From contig CAYMLS010000001.1 of assembly GCA_964390665.1 (NCBI GenBank), positions 1 to 58,872 of the forward strand: a stretch of 58,872 nt of DNA, in the 5' to 3' direction. Shown in pieces: positions 1 through 58,872 of this stretch. A model generated the notes under the pieces. It saw only the letters and a program-made list of their open reading frames with translations, searched no databases and was not told the origin of the DNA. The first letter of the stretch is position 1; each line of letters opens with the position of its first letter. The translations under genes and the position numbers were made by a program. Source of the stretch: an uncultured Bacteroidales bacterium (GTDB lineage: Bacteria > Bacteroidota > Bacteroidia > Bacteroidales > UBA7960).

Positions 1-1740
1 TCTTGTGGTTTCAGGCCATGTTCCTTGTGTAATCCATTCGTAGTATTCCAATGCTTTTGTTGCGTCTTCTGTCCAATTCCACTGACCTGATTGGGTAGGA
101 ACATCATAATTCTGGATTAATTTAGAGATTGTTTTTATTTCAGATAAACTTTCACGAATGTCATTCATTAATTTTGCTGTTTGATATTCTTCTCCGCGCG
201 CATATATCCGATATCCGAAATATGCTGTAGATACGGCTTTATGCAAGCGTGCTGTTAGCAATGTGCGGTTAAAATAATGAAATAACTCCTGATATTGCTC
301 ATCAGTTAAAAAAGGTTTGGCTTTTTCAATTTGATTTAATGACTCTTCCGTTAGTTTTATACCATATTCTTTTTCCGTTACAATATAGTCGAGATACTTC
401 TCATTCATCATTTCACCACGAGTAATCCAATTATTTTCCATTACCCATGGAATTTCATGAAGTTGAGTTCCTCCTGCCTTGGCCCAATCAGGAGCAAGTG
501 TGTTGATAATATCTTTCCAATAATGAAATTCACGGTTCACTCCATGTTCAACAAAGACCACTGGCGGATCGATCCATTTTCCGGAAACGTGACGAGCCCA
601 ATGGGATGAATAAGGATCGTAATTTAGTCGTGAGTGATTGGTCGTATTGGTTCCAAGTGTATAAAATACCGAGGTGATGATCTCAAATGCATTTTCAAAA
701 GCAGCCTTTATATGGGGCAGGGCATCTTTACTATAATTTTCGGTAATAAATTCATCATAAATATCATCGGCCGTTAAAGTTTGGTCTTCCAGATATCTTT
801 TTAAGGCATAAAGATTAATTTCAGAAGGTCGTCCAACAATTCTTGTATCTCCGAAGCGATCAGTTCTGGCAGTGTATCCGATAATATGGTCTCTTTGCAG
901 AAAATCGCTCCAACGTTTAAGGATAAATTCAGGCCAGGTGTTTGCCACAATGCCTTGCCCGTTGAACTCAGCAGCAGCATCAAATTCAATAATTGTTGGC
1001 CGGTTAATGGTTCCGGCAATAAAATCATTGGGATGTGTTAATAAAAAGTCGTGAGGTGCTTCTTTCATCATTAATCTGATCTCAGGGTAATCGAATAATT
1101 CAATGGCACCCACAATGTTCTCATATTCCTCATAGGTATAGGAGAACGTCCGGGCATACAGGTTTAATCCCCGTTCACCAATTACAACGGATGCAATAGC
1201 ATTGACGACGGCAGCCAGTTTCTCCTGATTGGTTTTTAATTTTACCGAATATTGGTCTTCAGCTCTTGCCCCGGTTTCAATAAATGTAAGGATTAAACCT
1301 TGTATATCGGGCACTATATCAAGCATTTCGCGATAATCATCTTTAAACCATTCCCAAAAAGCAGGATTATCCAGATCTATTTCTCCATTGGGCCCGGTTT
1401 TAAAACGATCGGGATAATAATCTAAATCATATAATGACCTGTCCCATAAAACAACCTCCTGGATTCCTTTGGCATGTGCATGTTTGATGATCATGTTCGC
1501 CTTTTCAAGTCTTTCCGGAATCCTGACATGCCTTAAATCATGGATAAGATCATGCGATATTTGCAAATGGTTGATATCGTAGTCAGAAGCATTGTCAACT
1601 ACAAACAAGTCCTCTGACAGGTTATCAGACAGAATCGTCCATCCTTTAACAGTTTCGTTGGATTTAAGCGGTTTAGGGTCATGTGTTTTTTGTGAACAGG
1701 CTAGTAACAAAGCCAAAAGGAAGAAAACAGTGTTTTTCAT
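1..1740 (-). CDS. Exported lipoprotein, glycoside-hydrolase-like (family not identified); 5' part only, runs off the left edge
   Basis: Minus-strand frame is open from the ATG at 1740-1738 to position 1 (580 codons checked at several points). It is missing from the ORF track only because its stop lies outside the window. The N-terminus MKNTVFFLLALLLACSQ is a lipoprotein signal with a lipobox Cys. The body (WDRSLYDLDYYPDRF, LILTFIETGARAED) looks like an enzyme fold but I cannot name the family. Confidence 0.75.
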   Translation of the reverse strand, partial: MKNTVFFLLALLLACSQKTHDPKPLKSNETVKGWTILSDNLSEDLFVVDNASDYDINHLQISHDLIHDLRHVRIPERLEKANMIIKHAHAKGIQEVVLWDRSLYDLDYYPDRFKTGPNGEIDLDNPAFWEWFKDDYREMLDIVPDIQGLILTFIETGARAEDQYSVKLKTNQEKLAAVVNAIASVVIGERGLNLYARTFSYTYEEYENIVGAIELFDYPEIRLMMKEAPHDFLLTHPNDFIAGTINRPTIIEFDAAAEFNGQGIVANTWPEFILKRWSDFLQRDHIIGYTARTDRFGDTRIVGRPSEINLYALKRYLEDQTLTADDIYDEFITENYSKDALPHIKAAFENAFEIITSVFYTLGTNTTNHSRLNYDPYSSHWARHVSGKWIDPPVVFVEHGVNREFHYWKDIINTLAPDWAKAGGTQLHEIPWVMENNWITRGEMMNEKYLDYIVTEKEYGIKLTEESLNQIEKAKPFLTDEQYQELFHYFNRTLLTARLHKAVSTAYFGYRIYARGEEYQTAKLMNDIRESLSEIKTISKLIQNYDVPTQSGQWNWTEDATKALEYYEWITQGTWPETTR

Positions 1741-1885
1741 ATTTTTACAATTTGATTAATCCGGTCAGATGAGACTGACCAGTTATTTGAATTGTGCTGC
1801 TGTGTGTGCGATTTCGCGTGATTAAAAAGCATAGCGCTGTTTATCAGTCGGTTTCAAATATAATGATTTTTTACTAATTTCACAG
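1741..1885 (-). repeat. Conserved intergenic element, copy 0 (diverged, short)
   Basis: Shares TTTGATTAATCCGGTCAGATG with copy C, plus a GTGTGTGCGA box and a TCGGTTTCAAA right end. Contains a perfect hairpin GGTCAG-atgaga-CTGACC. Lies directly upstream of the lipoprotein start codon. Confidence 0.5.
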
Positions 1886-2174
1886 AAAAACTTCTTTTGC
1901 ACCATTGCAGGAATTCTTTCGGAAATGTATCTTAGCATGCAGGTTTTTTCAATGCACTATTTTCAGGCGAGTAAATAAGGTATTTCCAGGTAAAAAAAAT
2001 CTTGCTGGCAGGAATAGGGTTGGTGGGGTGGATATTTACCAAACTAAATAGTTGGATGAAGTAAATCCAATTGGTTTTATAATGATATCCACCACGTTTA
2101 TTAAGTCTGGGGGTTGGGCAAAATTTTGATCTGTTTATGAATAATAAAAGACCATTCAAAAGTATTTGAGAAAA

Positions 2175-2675
2175 ATGAACAAAACAAAATGGATTTTCCT
2201 TTTCATCATCATAACAGGTATGCCCGCTTGCACTATATCAGAAAAAGAACTGGCAGAGGCAGATCATGAACTGATCAGGTCGGTCAACAATTTCACTGAA
2301 CAGGAAGAAGTCTGGGCTCAAAATGTTGCTGCGCAGAATAAACAGGCATCTTATGCGGCCCTGGATTCAATGCATTTGATTCTGGACTCACTAAACCTTG
2401 AGAATCTTCATAAAATACAGAAAGCAGACAGCATTTATGCCCTTTCGTTAGAAAATACTTTTCGAATGTTCGGGTATATTTTGGATAGTATCTACACCTC
2501 TTCCACAAAAATTGCCTTTGCTGCAGATAAAAATTATACTTTCGTTGAAGAAAAACAATTGTACGCTGACCTTCAAAAGGCAGACAGTATGATGCATCAT
2601 CAACGGCAGGAGATAAAAAGAAAAAGAGAAATATTCCGGCAAAATTTTAAACTTCAAACCCATTCATTACCATGA
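2175..2675 (+). CDS. Hypothetical lipoprotein
   Basis: ORF 2166..2675 in the track begins at TTG; the ATG at 2175 gives MNKTKWIFLFIIITGMPACT (signal plus lipobox). Its stop overlaps the lipB start (ATGA at 2672-2675). Confidence 0.6.
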   Translation: MNKTKWIFLFIIITGMPACTISEKELAEADHELIRSVNNFTEQEEVWAQNVAAQNKQASYAALDSMHLILDSLNLENLHKIQKADSIYALSLENTFRMFGYILDSIYTSSTKIAFAADKNYTFVEEKQLYADLQKADSMMHHQRQEIKRKREIFRQNFKLQTHSLP

Positions 2676-3394
2676 CGAATAAAAACAAACTGACAAAATT
2701 CAAAGATCTTGGACTGATTGATTATAAGCAGGCGTGGGATTACCAGGAACAACTCTTTCAGGATGTTGTTGCCCAAAAACTATACAATCGGAAAAATGAA
2801 CAAAATGAACAGCGACCCACCCCCAATTATCTGCTGTTTTGTGAGCATCCCCATGTTTATACTCTGGGAAAAAACGGTTCTGAAAACAACCTGCTCGTTA
2901 ACCAGATCCAACTACAGGATCATCAAGCCAGGTTTTACAAAATTGACAGAGGTGGTGATATCACTTACCACGGACCCGGACAAATTGTAGGATACCCCAT
3001 CATTGACCTGGATAATTTTTTTCCTGACATTCATCAATATGTTGCCTTTTTGGAAGAAGCGATCATACTTACCATTGCAGATTATGGCATAAAAGGTGAA
3101 AGACTCAAAGGAGCCAGCGGTGTTTGGATTGATGCGGAAGACAAAACACGGGCACGAAAAATCTGTGCCATTGGCATAAAAGCAAGCAGATGGGTGACCA
3201 TGCATGGATTTGCCTTCAACGTAAAAACCGATCTGAAATATTTTGATTTCATCAATCCCTGTGGTTTTACCGATAAAAAGGCAACATCTCTTGAAAAAGA
3301 AACGGGTAAGGAATTGGACATGAATCAGGTAAAAAAGAAAGTAAAAACCAACCTGAGTCACCTGTTTGGTTTTGATTACCAGGTGCTAACCTGA
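2672..3394 (+). CDS. lipB: Octanoyltransferase (lipoyl(octanoyl) transferase)
   Basis: 240 aa with typical LipB motifs: HPHVYTLGKNG, RGGDITYHGPGQIVGYPI, KICAIGIKASRWVTMHGFAFNV. Confidence 0.9.
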   Translation: MTNKNKLTKFKDLGLIDYKQAWDYQEQLFQDVVAQKLYNRKNEQNEQRPTPNYLLFCEHPHVYTLGKNGSENNLLVNQIQLQDHQARFYKIDRGGDITYHGPGQIVGYPIIDLDNFFPDIHQYVAFLEEAIILTIADYGIKGERLKGASGVWIDAEDKTRARKICAIGIKASRWVTMHGFAFNVKTDLKYFDFINPCGFTDKKATSLEKETGKELDMNQVKKKVKTNLSHLFGFDYQVLT

Positions 3395-4183
3395 ATCTTT
3401 GTTTAAGTTGTATGGCAATATGATATTTTGTCGTCTGAGAGTATTTTTGATCATGCATCATAAACCGGACGTAATAGGTCGTGTATTCACATATTGTCAG
3501 CAAGAAAATCCATGATTTCTATTTGTGAGCAAAGAAGAAAGCATGAAGGACAAGACTTTCAATGACGTAAAAACATGAAGATCCGAAGTAAACCGGAATG
3601 ACTGTTTCAGTCATTAAGATAAAGATTTACCTCTTTATTTAAAAACTGTTGATAACTTTCAAAAAAACATTTTTTTTAATAATCAGAAGAAACAAATCCC
3701 AATGAACTATTCATAAAACATCTATACGATATCGCTTAAACACTATATATTTCAGATCAGTTTTGTCTTTTCTTGCATTAAATCCGCCAATCATTTATCG
3801 CCTTCCATTACATCCATCAATGAATGTTAAACGAAAATTTTTCTTATAGAATAGAAAAACGGCTTCGCACATTAATTATTAACGTTACATGAGTTTTTTT
3901 ATCTTTTTTAAGTAAATTTGGTTCGCTAAAAATCAGGGTTATTTTCCTGAAGCGTCATTGATTGCTTTTTCTGACTAAGTAAAAACATCAATGGAAAGTA
4001 AGTGCGACACTGATTTTTTTGAGAAAAATTAATATTTTCATTCAAAAAGCAACTTTCAAAAAATGTTTGCGTACAATCTGATTGTCGCCTTTTAAAAAGA
4101 AATTTGAAACTTTTTGGCATTTGTATGCGAATATATACATTAGTGAAATAAAAACCAGAAATCACAATACATTAAAAGTGAAA

Positions 4184-5353
4184 GTGAAGAAAAAGATCAG
4201 TCTTTTACATACGAGTTTATTTCGTTTATTCATCTTTATCATGTGGATGAGTTATTCATGGAATGGATTTACGACAGAAAACTCAGGCACTTTTTTATCT
4301 GCCACTTTAACAGGGCAGCATACCTCCTGGCAGGATCCTGAACCCCAGATCAACAGGCAAATGCTGGAGATGTTCCTTTCGCTCAGGGACAGTGGTATCA
4401 TTACACCCACTGCCTTTGAATACATATTACAAAACCCTGAAAAAGTAAGAACCGAAGGTTGGCAAAAAGTTTTGGCAGAATACCAGGAATCATTGCAAAA
4501 ACAACAAGATCCGCTTCAGCACGATGACTTTAGAGACAAGATCGCAGAAGAGATCACCGGTATTGATACGCTTGAAGAAGAGACGGTTGCGGAAGATCAA
4601 AATTCGGATAATCAGGAAAATGCCACACAGGAAGATGAGATCCTGACAGAAGAAACCGAAGATGAATTACTGGCAGAAGAAACCGAAGATGAGATAATGG
4701 AAGAAGAAACCCTCATTGAGGAAACTGTAATTGAAGATGTGGTGATACGAAGAAATCTTGACGACACTGAAACCATTCATACGGATATCTCCAAAGTAAA
4801 TCCATCCATGGCGGATGATGCCGTGCGTTATCATGTTCAAATAGCAGCAAGTGTTACTCCACTTGAAGAAGCATACCTGCGTACGCTATACTCGGGAGAC
4901 AGAACCATCAACCATTTCCAGGAAGATGGATGGGAGAAATATTATATCGGAAACTTTTCCCGGTACAATGAAGCCCGGTCAGAATTACAAAACAATGTTG
5001 ATACCCGCGATGCCTTTGTAATTGCCTTTTTGCTGGGCAAAAAAGTAATGGCATACAAGGCCAGAATGGTAGAAGATATATTGGCCAACAGTCCTTTGGA
5101 CACTTTTCATGAAAACCCTGACAACCAATATCGTATTCAGATCGCAGCCAGTGTCAGACCCCTTTCCCTGGAATCATTGGAAAATATCTATCCCCAAACA
5201 AATCAGATCGGGATCATTTACGAAGGAGGTTGGTTCAAATATAGTATCCCCGGCGCAGAAACCAGGGAAGAATCCTGGGATATGTCTCAAAACCTCGGTG
5301 TTAACGGGTCTTTTGTGGTTCAATACCGGGCAGGTAAAAGACTGTTTCCATAA
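4184..5353 (+). CDS. Exported protein with an acidic Glu-rich linker and two SPOR-like repeats
   Basis: Track ORF 4082..5353. The likely start is GTG at 4184 (VKKKISLLHTSLFRLFIFIMW, signal-like), but the start is uncertain. An acidic run follows (EETEDELLAEETEDEIMEEETLIEE). Two similar modules begin YHVQIAASVTPLEE and YRIQIAASVRPLSLE. Confidence 0.6.
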   Translation: MKKKISLLHTSLFRLFIFIMWMSYSWNGFTTENSGTFLSATLTGQHTSWQDPEPQINRQMLEMFLSLRDSGIITPTAFEYILQNPEKVRTEGWQKVLAEYQESLQKQQDPLQHDDFRDKIAEEITGIDTLEEETVAEDQNSDNQENATQEDEILTEETEDELLAEETEDEIMEEETLIEETVIEDVVIRRNLDDTETIHTDISKVNPSMADDAVRYHVQIAASVTPLEEAYLRTLYSGDRTINHFQEDGWEKYYIGNFSRYNEARSELQNNVDTRDAFVIAFLLGKKVMAYKARMVEDILANSPLDTFHENPDNQYRIQIAASVRPLSLESLENIYPQTNQIGIIYEGGWFKYSIPGAETREESWDMSQNLGVNGSFVVQYRAGKRLFP

Positions 5354-5464
5354 AAATAACAAACCCCTGAAAAGTGATAAAATTGAAATAAAAATTATAA
5401 ATAATCATATTAATAGTTCAATAAACCCTAAACCAAATCTTATTACTGACAAAAAATAACAGGT

Positions 5465-6250
5465 ATGAGAACAATGAATGGATTAAAAAGGATAGAAAAG
5501 CAAGCGTTAGTGGTTCTGATGGCAGTCTTGCTTTTTGGTTCATGTGTAAACCACAGAAGTGCCACCTTGATCAAGGAAGATAACCGGAAAACCAATTTGT
5601 TTGATATAGAAAATCCACGGGAAACCACATATCAGATACAAACCGGAGATCAATTATATATTAAAGTGTATAGTCTTGATCCGCAAACCAGCAGATTTTT
5701 TCAGAGTGATCTGCCCAATCTGATGAACGATACCTATGTTTACCTGAACAGTTTTACGGTTGACCAGGATGGATTTATCAGTTTTTCATTCGTGGAGAAA
5801 CTTTATGTTCAGGGTTTAACACTCGATGAAGCGCAGGTAAGGATACAGGAGGTACTCAACGAGTATTTTAATGAGATCACCGTTGTGGTAAAACTCATCA
5901 ACTTCCAGATCTCCGTTATGGGTGAAGTAAGGAGTCCTGGTACAGTAAACCTCAACAGGGAATATGCCAATATTCTGCAGGCCATCAGCCATGCAGGAGG
6001 TACTACTCAGTATGCAAATCTGGAAAGAGTTAAACTCATCAGGCAAACCACTACCGGATCTGAAGTAATTATCGTTGACATGGGCGATCTGGATCTGCTT
6101 TCGCAGGAATACTATCATCTGATGCCCAATGACATTCTTTATCTTGAACCAAGACAAATAAAAACATGGGGGTTGGGTAATTTCCCCTGGTTGCTTCCGT
6201 TTTCTGTAGCAGCAACAGCATTAAGTATATACAATCTTTTACAAAATTAG
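5465..6250 (+). CDS. Polysaccharide export outer-membrane protein (Wza/BexD family)
   Basis: 261 aa. Signal/lipobox LLFGSC, Poly_export-type YQIQTGDQLYIKVYSLD, and an SLBB-like ISVMGEVRSPG segment. Confidence 0.85.
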   Translation: MRTMNGLKRIEKQALVVLMAVLLFGSCVNHRSATLIKEDNRKTNLFDIENPRETTYQIQTGDQLYIKVYSLDPQTSRFFQSDLPNLMNDTYVYLNSFTVDQDGFISFSFVEKLYVQGLTLDEAQVRIQEVLNEYFNEITVVVKLINFQISVMGEVRSPGTVNLNREYANILQAISHAGGTTQYANLERVKLIRQTTTGSEVIIVDMGDLDLLSQEYYHLMPNDILYLEPRQIKTWGLGNFPWLLPFSVAATALSIYNLLQN

Positions 6251-6264
6251 GGAATTAACAATTC

Positions 6265-8643
6265 ATGCAAACCAACTATGATCCGATTGACTTTAACGAA
6301 GAGTCGCTTGATCTTGAAAAGATCATAAAGAAATATATCCGATTCTGGCCCTGGATACTTGCAGGGTTGATCATCGCTTTGGTAATTGGTCATTTTCTGG
6401 TAGAGCGCGAACCCAGGGTTTATGAAAACAGGTTAACACTCTTAATACACGAGAGCAACGAACCACTGCTCAATCTTGGCGGGCAAACCTCCATCACTTC
6501 AGGGTTTAAGTATGGAGGTTCGCAAATCAACAACCAGATAGAGATATTAACCAGCAGAACCCTTACGCAGAACACGCTCAGATCTTTGGATTTTGGCACA
6601 GAATACTACCGGCGTGGTTCTTTTTCCAACCAGGAAATATATCCAAACCCCTACTTTACCATAGAATTGGATTCGCTATGGCCACAATCGGTCAATGTAC
6701 CTTTTACAGTAATAAGAAGCGACGACAACAAGTGGCACATTACGGCCAACTGGGAAAATGCCTCCCTGTATTCTTATGCCAGGCAATCATTTACAGGGCA
6801 GGCATCCGACAAAGATATTGACCTGATCGTTTTGCCAGGACAGTGGATAGAAACCACCTCTTTCAGGTTCAGGATCATAGAAAATCCTGAAAACGTTTTG
6901 CCCTCCGGTCAGGAATTTATTTTTATTTTCAGAGACCTGAACACACTCACCAGAAAATTCTCAGGATTAAGGGCTCAATCCGTTGACAATACTTCTATTG
7001 TCAGATTATCTATGAGAAGTGGAAGCACCCGGAAAAATGAAAGATTCCTGAACCTGCACGCACAAAACTTCCTGAATCGCGAATTGGAAAAGAAAAACGA
7101 AAGAGCGCAAAAAACAATTGATTTTATAGAAGAGCAACTTGAATTTGTTTCTCAATCTTTGATGGTATCTGAAACTACACTTGACACCTATCGGTCTACT
7201 CAACAGATCATTAATTTCGATTTTGAAGCACAACGGGTTTTTTCGCGTATGGAAGGTTTGCAAACAAAAAAGGCTGAGCTTTTGGCGCAGGAAAAGTACT
7301 ATCAATACCTTCAAAATTATCTTCAGCAATCGGGTGAAGACGGAAGCGATCTGGTTCCACCCTCTTCCCTCGGTGTTAACGATCCTCTTTTGAGCACCAT
7401 CATAGATGAACTTATTAAATTATATACACAAAGGTCTGAACTCCTTATCAATTACAAAGAGGATAATCCTGTTCTCAACAATGTAAATGTTCGCATTTTA
7501 AATGCCAAGAACACTGCCCAGGAAAGCCTGAAAAATGTGATCGCCCAAAACAACAATGCCATTGAAGACATTAACGACCAAATTGAAGAGATCTCAGCTG
7601 AAATAAGTACATTGCCCGAATCGCAACGCAACCTGTTTACCATGGAGAGGCAATTTCAATTATACAATGAGTTGTTTGTTTTTTTGCAAAATAAAAAAGT
7701 TGAACTTGAAATCACCAAATCCGGTTTTACACCCATCCATGATATTGTAGATCCATCGCTTGCCGCCGAAGGAAGTCTTATTTCACCACAAAGAAAAAGG
7801 ACACTCACTATTGCTGGTTTTCTTGGTTTTGCCATACCTGTTTTTCTGTTGTTTTTAACTGATTTCTTCAACAATAAGGTGAGATCTTCCGATGACCTTG
7901 AAAAACTCAAGACGTATCCTTATATCGGGATCATATCAAGAAACAACTTGAAAGATACCCAGATAGTACCCTATGACAAATATTCGTTGCTGGCTGAATC
8001 TTTCCGGTCTTTAAGAACCAACGTGCAATTTTTGTTGCCCCATGGGAAAAAGCCCGTGATCATGGTTACATCCACCCTGCTGGAAGAAGGAAAAACCTTC
8101 ATAAGTCTGAACCTTGCGGCAGGCTTTGCCAACATGGGTAAAAAAGTACTGATTTTGTCCTTTGACTTGCGCAAGCCCAAACTGCATAAATACTTGAATA
8201 CTGAACTGCCTCATGGTTTATCCAACTACCTGATCTCAGACATTCAACCCCATGAAATCATTCATAAAAGCACCGTACCAGATCTTGATATCATTTTCTC
8301 CGGACAGGTACCCCCCAACCCTGCCGAACTGATCGGGTCACCCAAGGTAAAAGAACTTTTTGAATTTGCTGAAAAAGAATACGATTATGTAATTGTTGAT
8401 ACTCCTCCTGTGGGAATGGTATCTGATGGATTGTTGCTCGTGGAACATTGCAATTCGATCATCTATGTGGTAAGACATAACAAAACACCACTCAAATACC
8501 TGCAGCACACACTTAAAGGAATGAAAGAGAAAGACATACACAATATTAATATTTTACTGAACGATGTACCCCCTCCCGGAAAATTCAGCAATTATTCTGA
8601 ATATACCTACCAGTATAGCTATTATGATTCAAAAAGTAAATAA
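6265..8643 (+). CDS. Chain-length determinant / tyrosine autokinase (Wzc/GumC-like polysaccharide co-polymerase)
   Basis: 792 aa. N-terminal TM plus Wzz-like coiled-coil region, a second TM (LTIAGFLGFAIPVFLLFL), and a C-terminal CpsD/CapB-type P-loop (VTSTLLEEGKTFISLNLA, VIVDTPPVG). Tyr-rich tail YSEYTYQYSYYDS. Confidence 0.85.
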   Translation: MQTNYDPIDFNEESLDLEKIIKKYIRFWPWILAGLIIALVIGHFLVEREPRVYENRLTLLIHESNEPLLNLGGQTSITSGFKYGGSQINNQIEILTSRTLTQNTLRSLDFGTEYYRRGSFSNQEIYPNPYFTIELDSLWPQSVNVPFTVIRSDDNKWHITANWENASLYSYARQSFTGQASDKDIDLIVLPGQWIETTSFRFRIIENPENVLPSGQEFIFIFRDLNTLTRKFSGLRAQSVDNTSIVRLSMRSGSTRKNERFLNLHAQNFLNRELEKKNERAQKTIDFIEEQLEFVSQSLMVSETTLDTYRSTQQIINFDFEAQRVFSRMEGLQTKKAELLAQEKYYQYLQNYLQQSGEDGSDLVPPSSLGVNDPLLSTIIDELIKLYTQRSELLINYKEDNPVLNNVNVRILNAKNTAQESLKNVIAQNNNAIEDINDQIEEISAEISTLPESQRNLFTMERQFQLYNELFVFLQNKKVELEITKSGFTPIHDIVDPSLAAEGSLISPQRKRTLTIAGFLGFAIPVFLLFLTDFFNNKVRSSDDLEKLKTYPYIGIISRNNLKDTQIVPYDKYSLLAESFRSLRTNVQFLLPHGKKPVIMVTSTLLEEGKTFISLNLAAGFANMGKKVLILSFDLRKPKLHKYLNTELPHGLSNYLISDIQPHEIIHKSTVPDLDIIFSGQVPPNPAELIGSPKVKELFEFAEKEYDYVIVDTPPVGMVSDGLLLVEHCNSIIYVVRHNKTPLKYLQHTLKGMKEKDIHNINILLNDVPPPGKFSNYSEYTYQYSYYDSKSK

Positions 8644-8821
8644 ATTCTGATAGCAAAAAACATTTCGATCATCAAAAACGTTTGAGAAGGATTGGTATAA
8701 AATCGCAATTCTTCTCTTTTTTTTTATAATACGAACATGACCCATCAATAAAGAAAAAGCAGAGAAATGGAAAAGATTGCCTTTTTAAAAAAATTGCGTC
8801 AACGATAGCATAACAATAACG

Positions 8822-9472
8822 ATGAAGAGGTTAAGATCAGTAGAGGTAATTGATAACAGGCAAATAGCGAGAGGAGCCTATGTATTGACATTCAAAAGAG
8901 ATTTTGCGTTTATTGCCGGTCAGGTTTTGGGTATCACAACTGATCATGACGTTGAACCCCGCTTATACAGCATTGCCAGTGGGGTTAAAGAGGAAGATAT
9001 TCACATTTTGTACACTTTGAAACAAGATGGAGTGCTTACCCCGCAGCTTTCTGCCATCAAACCCGGCAATAAAATATACATCACAGATGTTTTTGGAACA
9101 TTTACCTGCCAGGAAAATGCTGCCGTTTGGATAGCAACCGGAACAGGTATTGCACCCTTTGCCTCCATGACCAAATCCGGTTTATCAGAAAATAAGATAT
9201 TGATTTACGGCAACCGAACAAAATCGCATCTCTACTTTCACAATACTTTTCAGTCATTGATGAATGAAAACTATTTTCCCTGTTGCAGCAGAGAAGAAAA
9301 CACCGATACTTTTCATGGCAGGGTTACCGGTTTTCTGCAAAGTTTTGGCGTGGCAAACAACCAACTTCCCTTTTATCTTTGCGGAAGTGCTGAGATGGTG
9401 GTGGATGTAAGAGATATACTCATAGAAAAAGGGGTACCATTTAATAACATCATGTCGGAAATATTTTTCTGA
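8822..9472 (+). CDS. Ferredoxin-NADP reductase-like flavoprotein (FAD/NAD(P)-binding oxidoreductase)
   Basis: 216 aa with an RLYSIAS (RxYS FAD motif) and a GTGIAPF nucleotide-binding motif. Confidence 0.7.
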   Translation: MKRLRSVEVIDNRQIARGAYVLTFKRDFAFIAGQVLGITTDHDVEPRLYSIASGVKEEDIHILYTLKQDGVLTPQLSAIKPGNKIYITDVFGTFTCQENAAVWIATGTGIAPFASMTKSGLSENKILIYGNRTKSHLYFHNTFQSLMNENYFPCCSREENTDTFHGRVTGFLQSFGVANNQLPFYLCGSAEMVVDVRDILIEKGVPFNNIMSEIFF

Positions 9473-9840
9473 AAACTGACTGCAAGTTTGTACGCTACAG
9501 TGCAGCTTTTTTCATTCACGTGAGACGGTAACATTTGCAGAAATAGTAAAAAACCTCCCTACCAAAACCCGGGACGATAATATTAAAGAACCAGGAAAAA
9601 CATAGTCTTGATAAATCACGGTATTTTTAAACAGACATCAATGAAAAAAACAGGGGAAAGCGGGTTTTGTCCGGATGAACCAAAGGTAAAAGCGAAGCAA
9701 TTAAGTGTGACCAGTACACTTTTAAAAAGTAAAACATTTTTGTTACTTTTGAAAAACCACAGCACCATTGCAGGTAATTATAGAAGCAGGAACAGGACAA
9801 TCCCATAAATTCAACAAAATCCAAACAGAAAAATCACAAC

Positions 9841-10911
9841 ATGTCGCAACCACAAATACCTCTTTCATCGCAGGAAAAAAAAGAATCCCTTTTTGGGAAA
9901 ACCCTTCTCCAAATCCAGGAACTTGTCAAAAGTTTCGGGATGCCAAAGTTCACCGCCACCCAGATATGCGAATGGCTTTACAAAAATCATGTGGAGTCTT
10001 TTGATGACATGAGCAATATTTCCAAAAAACACCGGGAGATCCTTCAAAACAATTTCAATTTGGGCATCAGCGAGCCTGTAAAAGTGCAAAAATCGGTAGA
10101 TGGCACCAAAAAATACCTTTATCGCTCGCAGTATGGAAAATTTATTGAGGCAGCATTCATTCCGGAAAAAAACCGAAACACCCTTTGTGTTTCTTCCCAG
10201 GTGGGTTGCAAAATGGGATGCCTGTTTTGTATGACAGGAAAACAAGGATTTCAGGGTCAGCTGAGTGCAGGAGAAATTGTAAACCAAATACGCAGCTTAC
10301 CAGAAAGAGATGAACTTACCAATATTGTTTACATGGGTATGGGAGAACCCTTTGACAACCTCGAAGGGGTCATGCAAAGCATTGAAATTCTCACATCCGA
10401 ATGGGGTTACGGAATGAGTCCACGCAGAATAACCGTTTCTACCATTGGCATCATTCCTGCCATGAAAGTATTTCTGGAGAACAGTAAATGTCATTTGGCG
10501 GTTAGTTTGCACTCCCCCTTTGAGGAAGAGCGGCGCAAATTAATGCCCGTTGAAAACGTGTATTCTTTGCCTGAGGTGCTCAAAACCATCAGGGAATTCC
10601 CTTTGGGGAAACAAAGAAGAATATCCTTTGAGTATATTGTTTTCAAAGGATTGAACCACAGCAATCAGCACGCAAAGGAACTTGCCAGAATACTTAATGG
10701 GATCCGCTGCCGCATCAATCTGCTTTATTTTCATCCCATACCCAACACCCCGCTCGAGGCTCCAACAGAAGAGATCATTCAGGAATTTAAAAGCGCACTG
10801 GAGGGAAAAGGGATAACCACAACGATCAGAAAATCGCGTGGTCAGGATATTTATGCTGCCTGTGGGATGCTTTCCACCAAAGAACTTTCAAAACAGCAGG
10901 CTAATGCTTAA
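9841..10911 (+). CDS. rlmN: 23S rRNA/tRNA (adenine-C2)-methyltransferase, radical SAM
   Basis: 356 aa. CKMGCLFCMTG radical-SAM cluster motif, MGMGEPFDN, and a C-terminal AACGML motif typical of RlmN. Confidence 0.92.
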   Translation: MSQPQIPLSSQEKKESLFGKTLLQIQELVKSFGMPKFTATQICEWLYKNHVESFDDMSNISKKHREILQNNFNLGISEPVKVQKSVDGTKKYLYRSQYGKFIEAAFIPEKNRNTLCVSSQVGCKMGCLFCMTGKQGFQGQLSAGEIVNQIRSLPERDELTNIVYMGMGEPFDNLEGVMQSIEILTSEWGYGMSPRRITVSTIGIIPAMKVFLENSKCHLAVSLHSPFEEERRKLMPVENVYSLPEVLKTIREFPLGKQRRISFEYIVFKGLNHSNQHAKELARILNGIRCRINLLYFHPIPNTPLEAPTEEIIQEFKSALEGKGITTTIRKSRGQDIYAACGMLSTKELSKQQANA

Positions 10912-10926
10912 TTTCAATTGCGGAGT

Positions 10927-11322
10927 TCATTTTCTTAAGACCCATGCAGATACCATCAGCAGTGGATGCACGATCCACAATCTTACTGCACCCATCCAGG
11001 GATCTACACATAAGCTCCCCTCAATGCAAGATCCCATCTGTATAAAATAAACATGAGAAGGGATGAAGAGCAACATGAGAATCAGGATCAAATATGCAGC
11101 AACCTTGCGTGTTTTCCTGAACAAAAGCCCCAATCCGGCAATGATCTCAAGGAATCCGGAAAAATAATTCAAAAATTCCGGAAAAGGAAAATAGGGAGGG
11201 ATGAGCGGCAGGTAAAAGCCGGGCATGACAAAATGATTAACACCGGCCGTGATAAAAAAAAGGGCAAAACCGATTCTGAATAAACGCAATGGAGATAAAT
11301 AAAAGGAACTTTGATCATTCAT
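10927..11322 (-). CDS. DoxX-family small membrane protein
   Basis: Track ORF 10927..11490. Its N-terminal 56 codons overlap the sulfatase remnant and look non-coding. The internal ATG at 11322 gives MNDQSSFYLSPLRLFRIGFALFFITAGVNHF, followed by three more hydrophobic helices. Confidence 0.65.
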   Translation of the reverse strand: MNDQSSFYLSPLRLFRIGFALFFITAGVNHFVMPGFYLPLIPPYFPFPEFLNYFSGFLEIIAGLGLLFRKTRKVAAYLILILMLLFIPSHVYFIQMGSCIEGSLCVDPWMGAVRLWIVHPLLMVSAWVLRK

Positions 11323-11344
11323 AAGATTTACAATGTGCTGGTGG

Positions 11345-11722
11345 TTATGCAAGTTTCCACCGGGTTTCTTCCTGATCACCAATATGCCATTTTCCAAACA
11401 TGCCGGTATGGTAGTTGTTTTTTTGCAATACTTCAGCAATTGTTGCAAAAGAGGGGTCAACACCCCTGGCATTGGGTCCATGTGCACCATGCATGCCGGT
11501 TCTTCCCGGATAACAACCCGTTAACAAAGCGGACCTGGAAGCGGAGCAAACCGCCTGCGGTACATAAAAATTATGAAACTGTCTGCCTTCACTGGCAAGA
11601 TCCAGAAGGTTGGGAGTTGGGTATTCATTTTCTCCGAAAATTTGTTTTCGGAGTGGATTCATCATGGCAAAAAAACACAAATGTAAGAAAAATGAATTCT
11701 GTTTCCTTTTTTTGAAAAACAA
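11345..11722 (-). pseudogene. Sulfatase remnant (about 125 codons, truncated at both ends)
   Basis: TPNLLDLASEGRQFHNFYVPQAVCSASRSALLTGCYPGRTG carries the formylglycine C-x-A/P-x-R signature, followed by MFGKWHIG. The frame stops 12 codons later, whereas intact sulfatases run about 450-500 aa. The usual N-terminal signal and metal-binding DD segment are absent. Confidence 0.6.
11628..11662. repeat. 35-nt hairpin repeat, copy 1 (second copy at 47946..47979)
   Basis: TTTCTCCGAAAAtttgTTTTCGGAGTGGATTCAT has a perfect 9-bp stem (11632-11640 / 11645-11653). It differs from the 47.9-kb copy at 2 positions. Confidence 0.6.
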
Positions 11723-11955
11723 ATTCCTTGCAAAAAGGTTAAATATCGTAAAAATAAGATGTTTTGAAGGATTTTCTCTTTATTTTTCAATATCCAAAAA
11801 AACATGCTCCATTTTATTTACAGAAAAAGTAATACAAAACCCGTAGCAATCATAACGATCAATTGCCGGAAAGTGATTACTTTTATAGATGAATTGCGGC
11901 ATAAAATTTAATTACAAGAGATAATTATCGCTTTTGAACCCAAAAATAAAAAACA

Positions 11956-13392
11956 ATGAAAAGAATTACAGTTGCCAAGGGAGACGGTATTGGTCCCGAG
12001 ATTATGGATGCAGTATTAAAAATACTCAAATCAGCCAAAGCAGAAATAGTGTTTGATGAGATAGAAGTAGGTGAAAAAATATACCTTTCCGGCAATTCTT
12101 CAGGTATTGCGCATGATTCATGGGATACGATCAGAAAAAACAAAGTTTTTCTGAAGGCACCCATCACAACCCCTCAGGGAGGCGGTTATAAGAGTGTGAA
12201 TGTAACCACACGCAAATCGCTGGGACTATATGCCAACGTGCGCCCTGTAGTAAGCATGCACCCCTATGTAACCACCAGGCACCCCGAAATGGACGTGGTA
12301 ATTGTCAGAGAAAACGAAGAAGACCTTTATGCCGGCATTGAACACCAGCAAACCGATGAAGTTGTTCAGTGTTTAAAACTGGTCAGTCGTCCGGGAAGTG
12401 AAAAAATCATCCGTTATGCATTTGAATATGCAAAGCAATATGGAAGAAAAAAAGTCAGTTGCTTCTCAAAAGATAACATAATGAAGCAAACCGATGGTTT
12501 ATTTCACCAGATATTTAATGAGATAGGAGAAGAGTATCCTGAAATCGAAAAAGAGCATTGGATCATTGACATAGGAGCCGCCAAACTTGCTGCCACCCCC
12601 GAGGAGTTTGATGTGATCGTAACCCTTAACCTTTATGGAGATGTTATTTCTGACATTGCAGCACAGATAGCAGGTTCGGTAGGCCTTGCAGGTTCTGCCA
12701 ACATTGGGGAACAGTGTGCAATGTTTGAAGCTATTCACGGTTCTGCCCCCACCATTGCCGGACAGAATATTGCCAATCCTTCGGGTTTGCTTCAAGGCGC
12801 CTTGATGATGCTTGTTCACATAGGACAAACGGAAGTTGCCGAAACAATCCAGAATGCATGGTTGAGAACCATAGAAGACGGCGACCATACTTTTGATATC
12901 TACAAAGAGGGACTGAGCAAGAAGAAGTTGGGAACCCGTGAGTTTGCCGATGCAGTGATCAGAAACCTGGGTAACAAACCATCCCAAATGCCCGAGGCAT
13001 CTTATAATACTGATAAGGTCTTCAGAATGCCTGTGTACACAAAAAGACAACCAGCCAAAAAGGAACTCAAAGGGGTTGACATATTTGTTCACTGGAACGG
13101 AGAAGACCCTGAGAAGATAGCATCATTGCTGAAAAAGATAGAAACGCAAGACATAAAGTTATCCATGATCACCAACCGGGGTATAAAGGTTTGGCCTGAT
13201 GGGTTTGATGAAACTTTTTGCACCGACCACTGGAGATGCAGGTTTAAACCCACAGAGGGGTATCAGTTTACCAACAAGGATATCGTTCATTTGCTGGATG
13301 CTGCTGTTACCAATGGCATTGACGTGATCAAAACAGAAAATCTTTATTCTTTTGACGGAAAAACTGCATTTTCCCTTGGGCAAGGGCAGTAA
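11956..13392 (+). CDS. icd: Isocitrate dehydrogenase (isocitrate/isopropylmalate dehydrogenase family, long C-terminal extension)
   Basis: 478 aa with GDGIGPEIM, SVNVTTRKSLGLYANVRP, NLYGDVISD and GSAPTIAG motifs. Confidence 0.85.
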   Translation: MKRITVAKGDGIGPEIMDAVLKILKSAKAEIVFDEIEVGEKIYLSGNSSGIAHDSWDTIRKNKVFLKAPITTPQGGGYKSVNVTTRKSLGLYANVRPVVSMHPYVTTRHPEMDVVIVRENEEDLYAGIEHQQTDEVVQCLKLVSRPGSEKIIRYAFEYAKQYGRKKVSCFSKDNIMKQTDGLFHQIFNEIGEEYPEIEKEHWIIDIGAAKLAATPEEFDVIVTLNLYGDVISDIAAQIAGSVGLAGSANIGEQCAMFEAIHGSAPTIAGQNIANPSGLLQGALMMLVHIGQTEVAETIQNAWLRTIEDGDHTFDIYKEGLSKKKLGTREFADAVIRNLGNKPSQMPEASYNTDKVFRMPVYTKRQPAKKELKGVDIFVHWNGEDPEKIASLLKKIETQDIKLSMITNRGIKVWPDGFDETFCTDHWRCRFKPTEGYQFTNKDIVHLLDAAVTNGIDVIKTENLYSFDGKTAFSLGQGQ

Positions 13393-13504
13393 TTTCTTTT
13401 TTCGTTTTATCAAAAGTCAGAGCAGACCAGCCAAAGTGATATTCCTGTCTGAACAGAGAATATTTAACCTGAAACGACGTTCTCAAAATGGAAAACCGAT
13501 TTTT

Positions 13505-13963
13505 ATGACAAAAACAATCTTTTCAGTTTTTATGCTGTTGGCATTTTGCGCAGGCATCATCCAGGCGCAAAACACTTCAGAAAAATACTACATAGACCAG
13601 GATCCCCAGGTGGAAGAGATCATGGAGTCTTACCGTAAGATCAACAAGAAGGAAGGCATGCAAGGTTATCGCATACAAATTTACACAGACTCGGGCAACC
13701 GTTCCAAATTGCGAACAGACCGTATGAAATCACAATTTGATGCTCGTTACCCTCAGGTAAGGTCTTATATATCTTACGACGAACCCTACTATAAACTCAG
13801 GGTCGGTGACTTCAGAACCCGACTGGATGCGGAAAGGTTTTTAAGGAGAATAGCACCTGTTTATCTCTCGTCTATACTCGTGGTAGATCGCATCAACTTT
13901 CCCAGTCTGGACGATTCTTATGTTTATCCTGTGGAGGTCATACCCGAGGAAACAGATCCATAA
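13505..13963 (+). CDS. SPOR-domain protein (secreted)
   Basis: Internal ATG of track ORF 13352..13963 gives the signal MTKTIFSVFMLLAFCAGIIQAQ. SPOR-like segment GYRIQIYTDSGNRSKLRTDRMKSQFDARYP...YYKLRVGDFRTRLDAERFLRRI. Confidence 0.7.
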   Translation: MTKTIFSVFMLLAFCAGIIQAQNTSEKYYIDQDPQVEEIMESYRKINKKEGMQGYRIQIYTDSGNRSKLRTDRMKSQFDARYPQVRSYISYDEPYYKLRVGDFRTRLDAERFLRRIAPVYLSSILVVDRINFPSLDDSYVYPVEVIPEETDP

Positions 13964-13999
13964 AAAAACCGCAGATGAATTCATCTGCGGTTTTTTTTT
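13962..13999. terminator. Bidirectional intrinsic terminator between the SPOR gene and fba
   Basis: A7-CCGCAGATGAATTCATCTGCGG-T9: perfect palindromic stem 13969-13990 flanked by A and T runs. Confidence 0.8.
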
Positions 14000-14032
14000 A
14001 AGATCGGCCTATATTTTCAATATGTTGGCAGA

Positions 14033-15112
14033 TCAATTTTTATCAATAGCATTGAGATCCTCAAAAGAAACTTTCAGTCTCGCTTTCATGCTTTCTTCAG
14101 CTTTTCTTAGCCATACCCTCGGATCGTAGTATTTCTTGTTGGGTTTATCTTCTCCATCTGGATTTCCGATTTGTCCCTGAAGGTATCCTTCATTTTTCTG
14201 ATAGAAATTCTTAACGCCTTCCCAAAATGACCATTGTGTATCGGTATCGATATTCATTTTGATAACACCGTATGAGATGCCTTCTCTTATTTCCTCTCTT
14301 GAGGAACCAGAACCACCGTGAAATACAAAATTAACCGGTTTGGACTCAGTATTGAATTTCTGCTCAATATATTGCTGGGATTTCAACAGAATTTTCGGTT
14401 CCAGTTTTACATTTCCAGGTTTGTAAACACCATGAACATTACCAAAAGAGGCGGCAATGGTAAACTTATCAGAAATACTTTTAAGCGCTTCATACATTTG
14501 AGCAACCTCTTCGGGTTGCGTATAAAGCTTTGAACTATCTATACCCGTATTATCCACTCCATCTTCTTCTCCACCCGTAACGCCCAGTTCAATTTCGAGA
14601 GTCATACCAATTTTACTCATCCTTTCCAGATATCTTTTACATATCTCGATGTTTTCCTCTAATGGTTCTTCGCTCAAATCAAGCATATGGGAGCTAAACA
14701 GCGGTTTGCCGGTTTTTTTAAAATTTTCTTCAGATGCTTCAATAAGTCCATCGATCCAGGGAAGCAATTTTTTTGCAGCATGATCGGTATGCAGAATAAC
14801 CCTTACTCCATAAAGTTCGGCCATGAGCGCCACATGTTTGGCACCCGAAACTGCACCAGTAATTGCCGCTTTTTGATTCTCATTGGAAAGACTTTTGCCT
14901 GCATAAAAGAGTGCTCCACCATTGGAGAACTGTATAATAACGGGTGAATTCACTTCCTTAGCGGTTTCCAAAACAGCATTCACTGTATTGGTTCCGGTAA
15001 CGTTCACTGCGGGCAGAGCAAATTCATGTTCACGGGCAATTTTAAATAATTCCTGCACCTTTTCTCCGGTTACTACTCCCGGTTCAATATTTTTCATCAA
15101 GTTAGCTGCCAT
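14033..15112 (-). CDS. fba: Class II fructose-bisphosphate aldolase
   Basis: 359 aa with ALPAVNVTGTNTVNAVLETAKEVNSPVIIQFSNGGA, ILHTDHAAKK and FVFHGGSGS. Confidence 0.92.
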   Translation of the reverse strand: MAANLMKNIEPGVVTGEKVQELFKIAREHEFALPAVNVTGTNTVNAVLETAKEVNSPVIIQFSNGGALFYAGKSLSNENQKAAITGAVSGAKHVALMAELYGVRVILHTDHAAKKLLPWIDGLIEASEENFKKTGKPLFSSHMLDLSEEPLEENIEICKRYLERMSKIGMTLEIELGVTGGEEDGVDNTGIDSSKLYTQPEEVAQMYEALKSISDKFTIAASFGNVHGVYKPGNVKLEPKILLKSQQYIEQKFNTESKPVNFVFHGGSGSSREEIREGISYGVIKMNIDTDTQWSFWEGVKNFYQKNEGYLQGQIGNPDGEDKPNKKYYDPRVWLRKAEESMKARLKVSFEDLNAIDKN

Positions 15113-15572
15113 TTTCTTTATGTTTTTTATTTAACGCTTATGATTTATAATGTGTGAATTAGAAAGATCAAAATTACAAAAATAAAAAAACAATCCACCC
15201 TTCGTTTGCGAAAAAGTATATTTTTGTTACTCATATTTTGAGTATATTCAATTCCGGAAAGAAAAACACAACAAAAATATTAGCATAATAAAAAAATCAT
15301 TCTTAATTTAGTAGTATAATTGTTTAAAACTTATATTTAAATTGTAGTAGGGTTTCCATGTTAATCCAGGGTTTTATTTCAACAGATAAAATCAACTCAA
15401 CCAACCAGGCGCCGTTTAATAACTGATTTTCAATTCATTTTTAAACGAAATGCGGTTTTGATTGTTATGTTTTATCATGTACCATGGTAATCAGAGATCA
15501 AAAACATATACGATATTAGCCAATAACACGTTATCAGGAATTGAGACCCCCAGAAAACAAACACTTTTTTTC

Positions 15573-16952
15573 ATGGAAAAAGTATTGATTGTAGACGATG
15601 ACATTAGCTTTTGCACCATGCTCAAATCTTTTCTCAAAAAGAAAGGTTTTTTGGCCGATGATGTGTATTCTCATCAGGATGCATTAAAACTATCTTCCTA
15701 CAACAGTTATAAGGTCATCCTGACAGATTTTCGTTTACCAGATAAAAGCGGCATAGAATTACTGAAGGATATCCGGAAAAAAAATGAAAATGCAGTTGTG
15801 ATCGTTATGACGGCCTATGCAGACATAAGAATGGCAGTGCAGGCCATCAAACTGGGAGCCTTTGAGTATGTTACCAAACCTGTAAACCCGGATGAGATCA
15901 TCGTTCATATCAAAAACGGGATACAGAAACATTTGAAGGATCAGAAGGAATCCGTGAAACCAAACCCTGATGTTGTTGAAAACCATCCATCAGAAAATAA
16001 ATTTGAATACGTTTATTCGGGCAGTAAACAATCTGAGTTGATTCATAAATATACCGATCTTGTAGGCCCCACCGATATGTCGGTGATCATACAAGGTGAG
16101 AGTGGCACGGGGAAAGAATACATTGCCAGAAAAATCCATGAGCAAAGCAAACGCGCCAATCATCCTTTCGTAGCAATTGACTGTGGATCATTATCCAAAG
16201 AACTCGCCGGAAGTGAGTTTTTCGGGCATTTAAAAGGATCTTTTACAGGAGCTTTGAATGATAAAACAGGGCAATTTGAAATTGCCAACTCAGGAACATT
16301 GTTTCTGGACGAGATCGGTAACCTCTCGTATGAAATACAGGTGAAACTTTTGAGAGCCATTCAGGAGCGTAAAATCAGGAAGATCGGAAGCAATAAAGAC
16401 ATACCCGTAAACGTAAGAATCATAACCGCTACCAATGAAGACCTTATCTCTGCTGTAAAAAGAGGCGTGTTCAGAGAAGACCTGTATCACAGACTAAATG
16501 AATTTTCAATACTGGTACCCCCCATGCGGGAAAGAAAAGAAGACATTAAAACTTTTGCGCAATACTTTTTAAAAAAGGCAAACACAGAACTCGACAGAAA
16601 TGTAAAAGGAATCCCTGATAAGGTTTGGCAATGCTTTGAGAGCTATTCATGGCCTGGAAACATAAGGGAAATAAAAAACGTGATACGCAGAGCAGTACTA
16701 CTTTCTGAAAACAATGATATTAAAATCCAGGATCTTCCCCAGGAAATCATATATGCCTGCATTCCTGACAAAAATTATCCTGGAAAAAATAAAGAACTTA
16801 GAACCATCACCGAAAAAACCGAAAAAGACATTATTGTATCAACTTTGCAACAGGCGAAATTCAACAAATCAAAGACTGCAAAAATCCTGAACATCGACAG
16901 AAAAACACTATATAACAAACTAAAATTATACGGCATAAAAAAGGGTTCGTGA
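15573..16952 (+). CDS. Sigma54-dependent response regulator (NtrC/AtoC family): REC + AAA+ + Fis-type HTH
   Basis: Internal ATG of track ORF 15462..16952 gives MEKVLIVDDD (REC domain, DFRLPD). Walker A GESGTGKE, a GSFTGA variant of GAFTGA, and a C-terminal KTAKILNIDRKTLYNKL HTH. No histidine kinase is adjacent. Confidence 0.88.
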   Translation: MEKVLIVDDDISFCTMLKSFLKKKGFLADDVYSHQDALKLSSYNSYKVILTDFRLPDKSGIELLKDIRKKNENAVVIVMTAYADIRMAVQAIKLGAFEYVTKPVNPDEIIVHIKNGIQKHLKDQKESVKPNPDVVENHPSENKFEYVYSGSKQSELIHKYTDLVGPTDMSVIIQGESGTGKEYIARKIHEQSKRANHPFVAIDCGSLSKELAGSEFFGHLKGSFTGALNDKTGQFEIANSGTLFLDEIGNLSYEIQVKLLRAIQERKIRKIGSNKDIPVNVRIITATNEDLISAVKRGVFREDLYHRLNEFSILVPPMRERKEDIKTFAQYFLKKANTELDRNVKGIPDKVWQCFESYSWPGNIREIKNVIRRAVLLSENNDIKIQDLPQEIIYACIPDKNYPGKNKELRTITEKTEKDIIVSTLQQAKFNKSKTAKILNIDRKTLYNKLKLYGIKKGS

Positions 16953-17421
16953 ATGGACAGATAAAACAAATTCTTTTATTTCTTTTATCTATGTTCAAAG
17001 ATCTACAATAAGGTTATCTTTTGCATTTCTGCAGGCAGGAAAATTCACAGGGCATAAAACATGAAAAACAGAATAAGTTTCTCTGAAGCAATTGAAGGTA
17101 GTTACAACAACCTTTGGAAACGTATCCACCATCCTTGCAAAGAATATTACAACTGTCTGAATCCTGACAAAAAACTGTAGAACAAAACAAGTACATGCCA
17201 CACTTCCACATTTTTATGTAGAACTTTTCCACACTTTTTGAGATATACAGAATAAACATGAATCCTCCTATCTTCAAGTAAATATAATATGTTTCTGATT
17301 ATCAGTACATTTAAAAATAAAAAGAAAGAAACAAAAGTTTGGCACATTATTTAATATGTATTATGTGAAACAAATAACAGGAATTCCCCCTATCTACATA
17401 AATTTCCCTTTTGTTTTCCTC

Positions 17422-17456
17422 AGCCGACAGTTCCCCGCTGTCGGCTTCCTCTTTTT
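17422..17456 (+). terminator. Orphan plus-strand intrinsic terminator
   Basis: AGCCGACAG-ttccccg-CTGTCGGCT, then tcctcTTTTT. The nearest upstream plus-strand CDS ends 470 nt away. Confidence 0.6.
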
Positions 17457-17646
17457 AGGGGGGTAATGAAATTTTCCAACGAATGTTTTTGAAAACAAGT
17501 ACAAGGCAAATACCGCTGTTTTATCCGCCCTTTCATTCAACAAATTCCATAATAAATCACACGGTTTATAATTTCGGTTTTTTTCTTACGTTGACTTCAT
17601 GTATTTTTACAGAAATATCCATCGTAAGAAATTTAATCGTACCAAT

Positions 17647-18558
17647 ATGAAAACCAAAAGTCAAACAAACCCATTCGCCAGGGAGAAAAATCTCCGTTTC
17701 ATGCATTTCCTGTTCATTTTTTCCATCATTGGTATTTTCCTATCGGGTTGTAACCAAAAAGAAGTGGATCGACTTGAAAACGAAAAAGCAGCACTTGAGG
17801 AGCAACTTCAAACCAATCAGGAAAATGTTGAAGACTATCTTGATGATCTTAATGAGATTGAAAACAACCTGAGAATCATCAAGGAAAAGGAAAATGTTAT
17901 TTCAGAAGATGCTGCAAGTTCGGTGGAAGGACAAAGTAACGCAAACGACAGAATCAATGAAGACATACAATTGATCGGCGAATTGATGGAGAAAAACCGG
18001 AATCTCATTGAAAGTCTGAATAATAAAATCAGAAACTCCGATTCAAGAATAAAAGGTTTCGAGCAGATGGTAGAAAGGTTAAATCAAACCATTGAGGAAA
18101 AAGAAATTGAGATACAGATGTTGAGAGGCCAATTGTCCAAAATGAATATTCAGGTAGACTTCCTTACCGCCCGTCTGGATACGCTGCAACAAGAAGCAGA
18201 ACAGAGAAAACAAATGCTTGAGGAGCAACAAATGCAGATGAATACGGCCTACTTTGCCATTGGTTCCAAAAAAGAACTATTGGAAAACAACGTCATTGAA
18301 AGAGAAGGTGGATTTTTGGGTATCGGGCGTACCAACAAACTGAAAAGCAATGCAAACATTGATTTTTTCACCAGACTGGATCTTACGCGGGATCAGGAGA
18401 TAACCATCATAGGGCAGGACCCCGAAGTCATTACCGTTCATCCTTCTGAATCTTATGAACTAAAGCAAAACGAAGACGAAGACACCAGTTATCTGATCAT
18501 TACCGATCCTGATAAATTCTGGGAAGCGACCAAATATCTGGTAATTCAGATCAAATAA
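17647..18558 (+). CDS. Coiled-coil lipoprotein, function unknown
   Basis: Internal ATG of track ORF 17599..18558. Lipobox FLSGCNQ, then a long heptad-like Glu/Gln/Leu-rich region. Confidence 0.6.
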   Translation: MKTKSQTNPFAREKNLRFMHFLFIFSIIGIFLSGCNQKEVDRLENEKAALEEQLQTNQENVEDYLDDLNEIENNLRIIKEKENVISEDAASSVEGQSNANDRINEDIQLIGELMEKNRNLIESLNNKIRNSDSRIKGFEQMVERLNQTIEEKEIEIQMLRGQLSKMNIQVDFLTARLDTLQQEAEQRKQMLEEQQMQMNTAYFAIGSKKELLENNVIEREGGFLGIGRTNKLKSNANIDFFTRLDLTRDQEITIIGQDPEVITVHPSESYELKQNEDEDTSYLIITDPDKFWEATKYLVIQIK

Positions 18559-18641
18559 AATGAATCACCTTCTGTGGAATAAGAAAACGGATTTATGTAC
18601 AAACAGCAGGTAATTTGAATGCTGCAGGTTAAACACCTGGC

Positions 18642-18688
18642 AAATGCCTGCTCGCTATTGCATTGAAAATGGCGGGCAGGCATTTTGG
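18642..18688. terminator. Hairpin between convergent genes
   Basis: AAATGCCTGCtCGC...GCGgGCAGGCATTTT: long GC-rich stem with an A/T flank on each side. Confidence 0.6.
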
Positions 18689-18710
18689 TTGGCTTGGCTA
18701 ATAAACCGAT

Positions 18711-20333
18711 CTAAAAACCGTTCAATTCCATGGTAACGGTTGGTATCAGCAGCAAAAACCCAAGGATGATCAAAATAACGATGAGTGGCCAAACAAATTT
18801 CACCCATTTTTGATAAGGGATCTTTGCAATGCCGAGCACTGCGATCAGAATACCGGAAGTGGGTGTGATCATATTGGTAAAACCATCTCCAAACTGAAAA
18901 GCCATTACCGTCGCCTGTCTCGATATGCCGATAAGATCACTAAAAGGAGCCATAATGGGCATTGTAATGGCCGCTTTTGCTGAACCTGATGGGATAACAA
19001 TGTTGATGACCGTCTGTATCATATACATAACACTCACCGAGGCAACATCACCAAAATTACCCATGGCTTTGGATAAACCATATAAGATGGAATCAATAAT
19101 ACCACCATCTTCCAATACAACAATAATTCCACCTGCCAACCCAACAATAATAGCAGCCGACATGATGTCTTTCACACCATCAAGGAACAGAACGGCGATC
19201 TGATCCGCACTTTTGTTGATGGAAACCCCACTGGCAATGCCCAGTCCCAAAAAGAGGGTGGCAATTTCCATCACGTACCATCCATACCCCATCACGCCAA
19301 TGATCAGAAATACGATCGTGTAAGCCAACAACAACAATATAAAAAAGTGAACCGATTTCTTCAAACTCAATATGCCGGATATAGCGAATAAACCCGTAAA
19401 CAAGGGAATAATCCAGAAGGAAAAGGATGCATTTCCGATGGTAAGCGTAGTATTGGGATACAAAAAAGAAAAAATCAACAACACCAATAAAACGAAGGCA
19501 TAAACAAACCATGCGATCTTAGGTGTATAATAAGTAACTTTTTCGCCTGCCTCCTGTTCTTTTCTTTTGCGCCAGTATTCATCCTCCTTGTACATGATCG
19601 AAGATTGCGGGTTTCGCCGGATTTTTGAGGCATAGCGCAACACAAAAAATATCCCGACCACATTGATGATCAGCCAGGAAAACATGCGATACTCAATACC
19701 GGAAAATAGCGGAATATCAGCCAAACCCTGGGCAATGCCAATGGTAAAAGGGTTAAGGATAGCACCTGCAAAACCCAGGTGTGCACCAATATACACCAAT
19801 GAAACACCTGTAAGTGAATCATAACCCATGGAAATAGCCAAGGGAATAAGGATGATAACAAAGGCTATGGTTTCTTCACTCATGCCGAATACAGCGCCGA
19901 AAACACTGAAAAGTATCATGATCAGACCAAAAATAATATTATCAACACCCAACCGCTGCATGATCGATGTATGCTCAATTTTTTTTGTAAACTTCAGAAA
20001 GGAAAAAATACCCACATCAATGGCTTTGCTTTGATTCATGATCCAGAAGGCACCCCCGATCATCAGAATAAAAATAATGATGTTGCTTTGCTTCACAAAC
20101 CCCTTAAACAAGGCTGAAAAAACCTGCCAGGTCTGCACCCTGGCATCAAATTCCGACTTGTAAGGTTCAGGAAGATCCTCCTCGTAGTAAAACTGAACTT
20201 CTGTTTTAACTTCTCCGTTTTCGGTATAAGTCTTTGGAATATATTTCCCCGGCGGTATAAACCAGGTTAAAATAGCGGCAAAAACAATAATAGCGAAAAC
20301 AATCACATAGGTATGGGGTACTTTTTTCAGCAT
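18711..20333 (-). CDS. YfcC-family (DcuC-like) polytopic transporter
   Basis: 540 aa and highly hydrophobic. N-terminus MLKKVPHTYVIVFAIIVFAAILTWFIPPGKY is typical of YfcC-type carriers. Confidence 0.8.
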   Translation of the reverse strand: MLKKVPHTYVIVFAIIVFAAILTWFIPPGKYIPKTYTENGEVKTEVQFYYEEDLPEPYKSEFDARVQTWQVFSALFKGFVKQSNIIIFILMIGGAFWIMNQSKAIDVGIFSFLKFTKKIEHTSIMQRLGVDNIIFGLIMILFSVFGAVFGMSEETIAFVIILIPLAISMGYDSLTGVSLVYIGAHLGFAGAILNPFTIGIAQGLADIPLFSGIEYRMFSWLIINVVGIFFVLRYASKIRRNPQSSIMYKEDEYWRKRKEQEAGEKVTYYTPKIAWFVYAFVLLVLLIFSFLYPNTTLTIGNASFSFWIIPLFTGLFAISGILSLKKSVHFFILLLLAYTIVFLIIGVMGYGWYVMEIATLFLGLGIASGVSINKSADQIAVLFLDGVKDIMSAAIIVGLAGGIIVVLEDGGIIDSILYGLSKAMGNFGDVASVSVMYMIQTVINIVIPSGSAKAAITMPIMAPFSDLIGISRQATVMAFQFGDGFTNMITPTSGILIAVLGIAKIPYQKWVKFVWPLIVILIILGFLLLIPTVTMELNGF

Positions 20334-20566
20334 TTTCGTAACATATTTTTATACATCCGACTAATATGGATCAATCCCTGATCCCTTTTTTTAAACACAC
20401 TCAAAAAACTGCGCTCACCCAATAAAGGATCATCATCGCTGAAAGACAATGCTTTTTGAACGATCCGCAAAATTATATGGAAAAACAAGAACAAGATAAA
20501 ATGATCGACGGTTGTGGTAATTCTCCCAGACGATAAACAGCACTTTAATTTACATGTCATTAAGAA

Positions 20567-21448
20567 CTAACGATACACAGGGAAAACTTCACCTGGCAAA
20601 TAAACATCAAGGCGCAGGTTTTCACCTCCCAGTTTTCCATCTTTTTCTTTCACAGAAGTATTGGGATTAGAAAAAACCAAAACCTGTGATTCGCCCACTA
20701 CCTCTGCTTCATCATTTCTGATCCATACCGCTGTAGATTCATCGATTCCGATTCCAGTAACATCAGGATATTGCAAAATGGCTGTCAGCAATCTGTTATG
20801 CCGGCTTCGCCAGACAAAGTGCTGATCAACAACTACATCTTCCAAAAGACCAAGTCCTTCAGCGATTTCTATGTTTTGTGCTTCGAGCGTGCGAAAGGTA
20901 CTCCTGTAGTCTTCATACCTCAGTTCATCACCCGTGATCATCATTTTACTCATGACAGCAGCACCGGCACTTGTTCCGGCGATCATGCAACCGTTTTTAT
21001 ACGCTTCATGAATAGCGCCGGTAATATCGGTTCCCTGAACTATGTCCATAAAACGGTTTTGGTCGCCTCCACTGATATAAATAAGGGAAGCATTTTTCAG
21101 AGAGTCTATTCTTTGCGGAGATGGTGTTGCATCTCTGGTAAAATTAAAACCGGTAACTTTTGAAGAATCTAACCCATTTCTCCAGAACTGTTCTGAAGAC
21201 CAGATTATGGCGGAGTCAGACAATTCGCTTGACATGGGCAGAATAACCACATAACCTTCGGTATCAACGCCTGATCCTGTAATCATTTTTTCAACCATAC
21301 TATCGGGTCTGCTTCCTCCTCCGATAATAAAAAGGCTTCCCTGAATATCTTTCTGCTCCTTTTTTACAGATTCACGATCATTCAGCTGACAGGAGGAGAA
21401 AAAAAACAAAAGAGAAAATACAAAGGGCAATGATATAATAGTATGCAT
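20567..21448 (-). CDS. Cyanophycinase-like peptidase (family S51), exported lipoprotein
   Basis: 293 aa. Lipobox FFFSSCQ, then FIIGGGS, ISGGDQNRF and the catalytic-serine motif GTSAGAAVMS. Confidence 0.8.
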   Translation of the reverse strand: MHTIISLPFVFSLLFFFSSCQLNDRESVKKEQKDIQGSLFIIGGGSRPDSMVEKMITGSGVDTEGYVVILPMSSELSDSAIIWSSEQFWRNGLDSSKVTGFNFTRDATPSPQRIDSLKNASLIYISGGDQNRFMDIVQGTDITGAIHEAYKNGCMIAGTSAGAAVMSKMMITGDELRYEDYRSTFRTLEAQNIEIAEGLGLLEDVVVDQHFVWRSRHNRLLTAILQYPDVTGIGIDESTAVWIRNDEAEVVGESQVLVFSNPNTSVKEKDGKLGGENLRLDVYLPGEVFPVYR

Positions 21449-21464
21449 TGTTTTGGTTTAAAAA

Positions 21465-21503
21465 GTAAACAAAAGGCCGCAATGATTGAAAACTGCGGCC
21501 TTT
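21465..21503 (-). terminator. Intrinsic terminator after the PKD/anchor-J gene
   Basis: On the minus strand AAAGGCCGCA-gttttcaatcat-TGCGGCCTTT is followed by TGTTT. Confidence 0.7.
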
Positions 21504-21517
21504 CTATGAAAAATTCA

Positions 21518-22438
21518 TTACTTACCTGATTGGAAAAGATGGATGTTTGTGAGTCCGATCCGGTCATTATCCGTTGAGTCATGATGTCTGAAAGCAATAT
21601 AGATCTGCTCACCGGCAAATTCGGTCATATCGATGTTCCGGGTTATCCACACCCAGTTTTCCATTTCACTTGTCAGTCTTTCAGTAAACACCAGATCAAA
21701 GTCTTCGGGATCAGTACCCGAAACCGATACCATGACACTGTAGTTTTCTGCCCTGAATTCCGGTGTATTGGCGGTTGGTGTTACATCCCATTCCAGTTTC
21801 ATGGAAGAGGTAACTTCGGTAAGATCTATTTGAGGCGTTACGATCCAGTTGTCGGGCGTTAGTGGATCGCCATCCCATGAGCGTGACAAAATATAGAATT
21901 CACCTTCAAAAGCATCCCAGTACCAGTTCCGACCGTCGCCATCTTCATCCAGCAAAGACCATCCCTCGGGTGGGAAGTTATTTTCCAGATCGGGGTTGTC
22001 AAATTTCTCTTCAAACAAAGTTGGAACCAGGGATATAATGTTTTCTGCTGTAAGGTTATTGTAATGCAGATCTGCCTGTTCAGCAGGAGGGGTCACCTCA
22101 AGGGTCACGTCATAGATCCCGTCTTCTGTATAAACATATACAGGATTTTCTTCCGCAGAGGTATCGCCATTCCCGAAATCCCAGAGATATCCGCCGGCAT
22201 TGAGAGATTGGTTAATAAAAGTAACCTCGTAATTCAACTCACCCGTTTCCTCATTGTTTACGAAAACCACTTCAAATTCAAAAGCGGCCTGTGTACTTGC
22301 CACAGGCACCTTCATTTCTTCTTCTTCGCAGGAGGTTATCAGAACAGCAAAAAAGAGCAGAAACGATATTTGGGAAACATATTTTCTATGCAGAAAATAT
22401 ACATTTTTAAAAAAATCATCGATATGCTTTGATTTCAT
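21518..22438 (-). CDS. Surface lipoprotein with a PKD domain and a choice-of-anchor-J / cleaved-adhesin-like domain
   Basis: 306 aa. Lipobox LITSCEE, PKD signature YLWDFGNGDTSAEENPVYVYTEDGIYDVTLEV, and C-terminal DGDGRNWYWD...PDNWIVTPQIDL...YSVMVSVSG. Confidence 0.7.
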   Translation of the reverse strand: MKSKHIDDFFKNVYFLHRKYVSQISFLLFFAVLITSCEEEEMKVPVASTQAAFEFEVVFVNNEETGELNYEVTFINQSLNAGGYLWDFGNGDTSAEENPVYVYTEDGIYDVTLEVTPPAEQADLHYNNLTAENIISLVPTLFEEKFDNPDLENNFPPEGWSLLDEDGDGRNWYWDAFEGEFYILSRSWDGDPLTPDNWIVTPQIDLTEVTSSMKLEWDVTPTANTPEFRAENYSVMVSVSGTDPEDFDLVFTERLTSEMENWVWITRNIDMTEFAGEQIYIAFRHHDSTDNDRIGLTNIHLFQSGK

Positions 22439-22462
22439 AGTACAATATTTTTAATGCTAAAA

Positions 22463-23818
22463 TTAATACCCTGGATTTTGATCACTATTGTTGATGGCAT
22501 CATTGGCCAAAATTTCGTTCAATGGAATGGGAAAAAGGGTTTGATTGGCATTATTCACTCCGTCGAGCACTTCAATGGCCCGGTTGGTCCTCACCAGATC
22601 AAACCATCTGTGCCCCTCAAAAGCAAATTCGAGACGACGTTGTTCCTCAATTTCGAGCAGCAGGTCGTCAAAAATGGTGACAGTCACAGGATCAAGTTCA
22701 GCCCTCTCCCTGAGAGCATTGATATCAGATAAAATCATCAGCGGATCTTCTTCGAGAAGAGCATTCGCTTCTGCCCTTATCAGATACATCTCTGCCAGGC
22801 GAAAAACATAGATATTATCAGTGTTTGTTTGCAGGTCGCTGTATCTGTTCACATAGGGTTCTTCACCATTGTAGGCAATGGAAACCTCTAGCCTTTCATC
22901 GTCAGGGTCATAATTATCAATCACAGATTGAGTAGGGGAAAATTCATATCTTCCGCTAAGATCGGTGGGAAAAAAGTATTGCGCCATCAAACTCCGGTCT
23001 TGTTCATTAAATTCAATTTCGAAGATCGATTCACTGTTTTCGCTCCCGTTAAAAAGAACCTGAAATTCGGGTTCCAGTTCCAGTCCAAAATCGTTGATAA
23101 CGAAAGTGGCGGCATCCACAGCAGTTATAAGATAACTTTGGTCGCCATTGATATAATAATAATAAAGGTTTGCCCGGGCTTTCAAGGCCAGCAAGGCAGC
23201 CATGGAAGCCCTCCCTGTGATGATCTCAGAAGAAATAAGTCCCTCAGACGCTTCAATATCATCCCAGACTGCCTCATATACTTCTTCAACAGAATTTCGG
23301 GGGGCATTTAATGATTCTTCATCATTGGTAATGGGTTCCGTTCTAACGGGAACACCCCCGAAGAGACGGACAAGATCGAAATGAGCCAGTGCTCTGAGAA
23401 AATATAACTCCCCTTTGATCAGGTTCTTTTCGGTTTCACCGATGGCGTTCTCATCCAGATTATCCAAATTAACCATCAGGTTATTGATCCGGTTAAGGGC
23501 AGTATAAATATCACTCCATATCCCTTCCACATAAATATTATCAGAAATGATAGAATTATTATCCATTTGATTATACGCTGCACTGGTGCCCGACCAATTC
23601 AGGTTATCGGCACTGAGATCACCCACAGCAATATAGTCCATGCCATAATATCCAACAGACTGGAAAGCATCATAGCATCCGTTTAATGCCCGCCGGGCAT
23701 CATTCTCACTGGTAATGGCATCGTCGGAGGGTATACTGTGCTGGGGTTCCACTTCCAGAACATCGCAGGAAGCAAACCACAGTAAGGAAATAGCGATTAA
23801 AAATATTTTATTTTTCAT
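22463..23818 (-). CDS. SusD/RagB-family nutrient-binding lipoprotein
   Basis: 451 aa. Lipobox WFASCD, and TPR-like SusD hallmarks (LRALAHFDLVRLFGGVP, ERRLEFAFEGHRWFDLVR). Confidence 0.9.
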   Translation of the reverse strand: MKNKIFLIAISLLWFASCDVLEVEPQHSIPSDDAITSENDARRALNGCYDAFQSVGYYGMDYIAVGDLSADNLNWSGTSAAYNQMDNNSIISDNIYVEGIWSDIYTALNRINNLMVNLDNLDENAIGETEKNLIKGELYFLRALAHFDLVRLFGGVPVRTEPITNDEESLNAPRNSVEEVYEAVWDDIEASEGLISSEIITGRASMAALLALKARANLYYYYINGDQSYLITAVDAATFVINDFGLELEPEFQVLFNGSENSESIFEIEFNEQDRSLMAQYFFPTDLSGRYEFSPTQSVIDNYDPDDERLEVSIAYNGEEPYVNRYSDLQTNTDNIYVFRLAEMYLIRAEANALLEEDPLMILSDINALRERAELDPVTVTIFDDLLLEIEEQRRLEFAFEGHRWFDLVRTNRAIEVLDGVNNANQTLFPIPLNEILANDAINNSDQNPGY

Positions 23819-23830
23819 AGTAAACGGTTT

Positions 23831-26776
23831 TTAAAGTCCTAAATTGATTCCTACGGATATTGATCTTGCCTGCGGATAAGTAAAGAAATCGGTACCCTGA
23901 ATAATGTTGGAAGGACCGGCATAATTCACTTCAGGATCCATGCCACTGTAATTGGTAAAAGTGAGCAGGTTTTGTCCGGTAACAAAAAGGCGTGCCGACT
24001 GCATACCTGTTCTTGCCAGCAGATCCTTATCAAGATTATAGGATAAAGAAACATTTTTCACCCTTAAGAAAGATCCATCTTCAATAAAACGGGATGATAT
24101 TCTGTTATTGTTGTTAGGATCGCGCCCTGTGGCTCTGGGGATATCAGTGATATCTCCGGGTTCTCTCCATCTGTCGAGAACGGCAGTGGTTTGGTTGTCG
24201 CTACCTTTCATGGATTCAATAAAAATACGTGTCCCATTAAAGATATCATTTCCATAGGAGAATTGCAAAAACACGCTGAGTTCAAAACTGCCATACATGA
24301 AATTATTGGCAAACCCGCCTGTAAAATCGGGATTGGGGTCTCCGATCTTTGTTCGGTCGTTGGCATCGATCACCCCATCTCCTGAAACATCTTCAAAAAC
24401 CATATCACCCGTTGAAGGATCAACACCCAGACTGTTAAATCCATAGAAGATCCCCAGGGGTTCTCCAACCCTTACACTGTTGCTACCCCGTCCGATATTG
24501 TCGAGCGGTTGATCTTTATAAAGAGACAGGATCTTGTTTTCGTTATGTGATATATTCAGGGAGGAAGTCCAGGTAAAATTTCCTTGTTCAACATTTACAG
24601 ATTTGATGCCTAATTCCACCCCACGGTTTTGCAGTTCTCCGATATTGGATGTGATGCTGAAGAATCCGGATGTAAGAGAAACGGGTCTGCTAAACAGGAG
24701 GTCTTCAGTCCGGTTACGGTAATAATCCACAGAAACCTCAAGTCTGTCCTGCCACAATCCAACATCCAACCCAAAATTCACCTGGTAGGTAGTTTCCCAT
24801 TTCAGGTCGGGATTTGCCAGACCTAACGGGTAAATACCCGATTGTCCGAGGTAATTACTACCTCCCCCGTAAAGGTCGAGATAAGCGAAATCAGGAATTC
24901 CGTCGTTACCGGTCACACCATAGCTGGCTCTTAGTCTGAATTCATTCATGGGAGAGTTCATATCCTGAAAAAATCCTTCCTCAGAAACGCGCCATGCCAT
25001 AGAAGCCGCCGGGAAAAATCCATAACGGTTGTTTTCACTAAATTTGGATGACCCATCATATCTGGCAGAAGCAGATAAAATGTATTTATAATCAAAATTG
25101 TATTTCAGTTGTGAGAAGAAAGAGTTGATCCCCCTGTTTACAGCATTAGCAGATGCGGTTGTAATGGTACCGGCTTCTGCCAGGTATTGCAGTTGCTCAT
25201 TGGGAAAGTCAACACCTCTGATAAAAGAATTTCTTCTCTGAAACATCTCAAAGGAATATCCACCCAGCAGTTCCAGGTTGTGAAGGTCAGCAAAGGTATT
25301 GACGTAGCGAAGTGTATTGTTGGAAACAATGTTTAAAACGTTGTTTTGTGCGGCCAGTCCAATACCATTGGAACGTGCCCCCTGCCTGGTGGTAATGGGA
25401 TCGTAACTATGTTCGCGCAGACTTAGATAGTCAAAACTCCATTTGGTTCCGAGGGTAAGATTGGAAAGGATCTTATAATCTGCGAAAGCATTACCAATGG
25501 TTCGGTAAGAGTGTGCCTGATTGATGGCCTCTTTTCCAATAGCAACCGGATTGGCGAATGGCGGGTCTTCGTTGTAAGACCCATCATCATTGTAAACCGG
25601 ATAAATGGCAGGATTGGCAATAGCATTGGCAAGGGGAGCATTGAGCGATTGGTCGCCCTCCACTCTGTTATTCAGTGAGTAACTCGCACCAAACCCTGCA
25701 CCGATTTTCAGATTATCATTGACAGTATGATCCACATTGAGGCGGGTATTTAGCCTTTCATAAGAAGTACCAATGAGGATTCCCTCCTGATTGAAATAGC
25801 TCCCGGAGATATAAAACTGTGTATTTTCATTTCCACCATTGGCGCTGATCTCATAATTACTCATGGGTGAGGTACTCAGCACCTGATCCAACCAATCGGT
25901 ATCAACCGGATTTTCGGGGTTGTCGGGTGTAGTACCTTTTAAATCGTGCCACTGCTCTGCATTGAGCATATCCAATCTTTTTTCGAGATCCTGCCAACCA
26001 TATGTGGCGGTAAAATTAATTTTTGTTTTTTGGGTGGTACCCCTTTTGGTTGTAATAAGAATAACACCATTGGTGGCACGTGCTCCGTAAATGGCAGCAG
26101 CAGAGGCATCTTTCAAAACAGTGATCGATTCAATGTCATTGGGATTAAGGTCGGACAGTGCATTAATGCTTTGCCCTGAAAACCCTACCTGTCCGTAATT
26201 ACCTGTTGTAACGGGTATTCCGTCCACCACATACAAAGGTTCATTTCCTGCCGTAATGGAGCTGTTACCCCTTATTCTGACAGAAGTGGCAGCACCTGGT
26301 GTTCCTGAATTCTGGTTGATCTGCACACCGGCAGAGCGTCCCTGGAGAACTCCATCGATGGTTTTCATGGGTACATCGCGGATATCATTTTCACTCACCA
26401 CACCCAGCGAACCCGAGATCAGTTTACTGGATTCGGTGCCGTATCCTACCACAACTACTTCTCCCAGATTCTCAACATCCATCATCATACTGACATTGAT
26501 GATGCTTCTGCCGTTTACAGGGATTTCTTCAGTAACCATTCCTACAAATGAAAATACCAGGGTGTCATTAGCTGCTGCAGACAGCTGGTATTCTCCGTCT
26601 ATGCCTGTTGTAGTTCCGGTAGTTGTTCCTTTCACCTGCACGGTAACACCTGGCAGGGGATCGTCATTGTCCATAAAGGACGTTACGGTGCCGCTTATGG
26701 TTACATTTTGCGCCTGCAATGCTGACGCAAAAAAGATAAGCATTATACACAACAATTTTAATAATCTTGTTACCAT
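23831..26776 (-). CDS. SusC/RagA-family TonB-dependent outer-membrane transporter
   Basis: Track ORF 23831..26854 starts at TTG. The ATG at 26776 gives MVTRLLKLLCIMLIFFASALQAQ, then a carboxypeptidase-regulatory-like domain, plug (DIESITVLKDASAAAIYGARATNGVILITTKRG) and a barrel ending in F. Confidence 0.92.
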   Translation of the reverse strand: MVTRLLKLLCIMLIFFASALQAQNVTISGTVTSFMDNDDPLPGVTVQVKGTTTGTTTGIDGEYQLSAAANDTLVFSFVGMVTEEIPVNGRSIINVSMMMDVENLGEVVVVGYGTESSKLISGSLGVVSENDIRDVPMKTIDGVLQGRSAGVQINQNSGTPGAATSVRIRGNSSITAGNEPLYVVDGIPVTTGNYGQVGFSGQSINALSDLNPNDIESITVLKDASAAAIYGARATNGVILITTKRGTTQKTKINFTATYGWQDLEKRLDMLNAEQWHDLKGTTPDNPENPVDTDWLDQVLSTSPMSNYEISANGGNENTQFYISGSYFNQEGILIGTSYERLNTRLNVDHTVNDNLKIGAGFGASYSLNNRVEGDQSLNAPLANAIANPAIYPVYNDDGSYNEDPPFANPVAIGKEAINQAHSYRTIGNAFADYKILSNLTLGTKWSFDYLSLREHSYDPITTRQGARSNGIGLAAQNNVLNIVSNNTLRYVNTFADLHNLELLGGYSFEMFQRRNSFIRGVDFPNEQLQYLAEAGTITTASANAVNRGINSFFSQLKYNFDYKYILSASARYDGSSKFSENNRYGFFPAASMAWRVSEEGFFQDMNSPMNEFRLRASYGVTGNDGIPDFAYLDLYGGGSNYLGQSGIYPLGLANPDLKWETTYQVNFGLDVGLWQDRLEVSVDYYRNRTEDLLFSRPVSLTSGFFSITSNIGELQNRGVELGIKSVNVEQGNFTWTSSLNISHNENKILSLYKDQPLDNIGRGSNSVRVGEPLGIFYGFNSLGVDPSTGDMVFEDVSGDGVIDANDRTKIGDPNPDFTGGFANNFMYGSFELSVFLQFSYGNDIFNGTRIFIESMKGSDNQTTAVLDRWREPGDITDIPRATGRDPNNNNRISSRFIEDGSFLRVKNVSLSYNLDKDLLARTGMQSARLFVTGQNLLTFTNYSGMDPEVNYAGPSNIIQGTDFFTYPQARSISVGINLGL

Positions 26777-26863
26777 AACATAAAATTTGGTTTGTTTTGA
26801 TTGCTTGTTGAATAAATAATATTGGTTTGCAAGTATAGTAAGTTTTTTTGACAACTCGTTTTT

Positions 26864-27014
26864 TTCATCTGTTTAAAATTTGATTAATTCGGTTCTCGTT
26901 TTTTCAACGAGAGAGCTCGCCAACAGGCTGACTGCATGTTTTACCATGCCACGAATGATAATCATGCGCGTGTGTGTTAAAAATTTTGTCGTAACTCGGT
27001 TCATCCTTTTAAAA
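26864..27014 (-). repeat. Conserved intergenic element, copy A (upstream of SusC)
   Basis: Near-identical to copies E and D over most of its length. Flanked by the direct repeats TTCATCTGTTTAAAA (26864-26878) and TTCATCCTTTTAAAA (27000-27014). Confidence 0.8.
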
Positions 27015-27164
27015 CACATGAAATACCGCATATTTTCATTATACCTTCAAATGGTACTGAGGTTTCAAAAAATCGGAGGTTTTGTAAAAGGAAAAACAGA
27101 ATAAAAGCGAAACCCTTCGTTCAGATTTGATCAGAATACCTTTGATCGAATAAAAGAGTATTTA

Positions 27165-27200
27165 CAAAAAGACCCCGGAGAAGGATAAAATCTCCGGGGT
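27165..27200 (-). terminator. Intrinsic terminator after the propeller lipoprotein gene
   Basis: On the minus strand ACCCCGGAGA-ttttatcct-TCTCCGGGGT is followed by CTTTTTGT. It separates the upstream genes from the SusC unit. Confidence 0.7.
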
Positions 27201-27267
27201 TCTGATTTTTAATCCCAAAAAGAAAAATCAATTGTGTAAGGTAAATGACAAAAAAACCTACCATCAA

Positions 27268-28338
27268 CTATTCATGATGCTGATAGTTGGTAAATCCGGA
27301 ACCGTCGAAATGAGATACACCATTATCAGTTCCAAACCAGATAGACCCATCAAGGTCAACAGCAACTGATAATATCGTATTGGCAACCAATCCGTCGGCA
27401 GTAGTATAATTGGTGAATGTTGTACCATCAAATGAGGATATTCCATCAGGGGTACCAAACCACATATTTCCATCATTATCTTTGGTGATACAGTTGACCG
27501 TATTACTGATCAAACCATCAGATTCAAAGTATAATGTCCAGTTATCTTTCGCTTTTGTACCAGTATGCTTGGCAACTCCCTCATCAGATCCATACCACTG
27601 GTCAGAACCATCGGTAAAAACGGCAAGAATATTCATAGAAGGTAAGCTGCTCCAGGGGTGTTCATAAGGTGATGCACCAGAGATGGCATCAGCAGTGGCA
27701 TCCACCATACGAGCAACGCCACCGCCCATGGTACCAATGTAAACAGTATCGTTGGAATAATCGATAGAAGTAACCCTGTTATTTTGAAAAAAATCGGGTG
27801 CATAATTATTTCCAAAAACAATTTCCGGCCAGGTATCACCCATAAAAACAGAAATCCCTTCCTGGGTTCCGAACCATCTGAAGTTATTGCCATCCACCTT
27901 CACTACAAAAACACTATCGCCTTTCAGCACAGCATCTCCGGGGAAAAGATCATTTACATTGCCCGTATGATAGCGGGTTGCGCCCGATGTAGCATCAACA
28001 GGCAAGCTCACCACATTAACTCCTTCATCGGTGGCCAGCCAAAATTCTGGTCCATAAGCGGTAAGTTCGAAATCCATATCATTGATGGTACCTGTCTCTA
28101 CTTTAGGGTTTTCATTGTAAACCATCCATTCCTGTCCGTCGAAGGCAGCCAAACCATTATTCGTGGCAAAATACCTTAATCCATCATCCGTAATATAAAT
28201 GGCATTCACCTGGTTGCCAGGCAATCCGTTTACTTCATCTCCATCACCATTGCCGTTGTTTCCGTTGTTTTCGTCGCAACCGGCAAAGGCAAAGAATAAA
28301 ACAAACATTGATAAAATAAATGTGCTTTTTTTAATCAT
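27268..28338 (-). CDS. Lipoprotein with two-component-regulator-propeller (Reg_prop)-like beta-propeller repeats
   Basis: Internal ATG of track ORF 27268..28392. Lipobox FFAFAGCDEN plus a Gly/Asn/Asp linker. Repeated WFGTxxG(I/V)SxFDGxxFTNY blades. Confidence 0.75.
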   Translation of the reverse strand: MIKKSTFILSMFVLFFAFAGCDENNGNNGNGDGDEVNGLPGNQVNAIYITDDGLRYFATNNGLAAFDGQEWMVYNENPKVETGTINDMDFELTAYGPEFWLATDEGVNVVSLPVDATSGATRYHTGNVNDLFPGDAVLKGDSVFVVKVDGNNFRWFGTQEGISVFMGDTWPEIVFGNNYAPDFFQNNRVTSIDYSNDTVYIGTMGGGVARMVDATADAISGASPYEHPWSSLPSMNILAVFTDGSDQWYGSDEGVAKHTGTKAKDNWTLYFESDGLISNTVNCITKDNDGNMWFGTPDGISSFDGTTFTNYTTADGLVANTILSVAVDLDGSIWFGTDNGVSHFDGSGFTNYQHHE

Positions 28339-28345
28339 ATCTTTA

Positions 28346-30370
28346 TTATTTAACATGTTGAATTTTGAAATTTTTTGTAAACAATCCTTCATGGGTATTC
28401 AATTGCAACCTGATCATGTAAAATCCGTCTTTTAAATTCGTATTGTGAGCATTCCATGCTATACTGTGCGAACCTTCAGAAAAATGATTTTCTGTGATCT
28501 TTGAAACAATCCTTCCCTGCATATCGAAAACAACAAGGCTTACATCGCCTGGTTGTTGCATATCAAACTGAAGATTTAGCTGATCATTGAAAGGATTGGG
28601 ATAGGCGGATAATTGAACAGGAACGTCCTCATGGAGATTTTCCACAGAAACCGGATCGGCATTGCCATCTGTGGTTACCAGTTCGATACCCTCTCCGGTG
28701 CCCAGGTTTCTGGAATATTGTCTGTCGGTGGCATTATTCCAATGCTCGTGGACACCGAGACTGGTTAAAGCACCTTCTCCATCAGGATTGTAAGTAAAAC
28801 CTTCAGGCCATTCGGCGGGATCTGCTGCCTGATGAAGGTAGTCATCGACGCCGTACCAGTTTGGATGGTTTTCGGGTTGAAAAACACCATCAAATTCGTT
28901 GCGAAGAATGTCGAAGGCAACTGATTCGAGTGCTACCTGATCGAGTGACATAAGAATTGAATTGGCCCAATCACCATTAAAGGGATCACTGTTCCATTTC
29001 ACCGGTTGCTCCGTTTCACTGGCACCACCGCCGAAAAGACCTTCAACAATAAACAACATGGTGTTGGCACCCAGGTATTTATGCCCCATAATGTCAACCA
29101 TTACACGGTATTTGTTATATCCTTCATTGGATTGATCCCAGCCACCGTCGGAAGTTGAAACCAAAGAGGGATGCAAATGTGAGGCACCCTCACGCGTGAT
29201 AGACCCAAAATGGTTTTTGGTGCAAAGTGTAATGCCTGCCCTGATATGCGGTTTCAGACAAGCAACATTGATCATATAATCGGCATCTTCCATGATCTCG
29301 AAATATTTTTCAGAAGTTTCATCAAGAATTTCTCCACCGTCAGAATAATTCATGGAAGCATCAACAGAGGGTAAAACAAATGTGCGGTTATGTTCGTCAG
29401 TAAACTGATCAATATATTTCACATTCGGAAATTCATCATACCAGGGTTGAAAGTTATGCCCGAAAATATGTGCCATCGGATCGCCTATAGAAATATTTTC
29501 CTGTGGAACGCCCGCTTCATGAACAAGTTGCCTGAGAATATTCAGCACCACAAAAGGTCCTGTTTCTGTAGCTGCGAAATGTTTTTGTCGCCAACTGGGT
29601 TGTATGGTTCCACTGTTTGGCCAGGTAAAACCATTGGCCTGTTCTTCGTTGTTTAGTATCCATTTTGCCGTACCCTGATTAATTTTGATGAAGATCTGCT
29701 CATCATCCTGGTATCCTCTGGATTCGTTATGCTTTTTCCGGTTATGGTGAAAGAAAATCGAATCCCATACAGATGGATAGTCAGTGGAACCAGTCAGTTT
29801 TACCAGTGACTGTTCAACCATATTCCTGATCACAAGCGTATCATTGTTATGGTAATCCCAAAAGGCGTTTCCTGGCGTATTGTCACAATTCTCATCGGTG
29901 GCATCAGGATTATGTGCCCAAACCACTCTTCCCGGAAAAACACCTTGTCCAATACCCATAGGATTGTTGGCACCATCAGGGGGTTCTGCAACAACAGTGA
30001 TATTGGCAATGGCATTAGACTTATAATTGCTCACAGCAAAAAAGGCAGCAGCCATTACCACACCTGCAAAAAGTAACAAAATCGCTTTGCTGTAATGATT
30101 ATTACGTAAAAGTGTTTTGGCTTTTCGAAAAGCAAAAAAAGACCCTGTAAAAGACAACAGGTATAAAACAAAACCCGACATAAGGGGTGCAGCTGCCTGC
30201 ATACAGGGATACCCTGCTCTGGAGGGTTTGGGAAGCACCCTGATTAAAAACCAAATCGTTGCCAGCAACCCCGTTACAATAAAAATAACCTTGTAGGGTA
30301 CTTTATGGAGGAGATACTGACGAAAAGAAAAAAGTTTAGAGGCGAATGAATTTTGGTTAGACTTCATCAT
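28346..30370 (-). CDS. DUF362-domain protein with three N-terminal hydrophobic helices and a T9SS C-terminal sorting domain
   Basis: 674 aa. DUF362-type motif CLKPHIRAGITLCTKNHFGS. The C-terminus YPNPFNDQLNLQF...GRIVSKI...DGFYMIRLQL matches the Por/T9SS CTD pattern. Confidence 0.75.
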   Translation of the reverse strand: MMKSNQNSFASKLFSFRQYLLHKVPYKVIFIVTGLLATIWFLIRVLPKPSRAGYPCMQAAAPLMSGFVLYLLSFTGSFFAFRKAKTLLRNNHYSKAILLLFAGVVMAAAFFAVSNYKSNAIANITVVAEPPDGANNPMGIGQGVFPGRVVWAHNPDATDENCDNTPGNAFWDYHNNDTLVIRNMVEQSLVKLTGSTDYPSVWDSIFFHHNRKKHNESRGYQDDEQIFIKINQGTAKWILNNEEQANGFTWPNSGTIQPSWRQKHFAATETGPFVVLNILRQLVHEAGVPQENISIGDPMAHIFGHNFQPWYDEFPNVKYIDQFTDEHNRTFVLPSVDASMNYSDGGEILDETSEKYFEIMEDADYMINVACLKPHIRAGITLCTKNHFGSITREGASHLHPSLVSTSDGGWDQSNEGYNKYRVMVDIMGHKYLGANTMLFIVEGLFGGGASETEQPVKWNSDPFNGDWANSILMSLDQVALESVAFDILRNEFDGVFQPENHPNWYGVDDYLHQAADPAEWPEGFTYNPDGEGALTSLGVHEHWNNATDRQYSRNLGTGEGIELVTTDGNADPVSVENLHEDVPVQLSAYPNPFNDQLNLQFDMQQPGDVSLVVFDMQGRIVSKITENHFSEGSHSIAWNAHNTNLKDGFYMIRLQLNTHEGLFTKNFKIQHVK

Positions 30371-30408
30371 AACAGGTAATTATTTTAATGAATAAAAAAT
30401 CGATGCAA

Positions 30409-30560
30409 GTTCATCTGTTTATTATTTGATTAAAGCGGTCGCCGTTCTTTTCTTAAGAGGGAGATCGCCAAAAATACTCTGACTGCATGCCCGAGCATCC
30501 TGCGAATTATTATCATCCGCGTGCGTGTCAATGTACATTGTCATGGCTCGGTTCATTTTT
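30409..30560 (-). repeat. Conserved intergenic element, copy B (upstream of the DUF362/T9SS gene)
   Basis: All consensus modules are present, with a different hairpin sequence. Its distal end overlaps the stop codon of the preceding gene (ATGA at 30553-30556). Confidence 0.75.
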
Positions 30561-31458
30561 CTGATAGTTTTACGGTACCGAAAAAGGACGCATCCATCCA
30601 GTGGTCGTTATAATTTTCTTCAGGCACCCAAACAGACCCAAAAAAATGATCCCGATAAGGGGGTAATTCATCCTCATCGTCATTATTGCAATAAGCAACA
30701 GACAGGCCCATGATCTTTCCCGGATGAAGATTTACTACCGAAAAATCAGGGTTTTCAGAATCATAAGTATCATCATATACTGTTAAAGACAATTCCCATG
30801 TATACAAATTGCCATTTCGGCTAACGGCAAAGTCAGGGATATGATATTTGTAATTGGCAATATAATAATCAGACCAGCTCACCCCGGCGATATCAAGGGC
30901 ATTTTTATCAAACAAGGTCTCTCCATCCCGGGGTTTATCAATGGTGATATGATAAGTAAAAGCACTTTCACCATTTTTTCCCCATTGATCAATTTCATCT
31001 CCAACAGCATCAAAAACGTGCCTTTCGCCGGATCTGTTCTCATCTATGAAAATTTCAAGAATATCGTAGTCAGCATACCCATTTCCAAGTGAGGGATCAG
31101 GATCATATTCATGCCCACCAACAAATACATTGTCTGTTATTTCAACCAGAAAGTATAAAAGGTTTGTATTTTCGGACCACAACATTTTATACCTGCCATA
31201 AAAAACAGTAGAATCCACCTTCTCACCATAGGGGATCCAAACCTGATTAATCGGATACCAGGAAGACTTTCTCCATATCTTGTCGTCATGCACGCCATCG
31301 ATTTCGGGAACTTTGTCGGTATGCATTATCAATAAAGTATCGGATTTGGTAAATGACAAATGCTCCGTTGATGGCTCACTCTTATCTCCCGATAACGGAT
31401 TTTCGCACCGGAAAAATAAAAAAGATGAAAGTATGATCGCAAAATATACTCTGATCAT
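30553..31458 (-). CDS. Secreted protein, CBM9/DOMON-like carbohydrate-binding fold (tentative)
   Basis: 301 aa. Signal/lipobox FLFFRCEN. PEIDGVHDDKIWRKSSWYPI resembles CBM9-like domains. The family call is tentative. Confidence 0.6.
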   Translation of the reverse strand: MIRVYFAIILSSFLFFRCENPLSGDKSEPSTEHLSFTKSDTLLIMHTDKVPEIDGVHDDKIWRKSSWYPINQVWIPYGEKVDSTVFYGRYKMLWSENTNLLYFLVEITDNVFVGGHEYDPDPSLGNGYADYDILEIFIDENRSGERHVFDAVGDEIDQWGKNGESAFTYHITIDKPRDGETLFDKNALDIAGVSWSDYYIANYKYHIPDFAVSRNGNLYTWELSLTVYDDTYDSENPDFSVVNLHPGKIMGLSVAYCNNDDEDELPPYRDHFFGSVWVPEENYNDHWMDASFFGTVKLSEK

Positions 31459-31584
31459 GGAGAAAATTATTTTTTAAGCAAAAAGAATGTAAGCAAATTT
31501 CGGGCTCTTTTTCATCTTGCGCAATCGTTTGCCTTGCTGGGTGATTTTTTTGTTATCAAAGTAAGACATTCTTTTAGTTTTAAT

Positions 31585-31893
31585 TTACAGGGATTTACAC
31601 AAGTGAAATAAAAATATGTGATTCAAGGATGCTGTAAAAATCACATTCAAATCCGGATACCAAAAATAGTAAAAAAATATTAAGATGAAGTATTTTTCAA
31701 CAGCATTTTGCCGAAAATGTGAATTTTTTACATAGAAAAGCATGATTATACCGTTGAGAACCAATTGTATGTCGATGGAAAAAGTATCACGAAATATATT
31801 ATCAACAATAATTAGTGCCAGCAAAAAAACTCCTGCTTTTTGTGTCTTTGATAAGAAATCTTCGAAGACATGGCTTTCGTCTTGTTTTCTCAA
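31585..31893 (-). CDS. Possible small membrane protein (weak)
   Basis: 102-codon ORF with a TTG start and 3-4 hydrophobic stretches, lying between element C and the CBM9-like gene. The region is AT-rich, so it may be spurious. Confidence 0.2.
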   Translation of the reverse strand: MRKQDESHVFEDFLSKTQKAGVFLLALIIVDNIFRDTFSIDIQLVLNGIIMLFYVKNSHFRQNAVEKYFILIFFYYFWYPDLNVIFTASLNHIFLFHLCKSL

Positions 31894-31905
31894 CGAGATG
31901 ACTGA

Positions 31906-32060
31906 TTCATCTGTTTATAGTTTGATTAATTCGGTCAGATGCCTGCCCCGTTCTTTTCTTTAGGGGGAGCTTGCCAATAATGTCAGACACGTTCAAATTA
32001 GTTTCGGGTGAAATGATCATCCCTCTGAGTGTCAAAATAATTTAGAGGTTCGGTTCAAAA
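31906..32060 (-). repeat. Conserved intergenic element, copy C (most diverged full-length copy)
   Basis: Conserved ends (TTCATCTGTTTATAGTTTGATTAATTCGGT ... GATCATCC ... GTGTCAAAATAA ... GGTTCGGTTCAAAAAC). The hairpin is replaced by CCCC/GGGG. Confidence 0.65.
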
Positions 32061-32135
32061 ACGACAATAACGCAATATTTGGCATTTTCTTGCAAAGACC
32101 TTACAAAAACTAAGTATCAAAAAAAGAATCCCGGA

Positions 32136-33611
32136 TCAATAGGCCCTTGCAAACACGACCCTTTGCGAGGAAGGTTTTCCGGTAAGAATACATTTTCCAT
32201 CTTCTTTCTCACTTTGCAGAGGAATGCATCGGATGGTAGCCTTGGTTTTATCTTTGATGATTTGTTCTGTTTCGGCAGTACCATCCCAATGAGCATAAAT
32301 AAAACCACCTTTTTTATCCAGTATCTCGTTGAATTCTTCCCAGGTGTCGGCAGAAAAAGTTTTCGACAAGCGGAAATCTTTCGACTTTTGCAATAGATTT
32401 TGTTGGATTTCTGTCAATAGATCATTCACAACCTGGTCAATGGTATCAACAGCAACAACAGATTTCTCCAGCGTATCGCGTCTTGCCAGTTCCACCGTAT
32501 TGTTTTCCACATCTCTTGGTCCGATAGCAATGCGCAAAGGCACGCCCTTAAATTCGTATTCATTAAATTTCCAACCGGGTTTGTGCGTGTCTCTGTTATC
32601 AAATTTTACCCTTACACCTTTTTGTTTTAACCGATCAAATATCTGATCTCCTTTTTGGCAAACTGTTTTATATTGTTCCTCATTTTTATAAATGGGAACG
32701 ATCACTACCTGAAAAGGTGCAAGTTTTGGGGGGAGAACAAGACCATTGTCATCGGAATGCGCCATGATAAGGGCCCCCACAAGTCTGGTGGAAACGCCCC
32801 ATGAAGTGGCCCACACATAGTCAAGTTTACCATCTTTACCAGTAAATTTCACATCGAAAGCTTTGGCAAAGTTTTGTCCCAGAAAATGAGAAGTGCCTGC
32901 CTGCAGTGCTTTTCCATCCTGCATAAGTGCTTCGATACAATAAGTATCCAATGCACCGGCAAAGCGTTCATTTTCAGATTTCACCCCTTTGAGAACCGAA
33001 ACAGCCATAAAGTTTTCAGCAAAATCAGCATAAACGTCCAGCATCTTACGGGTTTCATCGAGTGCTTCCTGTTTTGTGGCATGTGCCGTATGTCCCTCCT
33101 GCCATAAAAATTCTGCGGTTCTGAGAAACATTCGGGTTCGCATTTCCCAGCGTACCACATTGGCCCATTGATTGACCAGTATAGGCAGATCTCTGTAGGA
33201 TTGCACCCAATTTCTGTAGGTATCCCAGATAATGGTTTCAGAAGTAGGTCTTATAATGAGTTCTTCTTCCAGTTTGGCGTCTTCATCCACAACAACACCA
33301 CTTCCATCCTCAGCATTTTTTAAGCGATAGTGTGTTACCACAGCACATTCTTTGGCAAAACCCTCAACGTGATCGGCCTCTTTGCTAAAAAACGATTTTG
33401 GTATGAAAATTGGAAAGTAGGCGTTGGAATGCCCGGTATCCTTGAACATTTGATCCAGTGCTGCCTGCATTTTTTCCCAGATCGCAAACCCATAGGGTTT
33501 GATCACCATACAACCCCTTACTGCCGAATTCTCGGCCAAGTCTGCTTTCTGTACAATATCATTGTACCATTTGGAATAATTTTCTGCCCGGGTTGAAAAA
33601 TCTTTTGCCAT
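32136..33611 (-). CDS. proS: Prolyl-tRNA synthetase (archaeal/eukaryote-like type)
   Basis: Internal ATG at 33611 of track ORF 32136..33674 gives [46 protein letters not shown] plus class II motifs. Confidence 0.92.
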
Positions 33612-33764
33612 ATGCTGATAATAATAGAGATTGGTATAAATTTTGTTGATTTCAATGTAAATAAGATCGGGCAAATTTAAGAAATAATTACGAACACCAT
33701 GCCTGGTAAATAAAAAGAAAATCTGAAAATATCAATCTATATCAACACCTAAGGAGGATAAATT

Positions 33765-35447
33765 ATGAAAACCCTTGTAAAAATCTTTTCCATTTCATTA
33801 TTGTTTTTCGCTTCCTGTTCAGGAAGTTATCATACCGCCAATGTGTATGACGACATTTATTACAGCCCCGAACAAGCCAAAGCAATAGCCGAGGAAAAAC
33901 AGGCCAATGAAGTTACTTCTGTAATCATAGAACCCGAACAACAAAGTGCACCAGCGGGTTCGCAATACGAACAAACCAACAACGATCAGCAATATTACTA
34001 TGAAGATTCGCTGGAATATGCCGGGCAAAATGCAAGACCAGCCGGAAGTGATTTTAACGATAACTATGTTGATGGTGAGTTTTACTATGACGATGAAGGA
34101 AACACCTATATCAATAACCATTATTATGACTATGCTTACTCTTCCAGGATAAGAAGGTTTCACAGAAACTATGCAAGTTTCGGATATTATGACCCCTGGT
34201 TTACCAACATGTACTGGTACAATTACGACCCCTACTATTACGGCGTAAGCCTTTATATGGGATATGGGGCATCATCCTTTTATTATCCGGGATTTTATTC
34301 AGGATTCTATAATTGGCATCCATACAGCTGGGGATTCCACCCCGGGGGATGGTCGCCATTTGGATATACTTACGGGTATGGTGGATATTGGTCAGGTTAT
34401 AATTATGGATTCTGGTCAGGATACAATGCTGGTTTGTGGGGTAGTCCTTTTTATGAATACCACTATAACAGCTACGACCCCAACAATTATTACTACGGAC
34501 ACAGGGGGTCTTTCGGCAGCACTACTGCACAAGGATCCAGACCTGCATCAGGAAGACACCAGAGTGGAGCCACCTTCGCAGAAATCTACGAATCATCAGA
34601 AAACCGTATCCAAAGACCGGATATGATCGCTCTGCAAACGCAGGAAAGGCAAAAAAGTACAACAACCCGTCAAACCAGAGAGAGCGATCGATCTATGACA
34701 AGAACCAGCGGTTCTGCAGGTGCACCTTCACGTACAAATGCTCAACCCGAGCGGATTGAGGAGAATACCCGCGGTAATGTTACAAGGGAAGGAAATATTT
34801 CCCAGGAGCGTGAAACGAAAACACAACCTGCCAATACACGTTATACGCCGCAGAGAACTCCTTCTGATTATCAAAATCCTGTAAGAAACAGGGTGGAAAG
34901 AAGTCAGACTCCACGGTACACCCGTCCGCCGCAAACAAGCAGGGTTAGAACAACCAGCGAAGGTGAAGTGCAAAGACCCCGTACCTATACGGCACCTGTT
35001 GAACGTCAACCCAGATCAAATCAGGAATATCGTCGTCCTTCGGGAGATCAGCGACCTTCTTCTGTAAACAGAGATAATCAGCAGCAGAGAAGACCAGCGG
35101 TAAACCAACAAAACAGACCCGCAAACCGTCCTGTTGCTGCGCCCCGGCCAACACAAACACGACCACAGGCAACACCGCAGAGAACACCCAATAACAACAG
35201 AAGAGCAGTTCCTGCCAGGACGCCTGCACGGCCACAGGCAACTCCTCAAAGAACGCCACAGAGAAGTACACCGAGCGCTTCCCCGTCAAGAACTCCCAGC
35301 AGAAGTACACCATCTTACAGTCGTCCTTCCTCTGGCAGCAGAAGCTCTGGAAGCAGCGTAAGAAGTTCTTCGCCCAGCCGTTCCTCTTCTCCTTCGAGAA
35401 GCAGTGGAAGCAGTTCTTCCAGAAGCAGTAGTGGAAGAAACCGTTGA
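33765..35447 (+). CDS. Low-complexity lipoprotein: Tyr/Gly/Trp-rich core and Pro/Arg/Thr/Gln/Ser-rich tail
   Basis: 560 aa. Lipobox LLFFASCSGS. Preceded by AAGGAGGA 7 nt upstream of the ATG. Strongly biased composition in one long frame. Confidence 0.7.
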   Translation: MKTLVKIFSISLLFFASCSGSYHTANVYDDIYYSPEQAKAIAEEKQANEVTSVIIEPEQQSAPAGSQYEQTNNDQQYYYEDSLEYAGQNARPAGSDFNDNYVDGEFYYDDEGNTYINNHYYDYAYSSRIRRFHRNYASFGYYDPWFTNMYWYNYDPYYYGVSLYMGYGASSFYYPGFYSGFYNWHPYSWGFHPGGWSPFGYTYGYGGYWSGYNYGFWSGYNAGLWGSPFYEYHYNSYDPNNYYYGHRGSFGSTTAQGSRPASGRHQSGATFAEIYESSENRIQRPDMIALQTQERQKSTTTRQTRESDRSMTRTSGSAGAPSRTNAQPERIEENTRGNVTREGNISQERETKTQPANTRYTPQRTPSDYQNPVRNRVERSQTPRYTRPPQTSRVRTTSEGEVQRPRTYTAPVERQPRSNQEYRRPSGDQRPSSVNRDNQQQRRPAVNQQNRPANRPVAAPRPTQTRPQATPQRTPNNNRRAVPARTPARPQATPQRTPQRSTPSASPSRTPSRSTPSYSRPSSGSRSSGSSVRSSSPSRSSSPSRSSGSSSSRSSSGRNR

Positions 35448-35652
35448 TCCCGGATATCCTATCCTCAACATTATATAACCTTCTCCCTCTTCCCCTCGCG
35501 GGAAGAGGGTATTGAAAATATTCTTTTGAACCGGTTTTATCCTGGTAAAAGAGAAATCTTCCTTGCCTTATCTTGTTGATACAACAGATTGATCGTACCT
35601 TTTTACTGAAATTGCAACCAAAATTCGAAAACCAACGAAAAAACTCAAAGAC

Positions 35653-37104
35653 ATGAAATACAGAATTTTAATCATTGCTTTTATTGCTGTGCTCTCTGCT
35701 TTTCCTTCCCATGGACAAAATGAGATGGATGCATTGCGGTATTCATTTATAACCCCGGGCGGAACAGCCAGATTTGTGAGCATGGGTGGAGCGTTTGGAG
35801 CGCTGGGAGGAGATTTTTCATCTCTGAGTACCAACCCTGCAGGCATTGGGGTATACAGATCCAATGAATTCACCATTACTCCCTCTCTGAACTTTGCCGA
35901 GGTGGGTTCTTCCTATTATGGCAATTCTGAGGAAGACATCAAGTATAATTTCAATGTAGGAAACATAGGTCTTGTATTTGCATTTACCGAACCCAACCAA
36001 TTAAAAGAATCAGGATGGATGGGTTTTCAGATCGGTTTGGGCATCAACAGACACGCCAATTTCAACAACAGAAGAATTTATGAAGGTTTCAATCCCGGAA
36101 GCTCATTGATGACAGACTACCTTCAACGGGCAAATATGGATGGCGCTCCTACCAATCCGGCAGAAAACCTGGATCCCTTTACTACTGGGTTGGCCTGGGA
36201 GACCTTTTTACTGGATACCCTTGGCGGTGAATATTTTGTAGATATGGAAAACGGCAACGTTTTGCAAAGACGGGAAACCAATACCAGCGGATCGGTAAGA
36301 GAAATTGTATTTACCCTGGGTACGAATTACAGTAACCGCCTGTATTTGGGCGCAACATTCGGTTTCCCTACCGTCCGGTTTCAGGAAGAATACATTTATA
36401 CAGAACAAGACTCACAAGGTTCGGATGAGTTTTTCAATTCACTGGAATACACCGAAACCATCGATACAAGGGGAACAGGATTTAATTTTAAACTGGGAGC
36501 AATTTTCAGGGCCAATGACATGATAAGACTTGGAGCGGCGGTTCATACCCCCACATTTTATGAACTGGAAGATGAATGGGATACAGAAATGCGTTCAGAT
36601 TTAAGCTTCGGAAATTATGAACAAACCAGTCCTCAGGGCAGACATGCCTACGAATTAAACACACCCCTGAAACTGCTCGGTAGTCTGGGTCTGGTAATGG
36701 GTACACGTGGTATTCTGAGTTTTGATTATGAATATGCAGATTACACCCAAATGCGATTAAGAAGCAGTGACTACATGTTTTCCGATGAGAATAATACCAT
36801 CAAAGAAAGTTTTCAATCGCAGCACAACCTCAGAGCAGGAGGCGAGATCAGGTTTAATCCCATTATTTTACGGGCAGGTTATTCACTGCATACCAACCCT
36901 TACAAAGAAGGGATCAACAACCTAGAAAAAAGCACCATCAGTGCAGGCTTTGGAATACGCGACAAAAACTTTTTTGTGGATTTCGGATATTTTATCACAC
37001 AATATTCCGAAGACTTTTTCCCTTATTCTGCTGACCTTGTGCAACCTGTTGAATACGATTATACCTATAACGGATTTATGATGACACTTGGATTCAGGTT
37101 CTGA
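35653..37104 (+). CDS. Outer-membrane beta-barrel protein (FadL/OMPP1-like, tentative)
   Basis: 483 aa. Signal ending SHGQ, a GGAFGALGGDFSSLSTNPAGIG motif, and a C-terminal MMTLGFRF aromatic terminus. Confidence 0.7.
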   Translation: MKYRILIIAFIAVLSAFPSHGQNEMDALRYSFITPGGTARFVSMGGAFGALGGDFSSLSTNPAGIGVYRSNEFTITPSLNFAEVGSSYYGNSEEDIKYNFNVGNIGLVFAFTEPNQLKESGWMGFQIGLGINRHANFNNRRIYEGFNPGSSLMTDYLQRANMDGAPTNPAENLDPFTTGLAWETFLLDTLGGEYFVDMENGNVLQRRETNTSGSVREIVFTLGTNYSNRLYLGATFGFPTVRFQEEYIYTEQDSQGSDEFFNSLEYTETIDTRGTGFNFKLGAIFRANDMIRLGAAVHTPTFYELEDEWDTEMRSDLSFGNYEQTSPQGRHAYELNTPLKLLGSLGLVMGTRGILSFDYEYADYTQMRLRSSDYMFSDENNTIKESFQSQHNLRAGGEIRFNPIILRAGYSLHTNPYKEGINNLEKSTISAGFGIRDKNFFVDFGYFITQYSEDFFPYSADLVQPVEYDYTYNGFMMTLGFRF

Positions 37105-37143
37105 TCAAAGAAATAATATATCTCCCCTGTTTTTTATTCGCAT

Positions 37144-37181
37144 AAAAAAGGCAGGTTTCCATCGGAAGCCTGCCTTTTTTT
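37144..37181. terminator. Bidirectional intrinsic terminator between convergent genes
   Basis: A6-GGCAGGtTTCC-atc-GGAAgCCTGCC-T7. Confidence 0.75.
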
Positions 37182-37220
37182 AGGTGGGTGGGTATACCTA
37201 CTATAATATTTTTCGGATGA

Positions 37221-38066
37221 CTATATTTGAATATCCTCTACAATTTCAGGATCAAGAAGAATTCGTCCACAATACTCACACACAATGATTTTTTTATTGA
37301 GTCGAATATCCAATTGTCTCTGCGGAGGTATTTTATTGAAGCAACCGCCGCAGGCATCCCTTTCTACGGGTACCACTGCGAGCCCATTGCGCGCATTGTC
37401 TCTGATTCTTTTGTAGGCAGAGAGCAATCTTTCCTCAATATTGCTTTCCTGTTGTCTCGATTTTTCTTTCAAAACCTCTTCCTCTTTCTGGGTTTCTTTC
37501 ACAATATCTTCGAGCTCTTTTTGTTTCACATCCAGGTCTTTTTCTCTTTCCTGAAGTTCTTTAAAAGCGATATCCACCAAATTTTGCTTATTTTCAATAT
37601 CGTTTTGGAACTCTTTGATCTTTTTCTCTGCCAGTTGCATTTCCAGGCTCTGATATTCAATCTCTTTACTCAATGAATCATATTCGCGGTTGTTGCGAAC
37701 ATTCATTTGCTGCGCCTCGTACTTTTTGAGTAATTCCTGACTTTCCTTGATGGCATTTTGCTTTCCGGTAATTTCCATTTCCAGATCGGAGATATCCTGC
37801 TTGTATTTATTCACACGCGTTTCCAATCCCTGAATTTCATCTTCCAGGTCCTGCACTTCAAGTGGCAATTCTCCCCTGATGATTCTGATCTTGTCAACCT
37901 GTGCATCGATCGTTTGCAAGGAATACAAACTAATCAGTTTTTTCTTCACTATCGACTCTACACTATCGTCGGTAGACTTATCCATTGCCGATGTGGTCGT
38001 TACAATTTCAGGATCTTCAACTGCAGGTTTTGTTACTTTACTTTCTGAAACTTTATCTTTGGCCAT
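37221..38066 (-). CDS. Coiled-coil protein with a C-terminal C4 zinc ribbon (COG1579/DUF164 type)
   Basis: 281 aa, long coiled coil, CGGCFNKIPPQ...CEYCGRIL. This is the classic partner gene downstream of Nif3. Confidence 0.8.
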   Translation of the reverse strand: MAKDKVSESKVTKPAVEDPEIVTTTSAMDKSTDDSVESIVKKKLISLYSLQTIDAQVDKIRIIRGELPLEVQDLEDEIQGLETRVNKYKQDISDLEMEITGKQNAIKESQELLKKYEAQQMNVRNNREYDSLSKEIEYQSLEMQLAEKKIKEFQNDIENKQNLVDIAFKELQEREKDLDVKQKELEDIVKETQKEEEVLKEKSRQQESNIEERLLSAYKRIRDNARNGLAVVPVERDACGGCFNKIPPQRQLDIRLNKKIIVCEYCGRILLDPEIVEDIQI

Positions 38067-38098
38067 AATACGTATTTATTTGACTGATTTTCTTTGAA

Positions 38099-39193
38099 TT
38101 AAAAATAATGGACCGGATTGGTACTGTGTTTTGAAATTTGGAGTGCAAAGTTAGCAAATTTTTCCTTTAATAATTCAACTAATATTTCGGTCGTAAATTG
38201 TTCACTTTCATAATGTCCCACATCTGCCACAAGCATCTGATGCTGGTATTCAAAAAACTCATGAAACTTTATATCTGCCGTAAGAAATGCATCCGCCCCG
38301 CTTCGAAAAGCAGCATCCATTAAAAAACTACCGCTTCCTCCACAAATGGCAATTTTTTTCAGTTTTCTGTCAGAAAAACCATTATGCCGTACCACAGGAA
38401 CATGCAAAACTTTTTTTACCTGTTCTAAGAACAACATTTCAGGCATTTCTTCATCCAGGAAACCGGCCATGCCTCCTCCTGTTTTTTCATGTTTGTTCTC
38501 AAGCGGATAAATATCAAAAGCCACTTCTTCGTAAGGGTGAGCATTGATCATAGCATCTACCACCTGCGACTGTATAAATTCAGGAAAAATGGTTTCCACC
38601 CTGATTTCTTTTTCATAATGAACTTCTCCAATTTTCCCTACAAAAGGGTTGGATTGGTCTCCGGCTCTAAAACTACCCGTTCCTTCCAAATTAAAACTAC
38701 AACAGTCATAATCGCCAATATATCCGGCACCAGCGCTGAATATAGCATCCCGGACTTTACCGGCATGATCAGCAGGACAAAAAACAACCAGCTTTTTTAG
38801 TATCCCGGGTTTTGGGTCGAGAACAGATAAATCCGACAGACCAAGTTTTTCCGCCAACTTACGGTTCACTCCCGTTTTCACGAAATCAAGGTTGGTATGT
38901 ACCGACAAAAGTGCAATATCATTTTGAATCGCTTTCACAAGGGTCCTTTGGGTATAATGACCTCCTGTAATACTTTTCATCCCCTTAAAAAGCAACGGAT
39001 GGTGTGAAATAATAAGATCAGACCCCGTGTTTTTGGCTTCTTCTACGATTTTTTCAGTAATATCAACACAAACCAATCCTTTGTGTATCTCCTTATCCGG
39101 ATCTCCATACTGGATACCAGAATTATCATATCCCTCCTGAAGAGAAAAGGGTGCAAACTGATCAACTGCGGAAACAATTTCCTTAAGATTCAT
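38099..39193 (-). CDS. Nif3-family dinuclear-metal-centre protein (GTP cyclohydrolase 1 type 2 homolog)
   Basis: 364 aa with YDNSGIQYG, LIISHHPLLF and a C-terminal HYESEQF motif. Confidence 0.88.
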   Translation of the reverse strand: MNLKEIVSAVDQFAPFSLQEGYDNSGIQYGDPDKEIHKGLVCVDITEKIVEEAKNTGSDLIISHHPLLFKGMKSITGGHYTQRTLVKAIQNDIALLSVHTNLDFVKTGVNRKLAEKLGLSDLSVLDPKPGILKKLVVFCPADHAGKVRDAIFSAGAGYIGDYDCCSFNLEGTGSFRAGDQSNPFVGKIGEVHYEKEIRVETIFPEFIQSQVVDAMINAHPYEEVAFDIYPLENKHEKTGGGMAGFLDEEMPEMLFLEQVKKVLHVPVVRHNGFSDRKLKKIAICGGSGSFLMDAAFRSGADAFLTADIKFHEFFEYQHQMLVADVGHYESEQFTTEILVELLKEKFANFALQISKHSTNPVHYF

Positions 39194-39420
39194 GTGTCTG
39201 AATTTTGTTTTTTAATGGTCACATGAAATGTCCGTTAATGGTCATCCTTCTGTGTATGAAGGAAATCATCCTGGATGCTTCATATGATTTCATTTTATTT
39301 TTGGTTGTCTTCCCCTAAAATGAGGATTTCGCGATGATTCTTTGAAAGGGGAAGTCAATGTTGGCAGACTCAACCGATGTTGGTTGTTTCAATGTCCCAT
39401 ATGTTCGGTTCGTATTATTC
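39188..39420 (-). repeat. Conserved intergenic element, copy F (rearranged/expanded, degenerate)
   Basis: The left end TTCATGTGTCTGAATTTTGTTTTTTAATGGTC resembles TTCATCTGTTTAAAATTTGATTAATTCGGT. The right end GTCAATGTTGG...TTTCAATG...GTTCGGTTCGT resembles copy E. The middle is different and carries an 8-bp long-range stem CTTCCCCT/AGGGGAAG. Confidence 0.4.
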
Positions 39421-39573
39421 TTCTATGAAAACAGCATATTTTTCAGATTGTTCTGACGATCACAAATTTTGAAACAAAAGATTTTTTGTGAAACTACTGC
39501 AAAAACAGATTAAAGAAATAAATGCCAATATATCTGTAAAGAGGTGAAATCGATGAGTGAAGTCCCCAAACGA

Positions 39574-40596
39574 TCAGATCACATTCACTTCCTTTTCCAA
39601 TACAATATTGAACTTATCTTTTACGCTCAAAACGATTTCATTGGCAAGTTGAAGAATTTCTTTTCCCGTTGCTTTGCCATAGTTCACCAAAACAAGGGGT
39701 TGTTTGTCATGCACTCCTGCATCTTTTCTTCGAAATCCCTTCCAACCGGTTTTTTCAATCAAAAAAGCAGCAGGGATTTTCATCTTATCCTGGTCAAGGG
39801 TATAAAAAGGTATATCGGGAACAATACTTTGTAAACGGAGGATTTCTTTTCTGGCAACAACGGGGTTTTTAAAAAAACTGCCTGCATTGCCTGTCACCTC
39901 AGGATCAGGCAATTTGCTTCTTCTGATCTTCCTGATAATATTTGCTATATCTGCTATTGTGGGATGAACGATACGGGATTTTTCCAGTTCCTGTTCAATA
40001 CCGGCATAACCTGTTTTCAGAAAATGATTATTTTTTGTAAGCCGAAAAGTGACCGAAAGAATGATAAACTTATTTTTGCCCTCCTGTTTGAAAAAACTGT
40101 CCCGATATCCAAATCTGCAATCTTCATGAAAAAAAACATGAACTTTCCCTGTTTGAACTTCAAGTGCTTCCAATGAATAGAAAACATCCCTGATCTCCAC
40201 ACCATAAGCCCCGATATTTTGCATGGGTGCAGTACCGGTATTTCCAGGGATTAAAGTCAGGTTTTCCAAACCTCCCCAATGATTAGCGATAGCAAATTCC
40301 ACAAAACCTTCCCAATTTTCTCCTGCCATCACTTTCACATAGATGTCACGGGCACTCTCTTTGACAACAGAAATACCTTTGATATTTATTTGAAGGGTAA
40401 GTCCCGGGATTTTTTTTGTTAACAGCACATTGCTACCACCACCAAGAATCATCAGCGGTGTTTCATTTCCCTTTTCCTGTAGTGCAGTTTTCAGTTTCTC
40501 TACAGAATCAATACAGGCAAAACGGGAAGATTTTGCTTCTATGCCAAAAGTATTCAAGTTTCTGAGCGAAACATCCTTTTCAAACATCATCATCAT
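39574..40596 (-). CDS. murB: UDP-N-acetylenolpyruvoylglucosamine reductase
   Basis: 340 aa with ILGGGSNVLL, a FAD-binding domain and GNAGSFFKNP. Confidence 0.9.
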   Translation of the reverse strand: MMMMFEKDVSLRNLNTFGIEAKSSRFACIDSVEKLKTALQEKGNETPLMILGGGSNVLLTKKIPGLTLQINIKGISVVKESARDIYVKVMAGENWEGFVEFAIANHWGGLENLTLIPGNTGTAPMQNIGAYGVEIRDVFYSLEALEVQTGKVHVFFHEDCRFGYRDSFFKQEGKNKFIILSVTFRLTKNNHFLKTGYAGIEQELEKSRIVHPTIADIANIIRKIRRSKLPDPEVTGNAGSFFKNPVVARKEILRLQSIVPDIPFYTLDQDKMKIPAAFLIEKTGWKGFRRKDAGVHDKQPLVLVNYGKATGKEILQLANEIVLSVKDKFNIVLEKEVNVI

Positions 40597-40700
40597 CTAT
40601 CACAGGTAATACCTTGCCAAAACATCCATAATTTCACTAATAAACTCCGGTGGGTATCGGTTATAATGATAAACCCAAAAGCCTACGATCATCAGTAAAA

Positions 40701-41300
40701 TCAACGCGTAAGGATGATCGATTTTTCCTCAACAAGTTTCCGGAGATTGATCAGCGCATATCTCATTCTTCCCAACGCTGTATTGATACTAACGTTGGTC
40801 TGTTCGGCAATTTCCTTAAAACTCATATCACCGTAATGCCTCATTTTGAGTACCTCTTTCTGTTCATGAGGCAAATAATCGATCAAAGATTTCACATCAC
40901 GATGTATTTGTTCAACAATCATTTTGTCTTCGATGGTTTGATCAAAAACCTTCAAAGTTTCAAAAATATCGTAATCCTCGCCATTGTCAACAACAGGCAT
41001 TCTTTTTGATTTTCTGAAAAAATCAATGGTTAAGTTGTGAGCAATTCGCATTACCCAGGGCAGGAATTTTCCTTCTTCATTGTAAGCACCTGCTTTTAAG
41101 GTATTGATAACCTTAATAAAGGTATCCTGAAATACATCCTCGGCAACCTGCTTATCTTTAACGATAAGAAAGATGTATGAAAAGATTTTTTTCTGATGTC
41201 TTTTGATTAAAGATTCCAGTGAAGAGTGGTCACCCTCAATGTATTGGCGAACTAACTCCTGATCGCTAATTGCATGGTCATTCATAATAATGGCCTCCAT
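40701..41300 (-). CDS. RNA polymerase sigma-70 family factor (ECF-like, regions 2 and 4)
   Basis: 199 aa. Region 2 (DVFQDTFIKV...WVMRIAHNLTIDFFRK) and region 4 HTH (MSFKEIAEQTNVSINTALGRMRYA). No anti-sigma gene is adjacent. Confidence 0.85.
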   Translation of the reverse strand: MEAIIMNDHAISDQELVRQYIEGDHSSLESLIKRHQKKIFSYIFLIVKDKQVAEDVFQDTFIKVINTLKAGAYNEEGKFLPWVMRIAHNLTIDFFRKSKRMPVVDNGEDYDIFETLKVFDQTIEDKMIVEQIHRDVKSLIDYLPHEQKEVLKMRHYGDMSFKEIAEQTNVSINTALGRMRYALINLRKLVEEKSIILTR

Positions 41301-41549
41301 ATTTGTGATTAAATCAAGAGTAAAGTTTATCCTATAATGCGCCTCCTATTGTTTTGGGTGAATAAATCAATTATTTGGATTGGATTTTTTGCCGGATTTA
41401 TTTCCACAAATATAAATCATTTTTTTTATTCAACAATACCAATCGTTGTTTTCTTTTTTGATTTACCAATCAACAAAAAACATTCCACAATCTTTTATTG
41501 TCATGATTATTCTCAAAAAAAGATAAATATTATTGAATATTTCTTTGTT

Positions 41550-41740
41550 TTCATCTGAAAAACCGATTAATGAATGAATTACCGGATCAAAGATTGTCTC
41601 TTTTTGTCTGATTATAATTTGTCTTTCAATTTTTCAACGAGAGAGATCGCCAACAGGTTGCCTGCATGCTTTACCATGTCGCTATTTACAATCATCCACG
41701 CGTGTGTCAAAATTTTTGTCATGGCCCGGCTCAACCTACC
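41550..41740 (-). repeat. Conserved intergenic element, copy D (between the sigma-factor gene and uvrA)
   Basis: The core 41631-41740 is close to copy A. The gene-proximal module (TTAATC...CAGATGAA) is displaced by a roughly 45-nt insert. Confidence 0.7.
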
Positions 41741-41822
41741 CAAAAAAGTCTTTGGGGAATTTATTTTTTTGAACATTTGACAACAAAGTTTACTTAAGGT
41801 AAAAGTTTTGCCATGATAATGG

Positions 41823-41830
41823 TAATTTTG
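41823..41830 (+). promoter_or_regulatory. Bacteroidota -7 promoter box (TAnnTTTG) upstream of uvrA
   Basis: TAATTTTG lies 22 nt upstream of the uvrA ATG. No well-spaced -33 TTTG was found, so support is weak. Confidence 0.3.
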
Positions 41831-41852
41831 CAGAAAATACGATAGTGATACA

Positions 41853-44684
41853 ATGGATCCAATACAATCAATAGATCAACTAAGCTCCCGTGACTATATC
41901 CTTATTAAAGGTGCAAAGGTACACAATCTGAAATCAGTGGATGTTGCCCTGATGCGCAAGAAACTGGTAGTGATCACAGGATTATCAGGTTCCGGAAAAT
42001 CCTCATTGGCCTTTGACACATTATACTCCGAAGGACAACGGAGGTATGTGGAAAGTCTGAGTTCTTACGCCCGTCAGTTTTTGGGACGCATGAACAAGCC
42101 CGAGGTGGATTACATAAAAGGGATATCGCCGGCTATTGCCATTGAGCAAAAGGTAAATACACGAAACCCCAGATCAACAGTTGGGACAACCACCGAGGTT
42201 TATGATTATCTGAAATTACTTTTTGCCAGAATCGGGAAAACCTTTTCTCCCGTATCCGGCAACCTTGTTAAAAGACACAGCATTACCGATGTTGTGGACT
42301 TTATCAGTGATCTTCCCGAGGGTACCGGGGTTTTAATTTATGCCCCATTACCCCTCAGTACAGAGAGAGAACTTTCACAAACTCTCGGTGTTTTGCTTCA
42401 GCAAGGATTTTCAAGGATATTGCTCAACGGAAAAGTAGAAAGAATAGAACAGGTGATGAAACTAAACACCGAACTTTCTTTTCAAAGCCCGCCCGGCATA
42501 GTGATAGACCGGTTGATGGTTGACAGCAATGATGAAGATCAGCAAACACGAATTGCAGATTCCGCCCAAACTGCCTTTTATGAAGGTCATGGGGAATGCT
42601 TTGCGGAATATAGCATTGACGGGGAAAAGAAGATTCAACATTTCTCCAACAAATTTGAGATGGATGGTCTTACATTCGAAGAACCGTCTGTAAATCTTTT
42701 TGCTTTCAATAACCCCTTTGGTGCATGCCGCAAATGTGAAGGATTTGGAAGTGTTATCGGCATTGATGAAGACCTGGTGATGCCCAACAAAAGTTTATCG
42801 GTTTACGAAGACGCCATTGTTTGCTGGAAGGGAGAAAAAATGAGTGAATGGAAAGAGCAATTGGTGAGAAACGCTTATAAATTTGATTTCCCCATTCACA
42901 AACCTGTTTACGATCTCACACAAAAACAGAAAGAATTACTATGGACCGGCAACAAGTATTTTGGAGGGTTAAGTGACTTTTTCAAAATGCTCGAAGAGAA
43001 TAACTATAAGATACAATACCGGGTAATGCTTTCCAGATACCGGGGCAAAACCATCTGTCCGGAATGCAAAGGTACCCGGTTGCGAAAAGATGCCAATTAT
43101 GTGAAAGTCAATAAAAAAAGCATTACCGATCTTGTTTTGATGCCTCTTGATCAGTTATTTGCTTTTTTTGATAAAATCAATCTTGATGCGCATGATTTGG
43201 GCGTTGCCAAAAGGTTGCTACAGGAAATCCAAAACCGTTTGGAGTACCTGAATGACGTGGGTTTGGGCTATCTTACCCTGAACCGTTTATCATCCACACT
43301 CTCAGGTGGTGAATCGCAAAGGATCAACCTTGCCACGTCTCTTGGCAGCAGTCTGGTGGGTTCATTGTACATTCTCGACGAGCCCAGTATCGGGCTTCAC
43401 CAGCGCGATACCTATCGCCTGATCAGGGTGCTGACCAGGTTGAGAGATCTTGGAAATACGGTAATTGTAGTGGAACATGATGAAGACATCATGCGACAGG
43501 CAGATCAGATTATTGACATTGGCCCAAAAGCGGGCGCTTTGGGGGGAGAAGTGGTTTTTCAGGGAAGTTTTGAGGACTTGCTCAAATCCCCGGAGAGCTT
43601 TACAGCAAAATACCTCACAGGAAAACTCAACATCCCCATACCCGCCCAAAGGAGAAAATGGAAAGAATTTATAGAATTGCAAGGCGTTAGACAACATAAC
43701 CTGAAAGGATTTAACGTAAAAATACCTTTGGGTATTATGACCGTGATAAGTGGCGTAAGTGGTTCAGGAAAAACATCGCTGATCAAAGGGATCTTATATC
43801 CTGCCCTAAAAAAAATGTATGGCGGATATGGTGAAAAAACAGGAAAATTCGACAAGATCGCTGGCGATTACAGGTCGTTGAGTGAAGTTGAATTCATTGA
43901 TCAGAATCCCATCGGACGTTCATCGCGTTCCAATCCGGTGACCTATATCAAGGCTTACGATGAGATCAGAAATCTTTATGCACAAAATAGTTTATCCAAA
44001 GCCAGGGGATATAGCCCGGGATTTTTCAGTTTTAATATTGATGGGGGCAGATGCCCCGAATGTGAGGGAGAAGGAGAGGTTCGTATAGAGATGCAGTTTA
44101 TGGCCGATATCAAGCTTGTTTGCGAAAGTTGCAACGGAACACGATTTAAAGAAGAGATACTGGATGTAAAATTTCAGGGTAAATCCATCAATCAAATCCT
44201 GGATCTTACAGTTGACGAAGCCATTGCTTTTTTCGGATCGTCTGCCGAATCTTCTGCGCCTGCCAGGCGCATAACAGCCCGGTTAAAACCACTACAGGAT
44301 GTTGGGCTTGGTTACATTAAACTGGGGCAATCTTCAAGTACATTGTCGGGTGGCGAGGCACAAAGGATCAAACTGGCATCTTTTCTTACCAAGGGGATCA
44401 GCGAAAACAAAACGCTGTTTATCTTTGATGAACCTACTACAGGTTTACATTTCCACGACATTCATGTTTTGCTAAAAGCTTTTGAGGCATTGATCGATAA
44501 CGGTCACAGCATCCTTATCATTGAGCATAATCCTGACATCATCAAATCTGCAGACTGGATCATAGATCTGGGGCCAGAAGGAGGTGAAATGGGAGGCAAC
44601 CTGGTTTTTGAGGGTACCCCTGAAGATCTGATAAAAAGCCAACAATCTTACACAGGAAAATTCCTGAAAGAAAAGTTTCAATAG
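41853..44684 (+). CDS. uvrA: Excinuclease ABC subunit A
   Basis: 943 aa with two ABC ATPase modules (GLSGSGKSSLAF, GVSGSGKTSLI), LSGGE signatures and zinc-finger Cys clusters. Confidence 0.95.
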   Translation: MDPIQSIDQLSSRDYILIKGAKVHNLKSVDVALMRKKLVVITGLSGSGKSSLAFDTLYSEGQRRYVESLSSYARQFLGRMNKPEVDYIKGISPAIAIEQKVNTRNPRSTVGTTTEVYDYLKLLFARIGKTFSPVSGNLVKRHSITDVVDFISDLPEGTGVLIYAPLPLSTERELSQTLGVLLQQGFSRILLNGKVERIEQVMKLNTELSFQSPPGIVIDRLMVDSNDEDQQTRIADSAQTAFYEGHGECFAEYSIDGEKKIQHFSNKFEMDGLTFEEPSVNLFAFNNPFGACRKCEGFGSVIGIDEDLVMPNKSLSVYEDAIVCWKGEKMSEWKEQLVRNAYKFDFPIHKPVYDLTQKQKELLWTGNKYFGGLSDFFKMLEENNYKIQYRVMLSRYRGKTICPECKGTRLRKDANYVKVNKKSITDLVLMPLDQLFAFFDKINLDAHDLGVAKRLLQEIQNRLEYLNDVGLGYLTLNRLSSTLSGGESQRINLATSLGSSLVGSLYILDEPSIGLHQRDTYRLIRVLTRLRDLGNTVIVVEHDEDIMRQADQIIDIGPKAGALGGEVVFQGSFEDLLKSPESFTAKYLTGKLNIPIPAQRRKWKEFIELQGVRQHNLKGFNVKIPLGIMTVISGVSGSGKTSLIKGILYPALKKMYGGYGEKTGKFDKIAGDYRSLSEVEFIDQNPIGRSSRSNPVTYIKAYDEIRNLYAQNSLSKARGYSPGFFSFNIDGGRCPECEGEGEVRIEMQFMADIKLVCESCNGTRFKEEILDVKFQGKSINQILDLTVDEAIAFFGSSAESSAPARRITARLKPLQDVGLGYIKLGQSSSTLSGGEAQRIKLASFLTKGISENKTLFIFDEPTTGLHFHDIHVLLKAFEALIDNGHSILIIEHNPDIIKSADWIIDLGPEGGEMGGNLVFEGTPEDLIKSQQSYTGKFLKEKFQ

Positions 44685-44713
44685 GCACAGCTTCGTTTTG
44701 CACAGAATGAATT

Positions 44714-44757
44714 AAAAAACCTGACCAACGCTAATGAATCGGTCAGGTTTTATTTTT
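44714..44757 (+). terminator. Intrinsic terminator of uvrA
   Basis: AACCTGACC-aacgctaatgaatc-GGTCAGGTT followed by TTATTTTT. Confidence 0.85.
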
Positions 44758-44953
44758 CCAACATGTAAAAATCAGATTTAATAGAAACCTGTATTATTTA
44801 GTGTCAGCAGGAAAACTCATGATTTGATCTGTGCCTAATAAAAAAGAGCGTCAAGTGCAAGGGGGTTGATGAGGGCAAAACAGGGGTTTGCTTTTTATAA
44901 GTGACTGTTTTGAAGGCGAACCCAACGCTGCAAGTGGCGTTTTCTTGCAAAGA

Positions 44954-45499
44954 CTATTTACTTTTTCTGTCGAAATATGGGTTCTTGGAAGTGGCACTTA
45001 AAGGAATACCCCAAATGATTTTGATAGATTTACTGAAAACCTCCATTTTCTCGGCGGCCAAACCTGCGGTATGCATCACCCTGTTATCGATACGATGATC
45101 AGAAGCAACGGCAACGGCAGAACCTACAGCAATACCCAAATCACCGGTATTATACACACAAGGCACCAAAGGGTGTTTTTCTTTGGTGGCACAATCAGCA
45201 AACCCGCACAAACTGCAAACTTTTAATCCAAGTGTTTTGATGGCAGTACCTATCAATACAACAGCATCTGCATTGGCGAGAATATTATCGGCATCCCTGA
45301 TAAAAATATCGTATTCTTTTTGTTCTCCGATTTTTCTCATTTCAATGGCCAGAAGTCTTATATCGTTGTCGGTAAGAATTGCCATTTCCATATTGTCGGC
45401 ACCTTTGCCTTTGGGAGCAGTGCGTGCAGCAACGAGCATTTTTTTTGCCACGTCTGTAACGGTGTTTTTACGTTCATCTATTTCATTAAAAATTGCCAT
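44954..45499 (-). CDS. DUF2148-family protein (ferredoxin-like Cys cluster)
   Basis: Internal ATG at 45499 of track ORF 44954..45598. AARTAPKGKGADNMEMAIL, VVLIGT, CSLCGFADCATKE. Confidence 0.7.
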   Translation of the reverse strand: MAIFNEIDERKNTVTDVAKKMLVAARTAPKGKGADNMEMAILTDNDIRLLAIEMRKIGEQKEYDIFIRDADNILANADAVVLIGTAIKTLGLKVCSLCGFADCATKEKHPLVPCVYNTGDLGIAVGSAVAVASDHRIDNRVMHTAGLAAEKMEVFSKSIKIIWGIPLSATSKNPYFDRKSK

Positions 45500-45565
45500 A
45501 AGTTGGGGTATTAATAAAGGGTTAAAATATTGACAGCAAAAAAAATTGCCATTTGAGAGGTCTAA

Positions 45566-45610
45566 ATTAAAAAAAAACCTGCTTTGCAAATCAGCCAAGC
45601 AGGTTTTTTT
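45566..45610 (-). terminator. Intrinsic terminator after the DnaB-like gene
   Basis: On the minus strand AACCTGCTT-ggctgatttgca-AAGCAGGTT is followed by T9. Confidence 0.8.
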
Positions 45611-45638
45611 CCTTATTTAAAATGATTCTATATTTTAA

Positions 45639-46541
45639 TCAGAAGTCGGTAAATTTTGCGAGGCTTTCGATAAACCTTACCGGCACCACAACTTCTTCAT
45701 TACGATCCTGGTATTTACCAATAATTACATCCACAAGATTTTGCTGTTTATGATCACCTCCATTGGAAGGTTGTGCAAACAAATCAGTACGATGCAAAAA
45801 CATGACCACATCAGAAAGTTCTGCCAGAAAAACAGGAATGTTTTTCAGCGAGGGGCGTGGGGAATTTAATCCGTTAAAATTTCCTGGAATCTGTGAGAAA
45901 AGGACTACCGGAACATTCAGTTCGCGGGCAATATCCTTTATTTGATGTACAATAGTGCTGAGTTGTTCTTCGCGGCTGTCTGCCTCCAAAGAATGTGCGC
46001 CCAGCAATTCAAGGTAATCAATAATGATCAATTCAATGTTTTGATTGATTTTAAGCTGACGGGATTTTTTCATCAGCTCATCAGCAAAAATATTGGGGGT
46101 ATCATCTAAGTAAACATTTGACTTGGCAATATTACTCACCAATGATATCATGTGATCTTTTTCCCTGGGGTTTAATTTGCCATTTTTAAGTTTTGACAAA
46201 GACATACCTGTTTCACTTTCAATAAGGCGATTGGTAATTTTCGCACTCGACCTTTCGGGAGAAAAAATAGCGATGGAATGTTTGTTTTTAATGGCTATAT
46301 TATTTGCCAAAGAAAGCATAAAAGCTGTTTTTCCCATGCCAGCATTTACGCCTACAGTAATGAGTTCTCCTTTTTTTAAACCCGATATTACTTTATCAAT
46401 ATCGCGGAACCCGGATGAGAGTCCGTTAAAAACAGGATTTTCTCCAAAATTTTGTTGAAGTGTCTGGTTTACCATTTCCCTTAAACTGGTAAATTCAAAC
46501 ACTTCTGACCGCTCAGTGACTTCTAAGGTGTTTTGTTCCAT
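45639..46541 (-). CDS. DnaB C-terminal-domain-like (RecA-fold) ATPase lacking the DnaB N-terminal domain
   Basis: 300 aa. GLSSGFRDIDKVISGLKKGELITVGVNAGMGKTAFMLSLA (Walker A), LIIIDYLELL (Walker B), ARELNVPVVLFSQ. Confidence 0.75.
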   Translation of the reverse strand: MEQNTLEVTERSEVFEFTSLREMVNQTLQQNFGENPVFNGLSSGFRDIDKVISGLKKGELITVGVNAGMGKTAFMLSLANNIAIKNKHSIAIFSPERSSAKITNRLIESETGMSLSKLKNGKLNPREKDHMISLVSNIAKSNVYLDDTPNIFADELMKKSRQLKINQNIELIIIDYLELLGAHSLEADSREEQLSTIVHQIKDIARELNVPVVLFSQIPGNFNGLNSPRPSLKNIPVFLAELSDVVMFLHRTDLFAQPSNGGDHKQQNLVDVIIGKYQDRNEEVVVPVRFIESLAKFTDF

Positions 46542-47091
46542 AATGATAACTTTTTTAAATTGACATCCATGAAAAAATGCAATGCAAACGTTTTCCTGGA
46601 ATATCTTGTTTGAAAAATATATTTCTGGTTGCCTTTAAAAGGCCATAATTGTGATCATTTTCTGTGTTGTACAAAAATCAATGAGTGTTATCAGACTTTT
46701 CATTCTAACATCCAGCAAAATACCCTTTTGAGGGGGGAAGGGGAAGTTGTCCGTTTCCCCGTTTTGTATCATTAGTTGGTGGACACATAATATAAAAAAA
46801 TCCGACAAACAATGATTTACTGCATGTAAATTTATCATTAAAAATGATACCTTCAAATTTAGCAAAAAATCAACATGAAACCCAACGAAAAAGTGTTCTT
46901 AAGTCTTTTTTATGATTAATGATGTTTCAATTTTGTGCTTAACTGGAGCATTAAAGCATGTTTTAAAGAAATAAACAATGGTTTTATCTGTCTAAAATAA
47001 TGAGGGAAAAGGATGTAATAAAAAAAAGGAAATCCGGATTGATAAGATACTTGTAAAGCATGTGTAAAAACAACTTGCAGGTTACCTTTTA

Positions 47092-47478
47092 CTACTGATC
47101 ATTTACATCGATGGTACGGTAGGGCATATTTAGTTGCAAAACAAGACTTTTCCAGCTTTCAAATATATCTTCATCGTCCTCATCAAACATCCACACAACA
47201 TCAATATTTCCGTATGATTTATAATACTCATCAAACAATTCCAGAATATTGAAAATGTATTTAGAGGATGAAGTATTAAAATACTGCACATCAAAAACAA
47301 CCCTGATTGTCCCCGGTTTTTCAGATGCCAGAAAACCCTTTACCCATTCAACGGGTTCTTTAAAAAACTCCATGGCATTTGTGGGATAGGAATTTCCCTT
47401 AAACTCTATGAGATTTTGCTCTGGATCGAAATTAAGTCCAAACGTTGTTTTGGTGGCTTCTAAATAAAAAGGCTCCAT
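47092..47478 (-). CDS. DUF1987 / SiaC-family protein
   Basis: ATG at 47478 (the track starts at TTG 47484). FKGNSYPTNAMEFFKEPVEWV and VQYFNTSSSKYIFNILELF are typical of DUF1987. Confidence 0.7.
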   Translation of the reverse strand: MEPFYLEATKTTFGLNFDPEQNLIEFKGNSYPTNAMEFFKEPVEWVKGFLASEKPGTIRVVFDVQYFNTSSSKYIFNILELFDEYYKSYGNIDVVWMFDEDDEDIFESWKSLVLQLNMPYRTIDVNDQ

Positions 47479-47660
47479 AAGCAAAGGGTTCGTAATAAGC
47501 GTTGTGAAAGGTTTCTGGTTATACTCCAGAAATCATACTGCAAATTTACAAATAATCAATAAAATAATATTGGATAAAAACTGAAATACCCACACAAAAG
47601 ACGAATATCCATCCAGAGTGCAGATATTTTCAGATAGTACGTCAATTTTTTAGGGTATAA

Positions 47661-47817
47661 GGTTCATCTGTTTATCATTTGATTAAATCGGTTCTCGTTT
47701 TTTCAACGAGAGATCTCGCCAACATTCTGACTGCATGTTTTACCATGCCACGAAATATAATCATCCGTCCTCGGCGTGTGTGTCAATATTGGTTTCATGG
47801 TTCGGTTCATCATCATT
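47661..47817 (-). repeat. Conserved intergenic element, copy E (upstream of the DUF1987 gene)
   Basis: By eye it differs from copy A at only about six positions over the first ~90 nt. Flanked by GGTTCATC...ATCATT at both ends (47661-47679 and 47804-47817). Confidence 0.8.
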
Positions 47818-47945
47818 CAACCAATTTGCTTTTTGTAAAGTTAAATGAGTACACTCTAAAAAGTATATTGTCCACAAATTACACGAATGGACACTAATAT
47901 TAATGCCAGAAATTCCGACAATTAAAAACATAATATTTTCACGAA

Positions 47946-47979
47946 TTTCTCCGAAAACTTGTTTTCGGAGTGGACTCAT
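47946..47979. repeat. 35-nt hairpin repeat, copy 2
   Basis: TTTCTCCGAAAActtgTTTTCGGAGTGGACTCAT with a perfect 9-bp stem (47949-47957 / 47962-47970), about 130 nt from element E. Confidence 0.6.
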
Positions 47980-48446
47980 GAATGCTCTGAAATTACGACA
48001 ATGGAGATATAAAACCAATCATCACAAATAAAGGATTATATAGATTAGCAACAACTTAATTGTCAATAACATGATCGCAGTTGTGTTCTTCCATTTGAAA
48101 TAAAAATTTACAACTACATTACAGGTAATAAATGGGTACCTAACCAAATGGATTTCCAAACAGAAAATGTGATCTGCAATTTTGTTTACCAGACAGCATA
48201 AATCCTGCACAACATACTATAGGGGGTGAAGGTGTAAAACGTTCAATATAAACAGAAACAGACAATTTACCAACAGAATATGTTTAGATTGAAAAACCAA
48301 TGTTTAAACAAAACAAGGGATAAAACCAGGAAGGCATGAACCATTTAAATAAATTGTTGTTTGAGAATTAACCAGCCGAAATTACCTCATAACCGATAAC
48401 TGGTTCGTTTACAATTTAATTCAGAAACAACTCAACAGCAAAGATA

Positions 48447-49328
48447 ATGATCCGCTATTCTATCAATGACTTAGAAAAAATCACCGGGATAAAGGCCCAT
48501 ACCATTCGTATCTGGGAAAAAAGATACAATGTAGTAACACCCAGCAGAACGGATACCAACATCAGGTACTATAACGACGAAGACCTGAAAAAACTTCTTA
48601 ACATAAGCACTTTAAACAAACACGGGTTAAAGATCAGTGAGATAGTGAAAATGAGCCATGAAGATATGCGGGAAAAAATTCTTGAAATATCACATAGCTC
48701 CAATGACTATGAGAGCAGCATCAACAACCTGATCGTATCTATGATTGAAATGGATGAAGACAAATTTGAAAAAGTGCTTGGGTCTTCCATTATAAAAATT
48801 GGTTTTGAAAAAACCATTACACACATTATTTATCTTTTTCTTGAAAAAGTAGGTATTTTATGGCAGGTAGGAACCATCAATCCGGCACAGGAACATTTCA
48901 TCACCAACCTGATAAGGCAGAAACTGATCATTGCTATCGATGGACAAGAAAGTTCACCCAAACCAGATGCGAAGACTTTTCTTTTATTTTTACCTGAAAA
49001 AGAGTTACACGAACTGGGTCTGCTGTTTTATACCTACATCATTAAAAAAGCAGGGCACAGGGTAATTTACCTGGGACAATCTGTACCCCTGAAAGACGTC
49101 CTGGAAGTAATAAAAATAAGAAATGCAGATTATATGATCACTTATTTTGTAGCTGCACTTGATGCCGAGGATATCCCTGGTTATCTGAAAACCATATCGG
49201 AAGGCTTTGCACATAAAGATATATTTGTTGCCGGTTGTCAGGTACCCGAAGTACTTGAAAAGTTACCGCCAAACATTAAAACCTTGCAGGATGCAGAAGA
49301 ATTTAAATCCTACCTGAACAGAATATGA
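48447..49328 (+). CDS. MerR-family regulator with a C-terminal B12-binding domain (CarH/LitR-like)
   Basis: 293 aa. MerR HTH YSINDLEKITGIKAHTIRIWEKRY. C-terminal Rossmann-like LLFLPEKELHELGLLF carries an E-x-H-x-x-G cobalamin-ligand motif. Confidence 0.8.
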   Translation: MIRYSINDLEKITGIKAHTIRIWEKRYNVVTPSRTDTNIRYYNDEDLKKLLNISTLNKHGLKISEIVKMSHEDMREKILEISHSSNDYESSINNLIVSMIEMDEDKFEKVLGSSIIKIGFEKTITHIIYLFLEKVGILWQVGTINPAQEHFITNLIRQKLIIAIDGQESSPKPDAKTFLLFLPEKELHELGLLFYTYIIKKAGHRVIYLGQSVPLKDVLEVIKIRNADYMITYFVAALDAEDIPGYLKTISEGFAHKDIFVAGCQVPEVLEKLPPNIKTLQDAEEFKSYLNRI

Positions 49329-50190
49329 TGACCTCCTGAGGCATCCTATGCAGGAAAGGTCTTATCTTACTTCTTAAAGAAGATGACCATGCGCGAATAT
49401 CGCAGTACAATTCAGAATTAAAAACACTCGCCGCTTTTCTTTTCAGTACAGCACCATACACGTGTTTTATAGATCAGGAAACGACGCCCACCTACCTCTT
49501 CTTTCAGACAAATAAAAAGCAACAGGTTTTGCCAGTAAAATCATGTGAGGAGAAATTTGTAATTCCACTTCCCAACCTTTTCAATTATTTGACGATTTCC
49601 AGACATTATATCTGGTAAGAGAACCTTTCCTGCAGGCGAAAATATGCTACAAAAAATACCCATCATCTATGTGGAAAAAAATGCACACAAAGAAACAAAC
49701 CTTGTCTGCAACATCAAAAATTACTCAAATTCAGCACATTACAATGTCCGGAAATAAAATTTTCATTACGGTATACCATTTGACACCGTATATTGAACGA
49801 TCATTTTAGTTTGAATTTCAGCAAAGCAGGCGATATTAGTAAGTACAGCAGATTAGCAGGTGATTCAGAGCGATGAAATAAAACAAATAAGCATTTTGTT
49901 CTCATATATTATGTTAAATATGCACACAACATACGTTAACCATGTTAAATGACCGATTTTTAGCTGTACATTTAATTAACAAAATTGATTAAACAAGAAG
50001 AAACACGAAACAAATATGAAACAGGTATTCATTTTCTTAATTAAATCCCATAAACAACAGATATTACGCTATAAATCGATTTTTTTAAGAAACCTACCTT
50101 GTTAAATAAATACAAAATGGTTGACATTTAAAATTTTGTGTTTAACTTTGCCTTGAATTATTTAAACAGAAACCTTAAAACTCTATAGAT

Positions 50191-50691
50191 ATGACAGCAA
50201 TTGAATTCGATCACAAATTATTAGGATTACAGAAGAACCTTAAGTATTTCGCCTATACATTAACTTCAAACTATGAAGATGCTCAGGATCTTGTTCAGGA
50301 AACCTTTGTAAAAGCCCTGACAAACCGGGATAAATTTACAGCGGATACAAATCTGAAAGCATGGACGTTTACCATCATGAAAAATACGTTCATCAACAAT
50401 TACCGTCAGAATGTCAGAAACAATACCATTCTGGATAAAACAGACGACCTTTTCTACCTGAACCTATCCAAAGAGAGCAACATTGGTCTTCCCGACTCTT
50501 CTTACAGGGTGAAGGAAATCGAAAAAGAGATCAAAAAGGTAGACAAAGACCAGAGAAAACCCTTTGAAATGTATAACTCTGGTTACAAATACAAAGAAAT
50601 CGCCGACAAGCTCGACTTGTCGATCGGGACTGTAAAAAGCCGCATCTTTTTCACCCGCAAAAAACTTATGGAATCCATTAAAGAACGGTAA
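50191..50691 (+). CDS. ECF-type RNA polymerase sigma factor
   Basis: 166 aa. Region 2 (DAQDLVQETFVKAL...WTFTIMKNTFINNYR) and region 4 (YKYKEIADKLDLSIGTVKSRIFFTRKKL). Confidence 0.85.
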   Translation: MTAIEFDHKLLGLQKNLKYFAYTLTSNYEDAQDLVQETFVKALTNRDKFTADTNLKAWTFTIMKNTFINNYRQNVRNNTILDKTDDLFYLNLSKESNIGLPDSSYRVKEIEKEIKKVDKDQRKPFEMYNSGYKYKEIADKLDLSIGTVKSRIFFTRKKLMESIKER

Positions 50692-50726
50692 TAATTTCCC
50701 CCTATATATACTCCTGTTCTTTTCAT

Positions 50727-50756
50727 AACCCTGACTTTCCCGAGTCAGGGTTTTTT
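50727..50756 (+). terminator. Intrinsic terminator of the ECF sigma gene
   Basis: AACCCTGACT-ttcccg-AGTCAGGGTT followed by TTTT. Confidence 0.8.
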
Positions 50757-50944
50757 AATACCTTTGCTTTCAGGTGCAGGCATCCGCACCTGCATTTCTA
50801 ACAAACATCCCAAAAAAAATTCAACATCTAAAACGCGTCATACCAACATTTTGGTACATAGCTGTAAGATCATTTTTATGGGAGATAATATTTTTGACAA
50901 GCAAAAAGGGTTCTAACTAACTATTGAAATTCAATTTGGCACAC

Positions 50945-52276
50945 ATGAAGGTTTACAAATTTGGTGGTGCATCCGTAAAAAATGCTGCGGCGGTAAGAAA
51001 CATGGCCGGAATCATTCGTAAACATGAACAAGACTCTCTTATCGTTGTGATTTCAGCCATGGGTAAAACCACCAATGCTCTTGAAAAATTAGTGGAATCC
51101 TATTTCCAGGAGGAAGAAGAAACCAAAAAAATTCTTTTTGAGCAGGTAAAAGAGTATCACTACCAGATCATCAACGAACTTTTCACGGATAAAAAACATG
51201 ATATTTTCCTGGCTGCAGACCAGATTTTCTATCATCTTTATTATTACTTAAAAGAAAAACCTGGTAAAAACTATAATTTTGAATACGACAGAATTGTTTC
51301 TACCGGCGAAATTTTGTCCACAAAGATCATAGCATCTTACCTGAAATCCTCAGGAATTGAGAATCGCTGGTTTGATGCACGACAACTGATCATTACCGAC
51401 TCGAACTATCGCGATGCTGCCGTAGATTGGCTGAAAACCGAGAATCTGATACAGGATAAAATTTCGGGATACCTTCAAAAACGGAGGTCAAAAGGGTTAT
51501 CATCCATTGCCATCACCCAGGGATTTGTAGGGGGCACCACCCAGGGCTTCGCCACCACACTGGGCCGCGAAGGATCGGATTACAGTGCTGCGATCATAGC
51601 ATATGCTGTTAAAGCAAAGGAGGTGGTGATCTGGAAAGATGTTGTTGGTGTATTGAATGCAGACCCCAAATTATTCAAAAACACAACCCTGCTTAACAAC
51701 ATTTCATACCAGGAGGCTATAGAATTATCCTATTACGGGGCAACTGTTATTCACCCCAAAACACTAAAACCTCTATTGAAAAAGAGCATTCCACTGAGGG
51801 TAAAATCTTTTTATCATCCCGACAAAGAGGGAAGTCTTATCAATAATGAAACTGCTGGCGACGGATCTCATCCTTCGTACATCATTAAATTCAACCAGGT
51901 ACTTTTATCGGTTTTTCCGAAAGATTTCAGCTTTATTGCCGAAAAGAACCTCTCGAGAATATTTTCGGAATGTGCTCAGAATAGCATAAAGATCAATCTT
52001 ATGCAAAATTCGGCTTTAAGTTTTTCAATCTGTTTCGATGAAGATAAAATAAAAACACCTAACCTGCTGAAAAGCCTTGGTAAGATCTATACCGTAAAGT
52101 ACAATACCCATGTGCAGCTGATCACCATCAGGCATTACGAAAAGGCAAATTTGCAGGAACTTCTGCAGGGTAAAAAAATCCTCATTGAACAAAAAAACCG
52201 TACTACGCTTCAATGGGTGGTGAAAGATACGATGATCCAACAGGAGAATCAGGGATCACCCCTTTTGCATCCATAA
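50945..52276 (+). CDS. lysC: Aspartate kinase
   Basis: Internal ATG of track ORF 50924..52276 gives MKVYKFGGASVKNA. VVISAMGKTTNAL motif and C-terminal ACT-like region. Confidence 0.88.
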   Translation: MKVYKFGGASVKNAAAVRNMAGIIRKHEQDSLIVVISAMGKTTNALEKLVESYFQEEEETKKILFEQVKEYHYQIINELFTDKKHDIFLAADQIFYHLYYYLKEKPGKNYNFEYDRIVSTGEILSTKIIASYLKSSGIENRWFDARQLIITDSNYRDAAVDWLKTENLIQDKISGYLQKRRSKGLSSIAITQGFVGGTTQGFATTLGREGSDYSAAIIAYAVKAKEVVIWKDVVGVLNADPKLFKNTTLLNNISYQEAIELSYYGATVIHPKTLKPLLKKSIPLRVKSFYHPDKEGSLINNETAGDGSHPSYIIKFNQVLLSVFPKDFSFIAEKNLSRIFSECAQNSIKINLMQNSALSFSICFDEDKIKTPNLLKSLGKIYTVKYNTHVQLITIRHYEKANLQELLQGKKILIEQKNRTTLQWVVKDTMIQQENQGSPLLHP

Positions 52277-52299
52277 AAAGCAAATTGATATATTATGCT

Positions 52300-53673
52300 T
52301 TACTGATTGAGTATCTCAGGATGATTTCCATAAAAATCATCCAGGAAATTATCGTCGGCATTTTGGCACCTGTTGCCCGTTTTTTCAAGAGAAAATTCCT
52401 GGTAAAAATCGGGATTCAGTTCGCTGTCAGATGAGTATAGCAAAGGAATGGTAATTCGGCTTCCGGCAACGGGGTTGTCATCTTTATCAAATTTTCCTTT
52501 GTTGGGAGGATGATTCCTGATGAACCATGAGCAAACCCTGAATTTCGAATAAATGGTGCCCCAGGTGTCGCCTGACCTTACAAGGTAGGCTGTATCATTG
52601 GGCAATGTAAATTTCTTCTGTTCTGGCTCCGTTTCCGGTTCCTGCTCCTGCACATCTTCCACCATATTCTCTTCAACAGAAATGGTATCCTGATCTTCTT
52701 GCAAAGAAGTATTGAGTTCAATATTTTTTGCCGGTCGCGGATTAAACAAAAACAGATCGTAAAACATATACCCCAGCAGCAAAATAGCCAAAACAATTAA
52801 TCCAATCTTCACCACAGGTCTGTTGAGTTGTTTTTCAACTGTCCCTTTCTCCTTTTTTTCTTTTTCAGAAGAAACAGTATTTTCAGGTTTTTTCAGGGAC
52901 CTTTTTAATTTAAAAGCAGACTCGGTGGGAACGGGTACAAATTTCCGAACAGTATTGGGCAAACTGTAAAAAGAAATAATTTGCAGGGAAATATTCGCTG
53001 ATGGAGAAATGTTTCTGCCCATGTCAGCAAGTCTGAGTGCTTTTGTTTGCACTGGCATAGGATCAGAAAGCACACGTTGAATTTGTTTTTCGGTAACATT
53101 GAGGAACAGATCGCGCGTTCCCATCAGGATCAGATCATCATTGAGTGGTACAAGCGGTTGCTGGTTAACAGTGGGTTCAATATTTTTAAACTGACCAAGA
53201 AGCAAATGCTTTTGCTCTCCTGCCTTTGCGGTTTCATTCTCCTTGTTATCTTTTCCCTGCCCGATAAGGAAAACTTTTTTCCCATTAAAAAAGTAAACCA
53301 ACATATCACCCACAACGCTGTAGAAAACCTCATTATCCCGGATCATCACGCAGGCACATGAAAGGTGTATCCGGTCGAGTTCGGGATTTTTGCGCGCATA
53401 TTCGTAGATAAACCCGTTGGTGTATATCAATGCGTTATAAACAGCGTTTTCAGGTTTTTCCACAAATTCATTTTGCAGATAGTACGTAATTCTTTCAATG
53501 GCCAGTTTGGATGCTTCCTTGCTTTTGTCATCCTGATGATGACTTTGCGTAAGGATAAAAACCGACCCGTTGATCGTCTCCAGAAACTCCATTTCCACAG
53601 CGCCAGACTGCTTGGAAAAGGAAGTGCCTGAGGTATTGGCATATTCGAAATATTTTAACTTTTTGTTTGCCAT
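52300..53673 (-). CDS. Membrane protein: PP2C-like N-terminal domain, one TM helix, C-terminal LysM-like domain
   Basis: 457 aa. The N-terminal ~230 aa resemble a degenerate PPM fold. TM IGLIVLAILLLGYMFYDLFLF. C-terminal YLVRSGDTWGTIYSKF...GSRITIP is LysM-like. Domain calls are tentative. Confidence 0.6.
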   Translation of the reverse strand: MANKKLKYFEYANTSGTSFSKQSGAVEMEFLETINGSVFILTQSHHQDDKSKEASKLAIERITYYLQNEFVEKPENAVYNALIYTNGFIYEYARKNPELDRIHLSCACVMIRDNEVFYSVVGDMLVYFFNGKKVFLIGQGKDNKENETAKAGEQKHLLLGQFKNIEPTVNQQPLVPLNDDLILMGTRDLFLNVTEKQIQRVLSDPMPVQTKALRLADMGRNISPSANISLQIISFYSLPNTVRKFVPVPTESAFKLKRSLKKPENTVSSEKEKKEKGTVEKQLNRPVVKIGLIVLAILLLGYMFYDLFLFNPRPAKNIELNTSLQEDQDTISVEENMVEDVQEQEPETEPEQKKFTLPNDTAYLVRSGDTWGTIYSKFRVCSWFIRNHPPNKGKFDKDDNPVAGSRITIPLLYSSDSELNPDFYQEFSLEKTGNRCQNADDNFLDDFYGNHPEILNQ

Positions 53674-53780
53674 AAGTATTCTGATGAAAAGGAAACCCGA
53701 AGCGAGTAATTTGACTTTGCTGCAAAATTAATAATTAAACGCAAGTGAACGTAAATGTAAGATGCAAATGATTGTTTTTC

Positions 53781-54557
53781 CTATAAGGATACATTTTTGG
53801 TAATACTTACAAACTCATTTACATGCAATTGTTCTGCGCGTTGCCCCGAGAGGTGCTGTATGGTGTCATCGCTCCAGTCAACAGGCAATGACCGTAGTGC
53901 ATTTCTCAGGGTTTTCCTGCGTTGGTTATAAGCTGTTTTCACCACCCTGAAAAAATGTTTTTCATTACAATCAAGATTCACTGTATTGTTACGTGTAAGA
54001 CGTATAACGGCAGATTTGACTTTTGGAGGTGGGCGAAATTCGTGTTCCTCAACCATGAAAAGTAGCTCAACATCGTAAAAAGCCTGACAAAGCACGCTAA
54101 GGATGCCATTTACTTTTTTCCCGGGGGGCGCTGCAATTCTCTGTGCAACCTCTTTTTGAAACATTCCGACTACTTCAGTGACCAGATGACGGTTTTCCAG
54201 CACCTTAAACAAAATCTGGGAAGATATATTATACGGGAAATTGCCAATTACCCCTACAGATTCATTTTCAGAAAAAGCGGCAACATCCATAGACAAAAAA
54301 TCTTCCTCCAAAACAAAAGAACTGCATTCAGGAAATTGTTCCTGAAGATAAAGAACAGAGTCATGATCGATTTCTATCCCCCACCATTGCCATTGTTTTT
54401 GTTGCCATAAAAACCGGGATAACACGCCTGTTCCGGGTCCTATTTCAAGAACACGTTTGTAGTTGCCATAACCTTTCAGACTCTTGACGATTCGCCAGGC
54501 AATGTCGTCATTACGTAAAAAATGTTGTCCTAGTTTTTTTTTGGGTTTTACGTACAA
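53781..54557 (-). CDS. rsmA: 16S rRNA (adenine1518/1519-N6)-dimethyltransferase
   Basis: 258 aa with KKKLGQHFL and the VLEIGPGTGVLS SAM motif. Apparent TTG start. Confidence 0.9.
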   Translation of the reverse strand: MYVKPKKKLGQHFLRNDDIAWRIVKSLKGYGNYKRVLEIGPGTGVLSRFLWQQKQWQWWGIEIDHDSVLYLQEQFPECSSFVLEEDFLSMDVAAFSENESVGVIGNFPYNISSQILFKVLENRHLVTEVVGMFQKEVAQRIAAPPGKKVNGILSVLCQAFYDVELLFMVEEHEFRPPPKVKSAVIRLTRNNTVNLDCNEKHFFRVVKTAYNQRRKTLRNALRSLPVDWSDDTIQHLSGQRAEQLHVNEFVSITKNVSL

Positions 54558-54574
54558 GATGATAAATTTAGAAA

Positions 54575-56419
54575 TTAATTGATCATGTCGCCTCTGAGAT
54601 TTCTGAAATGATTGCGGGCGTCCAACACATAAATACTGCCCGGATAATCAACGATGAGTTGTTGATATAGCTCCATGGCAGTCTCTTTGTCTTCAAATAT
54701 GGTTTCATACATGCGGGCACGCATAAACAAAGCCCTTGAAGCAAATAATCCACTGGAATAGTTTGCCGTTATCTTCTCAAACAATACATCGGCTTCCTGA
54801 TAATTACCTTTCCTTTGATAAATAAGTGCTTTTTCCATCATTACATTATCTGCGATCTGGTGCGAAGGGAAAAGTTGCGTAATGGAATCAAGCACGCTGA
54901 CCGACTTATCAAAATTATTCATGAATGTGTGCATTTGAGCACGGGCAAACATTTGCAGGGGTTCAGAATTACCGTCTTCATCGAGGTTATCCTGTATAAG
55001 CAGAGAAAGATCAATGGCATCATTGGCGATCAGGCGTGAGGTAGCAGATTTGAGCACATCGAGTTGGGCTTTGGCCCATTTAAATTCACCCATGTAAAAA
55101 GAAAGGCGTGCATTTTTAAATCTTGCTTCATGTGCCAGCGGGTCATCTTTAAATAATTTATCTACCTGGGCATACAACAAATGGGCATCCCAAAGATCAC
55201 CTTTCAGCAATAAAATATCAGCCATCTCAACACGACATTCTGCTTTGACCCGGGCAGAGATATTCGGCATTTCAATAACAGGCTCCAGAATATCGATGGC
55301 GCCCTGAGTATCGTTCAGATAAAAAGCTTTCAAATTGGCCAAATTTCTAATGACAGAGACTGTACGGGGTCGTACACCAAGTTCATCCAGAAGTTCGTGA
55401 TATTCCTTTTCCACTTCGCGCAGCATGTCATAGTCAATTTCATAACTTTGTGTAGCTTTTTGATATAAAACCTCAAGTTTTCCGCTACGGGCATTCAGGT
55501 AAAAAGGATTGAGGTCTCCACTTTGCAGGATGTAATTATATCCTTTCAGGGCAACATCATAATATTGGTTGCCAGCACTCAGAGAGGCTACATCGAGAAC
55601 CAGTTGCCCATCTTGCTGCATGCGTCGGTCAAGTGCCATGGCCTGTCTCATGGCCATTTCAAAATCTTTTTGCTGAATGGAAAGCCAAAGCAACATTTCA
55701 GCATAAAAATTCTCTGATGGATGATCTCTTACTTTCCCGAGCAATACATTTCTAAGGGTTTGGTTTTTAGTAAAATTTGGATCATCATCGAGTTCTTCCT
55801 GCAAAAGTCCCTGAACTTTTTCCAGTTGCGAAGGATCCAGAACGATAAGTTCCACATATTCGGTCATCATCTTTTCATCATCGCCGGTTTGGGAATAAAT
55901 TTCGGCAACAGCAATATGAAAAGGAAATTGTGCACCCAACAATTGCCTTCCTCTTTGATAAGTCTGCAGTGCATAATCGATATATTCCCTGAAAAGAAAA
56001 GCATTGGCAAGATCCGTAACCGCATCAGGGTCTGGAGGCAGGTCTTTGATAAGTCCTTCGAACAGTCTGTTTGCTTTCCTGTTGTTGCCCCCCTGGTCAT
56101 AAACCCAACCCAGGTCAATTTCGAATCGCACCCTGCCAGGATGGTTGCTTTGATGCTTTTTAACCACCTTTTCGGCCTGTTTAAATTCCTCCAGTGCTAT
56201 CAAACTCTGAAGGTAATTTCCGTAAATGATCGGTGTTGGGTCTGTTTCGAATAATTCCTCGTATAGTACCACAGCTTTTTCATAATTTCCTTCGCGAAGA
56301 TATTGAGCGGCTAACTGTTCATCCTCAGCAAGAGCGTTGCTTCTCTCCTGCCCTCTAACAGTTGGTGAAGACAGCACCCCAAACAGGCAAATAAAAGTAA
56401 ATAGTCGAAAAGCGGTCAT
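54575..56419 (-). CDS. Secreted TPR-repeat protein
   Basis: 614 aa. Signal peptide ending VRGQ and numerous TPR-like helical repeats. Confidence 0.8.
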   Translation of the reverse strand: MTAFRLFTFICLFGVLSSPTVRGQERSNALAEDEQLAAQYLREGNYEKAVVLYEELFETDPTPIIYGNYLQSLIALEEFKQAEKVVKKHQSNHPGRVRFEIDLGWVYDQGGNNRKANRLFEGLIKDLPPDPDAVTDLANAFLFREYIDYALQTYQRGRQLLGAQFPFHIAVAEIYSQTGDDEKMMTEYVELIVLDPSQLEKVQGLLQEELDDDPNFTKNQTLRNVLLGKVRDHPSENFYAEMLLWLSIQQKDFEMAMRQAMALDRRMQQDGQLVLDVASLSAGNQYYDVALKGYNYILQSGDLNPFYLNARSGKLEVLYQKATQSYEIDYDMLREVEKEYHELLDELGVRPRTVSVIRNLANLKAFYLNDTQGAIDILEPVIEMPNISARVKAECRVEMADILLLKGDLWDAHLLYAQVDKLFKDDPLAHEARFKNARLSFYMGEFKWAKAQLDVLKSATSRLIANDAIDLSLLIQDNLDEDGNSEPLQMFARAQMHTFMNNFDKSVSVLDSITQLFPSHQIADNVMMEKALIYQRKGNYQEADVLFEKITANYSSGLFASRALFMRARMYETIFEDKETAMELYQQLIVDYPGSIYVLDARNHFRNLRGDMIN

Positions 56420-56592
56420 ATTGAAATTCCTTTTACTGAATATTGAAAAGACGAATCCGGGTGATCGTCAGGATAAGATATAATTCGTTGCTTAGTTTAT
56501 AACGAAAACCAACCCGTATTGTTTTATTTCCGGGGTTTTGGATGTACATATAGAATCAAAACCACATCATCCTGAAATGATAAACATCCCTG

Positions 56593-56638
56593 AAAAAAAA
56601 TTACCGGCATGGCAGGAAGAGGGCAGCCCTGTTCCGGT
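56593..56638 (-). terminator. Probable terminator after serS
   Basis: On the minus strand the ACCGG...CCGGT outer stem encloses a GC-rich segment and is followed by AAT8. The inner pairing is unclear. Confidence 0.45.
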
Positions 56639-57909
56639 TAGCGGATCATATCGAAATGGGTATAAGGCACAAGTGCCGGCGGTATGCGGATACCATCAGC
56701 CGTTTGATTATTTTCCAGCAGAGCGGCAACAATCCGGGGCAGGGCCAGGGCACTGCCGTTGAGCGTATGCGCCAAATGCGTTTTGCCCTCTTTATCTTTA
56801 AACCTGAGTTTCATTCTGTTTGACTGAAATGTTTCGAAATTGGAGATACTGCTTACTTCGAGCCATCTTTTTTGTGCCATTGAAAAAACTTCCATGTCGT
56901 AAGTCATGGCACTGGCAAAGCTTAAGTCTCCACCACAGAGTTTCAGAATACGGAAAGGAAGTTCAAGTTTTTCCAATATTCCCGTAACATACTCTCTCAT
57001 CTTTTCAAGTGTTTTATAACTTTCTTCGGGGCGGGTAACCTGCACGATCTCCACTTTGTCGAACTGATGCAATCTGTTCAATCCTCTTACATCTTTTCCG
57101 TAAGAACCTGCTTCTCTTCTAAAACATGCAGAATAAGCAGTGCTTTTCAGCGGCAGTTCTTCTTCTTTGAGGATCAATCCACGGTAAAAATTGGTTACAG
57201 GTACTTCAGCCGTAGGTATCAGGTAAAGGTTGTCAACGGTAACATGGTACATTTGTCCGTCTTTATCGGGCAATTGACCAGTGGCATAGGCAGAATCTTC
57301 ATTGACCAGCAGTGGAGGTTGAAATTCAGTATAACCTTCTTCAATAGCCTGATCGAGAAAAAAACTGATCAGTGCCCTTTGCAGTTTTGCGCCTTTCCCT
57401 CTGTAAACAGGAAAACCAGCACCTGTGATTTTATTGCCCAGTTCGAAATCAATCAATTGGTATTTGGCGGCCAATTCCCAATGCGGCATAGCATCCTGTT
57501 GTAATTCAGATATTTCTCCAACCTGATCCACAACAATATTATCATCCGGCGTTGTGCCCGGAGGTACACTTTCGTGGGGAATGTTGGGCAGGAGCACCAA
57601 CAAGCTTTCCTGTTCACTTTCCAGGGTGCCGAGTTGGGTTTGGAGGTCTTTGATCAGTTGCTTAAGTTCAGTTGTTCTCAATCTGAGATCATTGGCTTTG
57701 CTTTGCTGCCCGGAGCGGAACAGGTTGCCGATCTCTTTGGATACAGCATTGTTTTCTGCGGCGGTATCATCCAGTTTTTTCTGAATGTTTCTGCGCTGCG
57801 TATCCACCTCAAGAAGTCTGTTAATAATTTCGGTAGCATCAAAGTTTTTCACTTTGAGTTTTTGAATCATTTCCTCAGCCTGAGTACGAATTTCATTGAT
57901 TTTAAGCAT
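56638..57909 (-). CDS. serS: Seryl-tRNA synthetase
   Basis: 423 aa. N-terminal coiled-coil arm and class II motifs (FRREAGSYGKDVRGLNRLHQFDKVE, GSALALPR). Confidence 0.95.
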   Translation of the reverse strand: MLKINEIRTQAEEMIQKLKVKNFDATEIINRLLEVDTQRRNIQKKLDDTAAENNAVSKEIGNLFRSGQQSKANDLRLRTTELKQLIKDLQTQLGTLESEQESLLVLLPNIPHESVPPGTTPDDNIVVDQVGEISELQQDAMPHWELAAKYQLIDFELGNKITGAGFPVYRGKGAKLQRALISFFLDQAIEEGYTEFQPPLLVNEDSAYATGQLPDKDGQMYHVTVDNLYLIPTAEVPVTNFYRGLILKEEELPLKSTAYSACFRREAGSYGKDVRGLNRLHQFDKVEIVQVTRPEESYKTLEKMREYVTGILEKLELPFRILKLCGGDLSFASAMTYDMEVFSMAQKRWLEVSSISNFETFQSNRMKLRFKDKEGKTHLAHTLNGSALALPRIVAALLENNQTADGIRIPPALVPYTHFDMIR

Positions 57910-57983
57910 GACAAAAAAAGTTAGAATGAATTAGTGAAAACAAAAAAGGATAAAAAACGGATCAGATACCTAAAGCACTAAAC

Positions 57984-58018
57984 CAAAAAACCCGCCATTG
58001 GCGGGTTATATTTTTTCA
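57984..58018 (-). terminator. Intrinsic terminator after rpmA
   Basis: On the minus strand AACCCGCC-aat-GGCGGGTT is followed by TTTTTGG. Confidence 0.75.
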
Positions 58019-58037
58019 AAAAGAAATACTCCATCCA

Positions 58038-58304
58038 TTAGGCCTGGTTTTCGGCTTGTTCTATGGAAACGTACGATTTGCCTTCAGATTTTTTCTTAAA
58101 AACAACGGTTCCTTCAACCAGGGCAAACAAGGTATGGTCTTTGCCCATGCCAACATTTTTACCAGGGTTGTGCATCGTGCCTCTTTGCCTTACGATAATA
58201 CTGCCGGCCTTGGCCAATTCACCACCAAAAAGTTTCACACCCAGTCTTTTGCTATGAGATTCTCTACCGTTGCGTGAACTACCGACTCCTTTCTTATGTG
58301 CCAT
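58038..58304 (-). CDS. rpmA: 50S ribosomal protein L27
   Basis: 88 aa, [24 protein letters not shown]. Confidence 0.95.
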
Positions 58305-58337
58305 AATATAATATTTTTTAGGATTTACAATGTCAAT

Positions 58338-58649
58338 TTATCCAACAATTTCTTCTATCTGGATTTGGGTCATCAGTTGCCTGTGTCCGTTCATTTTCTG
58401 ATACCCTTTTCTTCTTTTCTTTTTAAAAACCAGAATTTTATCTGCTTTTACATGTTCAAGTACTTTGGCTTTTACCTTAGCACCTTCTACAACAGGAGCG
58501 CCTACCTCGATTGTTTCATCATTGGCCCTGAGAAGAACGCGGTCAAATTCCAACGCGTCACCTTCTTTTCCTTCCAAACGATGTACAAAAATCTTCTGGT
58601 CTTTTTCTACCTTGAATTGCTGTCCTGCTATTTCTACGATTGCGTACAT
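58338..58649 (-). CDS. rplU: 50S ribosomal protein L21
   Basis: 103 aa, [25 protein letters not shown]. Confidence 0.95.
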
Positions 58650-58716
58650 TTTACAGCTTGTTTATAAGTTATTATTTACTTTATTATAATGGGGTGCAAA
58701 GATAAGAAGAAATCTT

Positions 58717-58872
58717 TTATGAACAACCAAAATAATGGCAATATTTTTTTGCAAAGTGCTGGTTTACATTTACAGATACCTGACAGGATTCCCAAGGATT
58801 GTTTTTCTTATAACCGGGCACATAAAAACCATCAATCCTCACTTCAACAAAGCGATCCATTTTTTCAACTGA
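58717..58872 (-). CDS. C-terminal 51 codons of an unidentified protein (runs off the right edge)
   Basis: Minus-strand frame is open from 58872 to the TAA at 58719-58717: ...VEKMDRFVEVRIDGFYVPGYKKNNPWESCQVSVNVNQHFAKKYCHYFGCS*. No family recognised. A competing plus-strand ATG ORF starts at 58720. Confidence 0.35.
   Translation of the reverse strand, partial: SVEKMDRFVEVRIDGFYVPGYKKNNPWESCQVSVNVNQHFAKKYCHYFGCS

Follow-up and report, generated by a model that had tools for sequence, protein, structure and literature searches.

The window (the whole stretch of DNA analysed, 58,872 nt) contains a family of homologous intergenic repeats, of which five clear copies, A, B, C, D and E, are recovered by nhmmer with a copy-derived profile (Table 1). 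All copies in the window lie on the minus strand. The initial annotation had described a homologous family of seven copies in a single orientation, and both the family and its orientation are borne out, the full copies A to E lying at the places listed; of the remaining two, however, copy 0 is diverged, and F is only in part a copy, belonging to a short subfamily. The density is 5-7 copies per 59 kb of window. Copies A and E are 91% identical across 105 nt, a strict 23-base pattern has matches in A, B, D and E (0 in shuffles), and a left-end (LE) profile from the small elements finds the window copies with an E-value of 5e-13.

Copy A, the type copy of the long subfamily, is located ~90 nt upstream of the start of SusC (about 26776). 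Its minus-strand sequence is 5' ATGAA|CCGAGTTACGAC...TTAACACACACGCGCATGATTAT...TTGGCGAGCTC-[hairpin]-AACCGAATTAATCAAATTTTAAACAG ATGAA 3', so that an LE and a right-end (RE) module, each with its junction ATGAA, enclose the rest. The optional GC hairpin between them is present in copies A, D and E, with variant forms in B and C. Among 78 aligned copies, 17 have a hairpin at the same position, and their stems differ in sequence yet stay complementary.

The other copies deviate to different degrees from this arrangement. The 5' ATGAA of copy B overlaps the stop codon of the CBM9 gene. Copy C is nested within a second repeat unit (31815-32105), and the composite of the two occurs at least five times in one MAG. 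In copy D the LE is intact, with the junction TTGAG, but the RE is degenerate (CAAATTATAATCAGAC) and its ATGAA is lost. Against the long-type profile the whole of F gives no significant match (nhmmer, E 2-4), but its 3' half aligns to a short-subfamily copy with a score of 79, as compared to 24 for the top of 200 shuffles, and the terminal ATG of this half (39193-39191) is the start codon of Nif3. It is uncertain whether the unit directly upstream in F belongs to the family. Copy 0 has a weak LE (TTGAA|ACCGAC), and the lipoprotein gene, whose translation from 1740 begins MKNTVFFLLALLLACSQ..., starts with the terminal ATG of this copy (1740-1738). The earlier observation that the TTCATC end (plus-strand reading) directly adjoins a gene's 5' end is literally true of copy 0 and F only, the other copies lying 10-300 nt upstream of the next ORF.

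Table 1. Repeat elements and their modules in the window.
Feature	Position	Strand	Evidence and remarks
Copy 0, diverged member	1736..1857	-	Significant only in the 3' RE module (1736-1786), E 8.6e-7
Copy A (type copy, long subfamily)	about 26864..27004	-	nhmmer E 6.5e-29
RE module of copy A (...TTAATCAAATTTTAAACAGATGAA), 3' junction ATGAA at 26864-26868	26864..26893	-	RE profile E 1.7e-8
Optional GC hairpin module of copy A (TCTCGTT-GAAAA-AACGAGA)	26894..26912	-	Between GAGCTC and RE; alignment and single-sequence fold
LE module of copy A, including 5' junction ATGAA (27000-27004)	26953..27004	-	Homologous to the left end of the full IS110-family IS
Copy B, spacer between CBM9-like and DUF362/T9SS genes	30410..30556	-	nhmmer E 8e-28
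Copy C, downstream of ProRS, 5' junction TTGAA	31906..32058	-	nhmmer E 7e-20
Short-subfamily copy, 3' half of F	39189..39285	-	76/97 identity to L076:7172-7266
Possible degenerate upstream unit of F array	39286..39413	-	Starts ACGAA|CCGAAC, ends AAAATGAA; end motifs only, nhmmer not significant
Copy D, divergent UvrA / ECF-sigma spacer	41606..41734	-	nhmmer E 1.3e-18
Copy E, ~180 nt from start of downstream SiaC/DUF1987 gene	47663..47810	-	nhmmer E 2.5e-26

More than 200 further copies are found in public collections, in uncultured Bacteroidales MAGs and in soda-lake and marine metagenomes. We collected at least 79 genome loci and 89 metagenome loci; the genome loci contain at least 109 nhmmer matches, many of them at contig ends, and at least about 35 loci come from one MAG. 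Assemblies are broken at the elements, as is the case with high-copy repeats. These small elements are 90-180 nt in length and carry no transposase gene. Their ends are conserved and their interior is modular, and there are long, type-2 and short subfamilies. They also form head-to-tail arrays of 2-4 copies with a period of ~126 nt, in which neighbours share one ATGAA, and the next left end follows directly in 58 of 221 right ends. Plasmid and phage collections contain no match to the element. A first pattern, CATGCAGKCARN{3,8}TTGGCGANNTCNCTC, has 0 matches in the genome and metagenome collections because it is too specific to the subfamily of the window. Two coding explanations were rejected. 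A conserved short ORF from the 5' ATG through the element is contradicted by the frame, which differs by subfamily (ATG AAC CGA GCC ATG... in the long type, ATG AAA CAT CCA TGA in type 2). A supposed multi-copy gene downstream of copy C dissolved on comparison, since the 'ORF' at one locus (L081) proved to be a tRNA-Ser gene read in antisense, and the flank in common is the second repeat unit.

Both junctions of the elements are formed by ATGAA, and the ends themselves (CCGAGCC... and ...AAACAG) share no inverted repeat. In the 5' flank the five positions are conserved as A (78%), T (82%), G (84%), A (91%) and A (98%), preceded by an A/T-rich stretch, and of 163 terminal copies 128 have an A next to the 3' ATGAA, on its downstream side. 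In 74 of the 163 (45%) an ORF of 80 codons or more starts at the terminal ATG, as compared to 13 of 326 control frames. The element and the gene downstream of it share a strand in 58 cases and lie on opposite strands in 10. There is also a weak replication-strand bias by GC skew (60:34), which is confounded with gene orientation (r 0.48). A classical MITE with terminal inverted repeats was rejected, as the elements have no such repeats and their junction repeat is of fixed sequence. The Correia elements of Neisseria, which are MITEs of that type that remodel promoters, are alike in being high-copy, about 100-150 nt long, situated in gene 5' regions and able to join transcripts. Their terminal inverted repeats, TA duplication, insertion in either orientation and mobilisation by DDE transposases have no counterpart in the present elements.

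Orthologous sites were compared in relatives with ~82% DNA identity. The site of copy B is empty in one of these (L004), where the spacer measures 45 nt, as against 183 nt in the window, and contains a single ATGAA (...AATAATGAA|TTCTAC...). In a second (L001), the region upstream of the SusC ortholog contains nothing that corresponds to copy A, and the MurB-Nif3 spacer is 62 nt, as compared to 381 nt in the window. The spacer orthologous to the site of copy D is ~125 nt shorter in L001 and has no profile match, with flanks that have diverged. The locus of copy C is occupied in both: in L001 a copy and then a partial second element lie downstream of ProRS, and in L004 a copy is oriented opposite to ProRS and the CBM9 gene.

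These comparisons bear on the first explanation that the initial annotation had offered, namely that the repeats are a common cis-regulatory 5' leader or promoter cassette that unites the downstream genes in one regulon. The position of copies upstream of genes and their 58:10 co-orientation fit such a role, at the level of RNA or of DNA, as does the frequent identity of the element's 3' end with the translation start; a CATCTG...CAGATG pairing could hide the AUG, and a regulatory side-effect of a mobile element may have been exapted. We nevertheless consider a regulon unlikely. The orthologs in related genomes lack the element, and the downstream genes are unrelated (SusC, a T9SS cargo protein, Nif3, an ECF sigma factor and SiaC here; GcvT, DivIC and an Xre antitoxin elsewhere). 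Tandem arrays, copies at contig ends and breaks in assemblies are likewise at odds with it, copies A, B, D and E have no CATCTG partner, and a Bacteroidota-type -7 box is seen by eye downstream of the element in A, D and E. At the RNA level there is neither a consensus structure nor a relevant Rfam family: RNAalifold gives 0 conserved pairs for 78 sense and 53 antisense sequences, single-sequence folds are unremarkable (z-scores of -1.9 to +0.2), and Rfam has no match in the whole window at the gathering threshold and none of relevance to the type copy at E-values up to 10, in agreement with the earlier failure to match the repeats to a known RNA.

The same results weigh against a set of paralogous small-RNA genes, transcribed from the plus (antisense) or the minus strand, the antisense form of which had also been suggested and is not upheld. 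Multi-copy sRNA families exist in Bacteroides, a plus-strand TTTAnnnTTTG lies close to the TTCATC end, and a plus-strand hairpin with a T-run follows copy D (about 41745-41775). The canonical Bacteroidota promoter box is TAnnTTTG, however, whereas the spacing here is TAnnnTTTG (by eye), and the -33 position falls outside the element. There is no terminator at copies other than D, and the interior is swapped between subfamilies, with only the ends kept. In addition, the same ends bound a transposase gene elsewhere, and we regard small-RNA genes as very unlikely.

A full IS of 1.5 kb with matching ends was found in two metagenome contigs and then at ~25 more loci, among them one in Algoriphagus sp. 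(GCA_024305035.1) in which tandem short elements precede the IS. It consists, in order, of the same left end, a transposase of 414-417 aa, a structured 3' non-coding region of ~190 nt, and a right end (...ATAAACAGATGAA). The transposase of one of these loci (L136) contains the domains DEDD_Tnp_IS110 (6.6e-29) and Transposase_20 (4.2e-23), which place it in the IS110 family. The LE profile of the small elements matches IS left ends directly upstream of transposase genes with E-values of 1e-10 to 1e-6 (1.4e-10 for L136; 5e-10 for L181/183/184; 3e-9 for L146, another full-length locus; 1e-7 for L173), and the sequence ...ATAAACA(G/C)ATGAA closes every full-length IS examined. The similarity between the right ends of small elements and IS is a short match (E 1e-3 to 0.1). 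The left end of the IS is short, A(C/T)NNCCATGAC...ACACACAGGAGGATGATTAT; all IS seen begin AC or AT, whereas the long subfamily begins CC after ATGAA, and none among the IS found has the exact long-type left end CCGAGCC. IS and small elements occur at the same type of site and together in arrays, and a gene's start codon forms the end of either; for the IS, database gene calls begin exactly at the terminal ATG in 10 loci (gene tables and offsets). The statement of the initial annotation that the window has no transposase, integrase or reverse transcriptase stands as far as the transposase is concerned, as tblastn with the L136 transposase finds none either in the window or at the copy-bearing MAG loci, but elsewhere matching ends flank just such a gene. 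A homolog of the 3' non-coding region is likewise absent from the window and from 8-kb flanks of the MAG copies, as is the transposase.

The 3' non-coding region of the IS, for which Rfam searches of the full loci give no match, folds into two stem-loops, with 5 pairs maintained through changes on both sides in 5 sequences. Two boxes within it contain ATGAA. Box 1 (CCCCG-NNN-ATGAA-AC) matches the left target flank of the respective IS (CAG/CAG, AAA/AAA and AGA/AGA), and one IS variant with TAC in box 1 has six distinct insertion sites, all of which end in AC. Box 2 follows the right end of its own IS, with C in L136 and L201 and G elsewhere. In the P0176-group variant the target follows box 1 only partly. 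Across ~8 distinct IS variants, then, box 1 covaries with the left target flank and box 2 with the IS right end, as would be expected of bridge/seek-RNA guides, here of a putative RNA.

The present IS resembles the bridge/seekRNA elements of the IS110 and IS1111 groups (IS621, ISEc11, ISKpn4 and ISEc21) in its recombinase with DEDD and Transposase_20 domains, its lack of terminal inverted repeats, its insertion specific for site and orientation, and its long non-coding region with short stretches that match target and donor; such elements are described in PMC11187229 and, reportedly, by Durrant et al. (2024). In size the recombinase corresponds to the IS110 subgroup, whereas the position of the long non-coding region, downstream, is that of IS1111 types. 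Unlike in these guides, ATGAA is constant in both boxes, the target coincides with translation starts, and the right end of the IS regenerates the start codon. IS621-type bridge RNAs recognise roughly 11-14 nt. The specificity of the present IS appears, from the variants aligned, to consist of ATGAA and 2-3 programmable bases only, and this effective target is far shorter.

We conclude, with a probability of about 0.8, that the small elements are non-autonomous, MITE-like deletion derivatives of IS110-family IS of Bacteroidota, which favours the third candidate of the initial annotation, a strand-specific miniature mobile element; the IS110-family ends, the empty sites and the arrays all point to it. 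We call them non-autonomous and MITE-like because both the transposase and the guide region are missing. They retain ~50 nt from the left end of the IS and 20-60 nt from the right and have lost the recombinase gene and the guide region, both of which would therefore need to be supplied in trans. IS and miniatures alike are situated directly 3' of ATGAA in A/T-rich surroundings and, as they themselves end in ATGAA, insertion at a start codon (ATG AA.) would leave an intact start codon with a new upstream region. Head-to-tail arrays would arise because each insertion recreates the target. Movement probably involves a circle as intermediate and recombination within ATGAA under the guidance of a bridge/seek RNA, and the circle junction RE-ATGAA-LE would read ...AAACAGATGAA|CCGAGCCATGAC... 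The autonomous partner of the long type is predicted to have the left end CCGAGCC, or to be a relative with a box 2 matching ...ACAGATGAA. Several observations count against a derivation from IS110. Some were given above: the window and the 8-kb flanks of the MAG copies have neither a transposase nor a homolog of the guide region, no IS found has the long-type left end, the P0176 group follows its box 1 only in part, and ~8 IS variants underlie the covariation. In addition, the single strand of the window copies is more uniform than expected from the 58:10 gene-orientation bias alone, a double-stranded circle of 126-136 bp would be a very small excision intermediate, and the effective target is, as noted, much shorter than that of IS621-type elements.

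There is a precedent for such a derivation. According to PMC11187229 and PMC12288879, IS110-family elements are guided by RNA, have no inverted repeats at their termini, and are able to move a small module bearing their ends, MITEPpu9. This is the ssr9 module of ISPpu9, an IS110-family element of Pseudomonas putida KT2440, and is described in PMC12288879 as having 8 copies, carrying an sRNA gene, using REP sequences as its target, and forming its own minicircles with the IS transposase. MITEPpu9 and the present elements are both small modules without a transposase, bounded by near-copies of the left and right boxes of an IS, found beside the IS or alone and sometimes tandemly duplicated, and without terminal inverted repeats but with a short identical core at both junctions (AG in MITEPpu9). 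The present elements differ in being 90-160 nt long and very abundant, in having no conserved RNA, in their 5-nt junction repeat ATGAA and location at or near start codons, and in that their mobility is deduced from sequence. In a literature search MITEPpu9 was the only MITE-like derivative of IS110 that came up, and searches for start-codon-targeting MITEs or IS110 elements gave nothing specific; a text search of PMC11187229 and the introduction and discussion of PMC12288879 likewise contain no report of a start-codon target.

Other classes of mobile DNA would account for part of these features. Non-autonomous PATEs of the IS200/IS605 type, mobilised in single-stranded form by a Y1 HUH transposase and inserted 3' of ATGAA, share with the present elements a tiny size, the lack of terminal inverted repeats, and strand-specific insertion 3' of a fixed motif of 4-5 nt; a specific 5-nt target on the 5' side with an identical 5 nt at the 3' end is in keeping with them, and one related MAG (L046) has a Y1_Tnp gene. 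This Y1 gene lies between REP-like hairpins of an unrelated kind and not between element ends, no further Y1 gene is found across ~1 Mb of flanks, and in DNA folds the two ends do not have subterminal hairpins that resemble each other, so that neither the hairpins nor the Y1 partner that PATEs require are found here. The full-length elements with these ends encode only recombinases of the IS110 family, a different enzyme family; the Y1 model was dropped once they had been found, and we give it very little chance. Least probable of all are REP/REPIN-like host repeats that a domesticated RAYT or recombination would have spread and that resemble IS110 ends by chance: copy number is high, the position is intergenic and a RAYT-like gene exists in the lineage, but the elements are neither palindromic nor in inverted pairs, the similarity of LE and IS is highly significant and exactly at the IS boundary, and junction, target and arrays are common to the small elements and the IS.

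Taking the small elements as derivatives of an IS110-family IS, we see the principle of an IS110 MITE expanded here into a very abundant and diversified family. Annotation should treat these repeats as mobile DNA to be masked and model them neither as a regulon signal nor as an RNA family, and they explain the fragmented MAG assemblies of this Bacteroidales clade. The target of the parent IS is a start-codon motif, ATGAA, that the IS end regenerates, for which we found no earlier description; insertion is thereby non-disruptive and self-propagating, and arrays result. The covariation of boxes, target and donor is a ready-made natural data set on the reprogramming of bridge/seek RNAs, and the very short specificity that it indicates bears on the off-target behaviour of bridge recombinases. 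Because they stack into arrays, the elements would act as portable, stackable 5' leaders, and may affect the expression of the gene downstream. With somewhat more confidence than doubt, we therefore picture a lineage of RNA-guided IS110 elements in Bacteroidota whose guide is fixed on the translation-start motif (NN)ATGAA(A), the 2-3 nt beside ATGAA having apparently been reprogrammed naturally between IS variants, and which, like their guide-less derivatives of 90-160 nt in their hundreds, insert between 5' UTR and start codon and regenerate the latter, so that they could rewire the translation or transcription of many genes with none of them broken.

We identified the repeat family of the window on several counts. 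Copies A and E, the former being the type copy upstream of SusC, are 91% identical over 105 nt in a repeat search of the window, and an nhmmer profile of A–E recovers exactly these five loci, all on the minus strand (E 1e-18 to 1e-29). A 23-base pattern matches A, B, D and E, with no matches in shuffled controls. The family proposed in the initial annotation is therefore borne out by these five profile matches, and its module order was correct. As for the seven copies claimed, A–E stand; copy 0 is significant by its 3' module only (E 8.6e-7), and copy F has no significant match to the A–E profile, its 3' half being instead that of the short subfamily (76 of 97 positions identical to a member outside the window). 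The surrounding genes (SusC/SusD, a T9SS cargo protein, an ECF sigma factor, ProRS, MurB and UvrA) mark the DNA as that of a Bacteroidota.

Read in gene direction, the consensus of 78 copies is ATGAA-CCGAGCCATGACAA-n5-TTGACACACACGCGGATGATTATAATTCG-(variable, ~35 nt)-TTTTGGCGAGCTC-(optional hairpin)-CATCTGACC-n-TTTAATCAAATTATAAACAG-ATGAA. Conservation is confined to the two ends, and the interior varies among three subfamilies, for which we coined the names long, type 2 (150–220 nt) and short (about 93 nt). The GC hairpin is an optional module, present in 17 of the 78 copies at one fixed position (alignment columns 117–160). Its stems vary in sequence yet remain complementary (CCCCCG/CGGGG, CCCGC/GCGGG, TCTGCC/GGCAGA, CTCGTT/AACGAG), and neither strand has a T-run after it. 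The left end also contains the hexamers TTGACA and TATAAT, each a perfect match to the E. coli type, spaced by just 14 nt in a Bacteroidota host; they could belong to a promoter created at the junction of a circular form. In two variants of the element at one locus (L047, 1580–1790 and 3765–3950) the interior consists of short tandem repeats (GAGACTTAAGAGACTTAAGAGA...; GCGATGATGCGATGATGC...), and at a gene start these variants still terminate in ...ATATGAA or ...CAGATGAA. At another (L081:190–370), two 5' halves are fused head-to-head, which suggests a rearrangement via recombination between inverted copies.

Contigs encoding relatives of the window's ProRS (95–96% amino-acid identity) show synteny with the window, their DNA being about 82% identical. 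In one of these, L004, the CBM9-DUF362 spacer that holds copy B measures 45 nt, versus 183 nt in the window. The empty site reads ...AATAATGAA followed by TTCTAC..., and the filled site ...AAAAATGAA, copy B, CTTGCATC...; ATGAA therefore occurs once in the empty site and at both junctions in the filled one. In another relative, L001, site A has no copy, and the MurB-Nif3 spacer is 62 nt versus 381 nt in the window. At the site downstream of ProRS, a copy in L001 precedes a partial second element, and L004 carries a copy oriented opposite to ProRS and the CBM9 gene. By these three comparisons, the presence of the element varies from relative to relative.

A 3'-module scan of one genome per species gave at least 79 loci, which among the matches listed are nearly all in a few MAGs of uncultured Bacteroidales, some of them from soda-lake sediment. 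In these loci nhmmer finds at least 109 copies, many of which stand at the end of a contig; head-to-tail pairs with a period of ~126 nt and one ATGAA common to both neighbours are also frequent. Metagenomes added 89 further loci, and the plasmid and phage collections contained no copies.

The window contains other repeats as well. A second family, with units of ~150 nt that end in inverted repeats (CTTTGCAAGAAAAC ... GTTTTCTTGCAGG) and enclose a hairpin (GTCTTTGA...TCAAAGAC), resembles a classical TIR-type MITE; the composite of this unit with a nested element occurs at least five times in MAG co1_359. A 34-nt repeat (11629–11662 and 47946–47979, 94% identical) codes for MxPLRKQxFGE, the N-terminus of a sulfatase-like protein. 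The second of the two copies, a short way upstream of element E and within a spurious 85-aa ORF, has the look of a fragment of a pseudogene. Four tandem 27-nt units (GAAGATGAGATCCTGACAGAAGAAACC) at 4631–4726 (+) form an in-frame acidic (E/D-rich) peptide repeat within the 4082–5353 ORF.

By crude ORF calls, 58 downstream genes share the strand of the element and 10 lie on the opposite one, and the upstream gene is less biased; GC skew added nothing beyond gene orientation. Across all loci, 221 right ends have at least 100 nt of downstream sequence, and another left end follows in 58. The terminal ATG opens an ORF of at least 80 codons in 74 of 163 terminal copies (45%), versus 13 of 326 in two control frames, and an A directly follows ATGAA in 79% of terminal copies. 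In first copies, the 5' flank has ATGAA (78–98% per position) behind an A/T-rich stretch and shows little else. In the window, the terminal ATG is the gene start for copies 0 (lipoprotein) and F (Nif3). Between element and gene in A, D and E, a -7 box of the Bacteroidota type is seen by eye, so the element lies upstream of the promoter there.

Other explanations were considered. The first suspicion, an IS200/IS605-type element, came from the lack of inverted repeats, the fixed 5'-side pentanucleotide and the strand specificity. The sole Y1 gene found in the flanks is bounded by unrelated REP-like hairpins, and no similar hairpins were found at both element ends; that gene and its hairpins constitute a RAYT/REP-type system unrelated to the element. 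An sRNA gene, one of the candidates of the initial annotation, is not supported: Rfam gave no matches at the gathering threshold and none relevant at E up to 10, in agreement with the annotation's failure to match known RNA families, and RNAalifold predicted no base pairs for either strand (78 sequences in sense, 53 in antisense). Single-sequence folds are unremarkable. The element is no described RNA and is without a conserved fold. The reading as a shared cis-regulatory leader or promoter defining a regulon is likewise not supported, as the repeats behave as mobile DNA. The evidence does support the remaining suggestion, a miniature mobile element, and now links it to the IS110 family.

The window has no transposase, as previously noted. 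When left ends without a nearby right end were screened, a transposase gene followed on two contigs (L136 and L146). In L136, a tandem array of small elements runs into the IS (...AAACAGATGAA then ACACCCATGACAAAGTTTTTGACACACAGGAGGATGATTATT... across the junction), and about 85 nt beyond lies a 417-aa ORF (DEDD_Tnp_IS110 6.6e-29, Transposase_20 4.2e-23). This ORF is followed by ~195 nt of non-coding DNA ending ...GAATTATAAACACATGAA, whose terminal ATG starts the adjoining gene, an Xre-type antitoxin. L146 has the same layout with a split transposase gene. The transposase has thousands of relatives (70–100% identity), mostly on 1.5–2 kb contigs, as expected for a multicopy IS. Some 25 further IS copies, including one in Algoriphagus sp. 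GCA_024305035.1, share these ends, with ATGAA at each junction, and in L174 and L180 short elements stand in tandem ahead of the IS. Database gene calls begin exactly at the IS terminal ATG in 10 loci, by our own arithmetic from gene tables and IS offsets. A left-end profile of small elements only matches IS left ends (E 1e-10 to 1e-6); none of the full-length IS copies examined begins with the long-type CCGAGCC.

Coordinates of the features discussed in the text
Feature	Location	Strand	Remarks
Optional GC hairpin	window 26894-26912 (copy A); equivalents in B, C, D, E		alignment
TTGACA/TATAAT hexamers	window 26955-26985; consensus positions about 28-53	-	highly conserved across copies
Second repeat, element C nested inside	window 31815-32105	-	
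Second repeat, 'empty' copy	window 44810-44950	-	
Second repeat, outside window	L016, L057, L066, L077, L081		
Y1 transposase gene	L046:3972-4421	+	Pfam Y1_Tnp 6.4e-22, IS200-like
REP-like hairpins (GGGGCTTTAGCCCC; GGCTGAAGCCAACGGCAATGGATAG)	L046 3840-3930, 4425-4570		flanks of Y1 gene
IS 3' non-coding region	L136:619-823	-	two stem-loops, ATGAA boxes
IS 3' non-coding regions	L146:1499-1683, L173:2749-2946, L174:2743-2944, L180:4252-4445		two stem-loops, ATGAA boxes

Five IS copies have 3' non-coding regions that align well and fold into two stem-loops, in which five pairs stay paired despite changes on both sides; each stem-loop has one ATGAA-containing box. Box 1 is CCCCG-NNN-ATGAA-AC/AT, in which NNN tracks the left target flank (box/flank CAG/CAG, AAA/AAA, AGA/AGA, CAG/CAG, TAG/CAG, TAT/AAT) and the two bases past ATGAA are the first two bases of the IS (AC; AT in L174 and L201). 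An IS variant with TAC in box 1 occupies six distinct insertion sites, all ending in AC; for a variant with AAC, the last base is matched at 8 of 9 sites and the second-last at just 5 of 9. Box 2 is GCATG-NAN-ATGAA-AA, carrying C in IS copies whose right end reads ...ACACATGAA (L136, L201) and G in those with ...ACAGATGAA. Such short matches to target and donor are the pattern that would be expected from seekRNA/bridge-RNA work, and on this basis we consider the region, which has no Rfam family, a candidate bridge/seek RNA. Its conserved core occurs in full IS copies only and is absent from the window and every small element, which would therefore need both the recombinase and this candidate RNA to be supplied in trans.

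The accessible text on ISPpu9, an IS110-family element of P. putida, describes ssr9, a small module with near-copies of the IS end boxes at its borders, found alone and at times tandem-duplicated, which makes its own minicircles and is registered as MITEPpu9 with 8 copies (PMC12288879). The present family is built on the same principle, but its elements are 90–160 nt and without an internal RNA gene, it has a very high copy number and several subfamilies, it has a 5-nt junction repeat, and its target coincides with translation starts, which the element regenerates. The accessible text of that paper makes no mention of a start-codon target, that of the seekRNA paper (PMC11187229) has nothing relevant on start codons, MITEs or tandem copies, and a literature search on start-codon-type targets found nothing specific. 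The interest of the family lies in this start-codon target together with the natural covariation of the candidate guide.
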